A stretch of DNA of 55,829 bases from NCBI GenBank assembly GCA_039090665.1, contig JAWCSL010000004.1, forward strand, positions 1 through 55,829, in the 5' to 3' direction. Shown here piece by piece: positions 1-55,829 of this stretch. The notes beneath the pieces were generated by a model. It had not been told where the DNA came from. It saw only the letters and a program-made list of their open reading frames with translations, and searched no databases. The stretch's first letter is position 1, and the number at the start of each line of letters is the position of its first letter. Both the position numbers and the translations under genes were made by a program. The stretch is from Candidatus Aenigmatarchaeota archaeon. GTDB lineage: Archaea > Aenigmatarchaeota > Aenigmatarchaeia > CG10238-14 > SCSR01.

Positions 1-459
1 TCTTACCCAGAAAGAGGGCCTTACGGCGACAACAAGTTCAGAGGAAACACTAGCGGTTTTTTAATTAAAGATTTGCTGCTCTGGCTTAAGCCTAAGAAAG
101 TTTTAGACCCTATGGCTGGAAGCTATACCACGAGAAATGTTTGCGAAGAGCTTGGAATAGAGAACGTTTGCCTCGACCTCAAGAATGGATTTAATGCATT
201 GGAGATGGATTTTAAAGAAGAGTTTGACCTAGTATTCCTCCATCCACCATACTGGAACATCATAAAGTATTCGAATGATCCAAGAGACTTGAGCAATGCA
301 AAAACATATGAAGAATTCTTGGAAAAGCTTCAGATATTGCTAAACCTTTCTATGAAAGCCATTAAGGAAGGAGGGCATCTAGCTATACCATTCTTCGATT
401 ACATAACCATCTTTCAAACCATATTGATAAAATATATTACTGAATTTTGCATGGTCTGA
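1..459 (+). pseudogene. N4/N6 DNA methyltransferase, 5'-partial at window edge and probably 3'-truncated
   Basis: Frame open from base 1 (SYPERGPYGDNKFRGNTSG...); motif I DPMAGSYTT and motif IV HPPYW; family-like sequence appears to end after GGHLAI (~387). Confidence 0.7.
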
Positions 460-612
460 TTTCGACAGAGTATAATATATTCCTATGAAGTAGTTAGGCC
501 TCGTGTTTTCCCAAATGTAGGATTTTGTTAAGCTCCTGATCATTCCAGTCTTTTCCTTAAGGAATGTATATAAATGATCGACCGAGTTTGGACCAAACCT
601 TAGTATGCGCAA
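379..612 (-). pseudogene. unidentified ORF fragment in a scrambled region
   Basis: 77-aa ORF overlapping the MTase tail; no recognised motif. Confidence 0.25.
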
Positions 613-694
613 GTTCTTGTATATCTATGCTTTCCTCTTTAAAAAATTTTTCGGCTTCATCAGAGAACTAATAAAATAATTCTTACCAAAAGAA

Positions 695-910
695 ATGAAA
701 GGCTCTGTTAAACTTTTAGTAGTTAGACCCGATGTGGTGTTGCTCCCTCACCCTGCAGATAGGTATAGGCTTCATAGAGCCGTATCCCCACATTTGCTTG
801 GAAGCGATTTATCATGCTAGCTTTAAAACTTATTGAAGAACACTGACTGCTATGCAGAATCTCAAAGAGAACTTGTTAACAAATTGGGCCCTGGCTTGTG
901 AGAGGTTTTT
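695..910 (+). pseudogene. PIG-L/LmbE-family deacetylase relic
   Basis: VRPDVVLLPHPADRYRLHRAVS, then frameshift to HICLEAIYHAS; resembles the PIG-L RPDVVxxxxxxDxHxDHRAV motif. Confidence 0.55.
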
Positions 911-1182
911 ATTACGAAAACGTCCAGTCTCGGTTCGAGTTTCCTAGACCATTCGATCCTAACGAGCAAAAATACATGTATTTGGCAAACCTCGAAGTTA
1001 AAGATAGTGAGGGAAAACTCCTAGAAATAATGCCGCAGAGGGATCCCGCTTGTGGCCAAGGTTTGCTGTGCATAAGATATACCATTCAGCCGAATGAACA
1101 AAAAACTATAGTTATGACTCACACTTTTAGGTTTCCAGTAGAATATGGTGGCATTAATACTAAATTAGCATTCCAGGTTTAA
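898..1182 (+). CDS. hypothetical protein, possibly a C-terminal fragment
   Basis: 94-aa ORF, GTG start, no recognised family. Confidence 0.35.
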   Translation: MRGFYYENVQSRFEFPRPFDPNEQKYMYLANLEVKDSEGKLLEIMPQRDPACGQGLLCIRYTIQPNEQKTIVMTHTFRFPVEYGGINTKLAFQV

Positions 1183-1199
1183 ATCCCTTATAGATGATA

Positions 1200-1284
1200 C
1201 GCCCAGGGTGGGATTTGAACCCACAAGGTCTTGCGACCACCAGCTCTCCAGGCTGGCGCCATAGCCAGATTAGGCGACCTGGGC
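1200..1284 (-). tRNA. tRNA-Ser(GGA), long variable arm, no intron, CCA not encoded
   Basis: GCCCAGG/CCTGGGC acceptor stem, anticodon arm CCAGC-CTGGAGA-GCTGG, T-loop TTCAAAT. Confidence 0.97.
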
Positions 1285-1320
1285 AGCAAATATATTTCAA
1301 CTCTAAATAAATTTATTGAG

Positions 1321-1734
1321 ATGGACGATTTAAATTTAGCCAAGAATAGATTGAAAGAAAAGAATTTAACTTTAGTTATAGCAAAGAATGGGAAAACAAT
1401 TTTCGAAAGCAACTCCAATGGGATAAAAGATTTGGTTCTTGCAATTGATTTGTTAAAAGAGAAAATGAAAAAGTCGTCTGTTGCCGATAGCAAAGTCGGG
1501 AAGGCCGCAGCCTTGCTCTTCATTTATTCCGGCATAAATTCTATTTTTGCTCAAACCATTAGCAAGCCAGCGATCTCAATACTGAAAAATTTCAAGATAC
1601 CTTTTGAATATGAAAATGTGGTGGAGAACATACTGAACAAAGAGAAAAATGATTTGTGCCCGTTTGAAAGACTGGTTTTGAACTGTGATTTGCCAGGAGA
1701 GGCTTACAAAAAGATAAAATCATTTTTTAAATAG
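1321..1734 (+). CDS. DUF1893 (TM1506-like) protein
   Basis: VADSKVGKAAA and CPFE motifs; start moved to ATG 1321 because the longer ORF overlaps the tRNA. Confidence 0.85.
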   Translation: MDDLNLAKNRLKEKNLTLVIAKNGKTIFESNSNGIKDLVLAIDLLKEKMKKSSVADSKVGKAAALLFIYSGINSIFAQTISKPAISILKNFKIPFEYENVVENILNKEKNDLCPFERLVLNCDLPGEAYKKIKSFFK

Positions 1735-1759
1735 AATCACTTTTATTAATTGATGGGAT

Positions 1760-2161
1760 ATGAAAAGAAAAGTTGCAAGGGAAGATAGGATTGCTGAAGA
1801 AATAAAACAAATAGTGAGCAAAAGGTTAAGAGTTGAATCCCAAGAAGAGCTTGCAGAGCTTGTTTTGAAAAATTTGAGAAAGGAAGATAAAAGCTACACT
1901 TTATCGCCGATAAGAGTTAAAAGGATTGCTTTGAAAATTCCTGAAATTGAAGTCAAAGCTAAAACTAAAAAGACTTTGAAATTGCCTAAAATAGACAAAT
2001 GTCCGATTTGTGAAAGCAACATAGAGCCAGTTAAAATAAAAAATCTTTTGAATAGAGAGATTATAATTGGTTATAAATGTAGCAGTTGTGGATATCAAAG
2101 CGACTTAGAGGCTTTCATGCCTATGAAGTATATTTTCATTTTAAAGAAAAGAAACTCTTGA
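1760..2161 (+). CDS. archaeal hypothetical protein with C-terminal zinc ribbon
   Basis: CPIC...CSSC; basic 133-aa ORF. Confidence 0.75.
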   Translation: MKRKVAREDRIAEEIKQIVSKRLRVESQEELAELVLKNLRKEDKSYTLSPIRVKRIALKIPEIEVKAKTKKTLKLPKIDKCPICESNIEPVKIKNLLNREIIIGYKCSSCGYQSDLEAFMPMKYIFILKKRNS

Positions 2162-2255
2162 ACAAGTTTTTGGCAGTGTTCCTTTAAATCCGAGTGCAAT
2201 GACGAAGAAGCTGTGGGCTTTCCTGAAAGCCAAAAAACTTGCCAAGAAAGGGTAA
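2145..2255 (+). pseudogene. start-less SWIB/MDM2-like small protein remnant
   Basis: RKETLEQVFGSVPLNPSAMTKKLWAFLKAKKLAKKG*; in-frame TAA at 2142 just upstream. Confidence 0.45.
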
Positions 2256-2337
2256 AAGCTTAAAGCTGAGATAAAAAGATTGAATTTAGACTTAATTACA
2301 GGGAATTTTTAAAAATTGAATTTTTATAAATTAAATT

Positions 2338-3129
2338 ATGCCTCTACTCATCACACCAAGTCTTAACCCAAAAGACAAAGAAGTCATCGTTAATTTTTTC
2401 AGAGCAAAGCCTTTGGTGGGAGTTAAGTTTTGGCCTTCAAATTTTAAGAGCTACGATGATGTGCCGCCTTTGGCCAACAATTCTTTTGTAGCTAAAGTTG
2501 GTAAGCATAAATTGTTCATCTTGTGTGTTGGTTATGGTGAGCAAGGAATAGAATATGGAATTGATGAGTATGAAAGGGTTTTGAGGGAAAATGACACTCT
2601 TCAAGAAATTTATTTCATAGGCTCTTGCTATGCAACTAAGCAATCAAACTTGAAAGTTGGTGACATAGTTCTTCCTTTCAAATCAGAAGTTGGTGGGGAA
2701 CACACAAAATTCTACGTTCAAAAGCTTCTTGAAAGAGGAGTTAAAGATCCAACAAGCTTTGACGAAAAGCTTGTGAAGAAAGTGAGAAAAATTGCGAAAA
2801 GAGAGAAAATAAAAATCCATTCCGGAAAGATCTTTTCTGCTCCTATAGACAAGGGCTACCCTTGGGACGAATTCCATGAAAAGGGATATGAAAAAGGCTA
2901 CATCGCGGCTGAGCTTGAATCTGCGGCAGTTGCGACTTTAGCAAAATATTTCAACATCCCAGCAGTTGCGATAATTCGTGTCAAGGATACAGGAAAGCCT
3001 GATAAAAGCTGGTCGAAAGATAAAAGATATGAGAATTCTACTGAATATAGAGTCCTTCCAGAAGAAGAGAAGAAGAAAGTCATAGAAATACAATTGAAGC
3101 TCGTTGAACTTTCGATAAAAGAAATTTAA
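2338..3129 (+). CDS. nucleoside phosphorylase family protein (PNP_UDP_1)
   Basis: FIGSC, VGDIVLP and AAELESAAVA motifs. Confidence 0.8.
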   Translation: MPLLITPSLNPKDKEVIVNFFRAKPLVGVKFWPSNFKSYDDVPPLANNSFVAKVGKHKLFILCVGYGEQGIEYGIDEYERVLRENDTLQEIYFIGSCYATKQSNLKVGDIVLPFKSEVGGEHTKFYVQKLLERGVKDPTSFDEKLVKKVRKIAKREKIKIHSGKIFSAPIDKGYPWDEFHEKGYEKGYIAAELESAAVATLAKYFNIPAVAIIRVKDTGKPDKSWSKDKRYENSTEYRVLPEEEKKKVIEIQLKLVELSIKEI

Positions 3130-3467
3130 ACAACTTTCCTCATCTTCAGTTTTCTTGAAATTTCAATTTTCTCCTCTTTCTCCTTTTTCAAACTTTTCCC
3201 AATTTTTTTGCCCAGTCTTTCAAACAAAAGCTTTAAAGCAGAAGGTACATCCCACCCACTTGCTTGAGCAACAAAAATTTTATCAGAAGCTTTAACTTTA
3301 GCGTGGAAAGAATACTTTTTCCTTCCTTCAGGGCTATGAACATCAACATCCAGCCTAAAGCTTGTGATATTCCAAATCTTTTCAAATTTTTCCAAAAATT
3401 TGCCAACTTCTTCTTCTATTTCAAACTTTTCCGGAATTGGTGCATGAGAAATTTCTACTTTAGCCAT
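3126..3467 (-). CDS. stand-alone HPF/RaiA-like protein
   Basis: beta-alpha-beta-beta-beta-alpha pattern ending YSFHAKV..FVAQASGWDVPSALKLLFERLGKKI. Confidence 0.6.
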   Translation of the reverse strand: MAKVEISHAPIPEKFEIEEEVGKFLEKFEKIWNITSFRLDVDVHSPEGRKKYSFHAKVKASDKIFVAQASGWDVPSALKLLFERLGKKIGKSLKKEKEEKIEISRKLKMRKVV

Positions 3468-3498
3468 AATTCATTTTTGTTTTCTTCCCTAAAAATAA

Positions 3499-4866
3499 TT
3501 AAGCCAAAAATTGTTCTTCATATTTTTTCAAATATTCAACACTTCTCTTCACATCAGCAAAAAGCTTTTCAACATAAGCGACATGTTCTTTCTTTATTTC
3601 TTCTTCTTTCTTCTCTTTTGCGACTTCAAAAGCCGGAGCGATCAGCTGAATAGCATATCTTAAACTACTCCTTGTTCCAATTTCAGTCAAGTAATCTAAG
3701 GCTTCTTCCGAAATTTTTATTTTTTCAGATTTTGCTCTTATTTCTAAAATTTTTCTTATTTCATCTCTTTCGTAAGGTTTGGTGTTTATTATTAAAAGCC
3801 TGTCTACCAAATCCAATGGCATTCCATGAGGAGCTTTAATATCAGTTCCTCTTATCGTCGAAAAACCCCTGTTGGTTGCAAAGATTATTATTGGTGAAAG
3901 CTCTTGCTCCAAAGCTTTGTTCAAGAAAGCAAAAGTTTCTATATCTAGCATGCTACACTCATCAATGAAAACCACACCAGGCAATAACTCACATCTTCCT
4001 TCTTGAACCAAAGTTTTTATATATTCATCCACTTCTTTCCTCACTTCAGGTTCAATTTCTTTTGATTCCCTTCCACCAAAGAAAAAGCTAAAAATATCTG
4101 TTCCTGATCTTGCGCTAGCAACATCTAAAGCATGCAATGTTACTGGATAAACAAATTCTTTTTCTTTCAAAACTTTTCCTTTTGGAACTGGCACCGGTTT
4201 GGTAGCAGCTAAATCAACTTTTTTCTCTTTTGCACTTTCTTCACTTATACCAAGCTTAACAAGTCTACCTCCCTCAACATCAATCTGAATCACATCACCT
4301 GTTTCAACGCCTTGTTGAATAAGTTGAATGGCAAAGCTTTGGTCCATTGTAAGCTTTTTGCTTTCATCCTTTGTTGCAATTTTAATTGTAGCTCCTATCG
4401 GAATTTGTTGATAAGGATTATAGGGATGTTGAGCTTTTTCTATTGAAATCTCTTTGACTTCCCCTTCATAAATTTTCCTTATTTCATGAATTCTTGCTCC
4501 TATTGCTTTTCTTAAAGTTTGGGTTAAAAATTCGGTTTTCCTCATTTCGGTTGAAAAAATTTCACTGGCAGCCAAAGGAACAAAAGGAACATCCCAACCA
4601 AGCTCTTTTGCTATTGCCATAGCAATGGCTGTTTTTCCAGTTCCAGGGGGTCCTGCCAAGAGAATAGCTCTTCCTGCAAACTTCCCTTCTTTTATTAGTC
4701 TAACAACTAAACCAGCAGCTTCCCTTGCTTCTATTTGTCCTACCATACCTTGGGCTACAGGCTTTGCTTTTAAGCCATCTAAACCTAAGCCTTGGATGTG
4801 AGAATGTGCTGCTACCCTTTCCCATTCACGCAGAGATTCGGGAATTTCCCTCATCTCTGCCATCAT
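3499..4866 (-). CDS. tip49: TIP49/RuvB-like AAA+ ATPase
   Basis: HSHIQGLGL, GPPGTGKT, FIDE, PHGMPLDLVDRLLII. Confidence 0.96.
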   Translation of the reverse strand: MMAEMREIPESLREWERVAAHSHIQGLGLDGLKAKPVAQGMVGQIEAREAAGLVVRLIKEGKFAGRAILLAGPPGTGKTAIAMAIAKELGWDVPFVPLAASEIFSTEMRKTEFLTQTLRKAIGARIHEIRKIYEGEVKEISIEKAQHPYNPYQQIPIGATIKIATKDESKKLTMDQSFAIQLIQQGVETGDVIQIDVEGGRLVKLGISEESAKEKKVDLAATKPVPVPKGKVLKEKEFVYPVTLHALDVASARSGTDIFSFFFGGRESKEIEPEVRKEVDEYIKTLVQEGRCELLPGVVFIDECSMLDIETFAFLNKALEQELSPIIIFATNRGFSTIRGTDIKAPHGMPLDLVDRLLIINTKPYERDEIRKILEIRAKSEKIKISEEALDYLTEIGTRSSLRYAIQLIAPAFEVAKEKKEEEIKKEHVAYVEKLFADVKRSVEYLKKYEEQFLA

Positions 4867-4867
4867 C

Positions 4868-5512
4868 TCACCTTTTAATTTCTATATTTAAAACACCGTC
4901 TTTAAATTTTTTATCGACGATATAAGCTCCTTTAGGAATTGGTAAAAGCGTAAAGTAAGCTTTTTCTCCAGCAAAAGCTTTCACTTCCAAACTTTGCTCT
5001 AGCTTTTTTATTTCTATATCACTTTCACTTTTCACTCCAGGCAACTTTATTAAAATTACTTGTTTTTCTCCTAGATTCTTCACTTCTGTTTCTGGCTCTT
5101 CCGTAACTTTTGGCATTTTTCTTGGTTTAACTTCTTCTTCCACCTCTTCAACAGGAGGTTTTATTCCGAGTTTTTTCTTCAGCTCAGGCTCGATTTTCTT
5201 GAATTCTCCAGAAGTTTTTATCTCTATTTTTGGTTCCATACCAGTACCACTTCTTATAGTTATGCTTATTCCTCCACCTCTAACAAAAGGTTTTGATTTA
5301 AAGCTAGAAAGCTTGAAAGAAGGTAAGCCAAACATTTTGTCCATTCTTTCAAACTCTTTTTCTATTTCTTCAAAAATATCTTCACCAAAAGGCATCAAGG
5401 GACTTTCTTTAACCTTAGCCTTCTTCAAAAATTCTTCACCACAATAAGGACAAAAGTTCCATTCATCTTTTATTTTTTCTCCACAGTTTGGACATTTCTT
5501 CTTTTCAAACAT
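4868..5512 (-). CDS. zinc-ribbon plus Hsp20/CS-like domain protein
   Basis: CPNCG..CPYCG at N-terminus; C-terminal EPETEV..LPGV..FKDGVLNIEI. Confidence 0.75.
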   Translation of the reverse strand: MFEKKKCPNCGEKIKDEWNFCPYCGEEFLKKAKVKESPLMPFGEDIFEEIEKEFERMDKMFGLPSFKLSSFKSKPFVRGGGISITIRSGTGMEPKIEIKTSGEFKKIEPELKKKLGIKPPVEEVEEEVKPRKMPKVTEEPETEVKNLGEKQVILIKLPGVKSESDIEIKKLEQSLEVKAFAGEKAYFTLLPIPKGAYIVDKKFKDGVLNIEIKR

Positions 5513-5544
5513 TTTGACTCAACTCCCAATTTTTAAAAAGCTAG

Positions 5545-6294
5545 TCACTCTTCTTCAACTCTTGGGGCTAACACAAAATCCAAGTTGAGCTTGTCTTCAA
5601 CTCCGAAACTTAGTTTTAATGGATAATCTTGTGCCCATTCTATTTTAACAACATCTGTAAGCTTAGCTGCTTTAATCATTTTTTTAAGATAGTCTAGCGG
5701 ATATTTTGCTTTTACAGTTCCACTAACTTTTAATTCTTTCAAAGATTCGTTGCCTTTTTCCAATTCCAGTTGTGTCGAACTTATATCACCTTCTGCTCTC
5801 ATCACAAACTTAGAAGGAGAAGCTTCAAAAATAACCGCATCAGCAACAACTTCAGCATCTTCTATTCCAGACTCGAGAATTTCCGAATCCACTTCAGCTT
5901 TTGTCGTGAATTCTAACTGGTCAATTCTTGGAACTTCTTCTTGGCTTATATCAAGCAAAGGTAGCACAAATCTTCTTCTACTAGAATTTTCCAGAACAAT
6001 CTCGAGTTTTGAATCTTGCAAAGTGAAAATTGCTTTATCTTTTGAGCTAGCTCTTTTAAGAACTGAAAGGAAATTTGGAATATCCAAACCTATCGATTGT
6101 TCTTTATCAATTTCATATTCTTCAAATGCAGAAGATGAAATCTTAAAGTCAACTGCTGCCACCATAGCTCTATCTGAAGCAATTAAGCTTATGCCATCTT
6201 TTCCCAGCTTGAAAATCCCCTCGTCTATCAGTTCTGCTATTGTAGAAATAGAATTCACGAGCAAACTCACATCCTTTAAAGTTGCCTTAAACAT
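5545..6294 (-). CDS. pcn: PCNA sliding clamp
   Basis: 249 aa; ASDRAMVA, YPLDYL, FVLAPRVEE. Confidence 0.97.
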   Translation of the reverse strand: MFKATLKDVSLLVNSISTIAELIDEGIFKLGKDGISLIASDRAMVAAVDFKISSSAFEEYEIDKEQSIGLDIPNFLSVLKRASSKDKAIFTLQDSKLEIVLENSSRRRFVLPLLDISQEEVPRIDQLEFTTKAEVDSEILESGIEDAEVVADAVIFEASPSKFVMRAEGDISSTQLELEKGNESLKELKVSGTVKAKYPLDYLKKMIKAAKLTDVVKIEWAQDYPLKLSFGVEDKLNLDFVLAPRVEEE

Positions 6295-6583
6295 ACAATC
6301 CCTCTTTCTTATATAATTCTTCTACTCTCTTAAATAAATTTAAATCGAATCCTTTTAAGCTTTGTACTATATCTGCTTTAAGCTTACCATCCAACAGTGA
6401 ACAAAAAACTCTTACAAGTTCACCTTCTTTCACTTCTTGATCTGAAAAAATTTCTATTTTTCCAGTTTCATCTTCAAGAACAAAAGAATTTTCCGCAACC
6501 TTAATGATTCTACCAATCAGAGCTATTCTTGAATCTGTTTTTGAAATCGAGGAAATTTTTCTCGGTGGATAATGACTTGCCAC
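6287..6583 (-). CDS. small OB-fold replication protein A subunit (RPA14-like)
   Basis: RIALIGRII..FVLEDETGKIEI OB-fold; overlaps PCNA start. Confidence 0.7.
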   Translation of the reverse strand: MASHYPPRKISSISKTDSRIALIGRIIKVAENSFVLEDETGKIEIFSDQEVKEGELVRVFCSLLDGKLKADIVQSLKGFDLNLFKRVEELYKKEGLYV

Positions 6584-6679
6584 GAGTTTAATTTAAGAGC
6601 GAGAAGATAAAAGCTTTTTCTTCTCTAGAGGTTCTCAAGCATTCAAAAAGTTTTGGATGTAAGATGCCGTGAAATATTT

Positions 6680-6884
6680 TTGACTTAAGAGTATCTTCCA
6701 ATTTTTCTCCATATCCTTAGTCTTCCACCAAAAAAGCACCAAGTGAGTTGCTTGTTGTAAGGATCACTTTTTTCTACTGATTAAAAATTTTTCCAGTTTT
6801 GGGATTATAAACTATACTCCTAAAACATTAACCAAAAAGATGTCTTTATCAAATTTGTGTGCAGCCAAGTTTCTGGCTTTCCAT
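6680..6884 (-). pseudogene. NUDIX hydrolase relic
   Basis: Across frameshifts: FDKDIFLVNVLG/IVYNPKTGKI/LISRK/SDPYNKQLTWCFFGGR/GYGEKLEDTLK. Confidence 0.6.
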
Positions 6885-6926
6885 AATTTAAATGTTCTTT
6901 CAAAAAATGTTTATAAGCTTTTTCTT

Positions 6927-7244
6927 TCAACCATAAGAACGCCAACTATAACCACACTTCTTGCATTTATAGAACATTGTAGGTGGCTCATCTGCTGATC
7001 TAGTTTGTTGCATCCACCAATATGCTTCCATATTCTCACATTTTGGGCACATTATGGTTGTGGTTGGAAGCTCCGCCACTCCTTCATCCTTCCCCATAAC
7101 AATAACTTCTTTCTTCTTTTCGTGTAATTTTTCTACTATTTCCACTCTTTCTTTCGATTTTATTCTAAAACCACATTTCCTACAAACTAAATATCCTTTT
7201 TTCTTGTCAGCTATCATCAAATTTCCGCATTTTTGGCAAAACAT
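6927..7244 (-). CDS. tfs: transcription elongation factor TFS
   Basis: Two Zn ribbons; QTRSADEPPT. Confidence 0.96.
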   Translation of the reverse strand: MFCQKCGNLMIADKKKGYLVCRKCGFRIKSKERVEIVEKLHEKKKEVIVMGKDEGVAELPTTTIMCPKCENMEAYWWMQQTRSADEPPTMFYKCKKCGYSWRSYG

Positions 7245-7901
7245 TTAAATTCCTCCAAATATCCAGTGGAAGATAACTTTAAAATATCCTAATTTCGGAA
7301 TAATAAAGATTACTCTCCCCTTTATTTGCTCTTTCTTCACAGAATATTCAAAAGGAAGTAGCCCTGGATTGTGGTCTCCTTTTGTCATGTAAGTTCCATC
7401 TGGATTTATTTTGATTATTCTGTGAATTATAGGAATGTTTTGACCTGGAACTTCATAAACTATTACATCACCTACTTTATATTCGTCACTTCCTTGAACT
7501 ATAGGCAAATCACCTATTCCAAATCCATTTGTGATAGGCCATGAATCTACATAACTTCTATTGTAACCTAAATTTTCTTCCAACCATTTGTAATGTGTTA
7601 TTTCCACGCTTTCATCATGGAGCATTGAAGATGTTAAAACTGAAACTGCTGGATAATCTGTGGCAAGAATTAAGCTGAGAAGAGTTTTAAAAATCAAGGC
7701 CGCAGCAGCACCACCTAAAATGTAAGGCAAATAGGATTCTTGCTTGAAATAGTAAAGGAGAAGAATACCTAAAATTACCAGCAAATAAGCTTTTATATTT
7801 GTGATTGAAAAAAAGTACAGTAATAGCAATGAAATGGTTATGTAAATAAAGATTCCATACTTTTTTTCTATTTTTTTCCACCTTTTCTTAAGCTCTTCCA
7901 T
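7245..7901 (-). CDS. sec11: signal peptidase I (Sec11/S26B)
   Basis: VLTSSM, IIHR, TKGDHN. Confidence 0.9.
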   Translation of the reverse strand: MEELKKRWKKIEKKYGIFIYITISLLLLYFFSITNIKAYLLVILGILLLYYFKQESYLPYILGGAAAALIFKTLLSLILATDYPAVSVLTSSMLHDESVEITHYKWLEENLGYNRSYVDSWPITNGFGIGDLPIVQGSDEYKVGDVIVYEVPGQNIPIIHRIIKINPDGTYMTKGDHNPGLLPFEYSVKKEQIKGRVIFIIPKLGYFKVIFHWIFGGI

Positions 7902-8469
7902 AACTTTCTCCTCTTACGATTCCTGTAGCTATAATGTGGGCTATTCTTAAAGGTTCTGGTATATAGCTTCTCGTGCAACTAAGCTTTATAATTTCTTTAG
8001 CCATAGGGTCATCGATTCCTATATTTTGGTAATAAACCTTTTTAAAGTCTTTGATATAACACTCTTTTATTTTACCAGCATTCTCTACAGCTTTCCATCT
8101 TTCTTCAAAATCTTCAAATTTTCTCAAAGCTCTCTTAACTCTAGCCAGGTCCGGCATCTTTCTGTTTATAACTATCACAGGAAGCCTTGTTTCTTCATAA
8201 ATTCTCTTAACATCAACCATATTAAAACCTGCTAGGGTTATTCCGTCAAACATTATAACCTTAAGTTGTTGTTTGTGGCGAGTAGAATTAACGAGCTTTA
8301 TTATCTTTTCAGTTGCATCATTCCCATCAACTAAAACTTCAGTTTTGAGTAAGCCGTCAAGAAATTTACCACCACGGAATATTACTCCTATCACAGGTAC
8401 TAGCTCTTTACTCCTAGGGGTGAAGGTACCATCATCAAAACCAAGAATTCTTATCTCTGGCTTAAGCAT
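7888..8469 (-). CDS. DUF99 (endonuclease V-like) protein
   Basis: ILGFDDG, DGITLAGFN, PEPLRIAHIIA. Confidence 0.92.
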   Translation of the reverse strand: MLKPEIRILGFDDGTFTPRSKELVPVIGVIFRGGKFLDGLLKTEVLVDGNDATEKIIKLVNSTRHKQQLKVIMFDGITLAGFNMVDVKRIYEETRLPVIVINRKMPDLARVKRALRKFEDFEERWKAVENAGKIKECYIKDFKKVYYQNIGIDDPMAKEIIKLSCTRSYIPEPLRIAHIIATGIVRGESYGRA

Positions 8470-8575
8470 GATTTTCTAAGTAAGAGAATAGGTTTTTTTA
8501 GATATTAAAGCTTATTTTTTGAATTTTTGATAGCTTTAAATACTATTAGCGGTAAATTAAAAATAAGTGAAGCGA

Positions 8576-8869
8576 ATGGCAGGTGAAAGTGAAATAAAAC
8601 GAATAGACCCTCTTTCTTTGGCAAAAGTATTTGCAGTGATATCTGCCATACTAAGCTTGATTACAGGTTTGATCTTAACAGCTTTTACTACATCTCTAAT
8701 GGCTGTAGTTAGGGCACCAGTAGGATTGGGAGCAGGATTGGGTATAGTTTCTATAATACTCATGCCCATAATAGGAGCAATCTCTGGATTCATAACTGGA
8801 CTCATAGTAGCAGTAGTGTACAACTTTGTTGCAAGTAAGATAGGGGGAATAAAGATAAATTTGGGTTAA
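8576..8869 (+). CDS. small 2-TM membrane protein (DUF3566-like)
   Basis: IKRIDPLSLAKV...YNFVASKIGGI. Confidence 0.75.
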   Translation: MAGESEIKRIDPLSLAKVFAVISAILSLITGLILTAFTTSLMAVVRAPVGLGAGLGIVSIILMPIIGAISGFITGLIVAVVYNFVASKIGGIKINLG

Positions 8870-8962
8870 ATTTTTTTCTTTTCCCCTTCTTTTTTACCCT
8901 TGAAAGGTAAAAAAGTTTTAATACTTGTTGCACTAATTAAAATTGAAGTTTGGTGATCTTTA

Positions 8963-9133
8963 ATGGCAAAAAAGATTTTTTCAGAAGCCGTAGCAAGACT
9001 TTATTCTAGAGTTTTCGTGTGTAGAGTTTGTAAGCGTAAACTCAGAGCAGATCCCGCCAAAGTTAAAGCTGGAAAAGTCAAATGTAGGAAATGTGGTTCC
9101 AAAGCTTTGAGACCAAAGAAAAGACCTATGTGA
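8963..9133 (+). CDS. rpl40e: ribosomal protein eL40 (not in ORF track)
   Basis: MAKKIFSEAVARLYSRVFVCRVCK...KCRKCGSKALRPKKRPM; GGTGA upstream. Confidence 0.9.
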   Translation: MAKKIFSEAVARLYSRVFVCRVCKRKLRADPAKVKAGKVKCRKCGSKALRPKKRPM

Positions 9134-9137
9134 TGAT

Positions 9138-9377
9138 ATGGAGATAAAATATATAACAAACCGAGACCTACAAAATTCTGCCGGTCAAGTAAAAGGTAAA
9201 GTAAGAGTTCTTGTGTTAAAAGGTGAAACTATTGCTAACATTGATTTAACTTGTCCTGAATGCGGCTGTGTTCAAAAGAAAAAACAAGAATTCAAACTTC
9301 CTCTAGATTTACAATGTGAAAAGTGTGGTTTCAAAGTAAAACTCCAGAGCTTGAGGAAAGAGATTAAGAAAAAGTAA
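9138..9377 (+). CDS. zinc-ribbon hypothetical protein
   Basis: CPECG..CEKCG; 4 nt after rpl40e. Confidence 0.75.
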   Translation: MEIKYITNRDLQNSAGQVKGKVRVLVLKGETIANIDLTCPECGCVQKKKQEFKLPLDLQCEKCGFKVKLQSLRKEIKKK

Positions 9378-9408
9378 AAAACTTATTTTTACCTTTAGAA
9401 TTATCTAT

Positions 9409-9430
9409 TGAAGAGTCTAAAGACTCTTCA
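9409..9430. promoter_or_regulatory. perfect palindrome directly before the primase start
   Basis: TGAAGAGTCT-AA-AGACTCTTCA, downstream of AAAAACTTATTTT promoter-like box. Confidence 0.55.
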
Positions 9431-10746
9431 TGATTGGTATGATAGAGTTTCAAAGAGTTTGGAATTGGTATTCTAGAGAATCTGTTCTTAAAGCTTTAGT
9501 GGAAGCTGCAAAGAATAGAGAAGTAGTTGCTGTTTATAGAGATGGAGTTTTTGGAAAAAGGCCAGATATGATTCAATATATGCAGGATGTTCTTCAATCA
9601 GTCGCTAAAGGTGCTATCTCTTTTCATGGTTCACTTGAAAGATGGCAACAGCCAATGAAGCTTGATGTCGGTTTAACCAGAGCCCAGCTTGATGCTTTGA
9701 GAATCGGATGGGATGTGTTGTTTGATATTGATGTTGATGATTTTGAAATTGCAAAGATTACTGTGAAACACTTGATAGAAGCCTTCAAAGATCATGGTGT
9801 CTCAAGCTATAGTGTTAAATTTACAGGAGGTTCTTCTTTCCACGTTGGCATACCTTTTGAAGCTTTACCAGAAAAAATTAATTCTCAACCAACTGCTGCT
9901 CAATATCCAGAAATTTTACAGAAGATAATAGAATATGTGAAGTGGTACATAAAAGATCAGTTGAAAGAAGAGATTTCCACTCTAGCAAAACCAGAGGAAA
10001 TTGCTAGTAGAATAGGAAAGCCTGTAAGAGAAATCACAGAAAATGGGGAAATTTCACCTTTCAAGATAATTTCTATGGATATTTTTGGCTCAAGGCATTT
10101 GTTTAGACTTCCTTACAGTTTACATGAAAAAACTTTGAATGTAAGCTTGCCTATAAAGCCTGAATATGTGGAAAAATTTGAAATTCAACAAGCCTCACCA
10201 GAAAAAGCCAAAGTTGAAGAGAAATTCTTGGTTCCTAAATCAAGCCTACATGATGCTGAAGTTCTTGTTATAGAAGCTTTGGACTGGAGCTCAAAACATT
10301 TAGTTGAAAGAAAAGAAGAAATTCCAAAACCTGTTTTAAAGAAAAAAATCAAAACCATACCAGAAGAATATTTCCCACCTTGTTTGAAGAATATTTTGCA
10401 AGGTTTAAATGATGGAAGGAAAAGAAGTCTTTTCGTTTTGATTAACTTCTTGAAGAATGTGGGTTGGAGCCTTGATAAAATTGAAAACAAAGTAATGGAG
10501 TGGAATTCAAAGAATGTACCTCCTTTGAGAAACAGCTACTTGAGAACTCAACTCAGGTGGCACTTCAGACAAGAAAGGAATTTACTACCACCAAACTGCG
10601 ATAATGAGAATTTTTACAAAGCAATAGGAATTTGTAAGCCAGACGAATTTTGTACTAACAAAAGCGATAAAATTACGATAAAGAATCCTGTAAACTATCC
10701 TTTCAAGAGGTTGAAGATAAAGAAAAAGAGAAGGAAAAAGAGTTAA
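9430..10746 (+). CDS. fused DNA primase PriS-PriL (DPANN type)
   Basis: WDVLFDID and FTGGSSFH (PriS); FPPC..DGRKR..PPNC..C..C (PriL C-terminal domain). Confidence 0.92.
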   Translation: MIGMIEFQRVWNWYSRESVLKALVEAAKNREVVAVYRDGVFGKRPDMIQYMQDVLQSVAKGAISFHGSLERWQQPMKLDVGLTRAQLDALRIGWDVLFDIDVDDFEIAKITVKHLIEAFKDHGVSSYSVKFTGGSSFHVGIPFEALPEKINSQPTAAQYPEILQKIIEYVKWYIKDQLKEEISTLAKPEEIASRIGKPVREITENGEISPFKIISMDIFGSRHLFRLPYSLHEKTLNVSLPIKPEYVEKFEIQQASPEKAKVEEKFLVPKSSLHDAEVLVIEALDWSSKHLVERKEEIPKPVLKKKIKTIPEEYFPPCLKNILQGLNDGRKRSLFVLINFLKNVGWSLDKIENKVMEWNSKNVPPLRNSYLRTQLRWHFRQERNLLPPNCDNENFYKAIGICKPDEFCTNKSDKITIKNPVNYPFKRLKIKKKRRKKS

Positions 10747-10771
10747 ATATCATTATTTTTGGTTTTATATT

Positions 10772-11320
10772 ATGACTGAAGAAACGATAACTTTTGAATT
10801 GATAAGAAAGATTCAAAGAGAAGAAGAGAGATCACCAAAACTCTCTAAATTGCCCGAAAATTTCTACCAGAATGTTAAGAACTATTTACAGCAAAAAAGA
10901 AAGATTTTGGAGAAAATGGTTGACAAGAAAGTTTCAATAGAACTGAAGAATGTGGAAAGGTTAGTTGAAGATATTTTTAACAGAAGAGAGAGAAAAATTG
11001 TGACACAAGCCATAAATTCGGCTAGGGTCGGACTGACGATAGAGAATTTGACTGATGAGGAGAGGGAGTTTTTTGAGAAAATTAAAGAAATGATAAAAGA
11101 AAGGAGAGAGAAAGTTTTGAAAGAGGTGATGGAAAAAGAAGAGGAAGAAAAAGAAACGGTGAGTATGGTTGTTTTTAAAGAAGCCGTTCCTGAGTTTGTT
11201 GGAGCTGATTTGAAGACTTATGGACCTTTTGAAAAGGGTGATATAGCCAAGATTCCAGAAGAAAATGCCAGGGTCTTGATTGAAAAGGGTTTGGCCGAAG
11301 AGTTCAAAATAAGCAAATGA
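10772..11320 (+). CDS. GINS subunit (Gins51/Gins15-like)
   Basis: LSKLPENFY, RRERKI, FVGADLKTYGPF. Confidence 0.9.
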   Translation: MTEETITFELIRKIQREEERSPKLSKLPENFYQNVKNYLQQKRKILEKMVDKKVSIELKNVERLVEDIFNRRERKIVTQAINSARVGLTIENLTDEEREFFEKIKEMIKERREKVLKEVMEKEEEEKETVSMVVFKEAVPEFVGADLKTYGPFEKGDIAKIPEENARVLIEKGLAEEFKISK

Positions 11321-11356
11321 GAAAATTATTTAAACTTTATTTTTCTAAACTTCAAT

Positions 11357-11608
11357 ATGAGAAGTTTAAAATCATTGCTTCAACAGGCGAAACATTTCCT
11401 ATCTTTAATTGGGGAAGAGCTAAAAAATCCCTTAGGAGAAATTAGTTTATATTGCGAGGTTTGTGGAAGTCTATATCAAATCAGTAAGGAAGAAAGAAAG
11501 AGATTGAATATAAAAACTGTTATGCCACCATCCTATGCTTTAAAGAATTGCTGGTGCCCAAAATGTGGCACAGTTTTTGGTGAAGGTCTTTATCTATACA
11601 AAGCCTGA
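11357..11608 (+). CDS. zinc-binding hypothetical protein
   Basis: CEVCG..CPKCG; inserted between GINS and rpl44e. Confidence 0.6.
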   Translation: MRSLKSLLQQAKHFLSLIGEELKNPLGEISLYCEVCGSLYQISKEERKRLNIKTVMPPSYALKNCWCPKCGTVFGEGLYLYKA

Positions 11609-11653
11609 AGAATAGTTAAAAATTTAAATTGATAGAAGATGTTAAATCTTTTT

Positions 11654-11938
11654 ATGAAATTCCCAAAATTACTCAAGACTTATTGCCCTTATTGTAAGAA
11701 GCATACTGAACATGAAGTTGAAACGGCCAAGAAGAGACCTAGAGGAAGTTTGAGCCATGGTCAAAGAATTTTCAAGAGAAAGATGAAGGGTTATGGAAGT
11801 TTCCCCAAAGAAAATCCAAAAGGAAGAGAAAAACCAACAAAAAAAATTGATTTGAGATTCAAGTGTAAAGTTTGCGGAAAGATGCATACAAGAGGTGAAG
11901 GTTGGCGTGCTAAAAAGTTTGAGTTGGTGAAGAAATGA
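11654..11938 (+). CDS. rpl44e: ribosomal protein eL42 (L44e)
   Basis: [24 protein letters not shown]. Confidence 0.96.
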
Positions 11939-12129
11939 AGACCAAAAATCTCGTGACTTTACCTGAAAGCAAATTCTTGAGAATTCTCTGCCTTAAGTGC
12001 AAGAATGAGCAAGTGATCTTCAGCAAAGCGTCAACTCTTGTGAAATGCTTGAAGTGTGGGGAAGTTTTGGCTGAGCCTACTGGTGGAGAGGCAAGAATTA
12101 AAGGAAAAGTTTTGGAGAGGTTTGGTTAG
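11935..12129 (+). CDS. rps27e: ribosomal protein eS27
   Basis: [20 protein letters not shown]. Confidence 0.96.
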
Positions 12130-12363
12130 ATGGTTGAAGTTTTGGAATTAATTGCAAAATATTCTCAAAGTAGAGCCAAAGATTGCTACAAAGAAATAGG
12201 CGAGAGTATGCAAGATGAAATAAGGAACAAGCTCAAAAATATGAACTCAAAGTTGCTCATAAATATTTTTAACCAAGTTGCATTCAATCAAAAAGTTCCC
12301 CCAGAAATAAGAAAAGAAGTGATCTTTGAATATTATCATAGAGGTGGCAAAATAATTTTTTAA
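12130..12363 (+). CDS. hypothetical protein
   Basis: 77-aa ORF abutting rps27e. Confidence 0.55.
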   Translation: MVEVLELIAKYSQSRAKDCYKEIGESMQDEIRNKLKNMNSKLLINIFNQVAFNQKVPPEIRKEVIFEYYHRGGKIIF

Positions 12364-12439
12364 CTTAAAACCGTAAAGTTTTTAAATAAGTTTGGTAGAT
12401 ATATTTTTAGGGTTTAAATAATCTAAATTTGGTGATGGT

Positions 12440-12865
12440 ATGTGGGAAGATCCTTGGGATGAGTTTGAAAGGATGAGAAAAAGGTTAAACTTCCTGATGA
12501 GAAGAATGTGGTTGCCTTTAGAAGAAGAGCTAGAAGCTTTCAGAAGCTTTCCTGTAGATATAAGTGAAACAGACGATGAGGTTATAGTTAAGGCAGATTT
12601 GCCAGGTTTTGAAAAAACAGATGTTTCTATAAGAGCAACAGAAAACACTTTAGAAATTGAAGCCCAGCAAAAGGAGAAGAAGATTGAAAAAACAGAAAGG
12701 ATGTTCAGGGCTGAGAGAAGAGTAGGAGCTGTGAGAAGATTTTTGACTTTACCTGTTCCCGTTGATTATGAGAATGCAAAAGCTGAAATGAAGAACGGTG
12801 TATTAACAATAATTTTACCTAAGAAGATAAAGAAGAAAGCTGGAAAAGAAATTAAAATTGAATAG
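12440..12865 (+). CDS. hsp20: small heat shock protein Hsp20
   Basis: [21 protein letters not shown]; C-terminal IKIE. Confidence 0.95.
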
Positions 12866-12875
12866 GATGATGAGT

Positions 12876-12986
12876 ATGGCAGGAGAAAAAAATGATCTGC
12901 CAAAGCCTGAAGGAATTTGTAAATTTTGTAAGAAACCTGTATACAAGGATATAGCAAAACATGAGCTTATTTGCCAGTTTAAATGA
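12876..12986 (+). CDS. 36-aa C2HC zinc-finger microprotein (not in ORF track)
   Basis: MAGEKNDLPKPEGICKFCKKPVYKDIAKHELICQFK; CxxC-x10-HxxxC. Confidence 0.6.
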   Translation: MAGEKNDLPKPEGICKFCKKPVYKDIAKHELICQFK

Positions 12987-13039
12987 GAGAAATTTCAAAA
13001 AAACACACAAACCAATATTTTTGAAACACTTTTTAATTT

Positions 13040-13100
13040 GACCATTTTTTAGCAAATCATTTCCTATCTTGCCTGCATCACCAATTATTGCTACTTTTAT
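13040..13100 (-). pseudogene. prephenate dehydrogenase (tyrA) 5' relic
   Basis: (ATA)KVAIIGDAGKIG Rossmann-like start overlapping the aminotransferase stop. Confidence 0.6.
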
Positions 13101-14164
13101 GAGAAAGTCTTCGCAATTTTTTCCATTCCCTCTAAGATTTCATTTTCTGGTACAGTATAAGCAATTCTGAAATAGTTTCTGTAATTTCCAAAAGCTGTAC
13201 CTGGAGTGATGGCGACTCCTTTTTCTAAAAGTTCAAGAGCAATTTTTTCAGAATCTTGGCCGCAAAAAGGAAAAACATAAAAAGGAGCATCAGGCCTAGA
13301 AAATTTCAATTTTGTTTTTGAAAGAGCTTTGCAGACAATTTCACACCTTTTCTTGTAAATAGCTTTCATAGTTTTTACTATTTTATCTTTTTCTTCTAAC
13401 GCTTTTACCCCAGCATCTTGAATGAAGATTGGAACATTTGTTATAGTGAGTTGGTTTAGCTTTACAATTTTTTCTATCAGTTGTTTCTCTAAAATAGCAA
13501 ATCCTAGTCGCCAACCACTCATGGCAAATGTTTTTGAAAAAGTGTTCACCATTATGTGATTTAAGCTAAAATCTAAGATGCTTTTAGCTTTCTTGAAACT
13601 TAGTTCTAGATAGGCTTCATCCGAAAGTATTTTGATGTTTTTCTTTTCAGCTAGTTCAACAATTTCAGCAAAAGTCTTCTCGTCTATCACTTTACTTGTT
13701 GGATTGTTTGGACTGTTGAGAATTATTAGCTTAGTGTTGCTATCTATCATCTCTTCTAGTTTGTTTAAATCGATTTTCCAGTTGGAATTCAAGTCTGTGT
13801 GAAGAAATCTAGGCTCGGCATCAATCTCTTTGGCTATAAGCTCGTAAGCTGTCCAATGAGGAGATATTATTATCACATTTCCTCTTCTTGCCACAACATT
13901 CATTATGGTGAAAATCAACCATTTAGAACCAGGGGAAATAATAACATTCTCTGGTTTGACATGGTATTCTTCTGCTATTTTTTCTCTTAAGTTTTTCTCA
14001 CCATATGCAGAACCGTATTTTGTTCTTCCCTTCTTCATAGCTTCAAATGCTGCCTGGATTATTTTTTCATCAGTTTTTTGGTCTGGATCACCAACATTGA
14101 ATTTAATTATTTTCTTTCCCTTGTTTTCCATTTCTCTAACTTTTTCAGCTATTTCATAAAGCAT
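13097..14164 (-). CDS. class I/II PLP aminotransferase (aspartate/aromatic)
   Basis: NSPNNPTS, SDEAY, FSKTFAMSGWRLG; TAATG overlap with pheA. Confidence 0.93.
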   Translation of the reverse strand: MLYEIAEKVREMENKGKKIIKFNVGDPDQKTDEKIIQAAFEAMKKGRTKYGSAYGEKNLREKIAEEYHVKPENVIISPGSKWLIFTIMNVVARRGNVIIISPHWTAYELIAKEIDAEPRFLHTDLNSNWKIDLNKLEEMIDSNTKLIILNSPNNPTSKVIDEKTFAEIVELAEKKNIKILSDEAYLELSFKKAKSILDFSLNHIMVNTFSKTFAMSGWRLGFAILEKQLIEKIVKLNQLTITNVPIFIQDAGVKALEEKDKIVKTMKAIYKKRCEIVCKALSKTKLKFSRPDAPFYVFPFCGQDSEKIALELLEKGVAITPGTAFGNYRNYFRIAYTVPENEILEGMEKIAKTFS

Positions 14165-14982
14165 TAAGACCACTTCGGATATGAGCCCAAAATTTTAACA
14201 AAATTCGAGTTTTTTCTTAGAAGTTTAATTGCTTCTTTTACTTTCTTCTCACTTCTGTGACCTTCAAAATCAAGGAAGAAATTGTATTCCCAAGGTTTGC
14301 CAATTATTGGTCTAGATTCAATTTTAGTCAAATTGATTTTATTTTTGGCAAATCCTTCAAGACACTTGAATAGAGCACCTGGAACATGTTTTGTTGAGAA
14401 CATTAAAGATGTTTTATCATTGCCAGTGTATTTTGAGTCTTTGATTGATATGATGAAGAAGCGTGTGAAATTGTTTTTGTTAGTTTCTATTCCCTTTGCC
14501 AATATTTTCATGCCATAAATTTTGGCTGCACGTTCGCTTGCTATTGCACCAGAATCTCTCAAGCCTTGTTCTTTTAACATCTTAACACTCCCTGCAGTAT
14601 CATAAGTTGGAATCAAATTACACTTCAATTTTTCTAAAAATTGTCTACATTGACCCAAAGCTTGAGGATGAGAGTAAACATTCTTAATAGATTTGATTTT
14701 AGTTCCGGGGAGAGCAATGAGACAATGGTTTATTCTTAAGATGGTTTCGCCCTTTATCTTGAGGTTTGTAGAAAACAACAAATCATATGTTTGCCCTATT
14801 GTACCTTCAATGGAGTTTTCCACGGGCACTACACCAAAATCAGCTTCACCATTTTCAACTTTCTGGAAAACTTCTGATAAACTCTTACAAGATATTGTAA
14901 ATATATGATTGCCAAAGAATTGAAAAGCAGCGTCTTCACTATATGCTCCAACTTCGCCTTGAAAAGCAACTTTGATTTTCAT
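14164..14982 (-). CDS. pheA: prephenate dehydratase with ACT domain
   Basis: FQGEVGAYS, PVENSIEG, SHPQALGQC, NFTRF, ESRP. Confidence 0.96.
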   Translation of the reverse strand: MKIKVAFQGEVGAYSEDAAFQFFGNHIFTISCKSLSEVFQKVENGEADFGVVPVENSIEGTIGQTYDLLFSTNLKIKGETILRINHCLIALPGTKIKSIKNVYSHPQALGQCRQFLEKLKCNLIPTYDTAGSVKMLKEQGLRDSGAIASERAAKIYGMKILAKGIETNKNNFTRFFIISIKDSKYTGNDKTSLMFSTKHVPGALFKCLEGFAKNKINLTKIESRPIIGKPWEYNFFLDFEGHRSEKKVKEAIKLLRKNSNFVKILGSYPKWS

Positions 14983-15257
14983 TTTTTGGCCCCTTGAATT
15001 TTTCTAGCATATTCAATTAAGATTTTCATTATTTTTTCAGCAATTTTAGGATCCACTTTCATTTTTTCAGCAATTTTTCTAGAATTTTCCAAAACTTCTT
15101 TCTCTCTTTTTCTATCAACAACTTTCATTCCGAGTTTCTTCTTTGCTAAACCTATTTCTTTTACAAGTTTGTTTCTTTCAGCAATCAGATAAATTATCTT
15201 TTCATTTATTCTATCTATTTTTTTTCTGTTTTTTTCGATTACATTCTTTGGATTCAT
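14979..15257 (-). CDS. chorismate mutase (AroQ type)
   Basis: RKKIDRINEKII.LIAER..IG..K..DRKRE. Confidence 0.88.
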   Translation of the reverse strand: MNPKNVIEKNRKKIDRINEKIIYLIAERNKLVKEIGLAKKKLGMKVVDRKREKEVLENSRKIAEKMKVDPKIAEKIMKILIEYARKIQGAKK

Positions 15258-15306
15258 TCAAATAATTAATTCCGATTATTAATTATTAAATCCCTTTTGT
15301 TGAAAC

Positions 15307-16293
15307 TCAAACAGGAAGGAAGATGCTTGCTACACTGAAATAAATTGCTAAAGTAGTTATATCGCTAAGCAAAGTTGCAAAAGGTCCAGCAGCGAAGGCA
15401 GGGTCTATTTTCATTTTTTTTAAGATTATGGGCAAGAAAGTTGAAATCAAAGTTCCTGCCATTATGCCTAAGAACATTGAAAAGCCAACAACCCAAGCTA
15501 TTGAAAGCTTTCTTTCCCAACCTATAATTTCAAAAATTGCTAAAAGCAATCCACAAATAAATGCAAGATAAAGTGCTACTAAAATCTCTCTTTTTACCCA
15601 TCTTTTAATAGAAAGTTTTGGATCTAAAGCAAATCCACGAACTATAAGAGTTTCTGATTGAGTACCTGCAGCGTCGCTCACATAAACAAGAACTGGAATA
15701 AAAGATGCCAACACCAAATATTGGCTTAACACGCTTTCAAAGAAACTGACTATCATTGCAGCTATTGCTCCACCGAAAATACCAAAAATAAGCCATGGTA
15801 TTCTCCTCTTGACCATTTTGGCTGGAGGATCGTTTATTGTGTGAAATTCTTGACCAACTTTATGAAAAATTCCTCCAAACTTGAAAATATCTTCTCTTAC
15901 TTCTTGATTAAAAATTTGAAGAATTGTATCGTAAGGTATCACACCAAGAAAATGTTTTTCTTTATCAACAACAGGCATCATCTTTATGCCATGAGAAAGG
16001 GCCAAATAAACAACTCTTTCTTGATTGGTGAAAGGATAAACATAAACCACATCTTTCTTCATCACTTCTTCTATTGGTTTGTTTTTCTTAACTTCAAAAA
16101 GTTCTTTGATTGATAACACTCCTTTCAACACATTTTCTTCATCCACAACAAAAATGTAATCGATTGTTGCAAATTTCTTTGTTTTTTTGGATATGAATTT
16201 CTTAACATCATTTACACTATCACCAACTTTCACTACAGGAACTTCTGTTATCATACATCTTCCAGCTGCTTTTGGAGGGAATCTTTTCTGCAT
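15307..16293 (-). CDS. mgtE: MgtE-family Mg2+ transporter (CBS pair plus membrane domain)
   Basis: AGRCMIT, RRIPWL, GTQS, DPAFAAGPFAT. Confidence 0.9.
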   Translation of the reverse strand: MQKRFPPKAAGRCMITEVPVVKVGDSVNDVKKFISKKTKKFATIDYIFVVDEENVLKGVLSIKELFEVKKNKPIEEVMKKDVVYVYPFTNQERVVYLALSHGIKMMPVVDKEKHFLGVIPYDTILQIFNQEVREDIFKFGGIFHKVGQEFHTINDPPAKMVKRRIPWLIFGIFGGAIAAMIVSFFESVLSQYLVLASFIPVLVYVSDAAGTQSETLIVRGFALDPKLSIKRWVKREILVALYLAFICGLLLAIFEIIGWERKLSIAWVVGFSMFLGIMAGTLISTFLPIILKKMKIDPAFAAGPFATLLSDITTLAIYFSVASIFLPV

Positions 16294-16337
16294 AAAATAG
16301 AAATTGTGTTTATCTTTATAAATAACAAGATGTTTTT

Positions 16338-17366
16338 TTATCTTGTGAAGTTTATTCCTTCAACTTCTATTCTTCTATTTGTTTTATCGATTGAAAACTT
16401 GCAACCCAAAATTTTTTCACAAACCGAAATGTTTGAAGTACAATGTTGAGTTATTTCTTCAACAGTAATAGAAGATTTTCCATGAGCCAAAGCTAAGAAA
16501 GGTATTATTTGATCTGCCATGAATTTATCCAAAGCTGCTTTAGATTCAATTGATTTTATCAAGGCTTGAGCTGCTTCTTTTCCTATTTCTTCTGCCTTCA
16601 CTCCTTTTTTACCCAAATTATCAGAACCCAAAATAGAATTTTCAGTCTCGGCCCAGAGCGTGATTGAAGTACCTTGAGAATAGGTTGGAGTTGAGTAATA
16701 TTTGATATCAATGTTTTCTGTTAATTTTTTCAATGTTTCTTTTGCAGCTTCAGCTTGTCTGAAAGCTACAGATTCGGGCAAGCTTCCAGCAACAGAAATC
16801 CCTTTTATCGACAAAACTTTTCCTGGATTTGTTAGGTTTATGTAAGTCAAAAGCTTCACAGGCTCAAAAGTTATTCTTACTCTTCCCCCACCTCTAGGAT
16901 AAAAACCTTGTTTCAAAATTTCTATTTTTGGTAAAGGAAGACCAAGCTTGTTTAAAATAGGGAATGTAACATATTGAGTAAATTCTATTGTTGGTGAACC
17001 TAAGCCTGCAGTACCACCAATTATTTCAAGTGTAATTTTCTTGTCAGCAAAAGTTAGCATTGGAGTTAAAGTTTGTAAAAGTAGAGAAATGCTACCGGCC
17101 GTGCCAATATCTATTGTTTTGTCTTTGACATTAAACTTTCTTGGTCTGAATTCAATTTCCATTGAACCATATTCCAGACCTGAGACTTCTGCATCACAAA
17201 ATTCTGCTGCTACTTTTATTCCAGTCAAATGCTGAGGCATCAAGCCTGGTTTTGGTCTTGAGGCTCTGATGTTTATGACTTTTACTGGTTTGAGAGTCAA
17301 GGCTGACAAAGCTATTGAAGTTCTCAAAACTTGGCCCCAACCTTCTGAGCCGTCTATCAAAATCAT
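16338..17366 (-). CDS. rtcA: RNA 3'-terminal phosphate cyclase
   Basis: IDGS..GQVLR, RPKPGL..QH, GFYPRGGG, ADQI; start corrected to 17366. Confidence 0.94.
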   Translation of the reverse strand: MILIDGSEGWGQVLRTSIALSALTLKPVKVINIRASRPKPGLMPQHLTGIKVAAEFCDAEVSGLEYGSMEIEFRPRKFNVKDKTIDIGTAGSISLLLQTLTPMLTFADKKITLEIIGGTAGLGSPTIEFTQYVTFPILNKLGLPLPKIEILKQGFYPRGGGRVRITFEPVKLLTYINLTNPGKVLSIKGISVAGSLPESVAFRQAEAAKETLKKLTENIDIKYYSTPTYSQGTSITLWAETENSILGSDNLGKKGVKAEEIGKEAAQALIKSIESKAALDKFMADQIIPFLALAHGKSSITVEEITQHCTSNISVCEKILGCKFSIDKTNRRIEVEGINFTR

Positions 17367-17403
17367 ATTAAAACTTTTATTTTTGGGAATTAAAATAAAA
17401 AAT

Positions 17404-18576
17404 ATGAAAAAATTATTGGTGTTTTTTGTTTTTGGCTTGATTTTTTTCTCAAGGGTTGCCCTATCTGAAGAATATGGTAAGAAAAAATGTAGTTTTCTTT
17501 GGTTCACTTATGAATGTTCGATATGTGAAGATTGTTTTGGATGGTGGTGTGTTCCGAGAAATGGGCCACCAGATGTCAAAGGTTTTACTGTCTACGGTAA
17601 ATGCTGCCAAGATGGAAAGTTGGTAGATATTCCACAATATACATGTGAGCCCGCAGAATCAAAATATTTTTATTACAAAATGGAGAATGCTTGCTCTCCT
17701 GGACTTGGTGTAATAAAAAAACTGAAAGTTCTCTTACCTTGTCCTAGTGGCCAAGTGTTTTCAGGTGACACTTCATGTAGAATGCCTTGCGTACTTGAAT
17801 CTAAAGATATAACTGCTGCAAAACCTAGTACAGCTACCACTTCTTCTACCACAACTACTATTAAATTGCCTCCTACCACAACAACCACTCTACCCCTAAT
17901 AACCACTACAACTGTTTTAGAACCAACCACTACCACTTTACCATTTTCCACAACAACCACAACTCTACCGCTCCCAACTACAACAGTTCCAACCACAACT
18001 CCAACCACTACTATTCCAAATGTTCTTCCATTCGATTGCACTAATCATGCTCAATGTTCTCAAGCTTGTACAAGCTTGTGCCCTGCTAATGTCTATGGTT
18101 GTTGCTATGGTTGTAAGCTTGGCCAGTGCATTAACAGCAAATGCCAGTGCGTGGATGCAGTAAGCTATTGTTCAGGCACTCCGAACTATCAAGTTGGTGA
18201 TAAATGTGTAAAAGAAAAGTCGACAACCACTACCACACTTACTACCACGACTAAACCAACAACCACCACTACTCCATATCCAACCACCACAACTTCCACA
18301 ACAACTACTATTAAATTGCCTTCTACCACCACAACCTTACCATCTTACACACCTTGTCCTTCAGGCTATAGCTGCGTTCCAAGCTACGGTGTTTCAAACT
18401 TTTGTCAAGGTTGTGGGTATAGTGGAATGAGGTGTGATTGTCAAGGTCAAACAAAAGCTTGCAATCAAAACGGTGACAACTACTGTTGCAGATGTGTCAG
18501 ATATAGTTCTCAACCAATCCCAGCCGGAATTTTAAGCAGCTTGTGGGACTTCATCAAAAACCTTCTAAGAATTTAA
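17404..18576 (+). CDS. secreted Cys-rich, Thr/Pro-rich (mucin-like) surface protein
   Basis: Signal peptide MKKLLVFFVFGLIFF; Cys-rich domains separated by poly-Thr linkers; amphipathic C-terminal LWDFIKNLLRI. Confidence 0.85.
   Translation: MKKLLVFFVFGLIFFSRVALSEEYGKKKCSFLWFTYECSICEDCFGWWCVPRNGPPDVKGFTVYGKCCQDGKLVDIPQYTCEPAESKYFYYKMENACSPGLGVIKKLKVLLPCPSGQVFSGDTSCRMPCVLESKDITAAKPSTATTSSTTTTIKLPPTTTTTLPLITTTTVLEPTTTTLPFSTTTTTLPLPTTTVPTTTPTTTIPNVLPFDCTNHAQCSQACTSLCPANVYGCCYGCKLGQCINSKCQCVDAVSYCSGTPNYQVGDKCVKEKSTTTTTLTTTTKPTTTTTPYPTTTTSTTTTIKLPSTTTTLPSYTPCPSGYSCVPSYGVSNFCQGCGYSGMRCDCQGQTKACNQNGDNYCCRCVRYSSQPIPAGILSSLWDFIKNLLRI
17820..18345 (+). repeat. two Thr-codon-rich tracts with an internal duplication
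   Basis: CAACTACTATTAAATTGCCT present at ~17850 and ~18302 (TTTTIKLP). Confidence 0.75.
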
Positions 18577-18580
18577 TTTC

Positions 18581-19252
18581 TCATCTCAAGCTACCGAACC
18601 TGGCTATGGTGAAAATTCCAATAAAGTTAAGCAAGTAGGCTATCGGAACAAATTTCTTTGAATCAAACTTTGCAGCTCCAAACAAAGCAACTCCAAACTC
18701 ATCAGGCAAAGGAGAAGCTATGATGAACCCTGCTATCACTGGCACAAACCACTTGAGTTTAGATTGAGATGCTCTTTGCCAAAGCCAAAGCCTGAACCTG
18801 AGGGTTTTTGGTATAATTCTTTTAGAAATTGGTTTTGTTGCTGGTTCTAGAAAATATTTCACCTCTTCTTTTAAAAGTTTTATTTCATCCATAAGCCTAT
18901 CTCTTACAAACCTGAAGATAAAGTAATCACTCAAAACAGTGCCTAAAGCCCCAAGTGTAGCGACAAGAATTGGGTTGAATTGTGAACCAAGAGTGTAGAG
19001 GAAAGCGGTAGCTGGTGCAACAGTTAAAGAAAAACCAAACATCATGCCAGCTATGAAAGCTGAAACATAACCAAAATTTCCAAGTTTCTCTTCTATCAAG
19101 ATAGCAAAATCAGATTTTAAAACAAGGTAAGCTATAACAAGACTTGCAGCAAAAGCTGCTAAGTTCTTATACTTCCACTTCTTCAGCTTGTCAGCATGAT
19201 TCTTGAGCTGTTGATTAAACTTGCTCTTGAGGTAAGAATATTTTTTTGGCAT
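18581..19252 (-). CDS. membrane protein (VTT/DedA-like)
   Basis: Several TM segments; ALGTVLSDYFIFRFVRD, ASPLPDE. Confidence 0.75.
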   Translation of the reverse strand: MPKKYSYLKSKFNQQLKNHADKLKKWKYKNLAAFAASLVIAYLVLKSDFAILIEEKLGNFGYVSAFIAGMMFGFSLTVAPATAFLYTLGSQFNPILVATLGALGTVLSDYFIFRFVRDRLMDEIKLLKEEVKYFLEPATKPISKRIIPKTLRFRLWLWQRASQSKLKWFVPVIAGFIIASPLPDEFGVALFGAAKFDSKKFVPIAYLLNFIGIFTIARFGSLR

Positions 19253-19288
19253 CTTTCTAATTTAGCTTTCAGTAAATAAAAAATTTTA

Positions 19289-20470
19289 CTAAATTTTTTG
19301 AAGAATTTCTTCAATTCTTATCATTTCATTCAGCTTGCTTATTCTTTCACCAGAAATTCCGAATTTCACATAATCGCAACCCAAACCAACTGCTAAATGG
19401 GCAATCAACTCATCTTCAGTTTCTCCTGATCGATGAGACATTACTGTCACGATCCTGTTTTCTTTCGCAAGTTTCACAACTTTTATCACATCGCTTATCG
19501 TTCCTACTTGGCTTGGCTTAACTATTATTGCATTTGTTGCTTTAAGTTCTATACCATCTTTTAACCTTTTCAGGTTTGTCGCGAACAAATCATCACCAAC
19601 AATAAGCTTGTTCGGTAAGCTGCTAGTTAGAACTGCAAAAGAGACAAAATCATCTTCCATGAAAGGATCTTCTATGTAGCTTATTGGATATTCTTCTGCC
19701 AGGTCTTGCATGAGCTTGAGTTGCTCGAGCTTGCTTAAGATTTTGTTGGAAAAAGGGTAAACATAGTACTGCTTGCCGTCCCAGAGCTGGGAAGCAGCGA
19801 CATCAAGACCAATTCTCAACAAATAATTATTTGCTATTTTCTTCAAGATGTTCAAAAGCTCGATGAAGTTTAAATTGGTGATCCAGCCTGATTCCCAATT
19901 TCTCCCGTAAGCAAAAGTAGGATCAGCCAGCTTCAAAGCTTTTCCCAAATCAAGGTAAGCTTGGGAGATCTTTGAGATTGATTCAAAGAAAGAATTTTGG
20001 TGAACAGGCAAGAGCAAGAATTCTTGGATGTCGCTCCTGCTATCTTTCCAACCACCAGCAACATTGCAAACTGGCTTAGGCATTTTCAGTTCACTCTTAG
20101 TTAAAGCTGCTAGGTATTCGAAAAATTCCAAACCTTCATCCAAAGCAAAAGCTTTCAAGAAAGCTGAAGATATTGCTAAGGCTAAATTTCCACCAATTTC
20201 CTTGAACTCAGGAGTCTTATCTATTGTTCTTATGAGCTCATCAACTTCTTCTTGATTTTTGAATTCTTCATTTGTGAAGCTCCTTCTTATCAAGTTGAAC
20301 TTGTTTATCACTTCTTCTGTTGGCAAGAAAACAACTTCATGCTTTCCCCTGCTCGTGCCGATTGGGACAGAAGCCCTTACTTTTCCTTTTGCAGTTTCTA
20401 TTTCAACTTCAATTGTTTTCTTGGAGTTTGTGGCAAAGATTTGCCTTATTTCAAGCCTTCTTGCTATCAT
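19289..20470 (-). CDS. eno: enolase (divergent)
   Basis: IEDPF, VGDDLF, KPSQVG, SHRSGET. Confidence 0.92.
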   Translation of the reverse strand: MIARRLEIRQIFATNSKKTIEVEIETAKGKVRASVPIGTSRGKHEVVFLPTEEVINKFNLIRRSFTNEEFKNQEEVDELIRTIDKTPEFKEIGGNLALAISSAFLKAFALDEGLEFFEYLAALTKSELKMPKPVCNVAGGWKDSRSDIQEFLLLPVHQNSFFESISKISQAYLDLGKALKLADPTFAYGRNWESGWITNLNFIELLNILKKIANNYLLRIGLDVAASQLWDGKQYYVYPFSNKILSKLEQLKLMQDLAEEYPISYIEDPFMEDDFVSFAVLTSSLPNKLIVGDDLFATNLKRLKDGIELKATNAIIVKPSQVGTISDVIKVVKLAKENRIVTVMSHRSGETEDELIAHLAVGLGCDYVKFGISGERISKLNEMIRIEEILQKI

Positions 20471-20661
20471 TAATTAGAATTTGTTTTGAGCGATAATTAT
20501 AATTTATTTAAATTGCTTCTTAAAAGAATAAATATGAAAAATTATTAAAGTAAAGAAACTTTCAAAAAAATGAAATCCAACTCCACTATGAAGTTCTTAA
20601 AGATTGATTACAACTCTTGGAGTTACAAATCTATATAAATAATCTCCAATAAACTCTTCTT

Positions 20662-20775
20662 ATGGGTAAATTACTGAAAGAATTGTTTCCTGATATAGGC
20701 AGTATTATCCTTTTCATTCTCATGTTGATAGGATATGTACTGTTTGCACTTGTAGTAACGGGTGTGATAAAATGA
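20662..20775 (+). CDS. 37-aa single-TM microprotein (not in ORF track)
   Basis: MGKLLKELFPDIGSIILFILMLIGYVLFALVVTGVIK; ATGA overlap with next gene. Confidence 0.6.
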   Translation: MGKLLKELFPDIGSIILFILMLIGYVLFALVVTGVIK

Positions 20776-21116
20776 AAGTTGACCCTTCATTAATTGCACT
20801 TTTGTTGGCTAGCATTTTTCTTTTGTGTTTGATTATTTGGCTTATTTTTCATAGTGAGTTTGTAAGTCATGGAGAATTCCTTAGTGCTATAATAGGAATT
20901 TTTGGAGCTCTGCTAACAGGGTTTTGGAGTTTGTGGAAAAAAGTTTCAGATATTTCTGAAAGTATCGGCTTTCTTAAGTCAGAAATTTTGAATGTGAAGA
21001 AAGATGTTGCTTCACTGAAGAAAGAGGTGTCTATGATGAAAAGAGACATGTCTCTAATGAAGAAGGAAATTTCTGTTATGAAGAAAGATATAGCTTTCAT
21101 CAAAAAGAAGATATGA
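20772..21116 (+). CDS. 2-TM protein with heptad-repeat coiled coil
   Basis: Two hydrophobic helices, then KKDVASL/KKEVSMM/KRDMSLM/KKEISVM/KKDIAFI. Confidence 0.75.
   Translation: MKVDPSLIALLLASIFLLCLIIWLIFHSEFVSHGEFLSAIIGIFGALLTGFWSLWKKVSDISESIGFLKSEILNVKKDVASLKKEVSMMKRDMSLMKKEISVMKKDIAFIKKKI
20994..21098 (+). repeat. five degenerate 21-nt tandem repeats
   Basis: Units begin GTGAAGAAAGAT, CTGAAGAAAGAG, ATGAAAAGAGAC, ATGAAGAAGGAA, ATGAAGAAAGAT. Confidence 0.75.
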
Positions 21117-21123
21117 TATCTTC

Positions 21124-22377
21124 TTATCTCCCAAAAACAATCTTCCAGAGCTTCTTGCCATTTATGAGCTTAAGCTTTCCTTTTTTCACAGAAAGCTCAT
21201 CGAACTTTTGCACTTCATCTCTACCTTTTCCGTAAATTAGAATTGGCACTGCTCCAAACTCATGCTTCCTAGTCTTGCAAGAAGTTATGTGGTCAGAAGT
21301 TATTATCAAGATACCATCGAAATCTTTCAATCTTCCCAAATAATCATCTATTCTTTCTATGACTTTTTGCTTCCTGAAGAAGTCGCCATCATGAGCAGGC
21401 TCATCTGGACCTTTAATGTGAGCATAAACAAGATCATATTCAGCCAAAGCATTTTCTATGTTATCGAAAATAAACCTTAAAGTTTGCTCGAAATTCAGCT
21501 CTGGCACTGTTATTGCATCAAAGCCTGCAAGCATGCAGCTTCCTTTCATCACCCCATTCTCAGCAATGCAAACAGCTTTTGGAATTTTGTGCTTTTTCAA
21601 AAAACTTTTGATAACTGGAAGTTTGTTCCCAGCTTCTCTCGTTACAATGTAGTTTGCTGGTGGCAAACCGTTTTTTATTCTCTGCTCGTTTGCAGGATGG
21701 TATTCGATGACCTGCCTTGCTTTTTCTATGAACTCTTGAACTAGTTGGGCTGATCTTGAAGCTTCAGGAGAAAGGGCTTCTATTTTTCTCACCCTTTCCC
21801 AGTCAAAATAAGGGTCGCTGTCTGTTATTTTATCGCTCAGCTTTTCTTTCAAAATTAAAACAGCTCGATGACCATAAGTTCTCATGAAGATGTGACCAAC
21901 TTCAAGCTTCACATGTTCATTAATGTACCTTGCTATCTCGTCCAAGCCTTGAGAATTTCTCCCCACTCTTCTGTCCAAGACCTTGAGCTCATTGTCAACA
22001 GTCACAAAATTACATCTCAAGGCAAGCCAACCTTGCTGGTAAGGGATGTCAGAACCAACAGCTTCTATCGGTCCTCTTTTCATTTGTTCCGGCTTCAAAT
22101 CATAGCCAAGCAAAGAGAAATTTGCTAAATGGCTCACGCTTGTCCTTGTTGTCTCATTCCAGAATTTTTTCTCTATTGGTAAAATTTCCCCACACATTCC
22201 GTTTTTTGCAAAAAAATCGAGATTTGGTTTGTAAGCTGAAGATAGAGGGGTTTTTTGTTCTGGCAAATCTGGCATGCCATCTATCAGGAGAAAAATCACT
22301 TTTTTCTTGGGTTTGATTTGTTTTGGTTTAGCTTGCTTCTTAATTCTCTTTTTTTGCACTGTTTTTCTTCTTGGCAT
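21124..22377 (-). CDS. apgM: 2,3-BPG-independent phosphoglycerate mutase (archaeal type)
   Basis: LIDGMPD, DEPAHDG, TSDHIT. Confidence 0.9.
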   Translation of the reverse strand: MPRRKTVQKKRIKKQAKPKQIKPKKKVIFLLIDGMPDLPEQKTPLSSAYKPNLDFFAKNGMCGEILPIEKKFWNETTRTSVSHLANFSLLGYDLKPEQMKRGPIEAVGSDIPYQQGWLALRCNFVTVDNELKVLDRRVGRNSQGLDEIARYINEHVKLEVGHIFMRTYGHRAVLILKEKLSDKITDSDPYFDWERVRKIEALSPEASRSAQLVQEFIEKARQVIEYHPANEQRIKNGLPPANYIVTREAGNKLPVIKSFLKKHKIPKAVCIAENGVMKGSCMLAGFDAITVPELNFEQTLRFIFDNIENALAEYDLVYAHIKGPDEPAHDGDFFRKQKVIERIDDYLGRLKDFDGILIITSDHITSCKTRKHEFGAVPILIYGKGRDEVQKFDELSVKKGKLKLINGKKLWKIVFGR

Positions 22378-22418
22378 TAATTAGAATTAGGGAGCCAAAG
22401 AAAATAAGTTTTGATTGT

Positions 22419-22574
22419 TTATCTTTTTCTATTCTTTGCCCAATTGTAAAAACCACCGAGTCCAAATTTCTTCGCAATTACAGAAGCAGCATAATCTGGT
22501 CCCCATTTATTTACCTCTTCCACAATTTTTTCCCACTCTTTATTCATTTCTCTCACATTATACATCACAACCAT
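22419..22574 (-). CDS. small hypothetical protein, 51 aa (not in ORF track)
   Basis: MVVMYNVREMNKEWEKIVEEVNKWGPDYAASVIAKKFGLGGFYNWAKNRKR; TGATG coupling and GGAGG upstream. Confidence 0.55.
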   Translation of the reverse strand: MVVMYNVREMNKEWEKIVEEVNKWGPDYAASVIAKKFGLGGFYNWAKNRKR

Positions 22575-22861
22575 CACCCCTCCATTTTTCCTTCAATTTC
22601 ATTCAACACATTTTCAGCATATTCAGCAAGTTTTTTTGAGAGCTTGGTTTTGGCCAAAAGGAGCTTTCTCTTGAAAGCAGGATCTTGACCTTTAGCTTGT
22701 TCGGCAGCAAAAAGTGTGATGAAAGCTGATTGAAGCTCGAGCCAAAAGAAAGCTTTTTCCAAGAATTTCTTACATTCTTGCTTGTTTTGGGCAGATAGAG
22801 CTAAAGCTTTCCATTTCTCATAGTTTTCAGAGCACAATGAAATTTCTTCATTGATATCCAT
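22574..22861 (-). CDS. helical hypothetical protein
   Basis: 95-aa ORF coupled to neighbours. Confidence 0.7.
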   Translation of the reverse strand: MDINEEISLCSENYEKWKALALSAQNKQECKKFLEKAFFWLELQSAFITLFAAEQAKGQDPAFKRKLLLAKTKLSKKLAEYAENVLNEIEGKMEG

Positions 22862-23099
22862 AGTCTTCCAACCCCAAGCCTTTTATTTTTTCTAAAATTT
22901 CTCGAGCCCTTTTCATATCGCCTTCAATTCTTCCTTCTTTAATCCCATTTGGGTTATGTTTTTGAGGACAGTATCTGTTTATGAGTTCTAAAGCTTGTCT
23001 AACTAATTCCTTATCTGGATATTTTTTTAATACTTTTATGTAATCTGCAATTTCCGCCACAATCTTTCTTATTTCATAAATCTTTCCATCTACCATCAA
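22848..23099 (-). CDS. hypothetical protein
   Basis: 83-aa ORF with AGGTGA upstream. Confidence 0.65.
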   Translation of the reverse strand: MMVDGKIYEIRKIVAEIADYIKVLKKYPDKELVRQALELINRYCPQKHNPNGIKEGRIEGDMKRAREILEKIKGLGLEDYGYQ

Positions 23100-23200
23100 T
23101 TGTCACCTTATAGTAGTTACTATATCTTTTCTAGTATTTAAGCGTTACTATTCTACAGTAGCGAAATCTTTATATATACCTTTCAAACTAAAAGATATTT

Positions 23201-23572
23201 ATGTCTGAAATATTTGTTGAAGAAATAACAGTACCCGACAAAGAAAAAATTACACTAAAATACACCATAGACGAAATAAAAAAAAGTATGAAATTTTGGG
23301 GTATTTTTCCTGATAAAGGTATAAACCAGAGAGTTACAATTCAAAAAATATTTGAGACTATTTTAAATCAGTATCTACCTTCCAGCGTTCCATCTCCTAC
23401 AGAAATAAAATATTACTTCCATTCCCCAAACCAGATTGAAGTAATAGGATTATATAAAGAAAATGATCTAACAATAAGCCTCCAAATTATAACATCCGAT
23501 AAAGATTTGAAAATCTTTATTGGTTCAAACTCAAACCTTGTATACTCTCTTTTAAGAGCAGGAAAATCATAA
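23201..23572 (+). CDS. hypothetical protein
   Basis: 123-aa ORF with TATA-like TTTATATA upstream. Confidence 0.6.
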   Translation: MSEIFVEEITVPDKEKITLKYTIDEIKKSMKFWGIFPDKGINQRVTIQKIFETILNQYLPSSVPSPTEIKYYFHSPNQIEVIGLYKENDLTISLQIITSDKDLKIFIGSNSNLVYSLLRAGKS

Positions 23573-24829
23573 ATTGAAAATTCTATTATTAGCTAAAGGT
23601 GCAACAGCATCAAACCCTTTTTCTCTTAGCTCAGAAGCAAATTCTTCTGTATGATCACCATGAACACAGAAAACTTTCTCAGGATTAAGCTTCTCTATGA
23701 ACTCGAACAGCTCACTCCTTCCAGCATGAGCACTGAAGTCAAGCCTTTTAACAAACATCTTCACTTCTAAGTCTAAATCTTTTGTTATTAGTCTTCCAGT
23801 CTCAAGCAAAATCTTGCCAGGCGTATCTTCAAGCTGCCATCCTGTTAAAACCAAGCTAGACCTTCTGTCAGCATAAAGTTTCTTGAGGTACCAAATTACT
23901 GGGCCACCAGTAAGCATGCCGCTTGTCGTCAAGATTACACTTGGTCTCTTTAAAGCTCTCTTTCTTGATCTTTCTGAACCAACATACTCTACCCTCTTCA
24001 AAGCTTTGTCTAAGCTTTCAGGCTCTTTCAACAAGCTCTTATGCTGATTTATTATTGTTGTGGCTTTCTTTGCCATTCCATCCAAATAAACAGGATAATC
24101 TATTCCATGCTTGTCCAGGATCAACAAAATTTCTTGAAGCCTGCCAACGGCAAAACCAGCTATCAAGCAATGGCCATCTACTGCTAAAGTTTCATCTATT
24201 ATTTTCACCAGCTCTTTCTCTTGCTCTTTCCTGTTTGCGTGCTCTCTGTCAGAGTAAGTCGATTCTGTTATCAAGTAATCTATTTTGGGCAAGTCTAAGT
24301 CAGCTCTTTTGAGAAGTCTTGTGTCTGTTGTCTTGAGATCGCCCGTGTAAAGAAGGTTTTTGTTACCGAAGCTTAAAAGGATCATAGCACTGCCGGGAAT
24401 ATGACCAGCATCGAAAAATTCAAATTTTGTAGAGTGAAGCTTAAACTGCTTTCTATAGGGAATCAAAACAAAGTTTTTCATGGTTTGCTCGACATCTCTC
24501 TTCTTAAAAGGCAAGCTTACGCCTTCTTCATGGCTTATTTTCAGAGAATCTAAAAGCAAAAGCTCCGTTAATGGCTTAGTGACATTTATTGAATAAATTG
24601 GGCAGCCTTGACTGTTTGCAGCAAAAATCCCTATTCCCCCACTGTGATCAAGATGGGCATGAGAAAGCAAAATTGCGTCTGGCTTTCCCTGAATTGGAAT
24701 TGGAAATTGTGGAGGAACTTCTCTAATTTTTGTCCCATAGTCGAGCAAAATTTTTTCTGTGCCGGTGTCAACCAAAATTCCAGAAGCTCCTACTGTTTGC
24801 ATCGCACCGAGAAAGCTGAGCTGAATCAT
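23567..24829 (-). CDS. beta-CASP metallo-beta-lactamase ribonuclease (aCPSF2-like)
   Basis: SHAHLDHSG, AGHIPGSA, YTGD, ESTY, FSAHA, VHGD; start corrected to 24829. Confidence 0.92.
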   Translation of the reverse strand: MIQLSFLGAMQTVGASGILVDTGTEKILLDYGTKIREVPPQFPIPIQGKPDAILLSHAHLDHSGGIGIFAANSQGCPIYSINVTKPLTELLLLDSLKISHEEGVSLPFKKRDVEQTMKNFVLIPYRKQFKLHSTKFEFFDAGHIPGSAMILLSFGNKNLLYTGDLKTTDTRLLKRADLDLPKIDYLITESTYSDREHANRKEQEKELVKIIDETLAVDGHCLIAGFAVGRLQEILLILDKHGIDYPVYLDGMAKKATTIINQHKSLLKEPESLDKALKRVEYVGSERSRKRALKRPSVILTTSGMLTGGPVIWYLKKLYADRRSSLVLTGWQLEDTPGKILLETGRLITKDLDLEVKMFVKRLDFSAHAGRSELFEFIEKLNPEKVFCVHGDHTEEFASELREKGFDAVAPLANNRIFNL

Positions 24830-25095
24830 AAAACCTTCTTTATTTTTTGGTTTTTCTCTATTTATTTTTTCCGAGTTTAGTTGAATATTAGCAAATCCTT
24901 CTTTAACCATTATTCAACTAAGAGTGGAATTGAAAGAAAAATGTCATAGCTTAAGATTGGCCGAATTGCTCAATATCTTGAAGAAAAATCTTAAAGGTAT
25001 TTTACCCAAAAAGAGACTACATAAGAATTGTTGAAAGGGACTACAACTGATTTTTTAACAAAGAAATTTAACTTTAAAAATTCACTATTGGTATT

Positions 25096-26184
25096 ATGGA
25101 TTTAGAAGAAAGATTTCAGCTTGTTAAAAGCGTGGGGGAAGAAATAATCACAGAAGAAGAATTGAAAGATCTTCTTGCTTCAAAAGAACACCCAATAGCT
25201 TACGATGGTTTTGAACCTTCAGGCCTAGCTCACATAGCCTTTGGAATTTTCAGGCCCATGCTTATAGAAGATTTGCTAAAAGCTGGAATCCACTTCAAGC
25301 TTTATTTGGCAGATTATTTTGCTTGGATAAACAACAAGCTTGGTGGCGACCTAGAAAAAATAAGGCTTGCAGGCGAATATTTCATAGAGGTCTGGAAAGC
25401 TGCAGGCATAGACACAAAAAAAGTTGAGTTTGTTTGGGCTAGCGATCTGGCGAGCAGAAAAGAATACTGGAAAAAAGTTATTCTGATTGCGAAACACACT
25501 ACCATAAACAGAGCTAATAGGGCCTTAACTATAATGGGAAGGAAAGCCGGCGAGCTTAAAGAAGTTGCCCAATATTTTTATCCTATGATGCAAGTTGCTG
25601 ATATTTTTGAGTTAGGAGTTGATATTTGTCAGCTTGGTTTAGATCAAAGAAGAGCAAACATGCTAGCTCGCGAGCTTGGGCCAAAACTTGGATGGTGGAA
25701 GCCTGTTGTGGTAAGTCATCATATGCTAATAGGTTTGGAAGGGGTAAAACAACCTGAAGGTTTTGATGAAAATAAGGTTATAGACATAGCGATAAGCTCA
25801 AAAATGAGCAAGAGTAAGCCTTCAAGTGCTATTTTCATGCACGATAGTAGAGAAGAAATTTTCAAGAAAATTAAAAATGCTTATTGCCCTGAGAGAGTAG
25901 TAGAGAACAATCCAATTTTAGATTACACAAAACATCTTATCTTCAGAAAATTCAAGAGCTTGAAAGTTGAAAGACCAATAAAATTTGGTGGAACTGTAGA
26001 GTTCAAATCTTACGAAGAAGTGGAGAAAGCTTTCAAGGAAGGAGAGCTTCACCCCCTAGACTTGAAAAATGCAGTTGCCGACTATCTGGACCAAATGATA
26101 AAGCCTGTGAGAGAGCATTTTGAAAAAAACTCGAAAGCAAGAGAACTTCTCGAAATCATGAAAGAAGCCAAGATCACTAGATAG
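25096..26184 (+). CDS. tyrS: tyrosyl-tRNA synthetase
   Basis: YDGFEPSG, YPMMQVADI, GLDQR, KMSKS. Confidence 0.96.
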   Translation: MDLEERFQLVKSVGEEIITEEELKDLLASKEHPIAYDGFEPSGLAHIAFGIFRPMLIEDLLKAGIHFKLYLADYFAWINNKLGGDLEKIRLAGEYFIEVWKAAGIDTKKVEFVWASDLASRKEYWKKVILIAKHTTINRANRALTIMGRKAGELKEVAQYFYPMMQVADIFELGVDICQLGLDQRRANMLARELGPKLGWWKPVVVSHHMLIGLEGVKQPEGFDENKVIDIAISSKMSKSKPSSAIFMHDSREEIFKKIKNAYCPERVVENNPILDYTKHLIFRKFKSLKVERPIKFGGTVEFKSYEEVEKAFKEGELHPLDLKNAVADYLDQMIKPVREHFEKNSKARELLEIMKEAKITR

Positions 26185-27469
26185 ATTTTTTTCTTTTCTT
26201 GCGAATTATGAAAACAAGAGAACCGGTAGCTAAGATTGCAAGAGTTACAAAAATCAATTCTATTTCAAAATATCCTAACAAAGCCATGCAAGATATAGTG
26301 CCAAAAAAAGCCGTGAGCGGGAACTTTCCTATGTTGAGTGGGGCTAAGAATTTTCTCTTTATATCTGGTCTCATGAATCTAAGATGAATTAAAGAGAGAT
26401 TAGCTGCTATGAAAGCAAGTAAAGAACCCAAGCTTGTTAGTTTGGCAACTTTTTCAATATCGCGCAAAAAAACAAAAACTATCGCTAAAGTAGTTACCAA
26501 AAAAATTGCTATATATGGTGTTTTTCTATTTGGATGTATCCTGGACAAAATTTTTGGAAGAGAATTTTCTCTTGCCATACCATAAATAATTCTAGAAGCA
26601 GAAAGCATAAGACCAAGAGAAGTGTCTGCAGTTGTTAAAAGAGCTGCTAATGAAATGAAAATAAATGCTTTATCACCCAAAACTTTAGATGCTGCTAAAG
26701 CCAAAGGTGCTGATGAGCGAGAAAGCTCTTCCCAACCAACAAGGTTGAGAACAGAAATCGAAACCAAAACGTAAATCACAGTTGTTATAATCACAGAAAG
26801 AATTAAAGCTAGAGGAATTATTTTTGTTGGGTTTTTTGTTTCTTCTGCCAAATTTACAACATCTTCAAATCCCAAGTAAGCGAAAAAAACCAAGGCTGCT
26901 GCTGAGAAAACTCCTGTCAAGCTAGGTGCTTCAAAAAATTTTTTAAAGTTGATTGGAGAAACAAAAAACCCAGAGAAAATGATTAAGATCAAGCTGAACA
27001 AAACTAGTGAAGAAGTTGTGATGAAGAATCTAGAACTTTCTTTTATTCCCGCGAAATTCAAGAAAGAAAGAACAAGAATTAGAAAGATTGAAACAACTAT
27101 TCTCGCAAAAGAGCCTTCTATTTCGAAAAGTTTTATGAAATAACCTGAAAAACCAAGAGAAACTGCAGCTGTTCCAGAAATAAGAGCAAATATCAAAAGC
27201 CAGCCTATCAAAAAAGCCCAAAAATCGCTACCATAAGCTTTTTTCACGTAAACAAAAACAGCCCCTGCCTTTGGATACATGGCAGAAAGTTCAGCATAAG
27301 TTAGGCCTGTGAAAATTGCAACGAAAGCTCCGATTAAGAAAGAAATCCATGCAGAATTTCCTGCTAATCCTGCAACTTCTCCGATCAAAGCAAAAATTCC
27401 AGCTCCAATTATTACACCTATTCCATAAAAAGTTGTCTCAAGTAGACCAAGTTCTCTTTTAAGTTTCAT
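26177..27469 (-). CDS. APC-family amino acid permease
   Basis: IIGAGIF, YAELSAMYPKAG, FFAYLGFE; many TM segments. Confidence 0.93.
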   Translation of the reverse strand: MKLKRELGLLETTFYGIGVIIGAGIFALIGEVAGLAGNSAWISFLIGAFVAIFTGLTYAELSAMYPKAGAVFVYVKKAYGSDFWAFLIGWLLIFALISGTAAVSLGFSGYFIKLFEIEGSFARIVVSIFLILVLSFLNFAGIKESSRFFITTSSLVLFSLILIIFSGFFVSPINFKKFFEAPSLTGVFSAAALVFFAYLGFEDVVNLAEETKNPTKIIPLALILSVIITTVIYVLVSISVLNLVGWEELSRSSAPLALAASKVLGDKAFIFISLAALLTTADTSLGLMLSASRIIYGMARENSLPKILSRIHPNRKTPYIAIFLVTTLAIVFVFLRDIEKVAKLTSLGSLLAFIAANLSLIHLRFMRPDIKRKFLAPLNIGKFPLTAFFGTISCMALLGYFEIELIFVTLAILATGSLVFIIRKKRKKSI

Positions 27470-27515
27470 AAATATATTTAAGCTCTAAAAGTTAAGAAAA
27501 GTTTTGGGGCAATGA

Positions 27516-28142
27516 ATGAGATTAGCAGTAATCGACATGGAAGGTGTGCTCCTTGATGGTGAATATTTACCAGAACTTTCAAAAATCATAGGAAAAGAAA
27601 AAGAGGTTTGGGATATAACGCTAAAGGGAATAAGAGGAGAGATAAATTGGGAAGAAGGATTAAAACAGAGAGTCGAGCTTTTGAAAGGAGTAAAATATGA
27701 AGATGCTTTAAAAATTGCAAAGAAAATTCCACTCATGAAAAATGCAAAAAAATTCTGTAAAAGGCTTAAAGAACTTGGATTTAAGATTGTTATGCTGACA
27801 GGCGGCTTCACGATTGTTGCTGAGAGGATCAAGAAAAAGTTGGGTCTAGACTACATCATCTCAAATGAATTAATTTTTAAAGATGGAAAACTAGTAGGAG
27901 TAAAACTTAATGTTACCGATAAGGCGAAAGCTTTTTTTGAGCATTTTGGAAAGGTTGATGGAGAAATTGTGGCAATAGTTGATGGTGCTAATGATCTAGA
28001 ACTATTCAAAATTGCTAAATTTAGGATAGCTTTTAATGCTCAACCAATAGTTAAAAAACAAGCTGATTTCGTTGTGGATGGAAAAGATCTTGCAGACCTA
28101 ATCCCGGTAATAGAAAAATTATTTGTAAGCCAAAAACAATAA
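27516..28142 (+). CDS. serB: phosphoserine phosphatase-like HAD
   Basis: DMEGVL, RVELLKG, TGGF, DGANDL. Confidence 0.85.
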   Translation: MRLAVIDMEGVLLDGEYLPELSKIIGKEKEVWDITLKGIRGEINWEEGLKQRVELLKGVKYEDALKIAKKIPLMKNAKKFCKRLKELGFKIVMLTGGFTIVAERIKKKLGLDYIISNELIFKDGKLVGVKLNVTDKAKAFFEHFGKVDGEIVAIVDGANDLELFKIAKFRIAFNAQPIVKKQADFVVDGKDLADLIPVIEKLFVSQKQ

Positions 28143-28155
28143 ATTAGGGAGGAAA

Positions 28156-29439
28156 ATGCTAGATATAAAACTAATAAGAGAACATCCAGACTTTGTAAGA
28201 GAAAATTTGAAAAAAAGAGAAGATCAAGAGAAACTAAAGCTTTTAGAAGAAGTTATAGTTTTGGATAAAAAATGGAGAGAGCTACAAACCCAAATAAACA
28301 AACTCAGACAAAAGAGAAACGAGTTAAGCCGAGAAATAGCTTTGAAGAAAAAAGAAGGAAAAGATATAGATCAACTTATAATGGAAGCAGAAAAAATTCC
28401 AGATGAAATAAAAAAATTGGAAGAAACAGCAAGAGAATTACAACAGAAATTGAGAAATGGTTTGTTAAGACTGCCAAACCTTTTGCATGAGAGTGTACCT
28501 TATGGTAAGAACGAAAATGATAATGTTGAGATAAGAAGATGGGGTTCTCCACCAAAGTTTGATTTCAAACCTAAAGATCATTTAGAAATATTAAAAAATT
28601 TGGGACTGATTGAACAAGAAAGAGCGGCAAAAGTTGCTGGTGCAGGATTCTTTTATCTGAAGGAAGAACTTGTTCTTCTCGATTTGGCAATACAAAGATT
28701 TGCCATAGATTTTCTGAGAAAAAGAGGATTTATCCTTGTTGAGCCACCTTTTATGATAAACAGGAAAGCTTATGAAGGAATGATAGACCCTAGTGACTTT
28801 GAAACAGTGACTTATAAAATTGAAGGCGAGCCTCTTTACTTGATAGCAACAGCTGAACATCCTCTAGGAGCTATGTTTATGGGAGAAGTTTTCGATAAAA
28901 AAGATTTACCGCTTAAACTTTGTGGAATTTCACCTTGTTTCAGAAAAGAAATTGGAACTCATGGAAAATACACTAAAGGTTTATTCAGGATGCATCAATT
29001 CAACAAAATAGAGCAATTTGTTTTTTGTTTACCGGAACAATCTTGGAAAATTCACGAAGAGTTGCAAAAGAATTCTGAAGAGCTTTACCAGCAGCTTGGC
29101 TTGCATTATCGTGTTGTTAATGTTTGTAGTGGTGAAATAGGTACAGTAGCTGCTAAAAAGTATGATATTGAATGTTGGATGGCAGATGGTAAATTCAGGG
29201 AAACAGGCTCAAATTCTAATTGCACAGATTATCAGGCCCGCAGACTTAACATTAGATACAGAGAAGGTCCTGGAAAGCCGCCAGCCGGCTTTGTACACAC
29301 TTTGAACAATACAGCATTGGCAACAAGTAGAACGATGATAGCCATAATTGAGCAATTCCAACAAAAAGATGGAAGCGTGATAATTCCAAAGGTTTTAAGG
29401 CCTTATATGAATGGAATTGAAAAACTAGAGAGAAAATGA
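28156..29439 (+). CDS. serS: seryl-tRNA synthetase
   Basis: LIATAE, FRKE..GLFRMHQF, SNCTDYQARR, HTLN. Confidence 0.97.
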   Translation: MLDIKLIREHPDFVRENLKKREDQEKLKLLEEVIVLDKKWRELQTQINKLRQKRNELSREIALKKKEGKDIDQLIMEAEKIPDEIKKLEETARELQQKLRNGLLRLPNLLHESVPYGKNENDNVEIRRWGSPPKFDFKPKDHLEILKNLGLIEQERAAKVAGAGFFYLKEELVLLDLAIQRFAIDFLRKRGFILVEPPFMINRKAYEGMIDPSDFETVTYKIEGEPLYLIATAEHPLGAMFMGEVFDKKDLPLKLCGISPCFRKEIGTHGKYTKGLFRMHQFNKIEQFVFCLPEQSWKIHEELQKNSEELYQQLGLHYRVVNVCSGEIGTVAAKKYDIECWMADGKFRETGSNSNCTDYQARRLNIRYREGPGKPPAGFVHTLNNTALATSRTMIAIIEQFQQKDGSVIIPKVLRPYMNGIEKLERK

Positions 29440-29631
29440 ATGAAAAAAGAGTAAGAGGCGAGCTGAGAATTCAAACTTTGGAATATGGGGAAGAAAGTGT
29501 GATGAAGAAAAAATTGAAAATTTTTCTAGGTGTGAAATCAATTTTAAAGGCGATGAAATAAAAAATTAGAAAAATGAGATTAAAGATAAAAATTTAAAAA
29601 AATAAAAAATTGAATTTTTCTTAACAATGTT

Positions 29632-30216
29632 ATGCGGCGAGAAATTTACAAGCTTTTTGATAAAACTCTTGAAAGATTAGACAGGGCATACATAGATAGT
29701 GAATTGAGAAAATTTAAAAATAGTAGAGCTATATTAGCGGTAGATACGAACATAGTTCTTGATGTATTAGAGAATAGGAAATATGAAGGAAAAAAATTTA
29801 ATAGTTTTTTTGATAGCAAGTTAATAACAATTTATGAGGTAATTTTGAAAGAATGTTTGCGTTTCACTGTAGATATTGATGGCGAAATAATTGAAAGCAA
29901 ATATGAAAGCCTGATGAATCTTTTGAATAAAGAAAATGTGAGAATTGTAAAAAAACCTTGTGAAGATTGGAAAAAGCTCATTGAAGAATGTAGTTCTTAT
30001 GATGATAAAGAACTTCTCATACAAACCTTAGAAAAAAATATTGAGCTTCCAGACATTCAATTCTTTTCGCAAGCCATATACGAGATGTTAACAATTATCA
30101 CAAGAGATAGTGGGATAAAGATGATAGCTAAGCTGTATAATATTCCTCTCACACCCAATAAAAAATCAACTCCTACTAATAATTGGAGAGAATTTTTAGC
30201 CAACCAAAGAAAATAA
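29632..30216 (+). CDS. PIN-domain protein
   Basis: VDTNIV..E..D..IITRD. Confidence 0.7.
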   Translation: MRREIYKLFDKTLERLDRAYIDSELRKFKNSRAILAVDTNIVLDVLENRKYEGKKFNSFFDSKLITIYEVILKECLRFTVDIDGEIIESKYESLMNLLNKENVRIVKKPCEDWKKLIEECSSYDDKELLIQTLEKNIELPDIQFFSQAIYEMLTIITRDSGIKMIAKLYNIPLTPNKKSTPTNNWREFLANQRK

Positions 30217-31065
30217 AAAGAAAATTCCATCACCAAAAACCAAAGTGAAAATTAAAGCTAGAGGAAAAGTGGGTGCAAATCTCACACCTTCCTTAATCCA
30301 AACAAATTTTTTTCTCGATTTCCTGATTTTCTTTAGCTCTTTTTCTGTTATTCCTTCCCAAAGCTTACTTTCGAGCAAGACATCCCCAACCTTAAGCTTG
30401 GAAACAGGAATTCTTTTCTTGAAAGCAACTTCTTCTACAGCTTTTGTGAAGATCCACAATAAAAACAGACTACAACACAAAAAAGAGATTAAAACAGAAT
30501 TTGAAAAAATGGAATAAAAATCTGGAGATAGACCGAAAAAGTTAAATAGAAAGATGTTTGTCAAAGAAAACAGAAAAATTAAAACCACAAGCGAAATTAG
30601 TAAAAACTTGTAATTAGATTTGATGTTTTCGAAGAATTCAGAAAATATTTTTCTATTCAAAATTGCCAAGACAAAGGCATACAAGACCATATAAGCTGCA
30701 CCAACTATAAACACATTCAAAAGATAGCTTACTGCAAATGGAAAGTAAAGATTTTTTGTCAAAGATGAAATGAAAGGAGAGAAAAAGCCTACAGCAGCCA
30801 AAACTTTTGCATCACCTCCTCCCCATTGCCCTAAGCGATACATGAAAAAACCGAAAGCGAGAAGAAAAAGTCCATAGAGTAAACTTTCGATTAAAGGAGT
30901 AAAGTTAAAGTCGAGTAAACTTTTAACACAAGCTAAAAGTAAAGCCAAAGCTATCATGGTATGTGGAATTTCGTCTGGAATTTCTGTTGGTGTTATTTTT
31001 AAATCAAAAGCCGCGGCTAAAAAAGAGCCAAGGAAGGCAATCAAGAAAGCTAATAATTCAAGCAT
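30196..31065 (-). CDS. prepilin/prearchaellin peptidase (A24)
   Basis: FDLK..EIPD, GGGDAK, VRFAPTF. Confidence 0.9.
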   Translation of the reverse strand: MLELLAFLIAFLGSFLAAAFDLKITPTEIPDEIPHTMIALALLLACVKSLLDFNFTPLIESLLYGLFLLAFGFFMYRLGQWGGGDAKVLAAVGFFSPFISSLTKNLYFPFAVSYLLNVFIVGAAYMVLYAFVLAILNRKIFSEFFENIKSNYKFLLISLVVLIFLFSLTNIFLFNFFGLSPDFYSIFSNSVLISFLCCSLFLLWIFTKAVEEVAFKKRIPVSKLKVGDVLLESKLWEGITEKELKKIRKSRKKFVWIKEGVRFAPTFPLALIFTLVFGDGIFFLFSLVG

Positions 31066-31148
31066 AAGATTTATTTCCACTTACTTAGATTTAAGCCTTA
31101 AAGTAAAGAATTTAAACTTAGTTTTCATTATCACCAATTAAGAGAAAA

Positions 31149-31505
31149 GTGAAGAAAGAAGAATACGCACTTTACTCACTACCTTGGCTAGGAACGATAA
31201 AATGCGCAGAAGATTTAGGAAGAAGAATAAATTTTCTAGAAAATTTAGAGGAGATACAAAAAAATCTTCCAGAAGAAGCTAGAGACAAATTAGAATATCT
31301 CTTGAAAAAGAGCATACCTCAAGTAAGGAATTATACCATAATTTTAATTGGGAAACTACTTTTTTCTTTTATTTCGTTTCCGATTCTTCCCACGTATTTT
31401 GCATCAGAAATGTTATCAATTTCTGTTGGATTATATTTAGGGATGAGCAAGAAAAAATCTCAAGAAGAAGAAATGCTCGAGTTGCTGGAATATTTTAAAG
31501 ATTAG
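31149..31505 (+). CDS. hypothetical membrane protein
   Basis: 118-aa ORF with hydrophobic C-terminal half. Confidence 0.55.
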
Positions 31506-31648
31506 GAATATTTTTTAAAGCCCATTTTGCTTGCTTCCTCTCTAAAACACTGTCTACAGTAATAAAGTCCATATTTTCTTATTATTCCGATACCAGCTCT
31601 TCCACATTTCCTACAAACTCTTGTTCCTCTTCCAAATTTCTTAGGCAT
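31502..31648 (-). CDS. rps14: ribosomal protein uS14 (not in ORF track)
   Basis: [48 protein letters not shown]. Confidence 0.95.
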
Positions 31649-31837
31649 TCAACCACCTAAGTTTCCAAGAATTTCTACAACATCTCTAAAACCCAAAACT
31701 TCCATCTCAACCAAATTTTCAAAAACTCTTGTATAGACTTTTTCAAAATCTTTTTCAATTTCAGCCTTTCTCAAAATAGCTCCACTCATCTTCAAGAGCA
31801 ATTCATCATCTATTCCACAAAAAATTTTTTCATTCAA
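31649..31837 (-). CDS. hypothetical protein inserted between uL5 and uS14
   Basis: 62 aa, coupled on both sides. Confidence 0.55.
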   Translation of the reverse strand: MNEKIFCGIDDELLLKMSGAILRKAEIEKDFEKVYTRVFENLVEMEVLGFRDVVEILGNLGG

Positions 31838-32336
31838 TTATCTCAACCCCAAACTTATTTTTCACCCATTCCATTGCTTCTTTTTTATTAATTCTATGTT
31901 TTTTAGGTATTTTTCTTTTCTGTATTTTTCTGTATTTTATCCTGAAACCAGGTCTTTTCAGAGTTACACAAACATCCAGGCCAAGCATGCCAACTTGATG
32001 AGAGTACTTAACCCCTTGTATGTGAATATACTCTTTTATACCAAAACTAAAATTACCTTCAGCATCAAATTGGGATGATTTAAGTTTGTTTTCAACAGCA
32101 TGCAAAGCTCTTCTTAGAAAGTCTTCCGCTTCTTTGCCTCTTAAAGTTACCATCGCTCCTACGGGCTTGCCTTTAGCAATTCCAAAAGTACTTCTCCTCT
32201 TTGATTTTGTTATGGTTGGTGTTTTTCCTGTTATCATCTCCAAAAGCTTTTTTGCCCTCTCGATTTTTTCAAGATCACCACCACAACCAACATTTAATGT
32301 GACTTTATCTATTTCAATTCTCCTCATAGGGTTCAT
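31830..32336 (-). CDS. rpl5: ribosomal protein uL5
   Basis: NPMRRIEIDKVTLNVG, GNFSFGIKE. Confidence 0.96.
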   Translation of the reverse strand: MNPMRRIEIDKVTLNVGCGGDLEKIERAKKLLEMITGKTPTITKSKRRSTFGIAKGKPVGAMVTLRGKEAEDFLRRALHAVENKLKSSQFDAEGNFSFGIKEYIHIQGVKYSHQVGMLGLDVCVTLKRPGFRIKYRKIQKRKIPKKHRINKKEAMEWVKNKFGVEIIE

Positions 32337-33034
32337 TCACTCACCTTTATCACTGGGCTTTCTTTGCCCACTACAAAGAAATAATCAAATATTACATTCA
32401 CTTTTTCACCTTCAACTTCACATGCTACTTTTTTAGGTTCTTGTGTTCTCGTGGAAATTATTTCTATCGCTTTACCAAGTTTTCCCGCATTTTTACCTTT
32501 AAGTATTACCCCAAGAGCACCTTTTTCTAGTTTGAGATGGTCAATGATTTTAAGAGATGGTAATTCTACTAGAACAGAATCGCCTGTTTTGTATATATCT
32601 TTTTCAACAAACAAATTTTTACCATCATGGAAATTGAGTTGAAGCCTCGCACCTTTTGTCATCTTTTTGTTTCTTATCCTCAAAAGTTTGAGTTTTGCTT
32701 CATCTTCAGAAATTTCCACTAGCTTCAAACCTTTTGTGAAAGGAACAATTCTATAATTTTTATTCAATTTTGGAATTGAGATAACATCCATTAATCCTAC
32801 AGGATAGCCTGGATCTTTTCTTGGCTTACCATCAACCAGAATTTCACCTTTCTTAATTATTGATCTTGCTTCTTTTCCTGTCTCGGCCAAACCCAAAATA
32901 TCTCTCACTATAATCAGCAAAGGGATACATTCAAATTTTTTATGTGGTCCTGGACTAGGTGAAACTGTCCAGGTAGTTTTCTTTTTTGGTATTTTCCAAA
33001 ATTCTGGTGCCAACAATCTTTTAAGTTTTGCCAT
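32333..33034 (-). CDS. rps4e: ribosomal protein eS4
   Basis: LKRLLAP, PGPH, YPVGLMDVI. Confidence 0.96.
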   Translation of the reverse strand: MAKLKRLLAPEFWKIPKKKTTWTVSPSPGPHKKFECIPLLIIVRDILGLAETGKEARSIIKKGEILVDGKPRKDPGYPVGLMDVISIPKLNKNYRIVPFTKGLKLVEISEDEAKLKLLRIRNKKMTKGARLQLNFHDGKNLFVEKDIYKTGDSVLVELPSLKIIDHLKLEKGALGVILKGKNAGKLGKAIEIISTRTQEPKKVACEVEGEKVNVIFDYFFVVGKESPVIKVSE

Positions 33035-33038
33035 TTTC

Positions 33039-33410
33039 TCACTTTTTTATTTTTCTTTCCAAAGCTTCTACTCTTTTCTTATCATCCAAATTCAAGCTTA
33101 TAATTCTTAAATTTGATGGATGGATTGGGACTTGAACTTCAGCTCCGGTTGTTTTCCTTCTAGTTATGCCTTCTATGTAAACTTTATATTTCTTCAAGTC
33201 AATTCTTGAAACTTTGCCTCTTTTTCCTTTAAATTCACCACGCATAACTTCAACTTCATCTCCTTTTCTCAAGGGTAAGCTTCTTCTTTTGTATTTTTCT
33301 CTAAGTTCTTTTGATAAATGGGCTGCCATCATCTTTCTCCTTATATGTAAAGGAGCTGTGAATAAGAACTTCCTTTGTTTTCTTGCTTTTTTTGATTTTG
33401 GTCTTTTCAT
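33039..33410 (-). CDS. rpl24: ribosomal protein uL24
   Basis: RKQRK..APLH, KGDEVEVMRG. Confidence 0.96.
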   Translation of the reverse strand: MKRPKSKKARKQRKFLFTAPLHIRRKMMAAHLSKELREKYKRRSLPLRKGDEVEVMRGEFKGKRGKVSRIDLKKYKVYIEGITRRKTTGAEVQVPIHPSNLRIISLNLDDKKRVEALERKIKK

Positions 33411-33448
33411 TTTTATCCTCCTGGAGACTGTTTATTTTTTTAAACTTT

Positions 33449-33471
33449 CACAAAACTTATTAAGTTTTGTG
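33449..33471. promoter_or_regulatory. 23-bp palindrome between rpl14 and rpl24
   Basis: CACAAAACTTA-T-TAAGTTTTGTG. Confidence 0.5.
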
Positions 33472-33515
33472 TTGTTTTCTTTTCCTACAGTTTGATGAAA
33501 ATTTTGTATTTCCAT

Positions 33516-33914
33516 TCAAACCACCATGCTTGCAATTTTTCCTATTGCAGAAAATCTTTCAACAGCCTCTTTTGCTACAGGCCCCTTGATTTCTGTTCCC
33601 TTTGGCTCAAAGTTATCATCAACTATTACGGCAGCATTATCCTCAAAACTTACCCTAATTCCTGAAGGTCTCCTGTATTCAGCCTTTTGCCTTATTATCA
33701 CAGCATTCACAACCTGTTTTCTAATTTTTACATCTCCTTTTTTAACAGAACATTTAACTACATCACCCACTCCAGCTCTTGGCTGCCTTCTTCTCACACC
33801 TTTATAACCAAAAACTGAAATTATCTGTAATACTTTTGCACCTGTGTTGTCTGCGCAATTTAAATAGCTACCAACATTTAAAGCTCTTGTAACTTTTGCT
33901 TTCACACCTTTCAT
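33516..33914 (-). CDS. rpl14: ribosomal protein uL14
   Basis: [15 protein letters not shown]. Confidence 0.97.
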
Positions 33915-34261
33915 TTTTCTTCTCCTCTTTTCACAATTTCAATAACAACAAAAGCTTTTGTTTTGCTTAAGGGTCGACATTCAGCTATTTTAACTATATC
34001 ACCCTCTTTTGCATCTATGCACTCAGGATTGTAAGCTGAAATTCTTGAGTGCCGCCTTTCATATCTTTCATACTTTGGAACATAATGCAAGTAATTCCTC
34101 TCTATCACAACAGTTTTTTGGGCTTTGGCCGAAACAACTTTCCCTTCAATAATTTTTCCTCTTACTTTCAAATTTCCATGGAATGGACACTTCTTATCTT
34201 CACACACTCCTTTTGGTGGAGTCACATCCAAGCCTATGTCCCTTACTTGGTTTTTTGCCAT
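33911..34261 (-). CDS. rps17: ribosomal protein uS17
   Basis: [19 protein letters not shown]. Confidence 0.96.
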
Positions 34262-34343
34262 TTTTTTCACCTCAAAGTTTAAATTTAATTCACATACAAT
34301 ATTTTTAATCTTTTGTTTTTCAACTTTTAATCTTTAAATCACT

Positions 34344-34628
34344 TCACCATCTTGGAAATTTTCTCTTTATTCTATCTTCTGGTCTTGCCACAAGCAATTT
34401 TCCTTCAACTTCAACTTTTTCACCAGAAGGTAAAGTGAAAATGAAAACTGAATTTGCTTTTGGTATAATTTTTTCTTTTCCGTCTTCAGTTTCAATTTTG
34501 AAAGTGTTGTAAGTTTCGTCTATGATTTTGCCTTTCAAACCTTTTTGAGTAGGATCTGTAGATTTTGAGATTTTCACTTCTATACCAATCAGCTCATGTC
34601 TAACCAGATTTTTGGGTGTAATGGGCAT
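34344..34628 (-). CDS. rnp1: RNase P protein Rpp29
   Basis: HELIG, GKIIDET, RPEDRIK. Confidence 0.94.
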   Translation of the reverse strand: MPITPKNLVRHELIGIEVKISKSTDPTQKGLKGKIIDETYNTFKIETEDGKEKIIPKANSVFIFTLPSGEKVEVEGKLLVARPEDRIKRKFPRW

Positions 34629-34833
34629 AAAATAATTTTTTAAATCATTTTAATTAAATTCAATGTTTCCTAAAATTCAAGTGGAATCTACTATGTAAAT
34701 ATTAAACTCTTCAAGAAAAGCCAAATTAGAGGTATTGGTAGTTGAATGGAATTGTTTTTGTTTCTCCAAACTACCATTCCCAAAACTCTTCTGGTTTTAA
34801 ATTCACATTTTTAAATAACCCATTAAATTCTTC

Positions 34834-35169
34834 CTAACTTATTTCTATCTGTTCAGCCTGATAACCTAGCTTAACAAGTAACTCTTTCAGCTTGGCTCTA
34901 TGATCGCCTTGCAATTCAATATGATTGTTTTTGAAAGTTCCTCCACAAGCAAGTTTTTGCTTGAGTTGAGAAACAATTTCTTTAGCATTTTCTTTTATTC
35001 CTTCAATTATCGTTATTGGCTTACCAAATTTTCTTTTTTCTATGTAAATTTTTATTTTTTCTTCTTCTCTTTCCAAAACTCTACAAGTACAAAGATCTAC
35101 AGGTAAGCCACATTTTGAACAAATCCCTAAAGATGCTTGCGCTCCACAAGTAGGACAAACTTCTGTCAT
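34834..35169 (-). CDS. translation initiation factor aIF1/SUI1
   Basis: LACGGT, IELQGDHR; extra N-terminal CxxC. Confidence 0.94.
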   Translation of the reverse strand: MTEVCPTCGAQASLGICSKCGLPVDLCTCRVLEREEEKIKIYIEKRKFGKPITIIEGIKENAKEIVSQLKQKLACGGTFKNNHIELQGDHRAKLKELLVKLGYQAEQIEIS

Positions 35170-35171
35170 TT

Positions 35172-35378
35172 TTACTTCTTTCCCTCTCTTCTTCTTTCTT
35201 GCTTAATCGTTAGAATTCTTGCTATTGTTTTCTTTATTTGTTTAATTCTTCCAGGATTTTTTACAGGCCTACCCATCTTCACATTGCCTTGTTCTTTAAG
35301 AAGCTCGAGTCTGAGTTCAGAAAGTCTTTTGTCCAAATCTTCATCTTTAAGCTCTCTCAACTCTTTAACTGCCTTCAA
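35172..35378 (-). CDS. rpl29: ribosomal protein uL29
   Basis: KELREL..LRLEL..NPGRIK..IARILT; TTG start after GAGGAGG. Confidence 0.93.
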   Translation of the reverse strand: MKAVKELRELKDEDLDKRLSELRLELLKEQGNVKMGRPVKNPGRIKQIKKTIARILTIKQERRREGKK

Positions 35379-36027
35379 CAGTCTTTTCCTCCTCTTTTTC
35401 TTTTTCTTTTTCAACTATAAATTCTTTTTCCTCCATACTTTTTTCAAAAACAAATTCCTTTGGCATCTCTTTCATTATTTTCACTTGTATACCTACTATT
35501 CCTGGCTTGATATTTGCTTGAGCATATCCTGTATCCACAAAAGTTTCTGCATACTCTCCAGAAAATGCAACAAAACCTTTCTTGAATTTTTGGAATCTTG
35601 ATCTTTTTTTACCAGCAAGTTTTCCTCCTATTTTGATGTGAACTCCTATGGCACCAGCTTCCATAACTTTATCCAAGTAATAATTTGCAACTTTTTTGAA
35701 ATTTATTCCTTTCTCAATGGCATTTGCTATTCTTTTTGCAACTATGTGAGCATCAAGGAAAGGATTTTCCACTTCTCTCACATCAACAAGAGGGTTTTCA
35801 AAACCAAACTTTTTTCTTATCTCTTCGGTTATCTCTTCAATTTTTCTTCCTGATCTTCCTATCACAAGACCAGGTTTGTGAGCATAAATTATAAGTCTTG
35901 TGCCTAAAGGAGTTCTTTGAATTTCAGTATGGCTATAACCTGCTTTCTCGAATTTTTTAGCCAAATAAGCTTCAACTTCAGCCTCTTTTATTCCTTCTTT
36001 CACAAAAGCTTTCTCTATTGTCATCAT
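35365..36027 (-). CDS. rps3: ribosomal protein uS3
   Basis: KAGYS, RTPLGT, PGLVIGRSG. Confidence 0.96.
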   Translation of the reverse strand: MMTIEKAFVKEGIKEAEVEAYLAKKFEKAGYSHTEIQRTPLGTRLIIYAHKPGLVIGRSGRKIEEITEEIRKKFGFENPLVDVREVENPFLDAHIVAKRIANAIEKGINFKKVANYYLDKVMEAGAIGVHIKIGGKLAGKKRSRFQKFKKGFVAFSGEYAETFVDTGYAQANIKPGIVGIQVKIMKEMPKEFVFEKSMEEKEFIVEKEKEKEEEKTVEGS

Positions 36028-36383
36028 CTTTCCTCCACTTCTACTGTCAAATTAACAGACTTAGCCCTTTGTCCTCTCAAGTGCCACAAGCTTCTTGGTC
36101 TATAAAAACTCACCCCTTTATCAGCTTTTATATTTTTAATGAAAAGTTTATCAGCATTTAATCCTTTTTGTTTTGCATTTGCTTCAACATTTTTGAGCAA
36201 TTCCAAAAAAGTTTTGACGGCTTTGGTATAATATTTTCCGTTTATACTCACTTTGCCTGCGACTAAATTTTCCAAAAAAGTTTTTGCTTTATTCAACTTT
36301 TTACCTTTCAACTTTTTACAAAGAACTAAAGAATGTTTGAGAGATATTCTTGCATTAGGGAGTTTTGATATAGCTGTTTTCAT
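36024..36383 (-). CDS. rpl22: ribosomal protein uL22 (short form)
   Basis: RISLKHS, LLKNVEANA; position between uS19 and uS3. Confidence 0.9.
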   Translation of the reverse strand: MKTAISKLPNARISLKHSLVLCKKLKGKKLNKAKTFLENLVAGKVSINGKYYTKAVKTFLELLKNVEANAKQKGLNADKLFIKNIKADKGVSFYRPRSLWHLRGQRAKSVNLTVEVEER

Positions 36384-36391
36384 AAAACCAC

Positions 36392-36781
36392 TTATGTTGG
36401 CTTTGATGCATAGAATTTACTTCCTTTAGTAGCACCTATACCTGGGGCAGAATGCTTCACACGTTTAATAGGAATAGAAAATTCCCCTAGTCTATGGCCA
36501 ATCATTTCTGGTGTTATGTAAACACTTACCCATTCTTTGCCATTGTAAACACCAAGCTTTGCGCCCACCATTTGTGGTAGAATTATCATATCTCTTATGT
36601 GAGTTTTGTGAAAACCATCTGGATTTTTCTTTATTTTTTCCAAAAGCTTCTTTTGGTTTTCTTGTAAACCCCTTTTGAGAGTTCTTCTCTCTTTTGCTGT
36701 GAGTAATCGTGCAAACTCTTCTATACTCATCTTCTTGAGTTCATCTAAAGTTTTTCCTCTAAAAGTGAATACTTTTGTCAT
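36392..36781 (-). CDS. rps19: ribosomal protein uS19
   Basis: KTHIRDMIILP, MIGHRLGEF. Confidence 0.96.
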   Translation of the reverse strand: MTKVFTFRGKTLDELKKMSIEEFARLLTAKERRTLKRGLQENQKKLLEKIKKNPDGFHKTHIRDMIILPQMVGAKLGVYNGKEWVSVYITPEMIGHRLGEFSIPIKRVKHSAPGIGATKGSKFYASKPT

Positions 36782-36783
36782 TT

Positions 36784-37488
36784 TTAAACACCCTTTTTCC
36801 TACCCATTCTTTTTGGACTTATAGATCCTACTTTTGCTCCTGGGGGTGCAGAGCGTTTAACTGCCTTTGATGGTCTTGGTCTTTTTCTTTTTCCTCCATA
36901 TGGATGATCTGTGGGGGTCATGGCAACTCCTGCACTTCTTGGATAAAGCTTGCCCCTTGCCATCATGGCGTGAAGTTTTTTTCCGGCTTTGACCCAAGGC
37001 TTATCAACTCTTCCACTACCTGCTGGCACTCCTATCGTTGCTCTACAATCACCTAACAATTCAACAACTTTTCCAGACGGGAATTGAACTTTAACTCTAT
37101 CCCCAACCTTACCTACAACAAGTGCAAAACTACCACTAGCTCTACAAAGCTTAGGCCCTGAGCCAGGATAAGTTTCAATCGAGAAAATTTTAGTTCCTTC
37201 GGGAATTTGGGATAAAGGCAAGACATTTCCAGTTACAGGCTCTCCACCATAGCTTATAGTATCACCAACTTTCAGGCCTTCTGGTGCTATGTGTAAAATT
37301 TCCTTTCCATCTTCAAACTTCACTATAGCAACAGGGGCACTTCTTCCAGGGTCATCTACAATATCTTTTACTTTTCCTGTTATCCCAAGAATTGGAAGAT
37401 ACTCAACTCTACCTAAATATCTGTGGCTTGGTGCCCTGTATCTAGGTCCTCCCTTTCCTCTAGCTCTGGGAATTATCCTTTTTCCCAT
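36784..37488 (-). CDS. rpl2: ribosomal protein uL2
   Basis: MGKRI..RGKG, DPGRSAP, DHPYGG. Confidence 0.96.
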   Translation of the reverse strand: MGKRIIPRARGKGGPRYRAPSHRYLGRVEYLPILGITGKVKDIVDDPGRSAPVAIVKFEDGKEILHIAPEGLKVGDTISYGGEPVTGNVLPLSQIPEGTKIFSIETYPGSGPKLCRASGSFALVVGKVGDRVKVQFPSGKVVELLGDCRATIGVPAGSGRVDKPWVKAGKKLHAMMARGKLYPRSAGVAMTPTDHPYGGKRKRPRPSKAVKRSAPPGAKVGSISPKRMGRKKGV

Positions 37489-37570
37489 TCAGACACCAGT
37501 ATTTAATTAATTGTGATTTGAATAAAATGAATTTTTAATATTTTAAATGTTTTTGGTTTTAAGGACAGTT

Positions 37571-37786
37571 TTACTCCAACCCCAATTTTTCTTTCACTTT
37601 TTTGTAAATTGAATCAATTGATGAAGAAACAAAAATAAAGGGAGGGTTTAATACATCAAGATTTTCGTCCAAAATTTCATTAATCAACCTTTCCACATAA
37701 CTATTTGTTTTAATTCCATCTTTTTCAAGTAATTCTACTATCTTTAATCCATAAACCATTCTTGATAAATTCAAATAACAAGACAT
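37571..37786 (-). CDS. hypothetical protein
   Basis: 71-aa ORF in the uL23-uL2 insertion. Confidence 0.5.
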   Translation of the reverse strand: MSCYLNLSRMVYGLKIVELLEKDGIKTNSYVERLINEILDENLDVLNPPFIFVSSSIDSIYKKVKEKLGLE

Positions 37787-37817
37787 AAATTAAAAAGAAA
37801 ATTTAAACTATTTAAGT

Positions 37818-37900
37818 TTAAACGACCCCTGTTTTATTGCAATGTGTATAAACTCTTAAGTTTTTAACTTCAAAACAATTTCCAAAAGCTTCTTTCATTG
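37818..37900 (-). pseudogene. degenerate duplicate of the rpl23 3' half
   Basis: 37863-37895 matches 38698-38730 at 29/33 nt; ends ...GVV* like ...GIV*. Confidence 0.7.
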
Positions 37901-37958
37901 TAAAATGTAAAACGAAAGAATTAAATACTTTACTGTAGAAAAAAATAGAGGAGAAAAC

Positions 37959-38444
37959 ATGGGGGCTGAAGAGAAAAAGACAATCTACGATTTAGGTGAA
38001 GATAAAGAGGCGCTCCAACTCTTAGGTAAAGCAACTTTAATTCATACTCGAGAAGCGCTTTGTGGGGTACTATACCAGGTTGCATCTCTAGCAGGAAAAG
38101 AAAGAGAGTTCGACCAAATAGTTAATTATAACTGTATAAAAACTTTAGTCCCCTTGGGCTTTTCTCCGGATGGCATTGTTTTTACACTCACTAACATGGG
38201 GAGAATTTATTGGCGTATAGCGTCAATGGAATCATCTGAATGGGAAAGTGGGATAGAAGATTTGAGAAAACATATACAACTATTAGCAGATAATGGGATA
38301 GATTCGAAAATCGCAGGGGAAGTAATAAAGTTTATAGAAGACAGCAGGAATGCAATTCAAGAAAAATATAGAATGTTTAAGCGACAAAGAGGTTTGTTTG
38401 GATATTTGTTTAGGCTATACCGAGCTTTGCGACAATATATCTAG
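37959..38444 (+). CDS. hypothetical protein, antisense to the r-protein operon
   Basis: 161 aa with GAGGAG upstream; no recognised family. Confidence 0.7.
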   Translation: MGAEEKKTIYDLGEDKEALQLLGKATLIHTREALCGVLYQVASLAGKEREFDQIVNYNCIKTLVPLGFSPDGIVFTLTNMGRIYWRIASMESSEWESGIEDLRKHIQLLADNGIDSKIAGEVIKFIEDSRNAIQEKYRMFKRQRGLFGYLFRLYRALRQYI

Positions 38445-38586
38445 CTTTAAATTCAAACAACTTCCAAAAAACATTAGATCCTCAAAACTGTATTAATTCA
38501 CAATTATTTTTTCGGATTTGTGAAATCTACCTTTTTCACACCCCCATATCAACAATTATACCAGAATAACACTTTCTGATTTTTCC

Positions 38587-38847
38587 TTAAACAATTCCTA
38601 GCTTTGTCGCCACATCTCTGGCTTTAAATTCAGGTTTAAGTTTTATGTAAGCTTTCTTCTCTCCTTTAAAAGTTATTTCCGTGTTCACCTTTTCAACTTT
38701 AACTTCAAACAACTTTTCAAAAGCTTCTTTTATTTGCTTTTTATTTGCTTTTCTGTCTACAATGAAAACTATTTTATTCTCTTTATCAATCAATGCAACA
38801 GATTTTTCTGTGGTATAAGGATATTTTAAAATCTTGTAAGGATCCAT
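38587..38847 (-). CDS. rpl23: ribosomal protein uL23
   Basis: [19 protein letters not shown]. Confidence 0.96.
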
Positions 38848-38848
38848 T

Positions 38849-39622
38849 TTACTTACCTCCCAATTTTTCTATTGCAGATTTTGCCCAAATCACAAGCCTT
38901 CCAGGCATTGCTCCTGGGGCAAGAACTTCAGCATTCAAGTTCTGAACTAAACAAACATCAACACCTAAATTCTTTGCAGCTTTGCTTATTCCTTTATCCT
39001 CAACAACAACTATTAAGGGACCAACCTTCTTTTTGTACTTCTTTCTTTTTATTTTTCTTTCTTTTATTCTTTCCAACTCTTTTTCCAAACCGATTTTTTT
39101 CAAAAAATTCAACAACTCTTTGCTTTTTTTCAATTCCTGAATTTTATCTTCAACTACAATTGGCAACTCTTTCACTTCTTCAACTTTATGACCTCTCTTC
39201 AAAACAACTTCTTTGTTGGCAGTTGCGGCTATCGCAGATCTTATTGCTTTCTTTCTTTCTTTATCATTTATCTTTTGATCCCAAACTTTCTCCACTTTGG
39301 GAGGATGAGCCTCCCTTCCTTTAACAGCTTGTGGTACAAACCTAGCTCTGAACATTTGCTGTAATGGGATTTTTCCATGTAATCGAGGCATCCTTGCCAT
39401 TTCTCTTGACATCATTGCCCAACGATGTCTTCTGTAACCATGATAGTGAGCAGAAGTTCTTTTTCCAGCCATAATATCGGTACCATAAGGCTGACGCTTG
39501 TTTGCTCGAATTGCCAAAAAAGCTCTCCTTATCAAATCTTCTCTCAAAGGCTCTTTAAAAACTTCTGGTAACTCTATTTTTTCTATTGAATTCCCTTGCA
39601 AGTCAAGGATGCTAACTTTCAT
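38849..39622 (-). CDS. rpl4: ribosomal protein uL4
   Basis: [23 protein letters not shown]. Confidence 0.95.
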
Positions 39623-40590
39623 TTAATCACTTCCTTTATTTCTGGGATTAAAAACTTGAGTTTCGGTGGTCTTATGGCTGCCCTAATTCTTATCAGCCTT
39701 TTTTTAGGTCCAGGGACTGAACCTTCTACTAAAATGTAATCACTCTTCACAACACCATATCTCGTGAAGCCTGAACTTGGTGTTATTTCTTTTCCATCTT
39801 CTCCAATTTTTAAAATTCTCTTGTTGAATTCAGTCCTTGTTTGAAAACCTAGTTGACCAGCCATAGGCACTGTATGTCTAACTTTTCCTGGCTCTTCTTG
39901 ACCCAAGCTTCCTACATGTCTACGCTTTTCTTTAGCGTGTCTTGACTGAATAAAAACACCAAATCTTTTAACCGGACCTTCAGTACCTTTACCTTTTGTT
40001 ACCGCAATGACATCAACATATTCACCTTGCTTAAAAACTTCAGAAACTTTTACATCTTTTCCAAGCATTTGTTTAGCGAATTCAAATTTCTCTTTTACAT
40101 CTTTTCCCCCAACTTCTATTTCAAAAATTTCTGGTTTTTTCTTCCCAACACCAGAATATCTTGGCTGAGTTGCAACTATCAACCTTATCTTTGAGATTTT
40201 TTCCAAATTCTTTTCAATCTCAGAAATTTTTTCTTCATTAGGCTTAACCTTAACTTTCCTTTCAATATCTTTTGGTAAATTTTTTGTCCAAACTTCTGTT
40301 AAAACTTGAAAACCTTTAGTCGTGAGTTTGTAAGCTCTTATGCCAATTACTCTTAAGGGCGGGCATTCTATCACAGTTGCTGGAGTTGCAACTTCTTGAC
40401 CAAAGGTCGGCGAATTTTTAACATTATCTATCAGAACAACTGTCAACATTCCGGCTTTATAGCCAGCAAAGTCAAGGAGCTTTGGTTTTTCTGTTTCTGG
40501 ATATGTGGAAACAGCTGGATAAATTCTTTTAGCCCTTTTCCTTGGATAAAAGGCTTGACTTCCTTTTTTCGGTCTTTTTATTGTTGGCAT
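39619..40590 (-). CDS. rpl3: ribosomal protein uL3
   Basis: PRKRA, GYKAGM, TKGKGTEGPVKRFG. Confidence 0.96.
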   Translation of the reverse strand: MPTIKRPKKGSQAFYPRKRAKRIYPAVSTYPETEKPKLLDFAGYKAGMLTVVLIDNVKNSPTFGQEVATPATVIECPPLRVIGIRAYKLTTKGFQVLTEVWTKNLPKDIERKVKVKPNEEKISEIEKNLEKISKIRLIVATQPRYSGVGKKKPEIFEIEVGGKDVKEKFEFAKQMLGKDVKVSEVFKQGEYVDVIAVTKGKGTEGPVKRFGVFIQSRHAKEKRRHVGSLGQEEPGKVRHTVPMAGQLGFQTRTEFNKRILKIGEDGKEITPSSGFTRYGVVKSDYILVEGSVPGPKKRLIRIRAAIRPPKLKFLIPEIKEVIK

Positions 40591-40666
40591 TTTTCTCCTC
40601 CTGAATTATAATGTTTTGTAGAGAAATAAATAAAAAGGTTTAAAGTTGGGATAAAAATAGATAATT

Positions 40667-41176
40667 ATGGAAGAAAAGCCTTGTGTGTTTTGCCAAATAG
40701 TTGCCAAGAGAATTCCTGCAAGAATTGTTTATGAAGATGAAAAATTCATGGCTTTCCTTGACATAAGACCTTTGAATCCTGGTCATACTTTGCTAATTCC
40801 AAAAAAGCATTATCGCTGGGTTTATGATGTTGAAAATTTTGAAGAAATGTGGAAAGCTGTGAAGAAAGTTACTGTTGCAATTCTTTCAGCTTTAAGCCCA
40901 ATTTCAGTTTCTTATGCAACTTTGGGTTTTGAAGTTCAACATGCTCACATCTGGATCATACCGAGGTTTGAAAATGATGGGCATGGTGGAGCAATAGACT
41001 GGATGGCAGTGAAAGAAATCCCTCCTCAACAAATGGACGAAATTGCCAAAAAGATAAGAGAAAAAATTCCAGAGGAGCCGAAGAAAGTTGAAGAGAAAAA
41101 AGAGGAGCCGAAAGAAGAAAAAGAAAGGAGTGAAGAAGAAATTTGGTTGATAAAAAGGGAGCTTGAGCTCACTTAG
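40667..41176 (+). CDS. HIT-family hydrolase with charged tail
   Basis: CVFC, GHTLLIPK, HAHIWIIPR. Confidence 0.92.
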   Translation: MEEKPCVFCQIVAKRIPARIVYEDEKFMAFLDIRPLNPGHTLLIPKKHYRWVYDVENFEEMWKAVKKVTVAILSALSPISVSYATLGFEVQHAHIWIIPRFENDGHGGAIDWMAVKEIPPQQMDEIAKKIREKIPEEPKKVEEKKEEPKEEKERSEEEIWLIKRELELT

Positions 41177-41835
41177 CTTTCATACAATTTTTCAATTAAA
41201 GGCAAAAGCTGAGAGTAGTTTTTGATTAAAAAACAATTCTTGTTATCAACTCTTTTCAAGTAGCTTTTTCTCTTTGGGTTAAAAACTACGCACTTAACCA
41301 AGCAGTAAGGATCGGCATCATCACCAACATAAATTATTTTCTCGTATCCTAAAGAAAATTTTTCAGCAATTTCTTCAATCATTTTCTTCTTCCTAGAAAA
41401 TCTGGAAATTTTTCCTGTCAATTTTCCTTCTTTTGATTCGATTTCATTTGAGCAAACAACATCAACACCTAGTAGCCCAGCAGCAACTCTTGGTTGAAAT
41501 TGAATGTTCTCTGAAACTATACCAACTTTAATTTCCCTTTCTTTAAGCTTTTTTATGGCATCCTCAACACCTGGAATTAAATAAAACTGAGTTGTTCTTT
41601 TAACATAATTTTCAATTTCATCGGCTCTTACACCCCTTAAACCATAAAGCAAAAGCAAGTAAGCAATTGGTTCCAGGAATGGTGGAAGTTTACCTTCGGT
41701 GTAGGCTTTTACGGCAAGGTTTGTGATTTTTCTCAATAATCTTGATGTGTTGAATTTTTCATAGCACTTGGAAGTATAGTCTCTTTTAGCTATTATTCCA
41801 TCGTAATCGAAAAGCACTAAAATTTCTTGAACCAT
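41173..41835 (-). CDS. HAD-superfamily hydrolase
   Basis: FDYDG, IVSEN, YVGDD. Confidence 0.8.
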   Translation of the reverse strand: MVQEILVLFDYDGIIAKRDYTSKCYEKFNTSRLLRKITNLAVKAYTEGKLPPFLEPIAYLLLLYGLRGVRADEIENYVKRTTQFYLIPGVEDAIKKLKEREIKVGIVSENIQFQPRVAAGLLGVDVVCSNEIESKEGKLTGKISRFSRKKKMIEEIAEKFSLGYEKIIYVGDDADPYCLVKCVVFNPKRKSYLKRVDNKNCFLIKNYSQLLPLIEKLYES

Positions 41836-41873
41836 AGTTTTAAAATAAAACATTAGCTATTTATTTTTAGCAA

Positions 41874-41948
41874 GCGCCGATGGTCCAGCCTGGTCTAAGA
41901 CCCGAGCCTTCCAAGCTCGAGACGCGGGTTCAAATCCCGCTCGGCGCA
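41874..41948 (+). tRNA. tRNA-Gly(TCC), no intron, CCA not encoded
   Basis: GCGCCGA/TCGGCGC acceptor stem, CGAGC-CTTCCAA-GCTCG, GCGGG-TTCAAAT-CCCGC. Confidence 0.97.
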
Positions 41949-41959
41949 CTTAATCCTAT

Positions 41960-43001
41960 GCTTCAATTCTCTTTCCAATTTATATCAAACCAAAAATCTT
42001 CTCACAAATTCTCAAATTTTCTAAACATTTATCTTTCAGTTTTTTTGAAGTTTTTTTCTATTTTAGCTAATTCTTAACACAAAAGCCTTTAACAATGTAA
42101 AAGACAATTTCTAGAATTTAGATAATTTCTCAAAATTATGGGAAGTTTTTCAATCAAAAACTCTGAATTCTTATTCAGACTTAAAATCAAGAAGCTGTGC
42201 TATAAACTTTCCGATTGTTGAAGATCCGCTTAATGTTGGGCCGCTAATCGATATCGAAATATCTTTTTTCGTTGAAATTTCTCTTAAGATATATTTGGGG
42301 GGAATTTGAAACTATGAACTTAATTACTTTGTTTAAAATTTTAGGATCATTGAATATCCAAAATCCAACATGTCCTTCTGGAATTATCAATGTCTTTACG
42401 CTTAACTTAAAGTTTTTAATAAAATTTTTTAGCTCTGATACTCTAATTAGAGTATCATATTTACCATGAATAAAAAAATGTCTTTAGATTCTAATTTTGG
42501 TTCATAAATCAAATCTAATAATTCCAATCTTTTTAATGGATTTTTAGAAATCTTAAAGACTGGATATTTTTTTCATCTTCTTGATAATAATATGCAAATG
42601 TTTTTTTAAACTTGAAATTTTAATTGGTGTAGAAATACAAACAATTTTAGAAACCTTCTTTGAGTTAAAAGCATGCAAACTTAAAAGTGCACCATAACTT
42701 ATTCCAACCAAAATTATTTCTTTGAACCTTTTTTCTAAATTTTTTACAATCTTACTAAGACTAGCCAAGCCGCCATAAAACGAAAACGAACCATAGTTAT
42801 TATAACATCCTTCATAATCGTATAGTACACAAGCAAAACCTAATTGTAATAATTTATATATCAGTGGGTTGGATGAATCTGGTTGCTGACCAATCATTCC
42901 ATACGAAAAAACAACACATTTTTTGTTAAATTTTTTAGGTACTAAAACGATGCAATAAATTTTTCCAAAATATTTCTCAATTTTCAAAATTTTTTTTCCA
43001 T
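41960..43001 (-). pseudogene. frameshifted alpha/beta hydrolase fused to a cytidylate-kinase-like P-loop domain
   Basis: GISYG elbow, FIHGKYD, EGH, then in frame ISISGPTLSGSSTIGKFIAQLL; several homopolymer frameshifts. Confidence 0.6.
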
Positions 43002-43091
43002 TTTCACTAAAATCTACCCTTATAAATCTCTTCTAATATTATTGATATTGGTTTAGGTACATAAGAAATTGGCAACAAATAAGTAACGATA

Positions 43092-43331
43092 TCACTTCAA
43101 TTTTTGAAGATTACTTCTGGAGCATAAAATTTTCCAATTTTTTCCTTCTCTTGCCAGATCATTGCTCCAACAATAAACACAACACAAATTATATCCAACA
43201 CAATCAACTGAAGCTATTCCACCATAGAATTTTGCTGGTATAAAACGATAGTATTTTCTAAAAAATTTTCTTCCCCCTTTTTCAGTTGTTTGCTCTTCAA
43301 CGATTTTTGATAGTTCTATAGCATCATACAT
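43092..43331 (-). pseudogene. truncated radical SAM protein
   Basis: RKYYRF..FYGGIASVDCVGYNLCCVYCWS (first Cys of CxxxCxxC replaced by Tyr), then frameshift and truncation. Confidence 0.75.
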
Positions 43332-43429
43332 AAGGAAGATTAGCCCAAGGAAGTTTTTAATTTTTTGTTAGCATAATCTTTTAATCTTTTTAAATCAAAC
43401 ATTCCTTAAACTATTGTATAGGTGAGAGC

Positions 43430-43816
43430 TTGAATAAAGACAATTTGGCAGATGCCTTATCAGCAATAAAGAATGCTGAAAGAGTTGGAAAGAGTGAATG
43501 TGTCACTCCTGCTTCTAAACTGATAAAAGCTGTATTGAAAATATTGCAAGAAAAAAACTATATAGGATCTTTTGAGTTCATTGATGATGGTAAGTCAGGA
43601 AAATTCAGGATAGAGTTGAAAGGAAAAATAATAGATTGTAATGCAATCAAGCCAAGGTTTTCTGTAAGAGTTGATGAATTTGAAAAATTTGAGAAAAGAT
43701 TTTTACCCGCAAGAGATATTGGAATTTTGATAGTCTCAACTTCAAAAGGAGTCATGGACCACAAAAAAGCTAAGGAGCTCAGAATAGGGGGTAAGCTTTT
43801 AGCTTATTGTTACTAG
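43430..43816 (+). CDS. rps8: ribosomal protein uS8
   Basis: [28 protein letters not shown]. Confidence 0.96.
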
Positions 43817-43824
43817 TGGTTGTT

Positions 43825-44349
43825 ATGGTTTCGGCTGAAATAAAAATTCCAGAAAATGTGAAAGTTGAAATAGAAGGGAAAAAAGTAAAGGTTTCTGGTG
43901 AAAAAGGAGAACTTGAAAGAACTTTTGCTGAAAAAGGAATAAAAATAGAACTAACCGAAAGAAAAATCATTATCTCTTCTGAATCCAATAGGAAGAAGTT
44001 CAGGGCTTTGGTCGGTACGATTGCGGCTCACATAAAGAATATGATCGAAGGAGTTACAAAAGGCTTCACTTACAAGCTTAGGGTTGTTTATTCTCATTTT
44101 CCAGTTACAGTGAAAGTTGAAGGTGATAAAGTTCTGATTCAGAATTTTTTGGGTGAAAGGGTGCCAAGAGTTGCAAAGATTGTTGGTAAAACTCAAGTGA
44201 AAGTTGAAGGCCAAGAGCTTATTGTTTCAGGAATAAACATAGAAGAAGTTGGTCAGACTGCTGCGAACATAGAGCAAGCTTGCAGAATTGTAGGCTACGA
44301 TAGAAGAAAGTTCATGGACGGAATTTACATCGTGAGCAAAGGCGAATGA
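43825..44349 (+). CDS. rpl6: ribosomal protein uL6
   Basis: YSHFPVTV, NFLGE, DRRKFMDGIY. Confidence 0.96.
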   Translation: MVSAEIKIPENVKVEIEGKKVKVSGEKGELERTFAEKGIKIELTERKIIISSESNRKKFRALVGTIAAHIKNMIEGVTKGFTYKLRVVYSHFPVTVKVEGDKVLIQNFLGERVPRVAKIVGKTQVKVEGQELIVSGINIEEVGQTAANIEQACRIVGYDRRKFMDGIYIVSKGE

Positions 44350-44350
44350 A

Positions 44351-44782
44351 TTGAAGAGAGCAAGATTTCCAACAGTTGACATAATCATAGAAAAAGGTGA
44401 AAAAATAGTTTTGATAAAGAGGAAGAAAGAGCCATTTAAAGATAAGCTTGCACTACCTGGCGGCCATGTGGAAGAAAATGAAACTGTGGAAGAAGCTGCT
44501 GTAAGGGAAGCAAAAGAAGAAACTTCTCTTGATGTTAAGCTTAAAGGAATTCTAGGCGTTTATTCTGAACCAAGAAGAAATCCTCGCTACCCAACAATTT
44601 CAACAGTTTTCATCGCTGAGCCTCTGAATAAAAAAATTAAAGCTGGCTCTGATGCAGCAAAAGCTGAGTGGTTTGAATTGAAGAAAATTGATTTTAAAGA
44701 GCTAGGCTTTGATCATTCAAAAATTTTAAAAGATTATTTAAAATATAAGAAGAAAGGGGGAACTTACTGGTCTAAAAGGTGA
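44351..44782 (+). CDS. NUDIX hydrolase
   Basis: GGHVEENETVEEAAVREAKEETSL. Confidence 0.93.
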   Translation: MKRARFPTVDIIIEKGEKIVLIKRKKEPFKDKLALPGGHVEENETVEEAAVREAKEETSLDVKLKGILGVYSEPRRNPRYPTISTVFIAEPLNKKIKAGSDAAKAEWFELKKIDFKELGFDHSKILKDYLKYKKKGGTYWSKR

Positions 44783-44786
44783 TGCC

Positions 44787-45125
44787 ATGAATCCAAGGAA
44801 AAAGCCTGAGTTCAGGAGATGGTTGAGTGAAAGCTTGAAAAGGCTTAAGCCAAGCTGGCGAAGACCAAGAGGAATGCACAGCAAAATTCGTGTGAGAAAA
44901 AAAGGAAAACTGAAGATGCCAAGCGTTGGCTATGGTGCTCCTAAAAAGTTGAGGTATTTGCATCCTTCAGGCTTTCAAGAAGTTTTGGTTTCAAACTTGA
45001 AAGATTTGGAGAAAGTTGATGCTAGCAAGCAAGCGATAAAAATTGCCCACACCGTTGGTAAAAAGAAAAGAGCAGAAATTTTAAAGAAGGCTGAAGAGCT
45101 GAAGATAAAAGTTTTGAATCCTTAA
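44787..45125 (+). CDS. rpl32e: ribosomal protein eL32
   Basis: KPEFRR, WRRPRGMHSK, HPSG. Confidence 0.96.
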   Translation: MNPRKKPEFRRWLSESLKRLKPSWRRPRGMHSKIRVRKKGKLKMPSVGYGAPKKLRYLHPSGFQEVLVSNLKDLEKVDASKQAIKIAHTVGKKKRAEILKKAEELKIKVLNP

Positions 45126-45253
45126 AATTCTTCGAGATTCTGGTTAAATGGGGAAATATCGGAAATTTAACCCCAAAATAAGTAAATAAACCATTAATTT
45201 AACAATTCTTTAAGCATTTATCAATTATTCGCGAAAATCAAAATAATTATAAA

Positions 45254-46345
45254 GTGGGTGAAGAAAAATTGAAAACCGGAATAGCTGATTTGCCTCTCCA
45301 TTGGGGAATTGCTCCTAAATGGTTATTTGAAAAAATGGTTAAATTGGGTAAAGCTATTACAGAAATTGTTGTTCTGGAATATGGCAAAGATGATTTTTTA
45401 AGAAAAATATCAGATCCTTTCTGGCTTCAAGCTTTTGCTTGTGTACTAGGTTGGGATTTTCATTCTAGTGGATGTACTACTGTAACTTTAGGAGCTTTGA
45501 AAGAAGCAAACCTGAAAGAATTTGGGATTGCTGTTCTTGGTGGCAAAGGCAAAGCCAGCAGAAAAACTCCTCAAGAAATTGAAGCTTTGGCTGAAGAATT
45601 TTCTTTCACTGACAAAAAAATTGAAGAGTTGAAGAGAGCAAGCAAACTTGTTGCAAAAGTTGACAATACCGCTTTGCAAGATGGCTTCCAGCTTTACCAT
45701 CATTCTTTCATCGTAACCGAAGAAGGAAAGTGGGCCGTGATTCAACAAGGCATGAATCCGGAAAATAAATACGCAAGACGCTATCATTGGCTTTCAGAGA
45801 AAGTTAAGTGTTTTGTGAATGAACCACACTTGGCGATTTGTTGTGATATCAAAGGGAAATCACTGAATATGGTTGCAAAAGAGAGTGAAGAAACAAGAAA
45901 ATGTTCGGTCGACTTGATTAACGATAATCCCATTCACTTGAAAAAATATTTGGTTTTCAATAAAGAACAAAAAACAATTTTTAAGTACTTGCAAATGTCT
46001 CCAACTCATGAGATTGAGCTTGATAATTATAAAGCTCTCGAAGAAGCTTTCGAGCAACAACCAAAAAATTATGAAGAGCTCTTGCAAATTAAAGGCATAG
46101 GACCAAAAACAGTTAGAGCTTTAGCTTTAATAAGCAATTTAGTTTTTGGTACTGAGGTCAGCTGGCGAGATCCTGTTTGTTATTCTTTTGCTCATGGAGG
46201 CAAAGACAAACAGCCTTATCCTATTGATAGAAAAACTTACGATGAATCAATTAAATTGCTTCAAGATGCTATTCAGCAAGCAAAGCTTGGTCAAAAAGAA
46301 AAAATTGAAGCTATAAAAAGATTGAATTCTTTTTTGAAAATTTGA
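45254..46345 (+). CDS. DUF763 protein
   Basis: ADLPLHWG, DFHSSG, LQDGFQLYHH, HhH GIGPKT, FAHGGKD. Confidence 0.93.
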   Translation: MGEEKLKTGIADLPLHWGIAPKWLFEKMVKLGKAITEIVVLEYGKDDFLRKISDPFWLQAFACVLGWDFHSSGCTTVTLGALKEANLKEFGIAVLGGKGKASRKTPQEIEALAEEFSFTDKKIEELKRASKLVAKVDNTALQDGFQLYHHSFIVTEEGKWAVIQQGMNPENKYARRYHWLSEKVKCFVNEPHLAICCDIKGKSLNMVAKESEETRKCSVDLINDNPIHLKKYLVFNKEQKTIFKYLQMSPTHEIELDNYKALEEAFEQQPKNYEELLQIKGIGPKTVRALALISNLVFGTEVSWRDPVCYSFAHGGKDKQPYPIDRKTYDESIKLLQDAIQQAKLGQKEKIEAIKRLNSFLKI

Positions 46346-46442
46346 GGTTCTTGTTTGAAATCAAGATTTGAGTTAAAGGATTAATAAGGTTAAAATTCTT
46401 CTTAAAGTAATTAATTAATAAAGTTGCATTACCAAATAATAG

Positions 46443-46460
46443 CATACCGGTGTCGGTATG
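46443..46460 (+). promoter_or_regulatory. hairpin containing the rpl19e start codon
   Basis: CATACCG-GTGT-CGGTATG. Confidence 0.45.
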
Positions 46461-46880
46461 TCAAACTTACAGAAAAAGCTGGCAGCTCAAATATTGAAGG
46501 TTGGTATGAGTAGAATTTGGCTAGACCCGAGCAAGCAGAAAGAAATAGAGTCAGCTATAACAAAAGCTGACATAAGAAAGTTGATACAGAAAGGTTACAT
46601 TAAAGTTTTACCAGAAAAAGTTCCAAAACCAAGAGAAAAGAAAAGGAAAAGGAAAGGACCAGGAAGCAGGAAAGGTGCCAAAGGAGCAATAATGCCTGAA
46701 AAGAGAAGATGGATTTCAACTGTAAGGCCGTTAAGAAAAATGCTTAAGGAATTGAGAGATCAGGGAAAAATTGATAGACCAACTTACCGTATGCTCTATA
46801 GGCTAGTTAAAGGAGGAATGTTTAGAAGCAGGAGTCACTTGAGAATTTATTTAGAGCAACACGATTTGATAAAGAAGTGA
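46458..46880 (+). CDS. rpl19e: ribosomal protein eL19
   Basis: QKKLAA, RIWLDP, GPGSRKG, KGGMFRS. Confidence 0.96.
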
Positions 46881-47401
46881 GTAAAATGAAGCTAAAACCA
46901 ACTTACAAAATGCCTTTCAAGAGAAGAAGATTAGGTAAAACAAATTATAAGAAAAGGTTGAAACTTTTACTCTCTAAAAAACCAAGACTAGTTGTGAGGA
47001 GAAGTTTGAAGTATGTGCTAGCGCAAATAATAGAATTCTCTCCAAAGGGAGATAAAACATTAGTTGCAGCAAGTTCAAAAGAATTAAAAAAACTTGGTTG
47101 GGATTTTGCTTGTGATAACTTACCGGCGGCATATTTAACTGGCTTGCTTATTGGTAAAAAAGCTCTGGCAAAAGGAATAAAAGAAGCTATTTTAGATTCT
47201 GGTCTTTATTCTTCAACCAAGGGCAACAGAATTTTTGCTGTTGTTAAAGGAGCAAGGGATGCTGGGCTTGAAGTCCCAGTTGATGAAGAAATTTTACCAA
47301 CTGAAGAAAGAATTAAAGGCATGCATATAGCAAACTATTTAGAAAAGTTTAAATCTATCCCAGAGAAATTTGAAGAAATCAAGAAGAAAATATGTGGTTA
47401 A
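46877..47401 (+). CDS. rpl18: ribosomal protein uL18
   Basis: [23 protein letters not shown]. Confidence 0.96.
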
Positions 47402-47402
47402 A

Positions 47403-48176
47403 ATGGCTGAAGAAGAAAAAGAAGAAATAGAAGAGGAGATACAAACTTTACCTGAAGAAGTCAAAGAAATAGAGAAAATGCCGACAGAAGAAGAAATTCC
47501 TGTCACTGAAGAGTTGGGAATAGTAGCTCCAAAACCACTTGAAAAATGGCAACCAAGAACAAGTTTAGGTAGAGAAGTTTTTGAAGGCAAAATCACTAGT
47601 ATAGAAGAAATTCTTGAGCAAGGTAGGATAATCAAAGAACCAGAGATAGTTGACAAGCTTTTACCGAATTTAAAAAATGAAATAATTCTGGTGGGAAGAA
47701 GAACGGGTAAAGGAGGAGGAGCTCAGAGAATTCCTGTGAGGATAACAGCAACCATGACCAAATCTGGAAGGAGGTTTAGAAGCTCAGCTTTCTCTGTTGT
47801 TGGAAATGAAAATGGAATTGTGGGTATAGGTAAAGGCACTGCTGTTGAACCAAGAGATGCTATAGCAAAATCCATACAGAAAGCTAAACTTAATTTGATT
47901 AAAATTAAGCGTGGTTGTGGAAGTTGGGAATGTGGTTGTGGTGAAGAACATTCGATTCCCTTCAAGACTGAAGGTAAATGTGGTTCAGTAAGAGTTATAC
48001 TTATGCCTGCTCCAAAAGGCGTTGGATTGGTTGCTGACGATGAATCAAAAAAGATCTTAAGGCTTGCTGGCATAAAAGATGTTTGGGTAAAAACTTTTGG
48101 AAATACTAGTATGAGGATAAATTTGATAACAGCTATTTATAATGCTTTGAAAAAGCTTTACATTTATGACAGGTGA
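47403..48176 (+). CDS. rps5: ribosomal protein uS5
   Basis: WQPRTSLG, RGCGSWECGC, PAPKGVGL. Confidence 0.96.
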   Translation: MAEEEKEEIEEEIQTLPEEVKEIEKMPTEEEIPVTEELGIVAPKPLEKWQPRTSLGREVFEGKITSIEEILEQGRIIKEPEIVDKLLPNLKNEIILVGRRTGKGGGAQRIPVRITATMTKSGRRFRSSAFSVVGNENGIVGIGKGTAVEPRDAIAKSIQKAKLNLIKIKRGCGSWECGCGEEHSIPFKTEGKCGSVRVILMPAPKGVGLVADDESKKILRLAGIKDVWVKTFGNTSMRINLITAIYNALKKLYIYDR

Positions 48177-48639
48177 AAAAATGTTCGCTGTTGTAAGGAT
48201 AAGAGGTGAGGCTGGTTTGAGAAAAGAAATAAGAGATACTTTGAAGATGCTCAGACTTAAAAATCCAAACAATTGTGTGATTGTACCGGAAACAGAAAGT
48301 TACAAAGGTATGTTGCAAAAATGTAAGGATGTTTGTACATGGGGGGAAATAGAAAAAGCTACATTGGTAAAACTCTTGCAAAAAAGGTTAAGGGCTGAAG
48401 GAGAAAAAAGAGTTGATGAAAAAATTTTGAAAGAGATAACTGGCTTTAACAATTTTGAAGAATTTGCAGATGCTCTGATTTCCGGTAAAGTTAAGTTGAA
48501 AGATTACAAAAAACTTAAACCTGTTTTTAGATTAACACCCCCAAGCAAAGGATTTAAATCTGTGAAGGAGCCTTGGCCTAAAGGCGACTTGGGTTATAGG
48601 GGAAAAGAAATAAATGAATTGCTAGAGAGGATGATTTAA
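48166..48639 (+). CDS. rpl30: ribosomal protein uL30
   Basis: AVVRIRG, FRLTPPSKG, LGYRG. Confidence 0.95.
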   Translation: MTGEKMFAVVRIRGEAGLRKEIRDTLKMLRLKNPNNCVIVPETESYKGMLQKCKDVCTWGEIEKATLVKLLQKRLRAEGEKRVDEKILKEITGFNNFEEFADALISGKVKLKDYKKLKPVFRLTPPSKGFKSVKEPWPKGDLGYRGKEINELLERMI

Positions 48640-49056
48640 ATGCAAACCGGTTGGTTCGAGCTTTCTATTCTCACGTTTCTAGCCTGGGGGGTTTGGGGAT
48701 TTGTAGGGAAGATTGCGTTCAATTATCTTGATTGGAAAGAAGTTTATTTTTTTGGGATAGTAGGCTCTTTAGTGGTTTTCTTGATTTTTTATCTAATAGC
48801 AAAACCTTCCCTTTCCATAAACATAGGTAGTTATCTTGCATTCATCGCAGGTTTTATAGGAACAAGCGCAACTCTCACATATTATCTTGCCCTTGAGCAA
48901 GGAAAAGCATGTATAATAATTCCTCTTACTGCTCTCTACCCTTTGATTACTTTAATCTTAAGCATTTTATTTTTAAGAGAAAAAATAACATTCTATCAAG
49001 GAGTAGGCATTCTGTTAGCTATCTTGGCTGTGTTTTTAATTTCACTAGAGAGGTAA
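48640..49056 (+). CDS. EamA/DMT-family small transporter
   Basis: Five TM-like segments; WGVWGF..K, PLTALYPLIT. Confidence 0.88.
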   Translation: MQTGWFELSILTFLAWGVWGFVGKIAFNYLDWKEVYFFGIVGSLVVFLIFYLIAKPSLSINIGSYLAFIAGFIGTSATLTYYLALEQGKACIIIPLTALYPLITLILSILFLREKITFYQGVGILLAILAVFLISLER

Positions 49057-49060
49057 AAAA

Positions 49061-49465
49061 ATGGTTGTGAGAAAAGAGAAGAAGCACAGAAAGTTCAGAG
49101 GCAAAAGAACTTATCATGGTAGCCACAAAAAGGCAAGAGGTGGTGGCAGCAGAGGAGGAAGAGGAAAGGCGGGTCTTCACAAGCATAAATGGAGTTATGT
49201 TGTTAAGTATGAACCAGACCATTTTGGAAAAGTTGGATTTAAACCACCAAAAAGTAAAAAGATTAAGTCGATAAATTTGAGTGAATTGGATAAAATTGCA
49301 AAAGAGAAGAATTTAGATAAGATAAATGTGGTAGAACTTGGCTATGAAAAGGTGCTAGGTAGCGGAAAACTCTCAAAACCTTTAATTATAGAAGCAAAAT
49401 TCTTTTCTAAAAAAGCTATAAAGAGAATTGAAGAAGCAGGCGGAAAAGCTGTAAAAATTGAGTGA
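49061..49465 (+). CDS. rpl15: ribosomal protein uL15
   Basis: RGGGSRGGRGKAG, FGKVGF, KVLGSG. Confidence 0.96.
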   Translation: MVVRKEKKHRKFRGKRTYHGSHKKARGGGSRGGRGKAGLHKHKWSYVVKYEPDHFGKVGFKPPKSKKIKSINLSELDKIAKEKNLDKINVVELGYEKVLGSGKLSKPLIIEAKFFSKKAIKRIEEAGGKAVKIE

Positions 49466-49469
49466 TGTG

Positions 49470-50909
49470 ATGGAAGAAAAAAAGCAAAGTCTAAATGAAA
49501 AAATAGCAAAATTTTTACCAAGTATTGAAAAGCCAACTTACCAACTTCCTTTTAATACAAAATTGAAGTGGACTATTTTTGCTTTACTTATGTATTTGGC
49601 TTTATCTTACATCACAATTTATGGCGTGGAAAAAAAAGCTTCTTATGAGTATTTCAGGTTTTATGAAATAGTCCTTGGCTCAAAGTTCGGAAGTGTGATG
49701 ACTTTAGGCATAGGACCAATTGTCACAGGCGGTATAATCTTACAACTTTTGGTTGGAGCTAAGATAATTAATTGGGATATAACAAAAGAAGAGGGAAGAA
49801 AAAAATTTCAGACATGGAGCAAATTCTTGGCTCTAATTTTTTGTGTGATTGAAGCTGCAGGCCTTGTCATAGCTGGAGTTTTACCTATAGCTGGAGATTT
49901 CCTAACAGCAATTCTAGTAATGGCTCAATTGGCTGCTGGTGGTGTGATTGCTTTACTTTTAGATGAACTTGTAAGCAAGTGGGGATTTGGCTCTGGAATA
50001 AGTCTTTTCATAGCAACAGGTGTTGCAAACCAAATCTTGATTAGAATTTTTTCACCTTTATCAGTAGTGTGTGTTGCTGGTAATTTTGCTTCTTGCATAC
50101 CAACTTCTGAACAACCACCAGCCGGCTTGATATGGGAGCTTTTCATAAATTCTTTTACAGGAAATTTAACAAATGCCTTAATGGCTGCTATGCCAATAAT
50201 AACAACTGTAGCAATTTTCTTGTTGGTGATTTACATTCAAGACATAGGTATTGATATTCCCATTTCTTTTACAGCCTTGAGAGGATTTGGAAGGACTTGG
50301 TCCCTTAAGCTCTTCTACACTAGCAATATTCCTGTCATCTTAGCAGCAGCTTTAATAGCAAATCTACAGCTTTTAGCTAGACTTAATCTACAACCTGTTA
50401 GTGCAGAGATGAGTTGTAGTGTTTTGGCTTGTTATGACAAACAAAACAATATTGTTGGTGGTATAGTTTATTATTTGACTTCACCAAGCAATCTCTTGGC
50501 TCATGCAATACAAGGAACTTTGACCTTTAACGAAATTGTAAGGGCTTTTACTTATCTGAGTTTCTTTAGCTTAATGGCAATGGTTTTCTCTGTTTTTTGG
50601 GTATCAACTTCCGGTATGGATGCTGCTTCTATTGCCGAACAACTTGAAAGCATAGGTCTTCAAATTCCAGGCTATAGGAGTGATAAAAAGTCTATGGAAG
50701 CAGTGCTCAATCGATACATTCCTTATCAAGCTGTTTTGGGCGGTCTTCTGGTTGGTGCTCTTGCAGCGATAGCAGATTTTCTTGGTGTAATAGGGAGTGG
50801 GACAGGAATGCTTTTAACTGTTATGATACTTTATAATTACTATGAGCAACTTTCAGCTGAAAATCTCGAGGGAGCTCACCCACTCGTCAAAAAGTTCTTA
50901 GGTGGATGA
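49470..50909 (+). CDS. secY: protein translocase SecY
   Basis: TLGIGPIV, KWGFGSGISLFI, YTSNIP, GTGMLL. Confidence 0.97.
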   Translation: MEEKKQSLNEKIAKFLPSIEKPTYQLPFNTKLKWTIFALLMYLALSYITIYGVEKKASYEYFRFYEIVLGSKFGSVMTLGIGPIVTGGIILQLLVGAKIINWDITKEEGRKKFQTWSKFLALIFCVIEAAGLVIAGVLPIAGDFLTAILVMAQLAAGGVIALLLDELVSKWGFGSGISLFIATGVANQILIRIFSPLSVVCVAGNFASCIPTSEQPPAGLIWELFINSFTGNLTNALMAAMPIITTVAIFLLVIYIQDIGIDIPISFTALRGFGRTWSLKLFYTSNIPVILAAALIANLQLLARLNLQPVSAEMSCSVLACYDKQNNIVGGIVYYLTSPSNLLAHAIQGTLTFNEIVRAFTYLSFFSLMAMVFSVFWVSTSGMDAASIAEQLESIGLQIPGYRSDKKSMEAVLNRYIPYQAVLGGLLVGALAAIADFLGVIGSGTGMLLTVMILYNYYEQLSAENLEGAHPLVKKFLGG

Positions 50910-51393
50910 AATGTTCGAAGCTCTTGCACAGATATTAAATTTCATCTTTTGGCCATTTACAGCCTTGCCTCCGGTGCTCTCAATTTTTCTCATAGCTTTT
51001 ATTGTAACTATATTGGTAATAGCTATAAATAGAATTTTTGTCAACAAGAATGTGGTAAAAGATCTTAAGGAAAAGATGAACGCCTTAAGAGAAGAGTTAT
51101 TAGAGGTACAAAAACAAGGAAATTTGGAAAAAGCTAAAGAAATTTTGAACGAAATAACTAAACATAACTTGAATTACATGAAACACACCTTGAAAGCTTT
51201 GTTAATATCCATAATTGTAATACTCTTAATATTGCCATGGGTTCAATACACTTACAAAAACATGCCAGTAGCAAAGCTTCCACTGGCATTGCCTTATATC
51301 GGTTCAGAGTTAAAATGGTTTATATGGTATTTTTTGGCTTCTCTTGCAGTTGGTTGGATAATAAGAAAGCTCATGGGGTGGGATTATGGCTAG
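50902..51393 (+). CDS. DUF106 / EMC3-TMCO1 (Oxa1 superfamily) protein
   Basis: TM, coiled coil, 2 TM with WFIWY; canonical position after secY. Confidence 0.88.
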   Translation: MDEMFEALAQILNFIFWPFTALPPVLSIFLIAFIVTILVIAINRIFVNKNVVKDLKEKMNALREELLEVQKQGNLEKAKEILNEITKHNLNYMKHTLKALLISIIVILLILPWVQYTYKNMPVAKLPLALPYIGSELKWFIWYFLASLAVGWIIRKLMGWDYG

Positions 51394-51637
51394 CACTGCT
51401 AAAGTCAAAGTTAAATTACCTTCTGGTAAAGTTGTGATCAAAGAGAAATGGAAGAAAGCTTCTCCTGCTAAATGTGCAGGTTGTGGTAAACCTTTGCAAG
51501 GAATTCCTAGATTGAGGCAGCAGGAGTTGAGAAAATTAAAGAAGAGTAAGAGAAAACCTGAAAGGCCTTATGGAGGCTACTTTTGCTCTGAATGCATGAG
51601 AGAAGTTTTCAGGGAAAAAGCAAGAAAGATTTCATAA
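51386..51637 (+). CDS. rpl34e: ribosomal protein eL34
   Basis: CAGCGKPLQG, PERPYGGYFCSEC. Confidence 0.94.
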   Translation: MASTAKVKVKLPSGKVVIKEKWKKASPAKCAGCGKPLQGIPRLRQQELRKLKKSKRKPERPYGGYFCSECMREVFREKARKIS

Positions 51638-51795
51638 AACATTCCTCAAATTTTTTAGATCTTTTATAACTTTGTTTTTAAGTTTTACTATTTTTTCATC
51701 ATATTCTGAAATTTGGGAAATATCTCTTATTTCTTCTTCTACCAAACTTGATGAAAAAATTTTCATCCAATATTGTTGGTGAATAAGCACACGGT

Positions 51796-52632
51796 TTAAA
51801 ATAAAACCAAACTCAAAATTCCTAAGAGCATAGGTATCGGCAAACCAGGCAAAGGAATTCTCTTCTTCCTGAGAAGATAAAGTGTGATTAAAATTCCCAA
51901 ATTGGTTGCAATCAAAGTGAAGATCATTTTCTCCAAGCCAAAGAGCATGAAAGCCACAGCTGGAAGCATTGAATAGAAGACGACATCACCAAGACCAATT
52001 TTTATGAAATCAAAGTCTAATATCAACAGAGAGAGAAAGTCTATCTTAGTCTTCAAACCTTTTTTTGTTCTTACAGGCTTACCTATGATTTTATTCAAAG
52101 GGCCTTTGAAAACTGCGTAAACATCATAAACAGAAAGCAAGAGTGGGAAAATGAAAACTGTTGGTGGTTGTAGAATGGTAGCAAAATAACCTGCTATTTC
52201 TGCTCCTATGAAAATTGAAAGGAAATTTGAAAGAAAGTGAAAGCTTTTGAAATATGCTACAAGAAAGACTAAAACAACAAGGAAGATTGAGATAAACCAA
52301 GGAAGAAGAACCGAATCTGGGAAAATTGTTGAGAAAAGAATTAAGTTGATTGAAAAAACCGAGCTTATCAGAAATCCTGTAACCAAAGCTTTGATTAAAT
52401 TGAATTTTCTCCACTTGACTAAAAAGGCCAAGAAGAACCCAAAGATGAAAATTGAGGTCAGGAGAGGTAAAGAATTTGCAATCGCCCCTTCTACACTTTT
52501 GCCAAAAGGTTCATAAACTTCTTCTGCCAAAGGGGAAGAATAGAAAACTCTTGTCACAAAGATGGCTAACAGTTGAGCGATTAAAGTAAAAGACAAGACT
52601 CTAAGAGATGCTAGCTTGAACTGCTTTTCCAT
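51796..52632 (-). CDS. presenilin/SPP-like GxGD intramembrane aspartyl protease
   Basis: YDVYAVF, GLGD, PGL (PAL-like). Confidence 0.9.
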   Translation of the reverse strand: MEKQFKLASLRVLSFTLIAQLLAIFVTRVFYSSPLAEEVYEPFGKSVEGAIANSLPLLTSIFIFGFFLAFLVKWRKFNLIKALVTGFLISSVFSINLILFSTIFPDSVLLPWFISIFLVVLVFLVAYFKSFHFLSNFLSIFIGAEIAGYFATILQPPTVFIFPLLLSVYDVYAVFKGPLNKIIGKPVRTKKGLKTKIDFLSLLILDFDFIKIGLGDVVFYSMLPAVAFMLFGLEKMIFTLIATNLGILITLYLLRKKRIPLPGLPIPMLLGILSLVLF

Positions 52633-52644
52633 ATAAATCCGGTT

Positions 52645-53004
52645 CTATTTCAAATTCTTCTCTGCTATTTCACCAGCTACCGGAAGCTTGAACCACTCAC
52701 CTTGATAAGCTTTTATCATGCAGACTATCCACACCACCACTGCAACCAAAGTGACAATACCTGAGAAGAAAAAGCCAATAAACGGAATTATTCCAAGAGC
52801 TATTGCAACCACGCTGAGTCCGATGAAAACGATTGTGGATTGTAAGGCATGGAATTTGACAAACTTACTGTCTTTTTCTAGCAGATAGAAGATAATTCCG
52901 GTGATCCATCCTAGCAGATAAGCTAGCAAAGCTTCTAAGTTTTCGTCCAAGCCCACAGATGTTTTCTTCTTAATTTCCTTTCTTTTTTCCTTTTTTCTTG
53001 GCAT
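52645..53004 (-). CDS. DUF4870 membrane protein
   Basis: ALLAYLLGWITG, FVKFHALQS, FKLPVAG. Confidence 0.9.
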   Translation of the reverse strand: MPRKKEKRKEIKKKTSVGLDENLEALLAYLLGWITGIIFYLLEKDSKFVKFHALQSTIVFIGLSVVAIALGIIPFIGFFFSGIVTLVAVVVWIVCMIKAYQGEWFKLPVAGEIAEKNLK

Positions 53005-53101
53005 TTCAATCTTCTTTATTTTTTGTCCCTTAGATTTATAAAGCTTATTTGCTAAGAATAAATTTATAAAATGTCAAATAAGTTTAATTGAGGTTTTAAA
53101 C

Positions 53102-53500
53102 ATGGGCTCTTTAGAAGTTGGCAGGGTAGTAATGAAAATTAGCGGAAGAGAGGCCGGAAAGTATGCTGTGGTAGTTAAAGGACCTGGAAAAGAAAAAGCT
53201 GAGAAAAATTTTGTGATTATAACCGGACCCAAGCTTTTGACTGGAGTTAAGAGAAGAAAGTGTAATATCAATCATTTGGAGCCTTTGCCTTATGTTCTTG
53301 AAATCAAAGAAGATGCAAGCGATGAAGAAGTTTTGGTTGCTTTTGAAAAGGCCAATTTGATAAAAAAGTTAGGGTTGAAAAAACCTTCTGCAGCTGAAAT
53401 TAAGGCTGAGAAAGCTAAAGAAGAGGAAAAGATGAAAGAAACCAATCTTGAGAAGAAAGAAGGAAAGAAAACTAAGAAAGAAAAGAAAAAACAGCAATAA
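53102..53500 (+). CDS. rpl14e: ribosomal protein eL14 with Lys/Glu-rich tail
   Basis: VGRVVMKISGREAGK, GVKRRKCNINHLEP. Confidence 0.95.
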   Translation: MGSLEVGRVVMKISGREAGKYAVVVKGPGKEKAEKNFVIITGPKLLTGVKRRKCNINHLEPLPYVLEIKEDASDEEVLVAFEKANLIKKLGLKKPSAAEIKAEKAKEEEKMKETNLEKKEGKKTKKEKKKQQ

Positions 53501-53632
53501 ATTGTTTTTGTTATTTTAAACCAATTTATCAGAACAAAAACTTGAGAGCAATGTTAAGTTCTTTTTTCCCAAAATTCAACAAGTCTTAAAGCTTAATAGG
53601 CCTAAATAAAAAATAAAGGGGGTGAGTTTTGA

Positions 53633-54607
53633 TTGTGGTTAGTAAAAAGTGAAGAAGAAACGAATGAAAAATATGGAAAAGCACCTGAAGCAAGAACAAT
53701 AGAAGAATTGATTAAAAGTTCGATAATAATTTGTGATAAGCATAGTGGTCCCACAGGAGCTTAAGCTCCGGGAAAATCACATCAAGTTACTGCTTGGGTG
53801 AAAGAAATTTTTGGTGTTAAGAAAGCAGGCCATGCTGGTACTTTAGATCCAGCTGTAACTGGTGTGCTGCCTGTAGCTCTAGAAAATGCAACAAAAGCCA
53901 TGCCCGTTTTAATGGGTTTAGAAAAAGAATATGTAGGAATAATGCATTTGCACAAAGAAGTTGATGAAAGCTTGCTAAGACAAACTGTTTTAGATTTTGT
54001 AGGGAAAATAGTTCAAGTTCCACCAGTGAAATCAGCAGTTGCAAGAAAACCTAGAATAAGAGAAATAAAGTTTTTTGATATTCTAGAAATTGAAGGTAAA
54101 GATGTTTTGTTTAAAGTCGGGTGTGAAGCAGGGACTTATGTAAGAAAGCTTGTGCATCAAGTGGGGGAAAAGCTTGGTGTTGGTGCCCACATGACAGAGC
54201 TAAGAAGAACAAGAGCAGGAAATTTCACAGAAGACCAAGCTCATCCTTTAGTTGAAATAAAAGATGCTTATGAATTTTGGAAAGAGGGAAATGAAAAGCT
54301 TTTGAGAGAGATTTTGATTCCTGTTGAATATGCAATTCTACATGTCAAAAAAGTTTTTGTTAAAGATTCTGCTATTGATTCAATTTGTCATGGTTCTCCT
54401 GTTTTTGTTTCTGGATTGAGCAGAATTCAAGAAGGTATAGTTAGGGGTGAAACTGTTGCTGTTTACAGTTTGAAGAACGAACTTGTTGCTTTAGGAATAG
54501 CCAAAATGGATAGCAAGGAAATGTATGAAAAAAAGAAGGGTTTGGCTATAAGAACGGATAGAGTTTTTATGGAGATTGGAACATATCCTTCAAGGAGAAG
54601 TGATTAG
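53633..54607 (+). CDS. cbf5: H/ACA pseudouridine synthase Cbf5, two exons (53633-53754, 53776-54607)
   Basis: TTG start after GGTGAG; exon 1 MWLVKSEEET..ICDKHSGPT joins SHQVTAW..GHAGTLDP..GTYVR..PUA. Confidence 0.93.
53755..53775 (+). other. 21-nt bulge-helix-bulge mRNA intron in cbf5
   Basis: GTGG-TCCC-AC^A-GGAGC-TTAA-GCTCC-GGGA-AA^A-TCAC; in-frame TAA inside; removal restores GPT-SHQV. Confidence 0.9.
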
Positions 54608-55248
54608 AAAATTATGTCTGTTAGTTTGATGTAAATTGTAACTAAAAGCTGCAACAATCTTGAAATTCTGAATTTTTTGCCATAGCCTCTAAAGAATTCT
54701 GTTTTTGCTTCTTCACTTTTTAAACTTGAAACAAAAGAAAGGACATCACAAAAAACCAAAAATTTTTTTGATCTTGAAGATTTCCTGAAAAGCTCTAGGT
54801 CTGTTCTTACTATATTGCCATCAAACATCCAGTTGCTTGACCTGTTATCTATGAAGTAAAAATTTTTATCGTTTAGCCTTCTTGTAATTTCTCCTATTTT
54901 TCTCACAATTTTCAAAACTTTTCTAGGGTTTTCAATCTCAAGATCATCTATTGTCAAAGCTTTTGCATCAAATTCCTCTTCCACAAATTTTTCTGAAAAA
55001 GAGAAGGATAAAATCCTTGTGGTCTTGATTCCCATTGAAGATAAAACTTTTCTTCCAAAAAGCTCGTTAGAAATTTTCCTTTTTGGTGAAATTGGCACTA
55101 TCAAGCGAAAGAAAAAAGTAGAAAAAGCAAGAAGGGCTAAATCGTGAAGAATATAGCCATAAACTGAAGGATAAAATTTAACAACTTTTCTTTTAATCAA
55201 CAAAATTTTCCTACTTGAAGCATGTCTAAACTTTTCTTCAGCTCTCAC
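54604..55248 (-). CDS. hypothetical protein, possible kinase-like fold
   Basis: VVKFY..FIDNRSSNW..TDLE. Confidence 0.6.
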   Translation of the reverse strand: MRAEEKFRHASSRKILLIKRKVVKFYPSVYGYILHDLALLAFSTFFFRLIVPISPKRKISNELFGRKVLSSMGIKTTRILSFSFSEKFVEEEFDAKALTIDDLEIENPRKVLKIVRKIGEITRRLNDKNFYFIDNRSSNWMFDGNIVRTDLELFRKSSRSKKFLVFCDVLSFVSSLKSEEAKTEFFRGYGKKFRISRLLQLLVTIYIKLTDIIF

Positions 55249-55269
55249 AATAAAAATTTGGTTTTTTGT

Positions 55270-55655
55270 AAAAAAATAATCACAGCTCTTATTTATGAAT
55301 GGGCTTTTGGTCTTGCTACTATGATATTCGCCAAAGTTTCCCTATTTAAAATTCACCCATTCACTTCTTTCTTCTACCCTTCTCTTATGGTTTGGTTATA
55401 TCATTTTCATTGACAACATTGTATTCTATTTAAAAGAAAATTCTCTACTAACAAGAAATCCTAAAAAACAATTTTTTGTACATACTTTCCGTGATTTTTG
55501 GCTGAGCTTTGAAATTTACAATCTTTTTCTTCAAGGTTGGAAATAGTGAACTTGAAATGGTTGTTGGTGTGGTTGCTTTTACCACATTCTTCTTACAATT
55601 TTTGAGACTGCAGAATTAATTAAAAGTTTCATCTTTTTGATAAAGTTAAAGCATC
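55270..55655 (+). pseudogene. decayed multi-pass membrane protein gene
   Basis: Across frameshifts and stops: LWFGYIIFIDNIVFYLKENSLLTRNPK / IFWLSFEIYNLFLQGWK* / TIFETAELI. Confidence 0.55.
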
Positions 55656-55829
55656 GAAAAATGGAAATAATTACAAACAAAAAAATAAAAGATATAAAAG
55701 TTGGGATGAGCAACATAAGCGAAGATTACTGATATTTCAAAAACTTGTGATGTTCGAATAAAGTATGGTAAGAGAAGTGTGTAGAAATAACAATTTAAGA
55801 TGATGCTGGAATAGGTCTAAGCTTTTGGG

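Follow-up and report, generated by a model that had tools for sequence, protein, structure and literature searches.

A predicted BHB intron in the cbf5 gene of an Aenigmatarchaeota archaeon

The cbf5 gene of a hot-spring archaeon of the Aenigmatarchaeota (DPANN) is interrupted, within the conserved GPTSH motif of its product, by 21 nt that carry an in-frame stop codon. The gene lies in a 55,829-nt stretch of DNA, here referred to as the window, from a 0.62-Mb genome (G000). A preliminary description, made from the letters of the window alone, had already suspected a DPANN organism, in agreement with NCBI, which places Aenigmatarchaeota in the kingdom Nanobdellati. Our analysis indicates that positions 53755-53775 very probably constitute an archaeal BHB intron within the cbf5 pre-mRNA, the splicing of which we infer from sequence, predicted structure and comparison with related genomes.

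The divided cbf5 frame and the fold of the insert

The ORF listing contained a first frame, 53633-53764, that starts with TTG at 53633 and is closed by an in-frame TAA (53762-53764), and a large ORF that the lister placed from a GTG at 53798 to 54607. The product of the first ORF matched the Pfam family DKCLD (E value of 6.5 × 10−11, profile positions 15 to 53 of 58), and that of the large ORF matched TruB_N (1.1 × 10−26, from profile position 1), TruB_C_2 (2.5 × 10−23), and PUA (4 × 10−19), which identifies the host gene as cbf5. The same search gave no match for the neighboring ORFs 53102-53500 and 54604-55248. When read straight across the insert, the translation is ...DKHSGPTGA*APGKSHQVTAWV; at the predicted junction, exon 1 ends with ...GGTCCCAC and exon 2 begins with ATCACATC. 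The upstream exon with its TTG start behind GGTGAG, the boundaries of the ORFs, and the elements of the BHB had all been placed correctly in the preliminary description (Table 1).

Table 1. Features of the cbf5 locus, contigs that carry the insert, and same-site introns of other genomes
Feature	Position in window	Strand	Remarks
Shine-Dalgarno-like GGTGAG	53621..53626	+	Read in the sequence; 7 nt upstream of the TTG start; putative function
cbf5 exon 1	53633..53754	+	40 codons plus AC of the Thr codon; DKCLD N-terminal region to ..DKHSGP(T)
Complete hBHBh' motif	53745..53780	+	Equals the minimum-free-energy fold
Predicted 21-nt BHB intron	53755..53775	+	Phase 2 in the Thr codon of GPTSH; in-frame TAA 53762-53764
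cbf5 exon 2	53776..54607	+	Last base of the Thr codon, SHQVTAW..., TruB catalytic and PUA domains; TAG 54605-54607
Catalytic Asp codon GAT in GTLDP	53846..53848	+	Uninterrupted in the window's cbf5; sequence reading
Insert-bearing contigs: X5 record 1, X6 record 9, X9 record 20	53755..53775		Contigs span the insert
Same-site intron, G074			20 nt; other genus of the same family
Same-site intron, G318			22 nt; record titled Woesearchaeota
Same-site intron, G319			20 nt

Taking out 53755-53775 in silico restored the Cbf5 frame, as had been proposed, and yielded 954 nt, or 317 codons and a stop. The resulting 317-aa product was colinear over its full length with Cbf5 from genomes of the same genus in which the gene is uninterrupted: exon 1 aligned to residues 1 to 41 of the intact protein, exon 2 was 83 to 92% identical to it, and the gene spanned 972 nt in the window compared with 951 nt in the intron-less same-genus cbf5. 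Compared with the nearest intron-less orthologue (G002), the whole frame had a dN/dS of 0.09, with 0.33 in exon 1 and 0.06 in exon 2, which places exon 1 under weaker constraint than exon 2.

The minimum-free-energy fold of 53735-53790 corresponded exactly to the proposed hBHBh'. Its energy of −15.5 kcal/mol was compared with −8.05 ± 2.27 kcal/mol for shuffled sequences (z of −3.28) and was equalled by 1 of 200 shuffles. The structure consists of an outer helix (53745-48/53777-80), a 4-bp central helix (53749-52/53770-73), and an inner helix (53756-60/53765-69) that is closed by a 4-nt loop to form the hairpin 53756-69, with the bulges ACA (53753-55) on the 5′ side and AAA (53774-76) on the 3′ side. 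The insert thus shows the two opposed 3-nt bulges, the 4-bp helix, and the flanking helices of a canonical BHB, and our intron script scored it with 4/4 pairs in the central helix, 4 bp in the outer helix, and 5 bp in the inner helix. The BHB is cleaved between bulge nucleotides 2 and 3, as given by Yokobori et al. (2009, PMC2738675), and cuts made in silico at these bonds joined the reading frame.

Strict BHB patterns are frequent in this genome of 34% G+C (1,053 matches on both strands; chance rate of approximately 2 × 10−5 per given start-and-length pair), and the motif alone is therefore not significant. Two observations go beyond chance: the BHB occupies the precise place at which its excision recovers a conserved protein, and it shows covariation across other genomes. 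In a scan of G000 for other genes split by a BHB, 17 of the 1,053 strict motifs opened a long frame only on removal, and cbf5 was the sole G+C-rich clean case among the 17; the two other candidates within the window proved to be ordinary gene boundaries. A search of the whole window against Rfam at gathering thresholds returned two tRNAs and no match at the intron. The exact hairpin sequence occurred in the genome only in cbf5, and a repeated element was rejected, as seven other hairpin-like places, each matched on both strands, had two mismatches and unrelated flanks.

The insert in independent DNA and the splicing machinery of the host

The preliminary description had named raw reads that expose the insert as an assembly artefact as one way to overturn its reading. 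DNA contigs from three runs and three studies, dated from 2017 to 2023 and assembled independently by another pipeline, bridged the insert without gaps and with 0 to 1 differences, and there was no intron-less variant among the matches listed for contigs covering the site. In one of the four runs compared (X7), the contig broke inside the palindromic hairpin, at 53759/53760. That the 21 nt are foreign to the organism's DNA and stem from assembly or binning, as this break might suggest, is almost certainly wrong in view of the gapless contigs of three studies.

Absence of endA from the genome had been another stated ground for rejection; genes for both EndA and RtcB were present. EndA, a protein of 188 aa with both Pfam domains whose gene spans C12:23808-24371 on the minus strand, was detected at C12:23832-24110 (PF01974, 94.8 bits), and RtcB is encoded in a single copy at C14:31340-32644 (PF01139, 547 bits). 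Residues 10 to 185 of EndA aligned with the α4 enzyme of Methanocaldococcus jannaschii (1a79), and no second EndA homologue was found in the 90.6%-complete assembly, the sole one being α4-like. In EndA, the canonical catalytic Lys (M. jannaschii Lys156) is replaced by Ala, as it is in 24 of 24 aligned EndA orthologues from relatives of the order, and because of this replacement the activity of the enzyme is assumed. The tRNA genes of the genome themselves carry BHB introns with a 4-bp helix and the 3′ bulge cut as AA^A, including mini-introns of 11 to 12 nt; since these introns are of the same design, they suggest that the splicing machinery is in use.

We propose that the cbf5 transcript folds into the hBHBh' structure, in which the outer helix and, in the central helix, the 5′ strand would come from the exons, and other parts from the intron. 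EndA of the genome would cut after the second base in each 3-nt bulge, and RtcB would ligate the exons, by which the Thr codon within the conserved motif GPTSH would be remade and the 317-aa Cbf5 encoded. Unspliced mRNA would be terminated at the intron TAA after 43 codons, so that active enzyme would be expected only from spliced mRNA. Cleavage and ligation in vivo are predicted from these features, and a role of the intron as a regulatory switch is speculation.

cbf5 introns in related genomes and alternative explanations

BHB introns of 20 to 22 nt were found in the same Thr codon in three further DPANN genomes (Table 1). In the 20-nt cases (G074 and G319), the length is not a multiple of three, and the frame is hence preserved only if the intron is taken out at the bonds that the BHB predicts. 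Aligned with the intron of the window, the four sequences were paired in 94% of the cells, and the compensatory changes that the preliminary description had suggested looking for in related cbf5 genes did occur, with changes on both sides in 7 of 13 pairs. The covariation score, limited by the small number of four sequences, was 0.667, a value reached by none of 500 shuffles, and all slid controls scored at most 0.17.

The Thr-site intron was absent from all five same-genus genomes having cbf5; for genomes known by their match rows only, absence means an unbroken, stop-free row, which an in-frame stop-free intron would escape. On the Cbf5 tree, G000 was nested among intron-less genomes, and this patchy distribution suggests that the insert is young or mobile. 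Near the intron, G000 and G074 were 81% identical in one 90-nt window, compared with 67 to 81% elsewhere, a signal too weak to call a possible transfer of the intron between them.

At least 24 DPANN genomes, among them G007, G030, and G074, carried a BHB mini-intron of 11 to 22 nt at another site, the catalytic Asp codon of cbf5, positioned between the first and the second base of the codon, and so did 13 of 77 metagenome contigs in which the site was readable. The central helix of these introns was paired to 98.8%, with double changes in 2 of 4 pairs, and many of the inserts measured 11, 13, 14, 16, 17, 19, 20, or 22 nt. The Asp-site intron of G074, read by eye, is 13 nt long and has a bulged base in its outer helix, and for the intron of L114 the 12-nt solution was taken. 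In the phylum sample, five flagged match rows among the matches listed were checked on the DNA. In the window, the Asp codon is intact, and the predicted intron lies 24 codons upstream of it. Further candidates of the script (L029/L073, L133, L135, L137, L146, L147, L153, L154, L157, L260, and the second matches of L040/L066 and L158) were rejected by eye for poor central or outer helices or a small gain in score; the rejected candidates were located at C-termini, in runs of N, or at a plain TAG.

The insert might conceivably be a recent lesion, and the absence from all same-genus genomes, the commonness of BHB-like patterns in G000, and the readiness with which DPANN genomes lose genes would fit a cbf5 inactivated by a recent 21-bp insertion with an incidental BHB-like fold. 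We nevertheless consider such a pseudogene improbable. No further lesion was found across the 317 codons, and the overall dN/dS is low; the identical insert persisted in DNA contigs of three studies over the years covered by the runs, and the introns in the same codon of three other genomes covary in a way that keeps the BHB. In addition, all 34 genomes of the order with a completeness of at least 90% were found to have Cbf5.

Two further explanations would leave the RNA intact. Nanoarchaeum provides examples of split protein genes, and as both ORFs are open, an N-terminal peptide of 43 aa might assemble, without RNA splicing, with a protein of 269 aa started at GTG 53798. This is very improbable, given that the second ORF offers no start codon before 53798, so that the conserved SHQVTAW would be lost, that the gene is interrupted within GPTSH, an invariant motif, and that the pairing conserved over four genomes would be left unexplained. 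Alternatively, ribosomes might read through the TAA or bypass the hairpin, producing Cbf5 with or without seven extra residues, a possibility favored by the length of the insert, a multiple of three, and by the stable hairpin immediately 3′ of the Thr codon. We find translational recoding hardly credible, however: read-through is impossible for the 20-nt inserts of G074 and G319 and for many of the Asp-site lengths, the flanks of the window's insert lack matching take-off and landing codons (ACA versus AAA), and the seven extra residues would fall within GPTSH.

Relation to known systems

A cbf5 pre-mRNA intron is known from Desulfurococcales and Sulfolobales, in which it measures 16 to 44 bp, and the text of Yokobori et al. 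(2009, PMC2738675), which cites Watanabe (2002) and Yoshinari (2006) for it, places the site in its section 7 between the first and the second letter of the catalytic Asp codon. The predicted DPANN intron resides in the same gene, is likewise of the short BHB type, and follows the same cleavage rule with the corresponding predicted enzymes, and in both cases the unspliced message would give no active enzyme. In contrast to the site described in that text, it follows the second letter of the GPTSH Thr codon. The preliminary description was therefore right that cbf5 BHB introns have a crenarchaeal precedent but not that they occur at this motif; in fact, the forward PCR primers of Yokobori et al. 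were placed on an intact GPTSHEV (PMC2738675). As far as that text goes, the Thr codon is a new intron position in cbf5, and for DPANN our literature search brought up no description of introns in cbf5. The crenarchaeal position is matched exactly by the mini-introns of the DPANN relatives and not by the window. Moreover, the crenarchaeal BHB, as portrayed in the sources consulted, is mostly relaxed and cut by a heterotetrameric (αβ)2 EndA, whereas a canonical hBHBh' in the window is combined with a single α4-like EndA in the genome; the hosts differ as well, being DPANN here and Thermoproteota there.

With its two 3-nt bulges, 4-bp helix, and flanking helices, the insert resembles canonical archaeal pre-tRNA BHB introns, and it shares the AA^A cut of the 3′ bulge with the genome's own tRNA introns. 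It differs from them in its mRNA host, which has no mature tRNA body and in which codons constrain the exon-derived strands of the helices. In eukaryotes, the HAC1/XBP1 mRNAs undergo unconventional splicing, in which Ire1 cuts and RtcB or Trl1 ligates. There, as predicted for cbf5, a protein enzyme removes a short mRNA intron without a spliceosome, a tRNA ligase joins the exons, and the active protein depends on it; the endonuclease and the RNA motif are different, and the analogy is one of logic only. A further case is the Haloferax volcanii HVO_1309 mRNA, the BHB of which is processed by the tRNA splicing endonuclease according to a 2023 review (PMC10485636). It represents, as would cbf5, an archaeal mRNA outside Crenarchaeota that is handled by this enzyme, in another gene and another phylum.

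A joint reading of all these introns, which we offer tentatively and regard as possible but rather unlikely, would see cbf5 as a gene in which BHB introns recur, under selection, throughout the Archaea. The identical Asp-codon bond would be shared by Crenarchaeota and, on the DPANN side, by Aenigmatarchaeota and by records titled Woesearchaeota or Nanoarchaeota, with GPTSH as a second, fixed DPANN site. All of the introns would belong to a single family, either old or spreading laterally, that had its source in tRNA mini-introns of like design. They might be kept since splicing by EndA and RtcB would gate Cbf5 synthesis and so couple the capacity for RNA processing to the modification of rRNA and tRNA, and the α4-type EndA of Aenigmatarchaeota might have lost its canonical catalytic Lys and acquired a 6-residue loop containing a Lys at the site of the loop specific to Crenarchaea.

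With the locus and its relatives, cbf5 introns extend to a second superphylum, and the gene gains a second site for them. As the exact Asp-codon position is shared between DPANN and Crenarchaeota, the question of why cbf5 is affected becomes testable as one of inheritance, transfer, or a hot spot of exon self-complementarity. Annotation is affected as well, since gene callers shorten Cbf5 or divide it in such genomes, as did the ORF lister with its start at 53798, and the marker-gene scoring of DPANN genomes may be affected too. With a canonical mRNA BHB, tRNA mini-introns of 11 to 12 nt, and an EndA without the textbook Lys, the organism offers a compact system in which the specificity of EndA can be studied.

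The interrupted cbf5 frame and the predicted excision of its insert

The frame that opens at the TTG at position 53633, 7 bases 3′ of GGTGAG, is closed by the TAA at 53762-53764, and in the mechanical ORF list the large downstream ORF begins only at the GTG at 53798; straight read-through translation gives ..DKHSGPTGA*APGKSHQVTAWV (asterisk, stop). The minimum-free-energy RNA fold of 53735-53790 (−15.5 kcal/mol, z −3.28, equalled in 1 of 200 shuffles) was a bulge-helix-bulge (BHB), in which both bulges lie 3′ of their own central-helix strand, as they do in the BHB of pre-tRNAs. Sequence, ORFs and fold all agree with the split frames and the motif given in the preliminary description. According to Yokobori 2009 (PMC2738675), the endonuclease cuts between bulge nucleotides 2 and 3, and application of this rule to both bulges therefore sets the intron ends at 53755-53775. 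In silico excision of this segment yielded 954 nt, i.e., 317 codons plus a stop; the exon-1 ORF matched Pfam DKCLD (E 6.5e-11), and the exon-2 ORF matched TruB_N from profile position 1 as well as TruB_C_2 and PUA. We consider it highly probable that the insert is a genuine BHB intron in an Aenigmatarchaeota cbf5 mRNA, its excision being predicted; a regulatory role of the intron is speculation. The ORF directly upstream of cbf5 (53102-53500, +) returned zero matches in the Pfam search.

The genome harboring this gene (620,606 bases in 15 contigs, of which the window is C10; 90.6% complete, 34% G+C) encodes a Cbf5 that is 86-92% identical to its closest named records, which are titled Candidatus Aenigmatarchaeota archaeon. 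The NCBI taxonomy places this phylum in the kingdom Nanobdellati, i.e., DPANN, in line with the initial DPANN-like assignment. To check that the insert is real DNA, independently assembled contigs from public DNA runs were aligned to 53400-54700; RNA runs did not occur among the sequencing runs listed. The intron was bridged without gaps in three runs from three studies (X5 record 1, X6 record 9 and X9 record 20), while in a fourth run the contig broke within the palindromic hairpin, and no variant without the 21 nt was listed among the contigs over this region. Hence, an artefact is ruled out as far as these data go.

Coordinates and carriers of the features (window positions unless a genome and contig are named; G, genome, with G000 that of the window; C, contig; L, locus)
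Feature	Location	Strand	Basis or remark
Outer helix	53745-48 with 53777-80	+	minimum-free-energy fold
Central helix	53749-52 with 53770-73	+	minimum-free-energy fold
Bulges, 2 x 3 nt	53753-55, 53774-76	+	minimum-free-energy fold
Inner helix, 5 bp, 4-nt loop	between 5′ and 3′ bulges	+	minimum-free-energy fold
Presenilin-family membrane protein ORF, upstream of cbf5	51796-52632	-	Pfam, E 4.8e-16
DUF4870 protein ORF, upstream of cbf5	52645-53004	-	Pfam
EndA, 188 aa	G000:C12:23808-24371 = L001 1474-2040 / L159	-	profile match, PF01974, 94.8 bits
Example tRNA loci, G000	C9:6247-6334, C4:13014-13108, C12:7759-7871	-	
Example tRNA locus, G000	C11:20207-20321	+	
Example BHB patterns, G000	C8:20482-20537, C8:51909-51936	+	
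Example BHB pattern, G000	C8:14025-14068	-	
Site-A intron, 21 nt	G000		order of the window
Site-A intron, 20 nt	G074		same order, different genus
Site-A intron, 22 nt	G318 (record titled Woesearchaeota)		outside the phylum
Site-A intron, 20 nt	G319		outside the phylum
Site-B introns	G007, G030, G101-G105, G040, G074, G021, G083		11 genomes of the window's order
Site-B intron	G180		other family of the same phylum
Site-B introns	G318-G322, genome of L132, G331, G339, G344, G387, G400, G424		12 further DPANN genomes
Site-B loci	L007, L012, L033-L037, L039, L040, L046, L050, L103, L114, L115, L125, L131, L132, L134, L143-L145, L155, L156, L158		

Two intron sites in cbf5

Using the exon-2 protein as a query, we found cbf5 in 58 of 60 relatives; apart from the window's gene, 29 loci were fetched, all free of an insert at GPT|SH, and the gene runs on without a break there in the five same-genus genomes with cbf5 (G002, G004, G005, G006 and G007). 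An intact Cbf5 of the same genus matched 107 of the 117 genomes of the order. Inspection of flagged loci defined two kinds of interruption: site A, which follows base 2 of the Thr codon in GP(T/S)SH, and site B, between bases 1 and 2 of the catalytic Asp codon in GTLDP. The site-A intron is rare, as only 1 of the 22 cbf5 genes from G318's family, 1 of the 77 sampled from G319's family and 0 of 73 readable metagenome loci had it. BHB mini-introns at site B were found in at least 24 DPANN genomes and in 13 of 77 metagenome loci (within L191-L257). They are 11-22 nt long and nearly all have AAA as the 3′ bulge; most are devoid of an inner helix, so that the 5′ cut would fall in the loop adjoining the 4-bp helix.

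In the alignment of the four site-A sequences, 94% of the cells were paired and 7 of the 13 pairs had changed on both sides, the central helix reading UCCC/GGGA, CCCU/GGGG, GCCU/AGGC or UCCG/CGGA and the inner helix differing in four of its five pairs. The covariation score of 0.667 (0.226 in shuffles) was reached in 0 of 500 shuffles and fell to 0.17 or less when the partner was slid by 1-3 columns. The compensatory changes that the preliminary description had proposed to seek in related cbf5 genes do occur, and selection on a structure would be expected to leave changes of this kind, with four sequences limiting the statistics. Among the 21 aligned site-B sequences, the central helix was 98.8% paired with double changes in two of its four pairs (C-G to U-A or G-C in six sequences, U-A to C-G in five). 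The length is not divisible by three in two of the four introns at site A and in most of those at site B, and their reading frame is preserved only if they are excised at the bonds predicted from the BHB.

A tree was built from the Cbf5 of 42 genomes after the alignment columns flanking the two sites had been masked. It placed the window's genome among intron-less genomes of its genus and paired G074 with a congeneric sister that has no intron, and the site-B carriers were scattered except in one genus, where all six genomes were carriers. Such a distribution would need either many losses or a few gains or transfers. The site-A introns of G000 and G074 are alike in sequence. The exon strands of the BHB helices are codon-constrained, and in intron-less genomes of the same genus the equivalent exon positions lack complementarity, indicating that exons and intron are co-adapted.

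Yokobori et al. 2009 (PMC2738675) give a length of 16-44 bp for the crenarchaeal cbf5 intron, with mostly relaxed BHB motifs that the heterotetrameric endonuclease cleaves, and describe the cbf5 of Nanoarchaeum equitans as lacking an intron. The preliminary description had placed these known introns at the GPT|SH motif. This was wrong, as the forward primers for crenarchaeal cbf5 anneal to an intact GPTSHEV; therefore, the intron of the window occupies a new, previously undescribed position, whereas the site-B mini-introns of its relatives interrupt exactly the same bond as the crenarchaeal intron. Our literature search, with subscription journals largely outside its coverage, found no report of cbf5 introns in DPANN. 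Among the matches listed, cbf5 did not occur with DPANN phylum names, and none concerned Aenigmarchaeota mRNA introns by title or abstract; in their accessible parts, two sets of NAR papers, from 2018 and from 2025, refer for pre-mRNA to the three Watanabe-group papers alone. As far as could be found, the window's intron belongs to a wider, unreported set of DPANN cbf5 BHB mini-introns, mostly at site B.

Splicing enzymes and tRNA introns

The presence of endA had been proposed as a test, and the genome was found to encode one EndA and one RtcB RNA ligase (547 bits). Both EndA Pfam domains are present, and residues 10-185 align with 1a79, the homotetrameric enzyme of M. jannaschii. Of the catalytic triad, Tyr and His have their counterparts in the alignment, whereas an Ala stands at the position of the catalytic Lys156 of M. 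jannaschii (numbering offset verified against the alignment). The orthologues aligned from the order, 24 in all (including L160-L182), share ..NIR(A/T).. at this position and, between Tyr and His, a conserved insert of six residues with a Lys (L-x-R/K-G-P-K). R/K-K is kept in five other DPANN EndAs and in longer paralogues of some relatives. Neither an HMM search at E up to 10 nor a long-type paralogue query found a second EndA homologue in this genome. The insert may serve the part of the Crenarchaea-specific loop (Kaneta et al.) or replace the missing Lys. A longer EndA-like ORF of 246-409 aa with the canonical Arg-Lys was observed in G036, G039, G041, G042, G044 and G047 (L183, L185-L188), where it replaces the 188-aa type or, in G036, stands beside it; EndA architecture thus varies within the order.

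ARAGORN predicted only 23 tRNA genes in the 90.6%-complete genome, 10 of them with introns, some doubtful, and disruptions that this program fails to recognize probably affect many tRNA genes. In several of the tRNA introns, a 4-bp helix is combined with a 3′ bulge that would be cut AA^A; among these are mini-introns of 11 and 12 nt without an inner helix, the same build as the site-B introns. Judged by these tRNA introns, the EndA appears to be in use.

Other irregularities in the genome and in cbf5

In the suggested genome scan for further BHB-split genes, two cases within the window proved to be gene boundaries, and outside it there were 14 strict patterns that, if excised, would leave a long frame open past a stop. 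Each of the 14 is A+T-rich and may likewise be a chance match at a gene boundary.

In the cbf5 of L029/L073 (G045:C21), an in-frame TAG at locus position ~1903 stands where GAHM(E)LRRT has its conserved Glu; no BHB was found around it, and a sequencing error, a pseudogene or recoding could each account for it. Elsewhere, cbf5 forms a single open frame of ~780-850 aa (L046, G021:C6 about 10307-12856; G414:C87; G417:C55; G369:C47; G399:C26), in which similarity to Cbf5 stops near residue 160-167 and is regained ~1.5 kb later, which looks like a putative intein in Cbf5.
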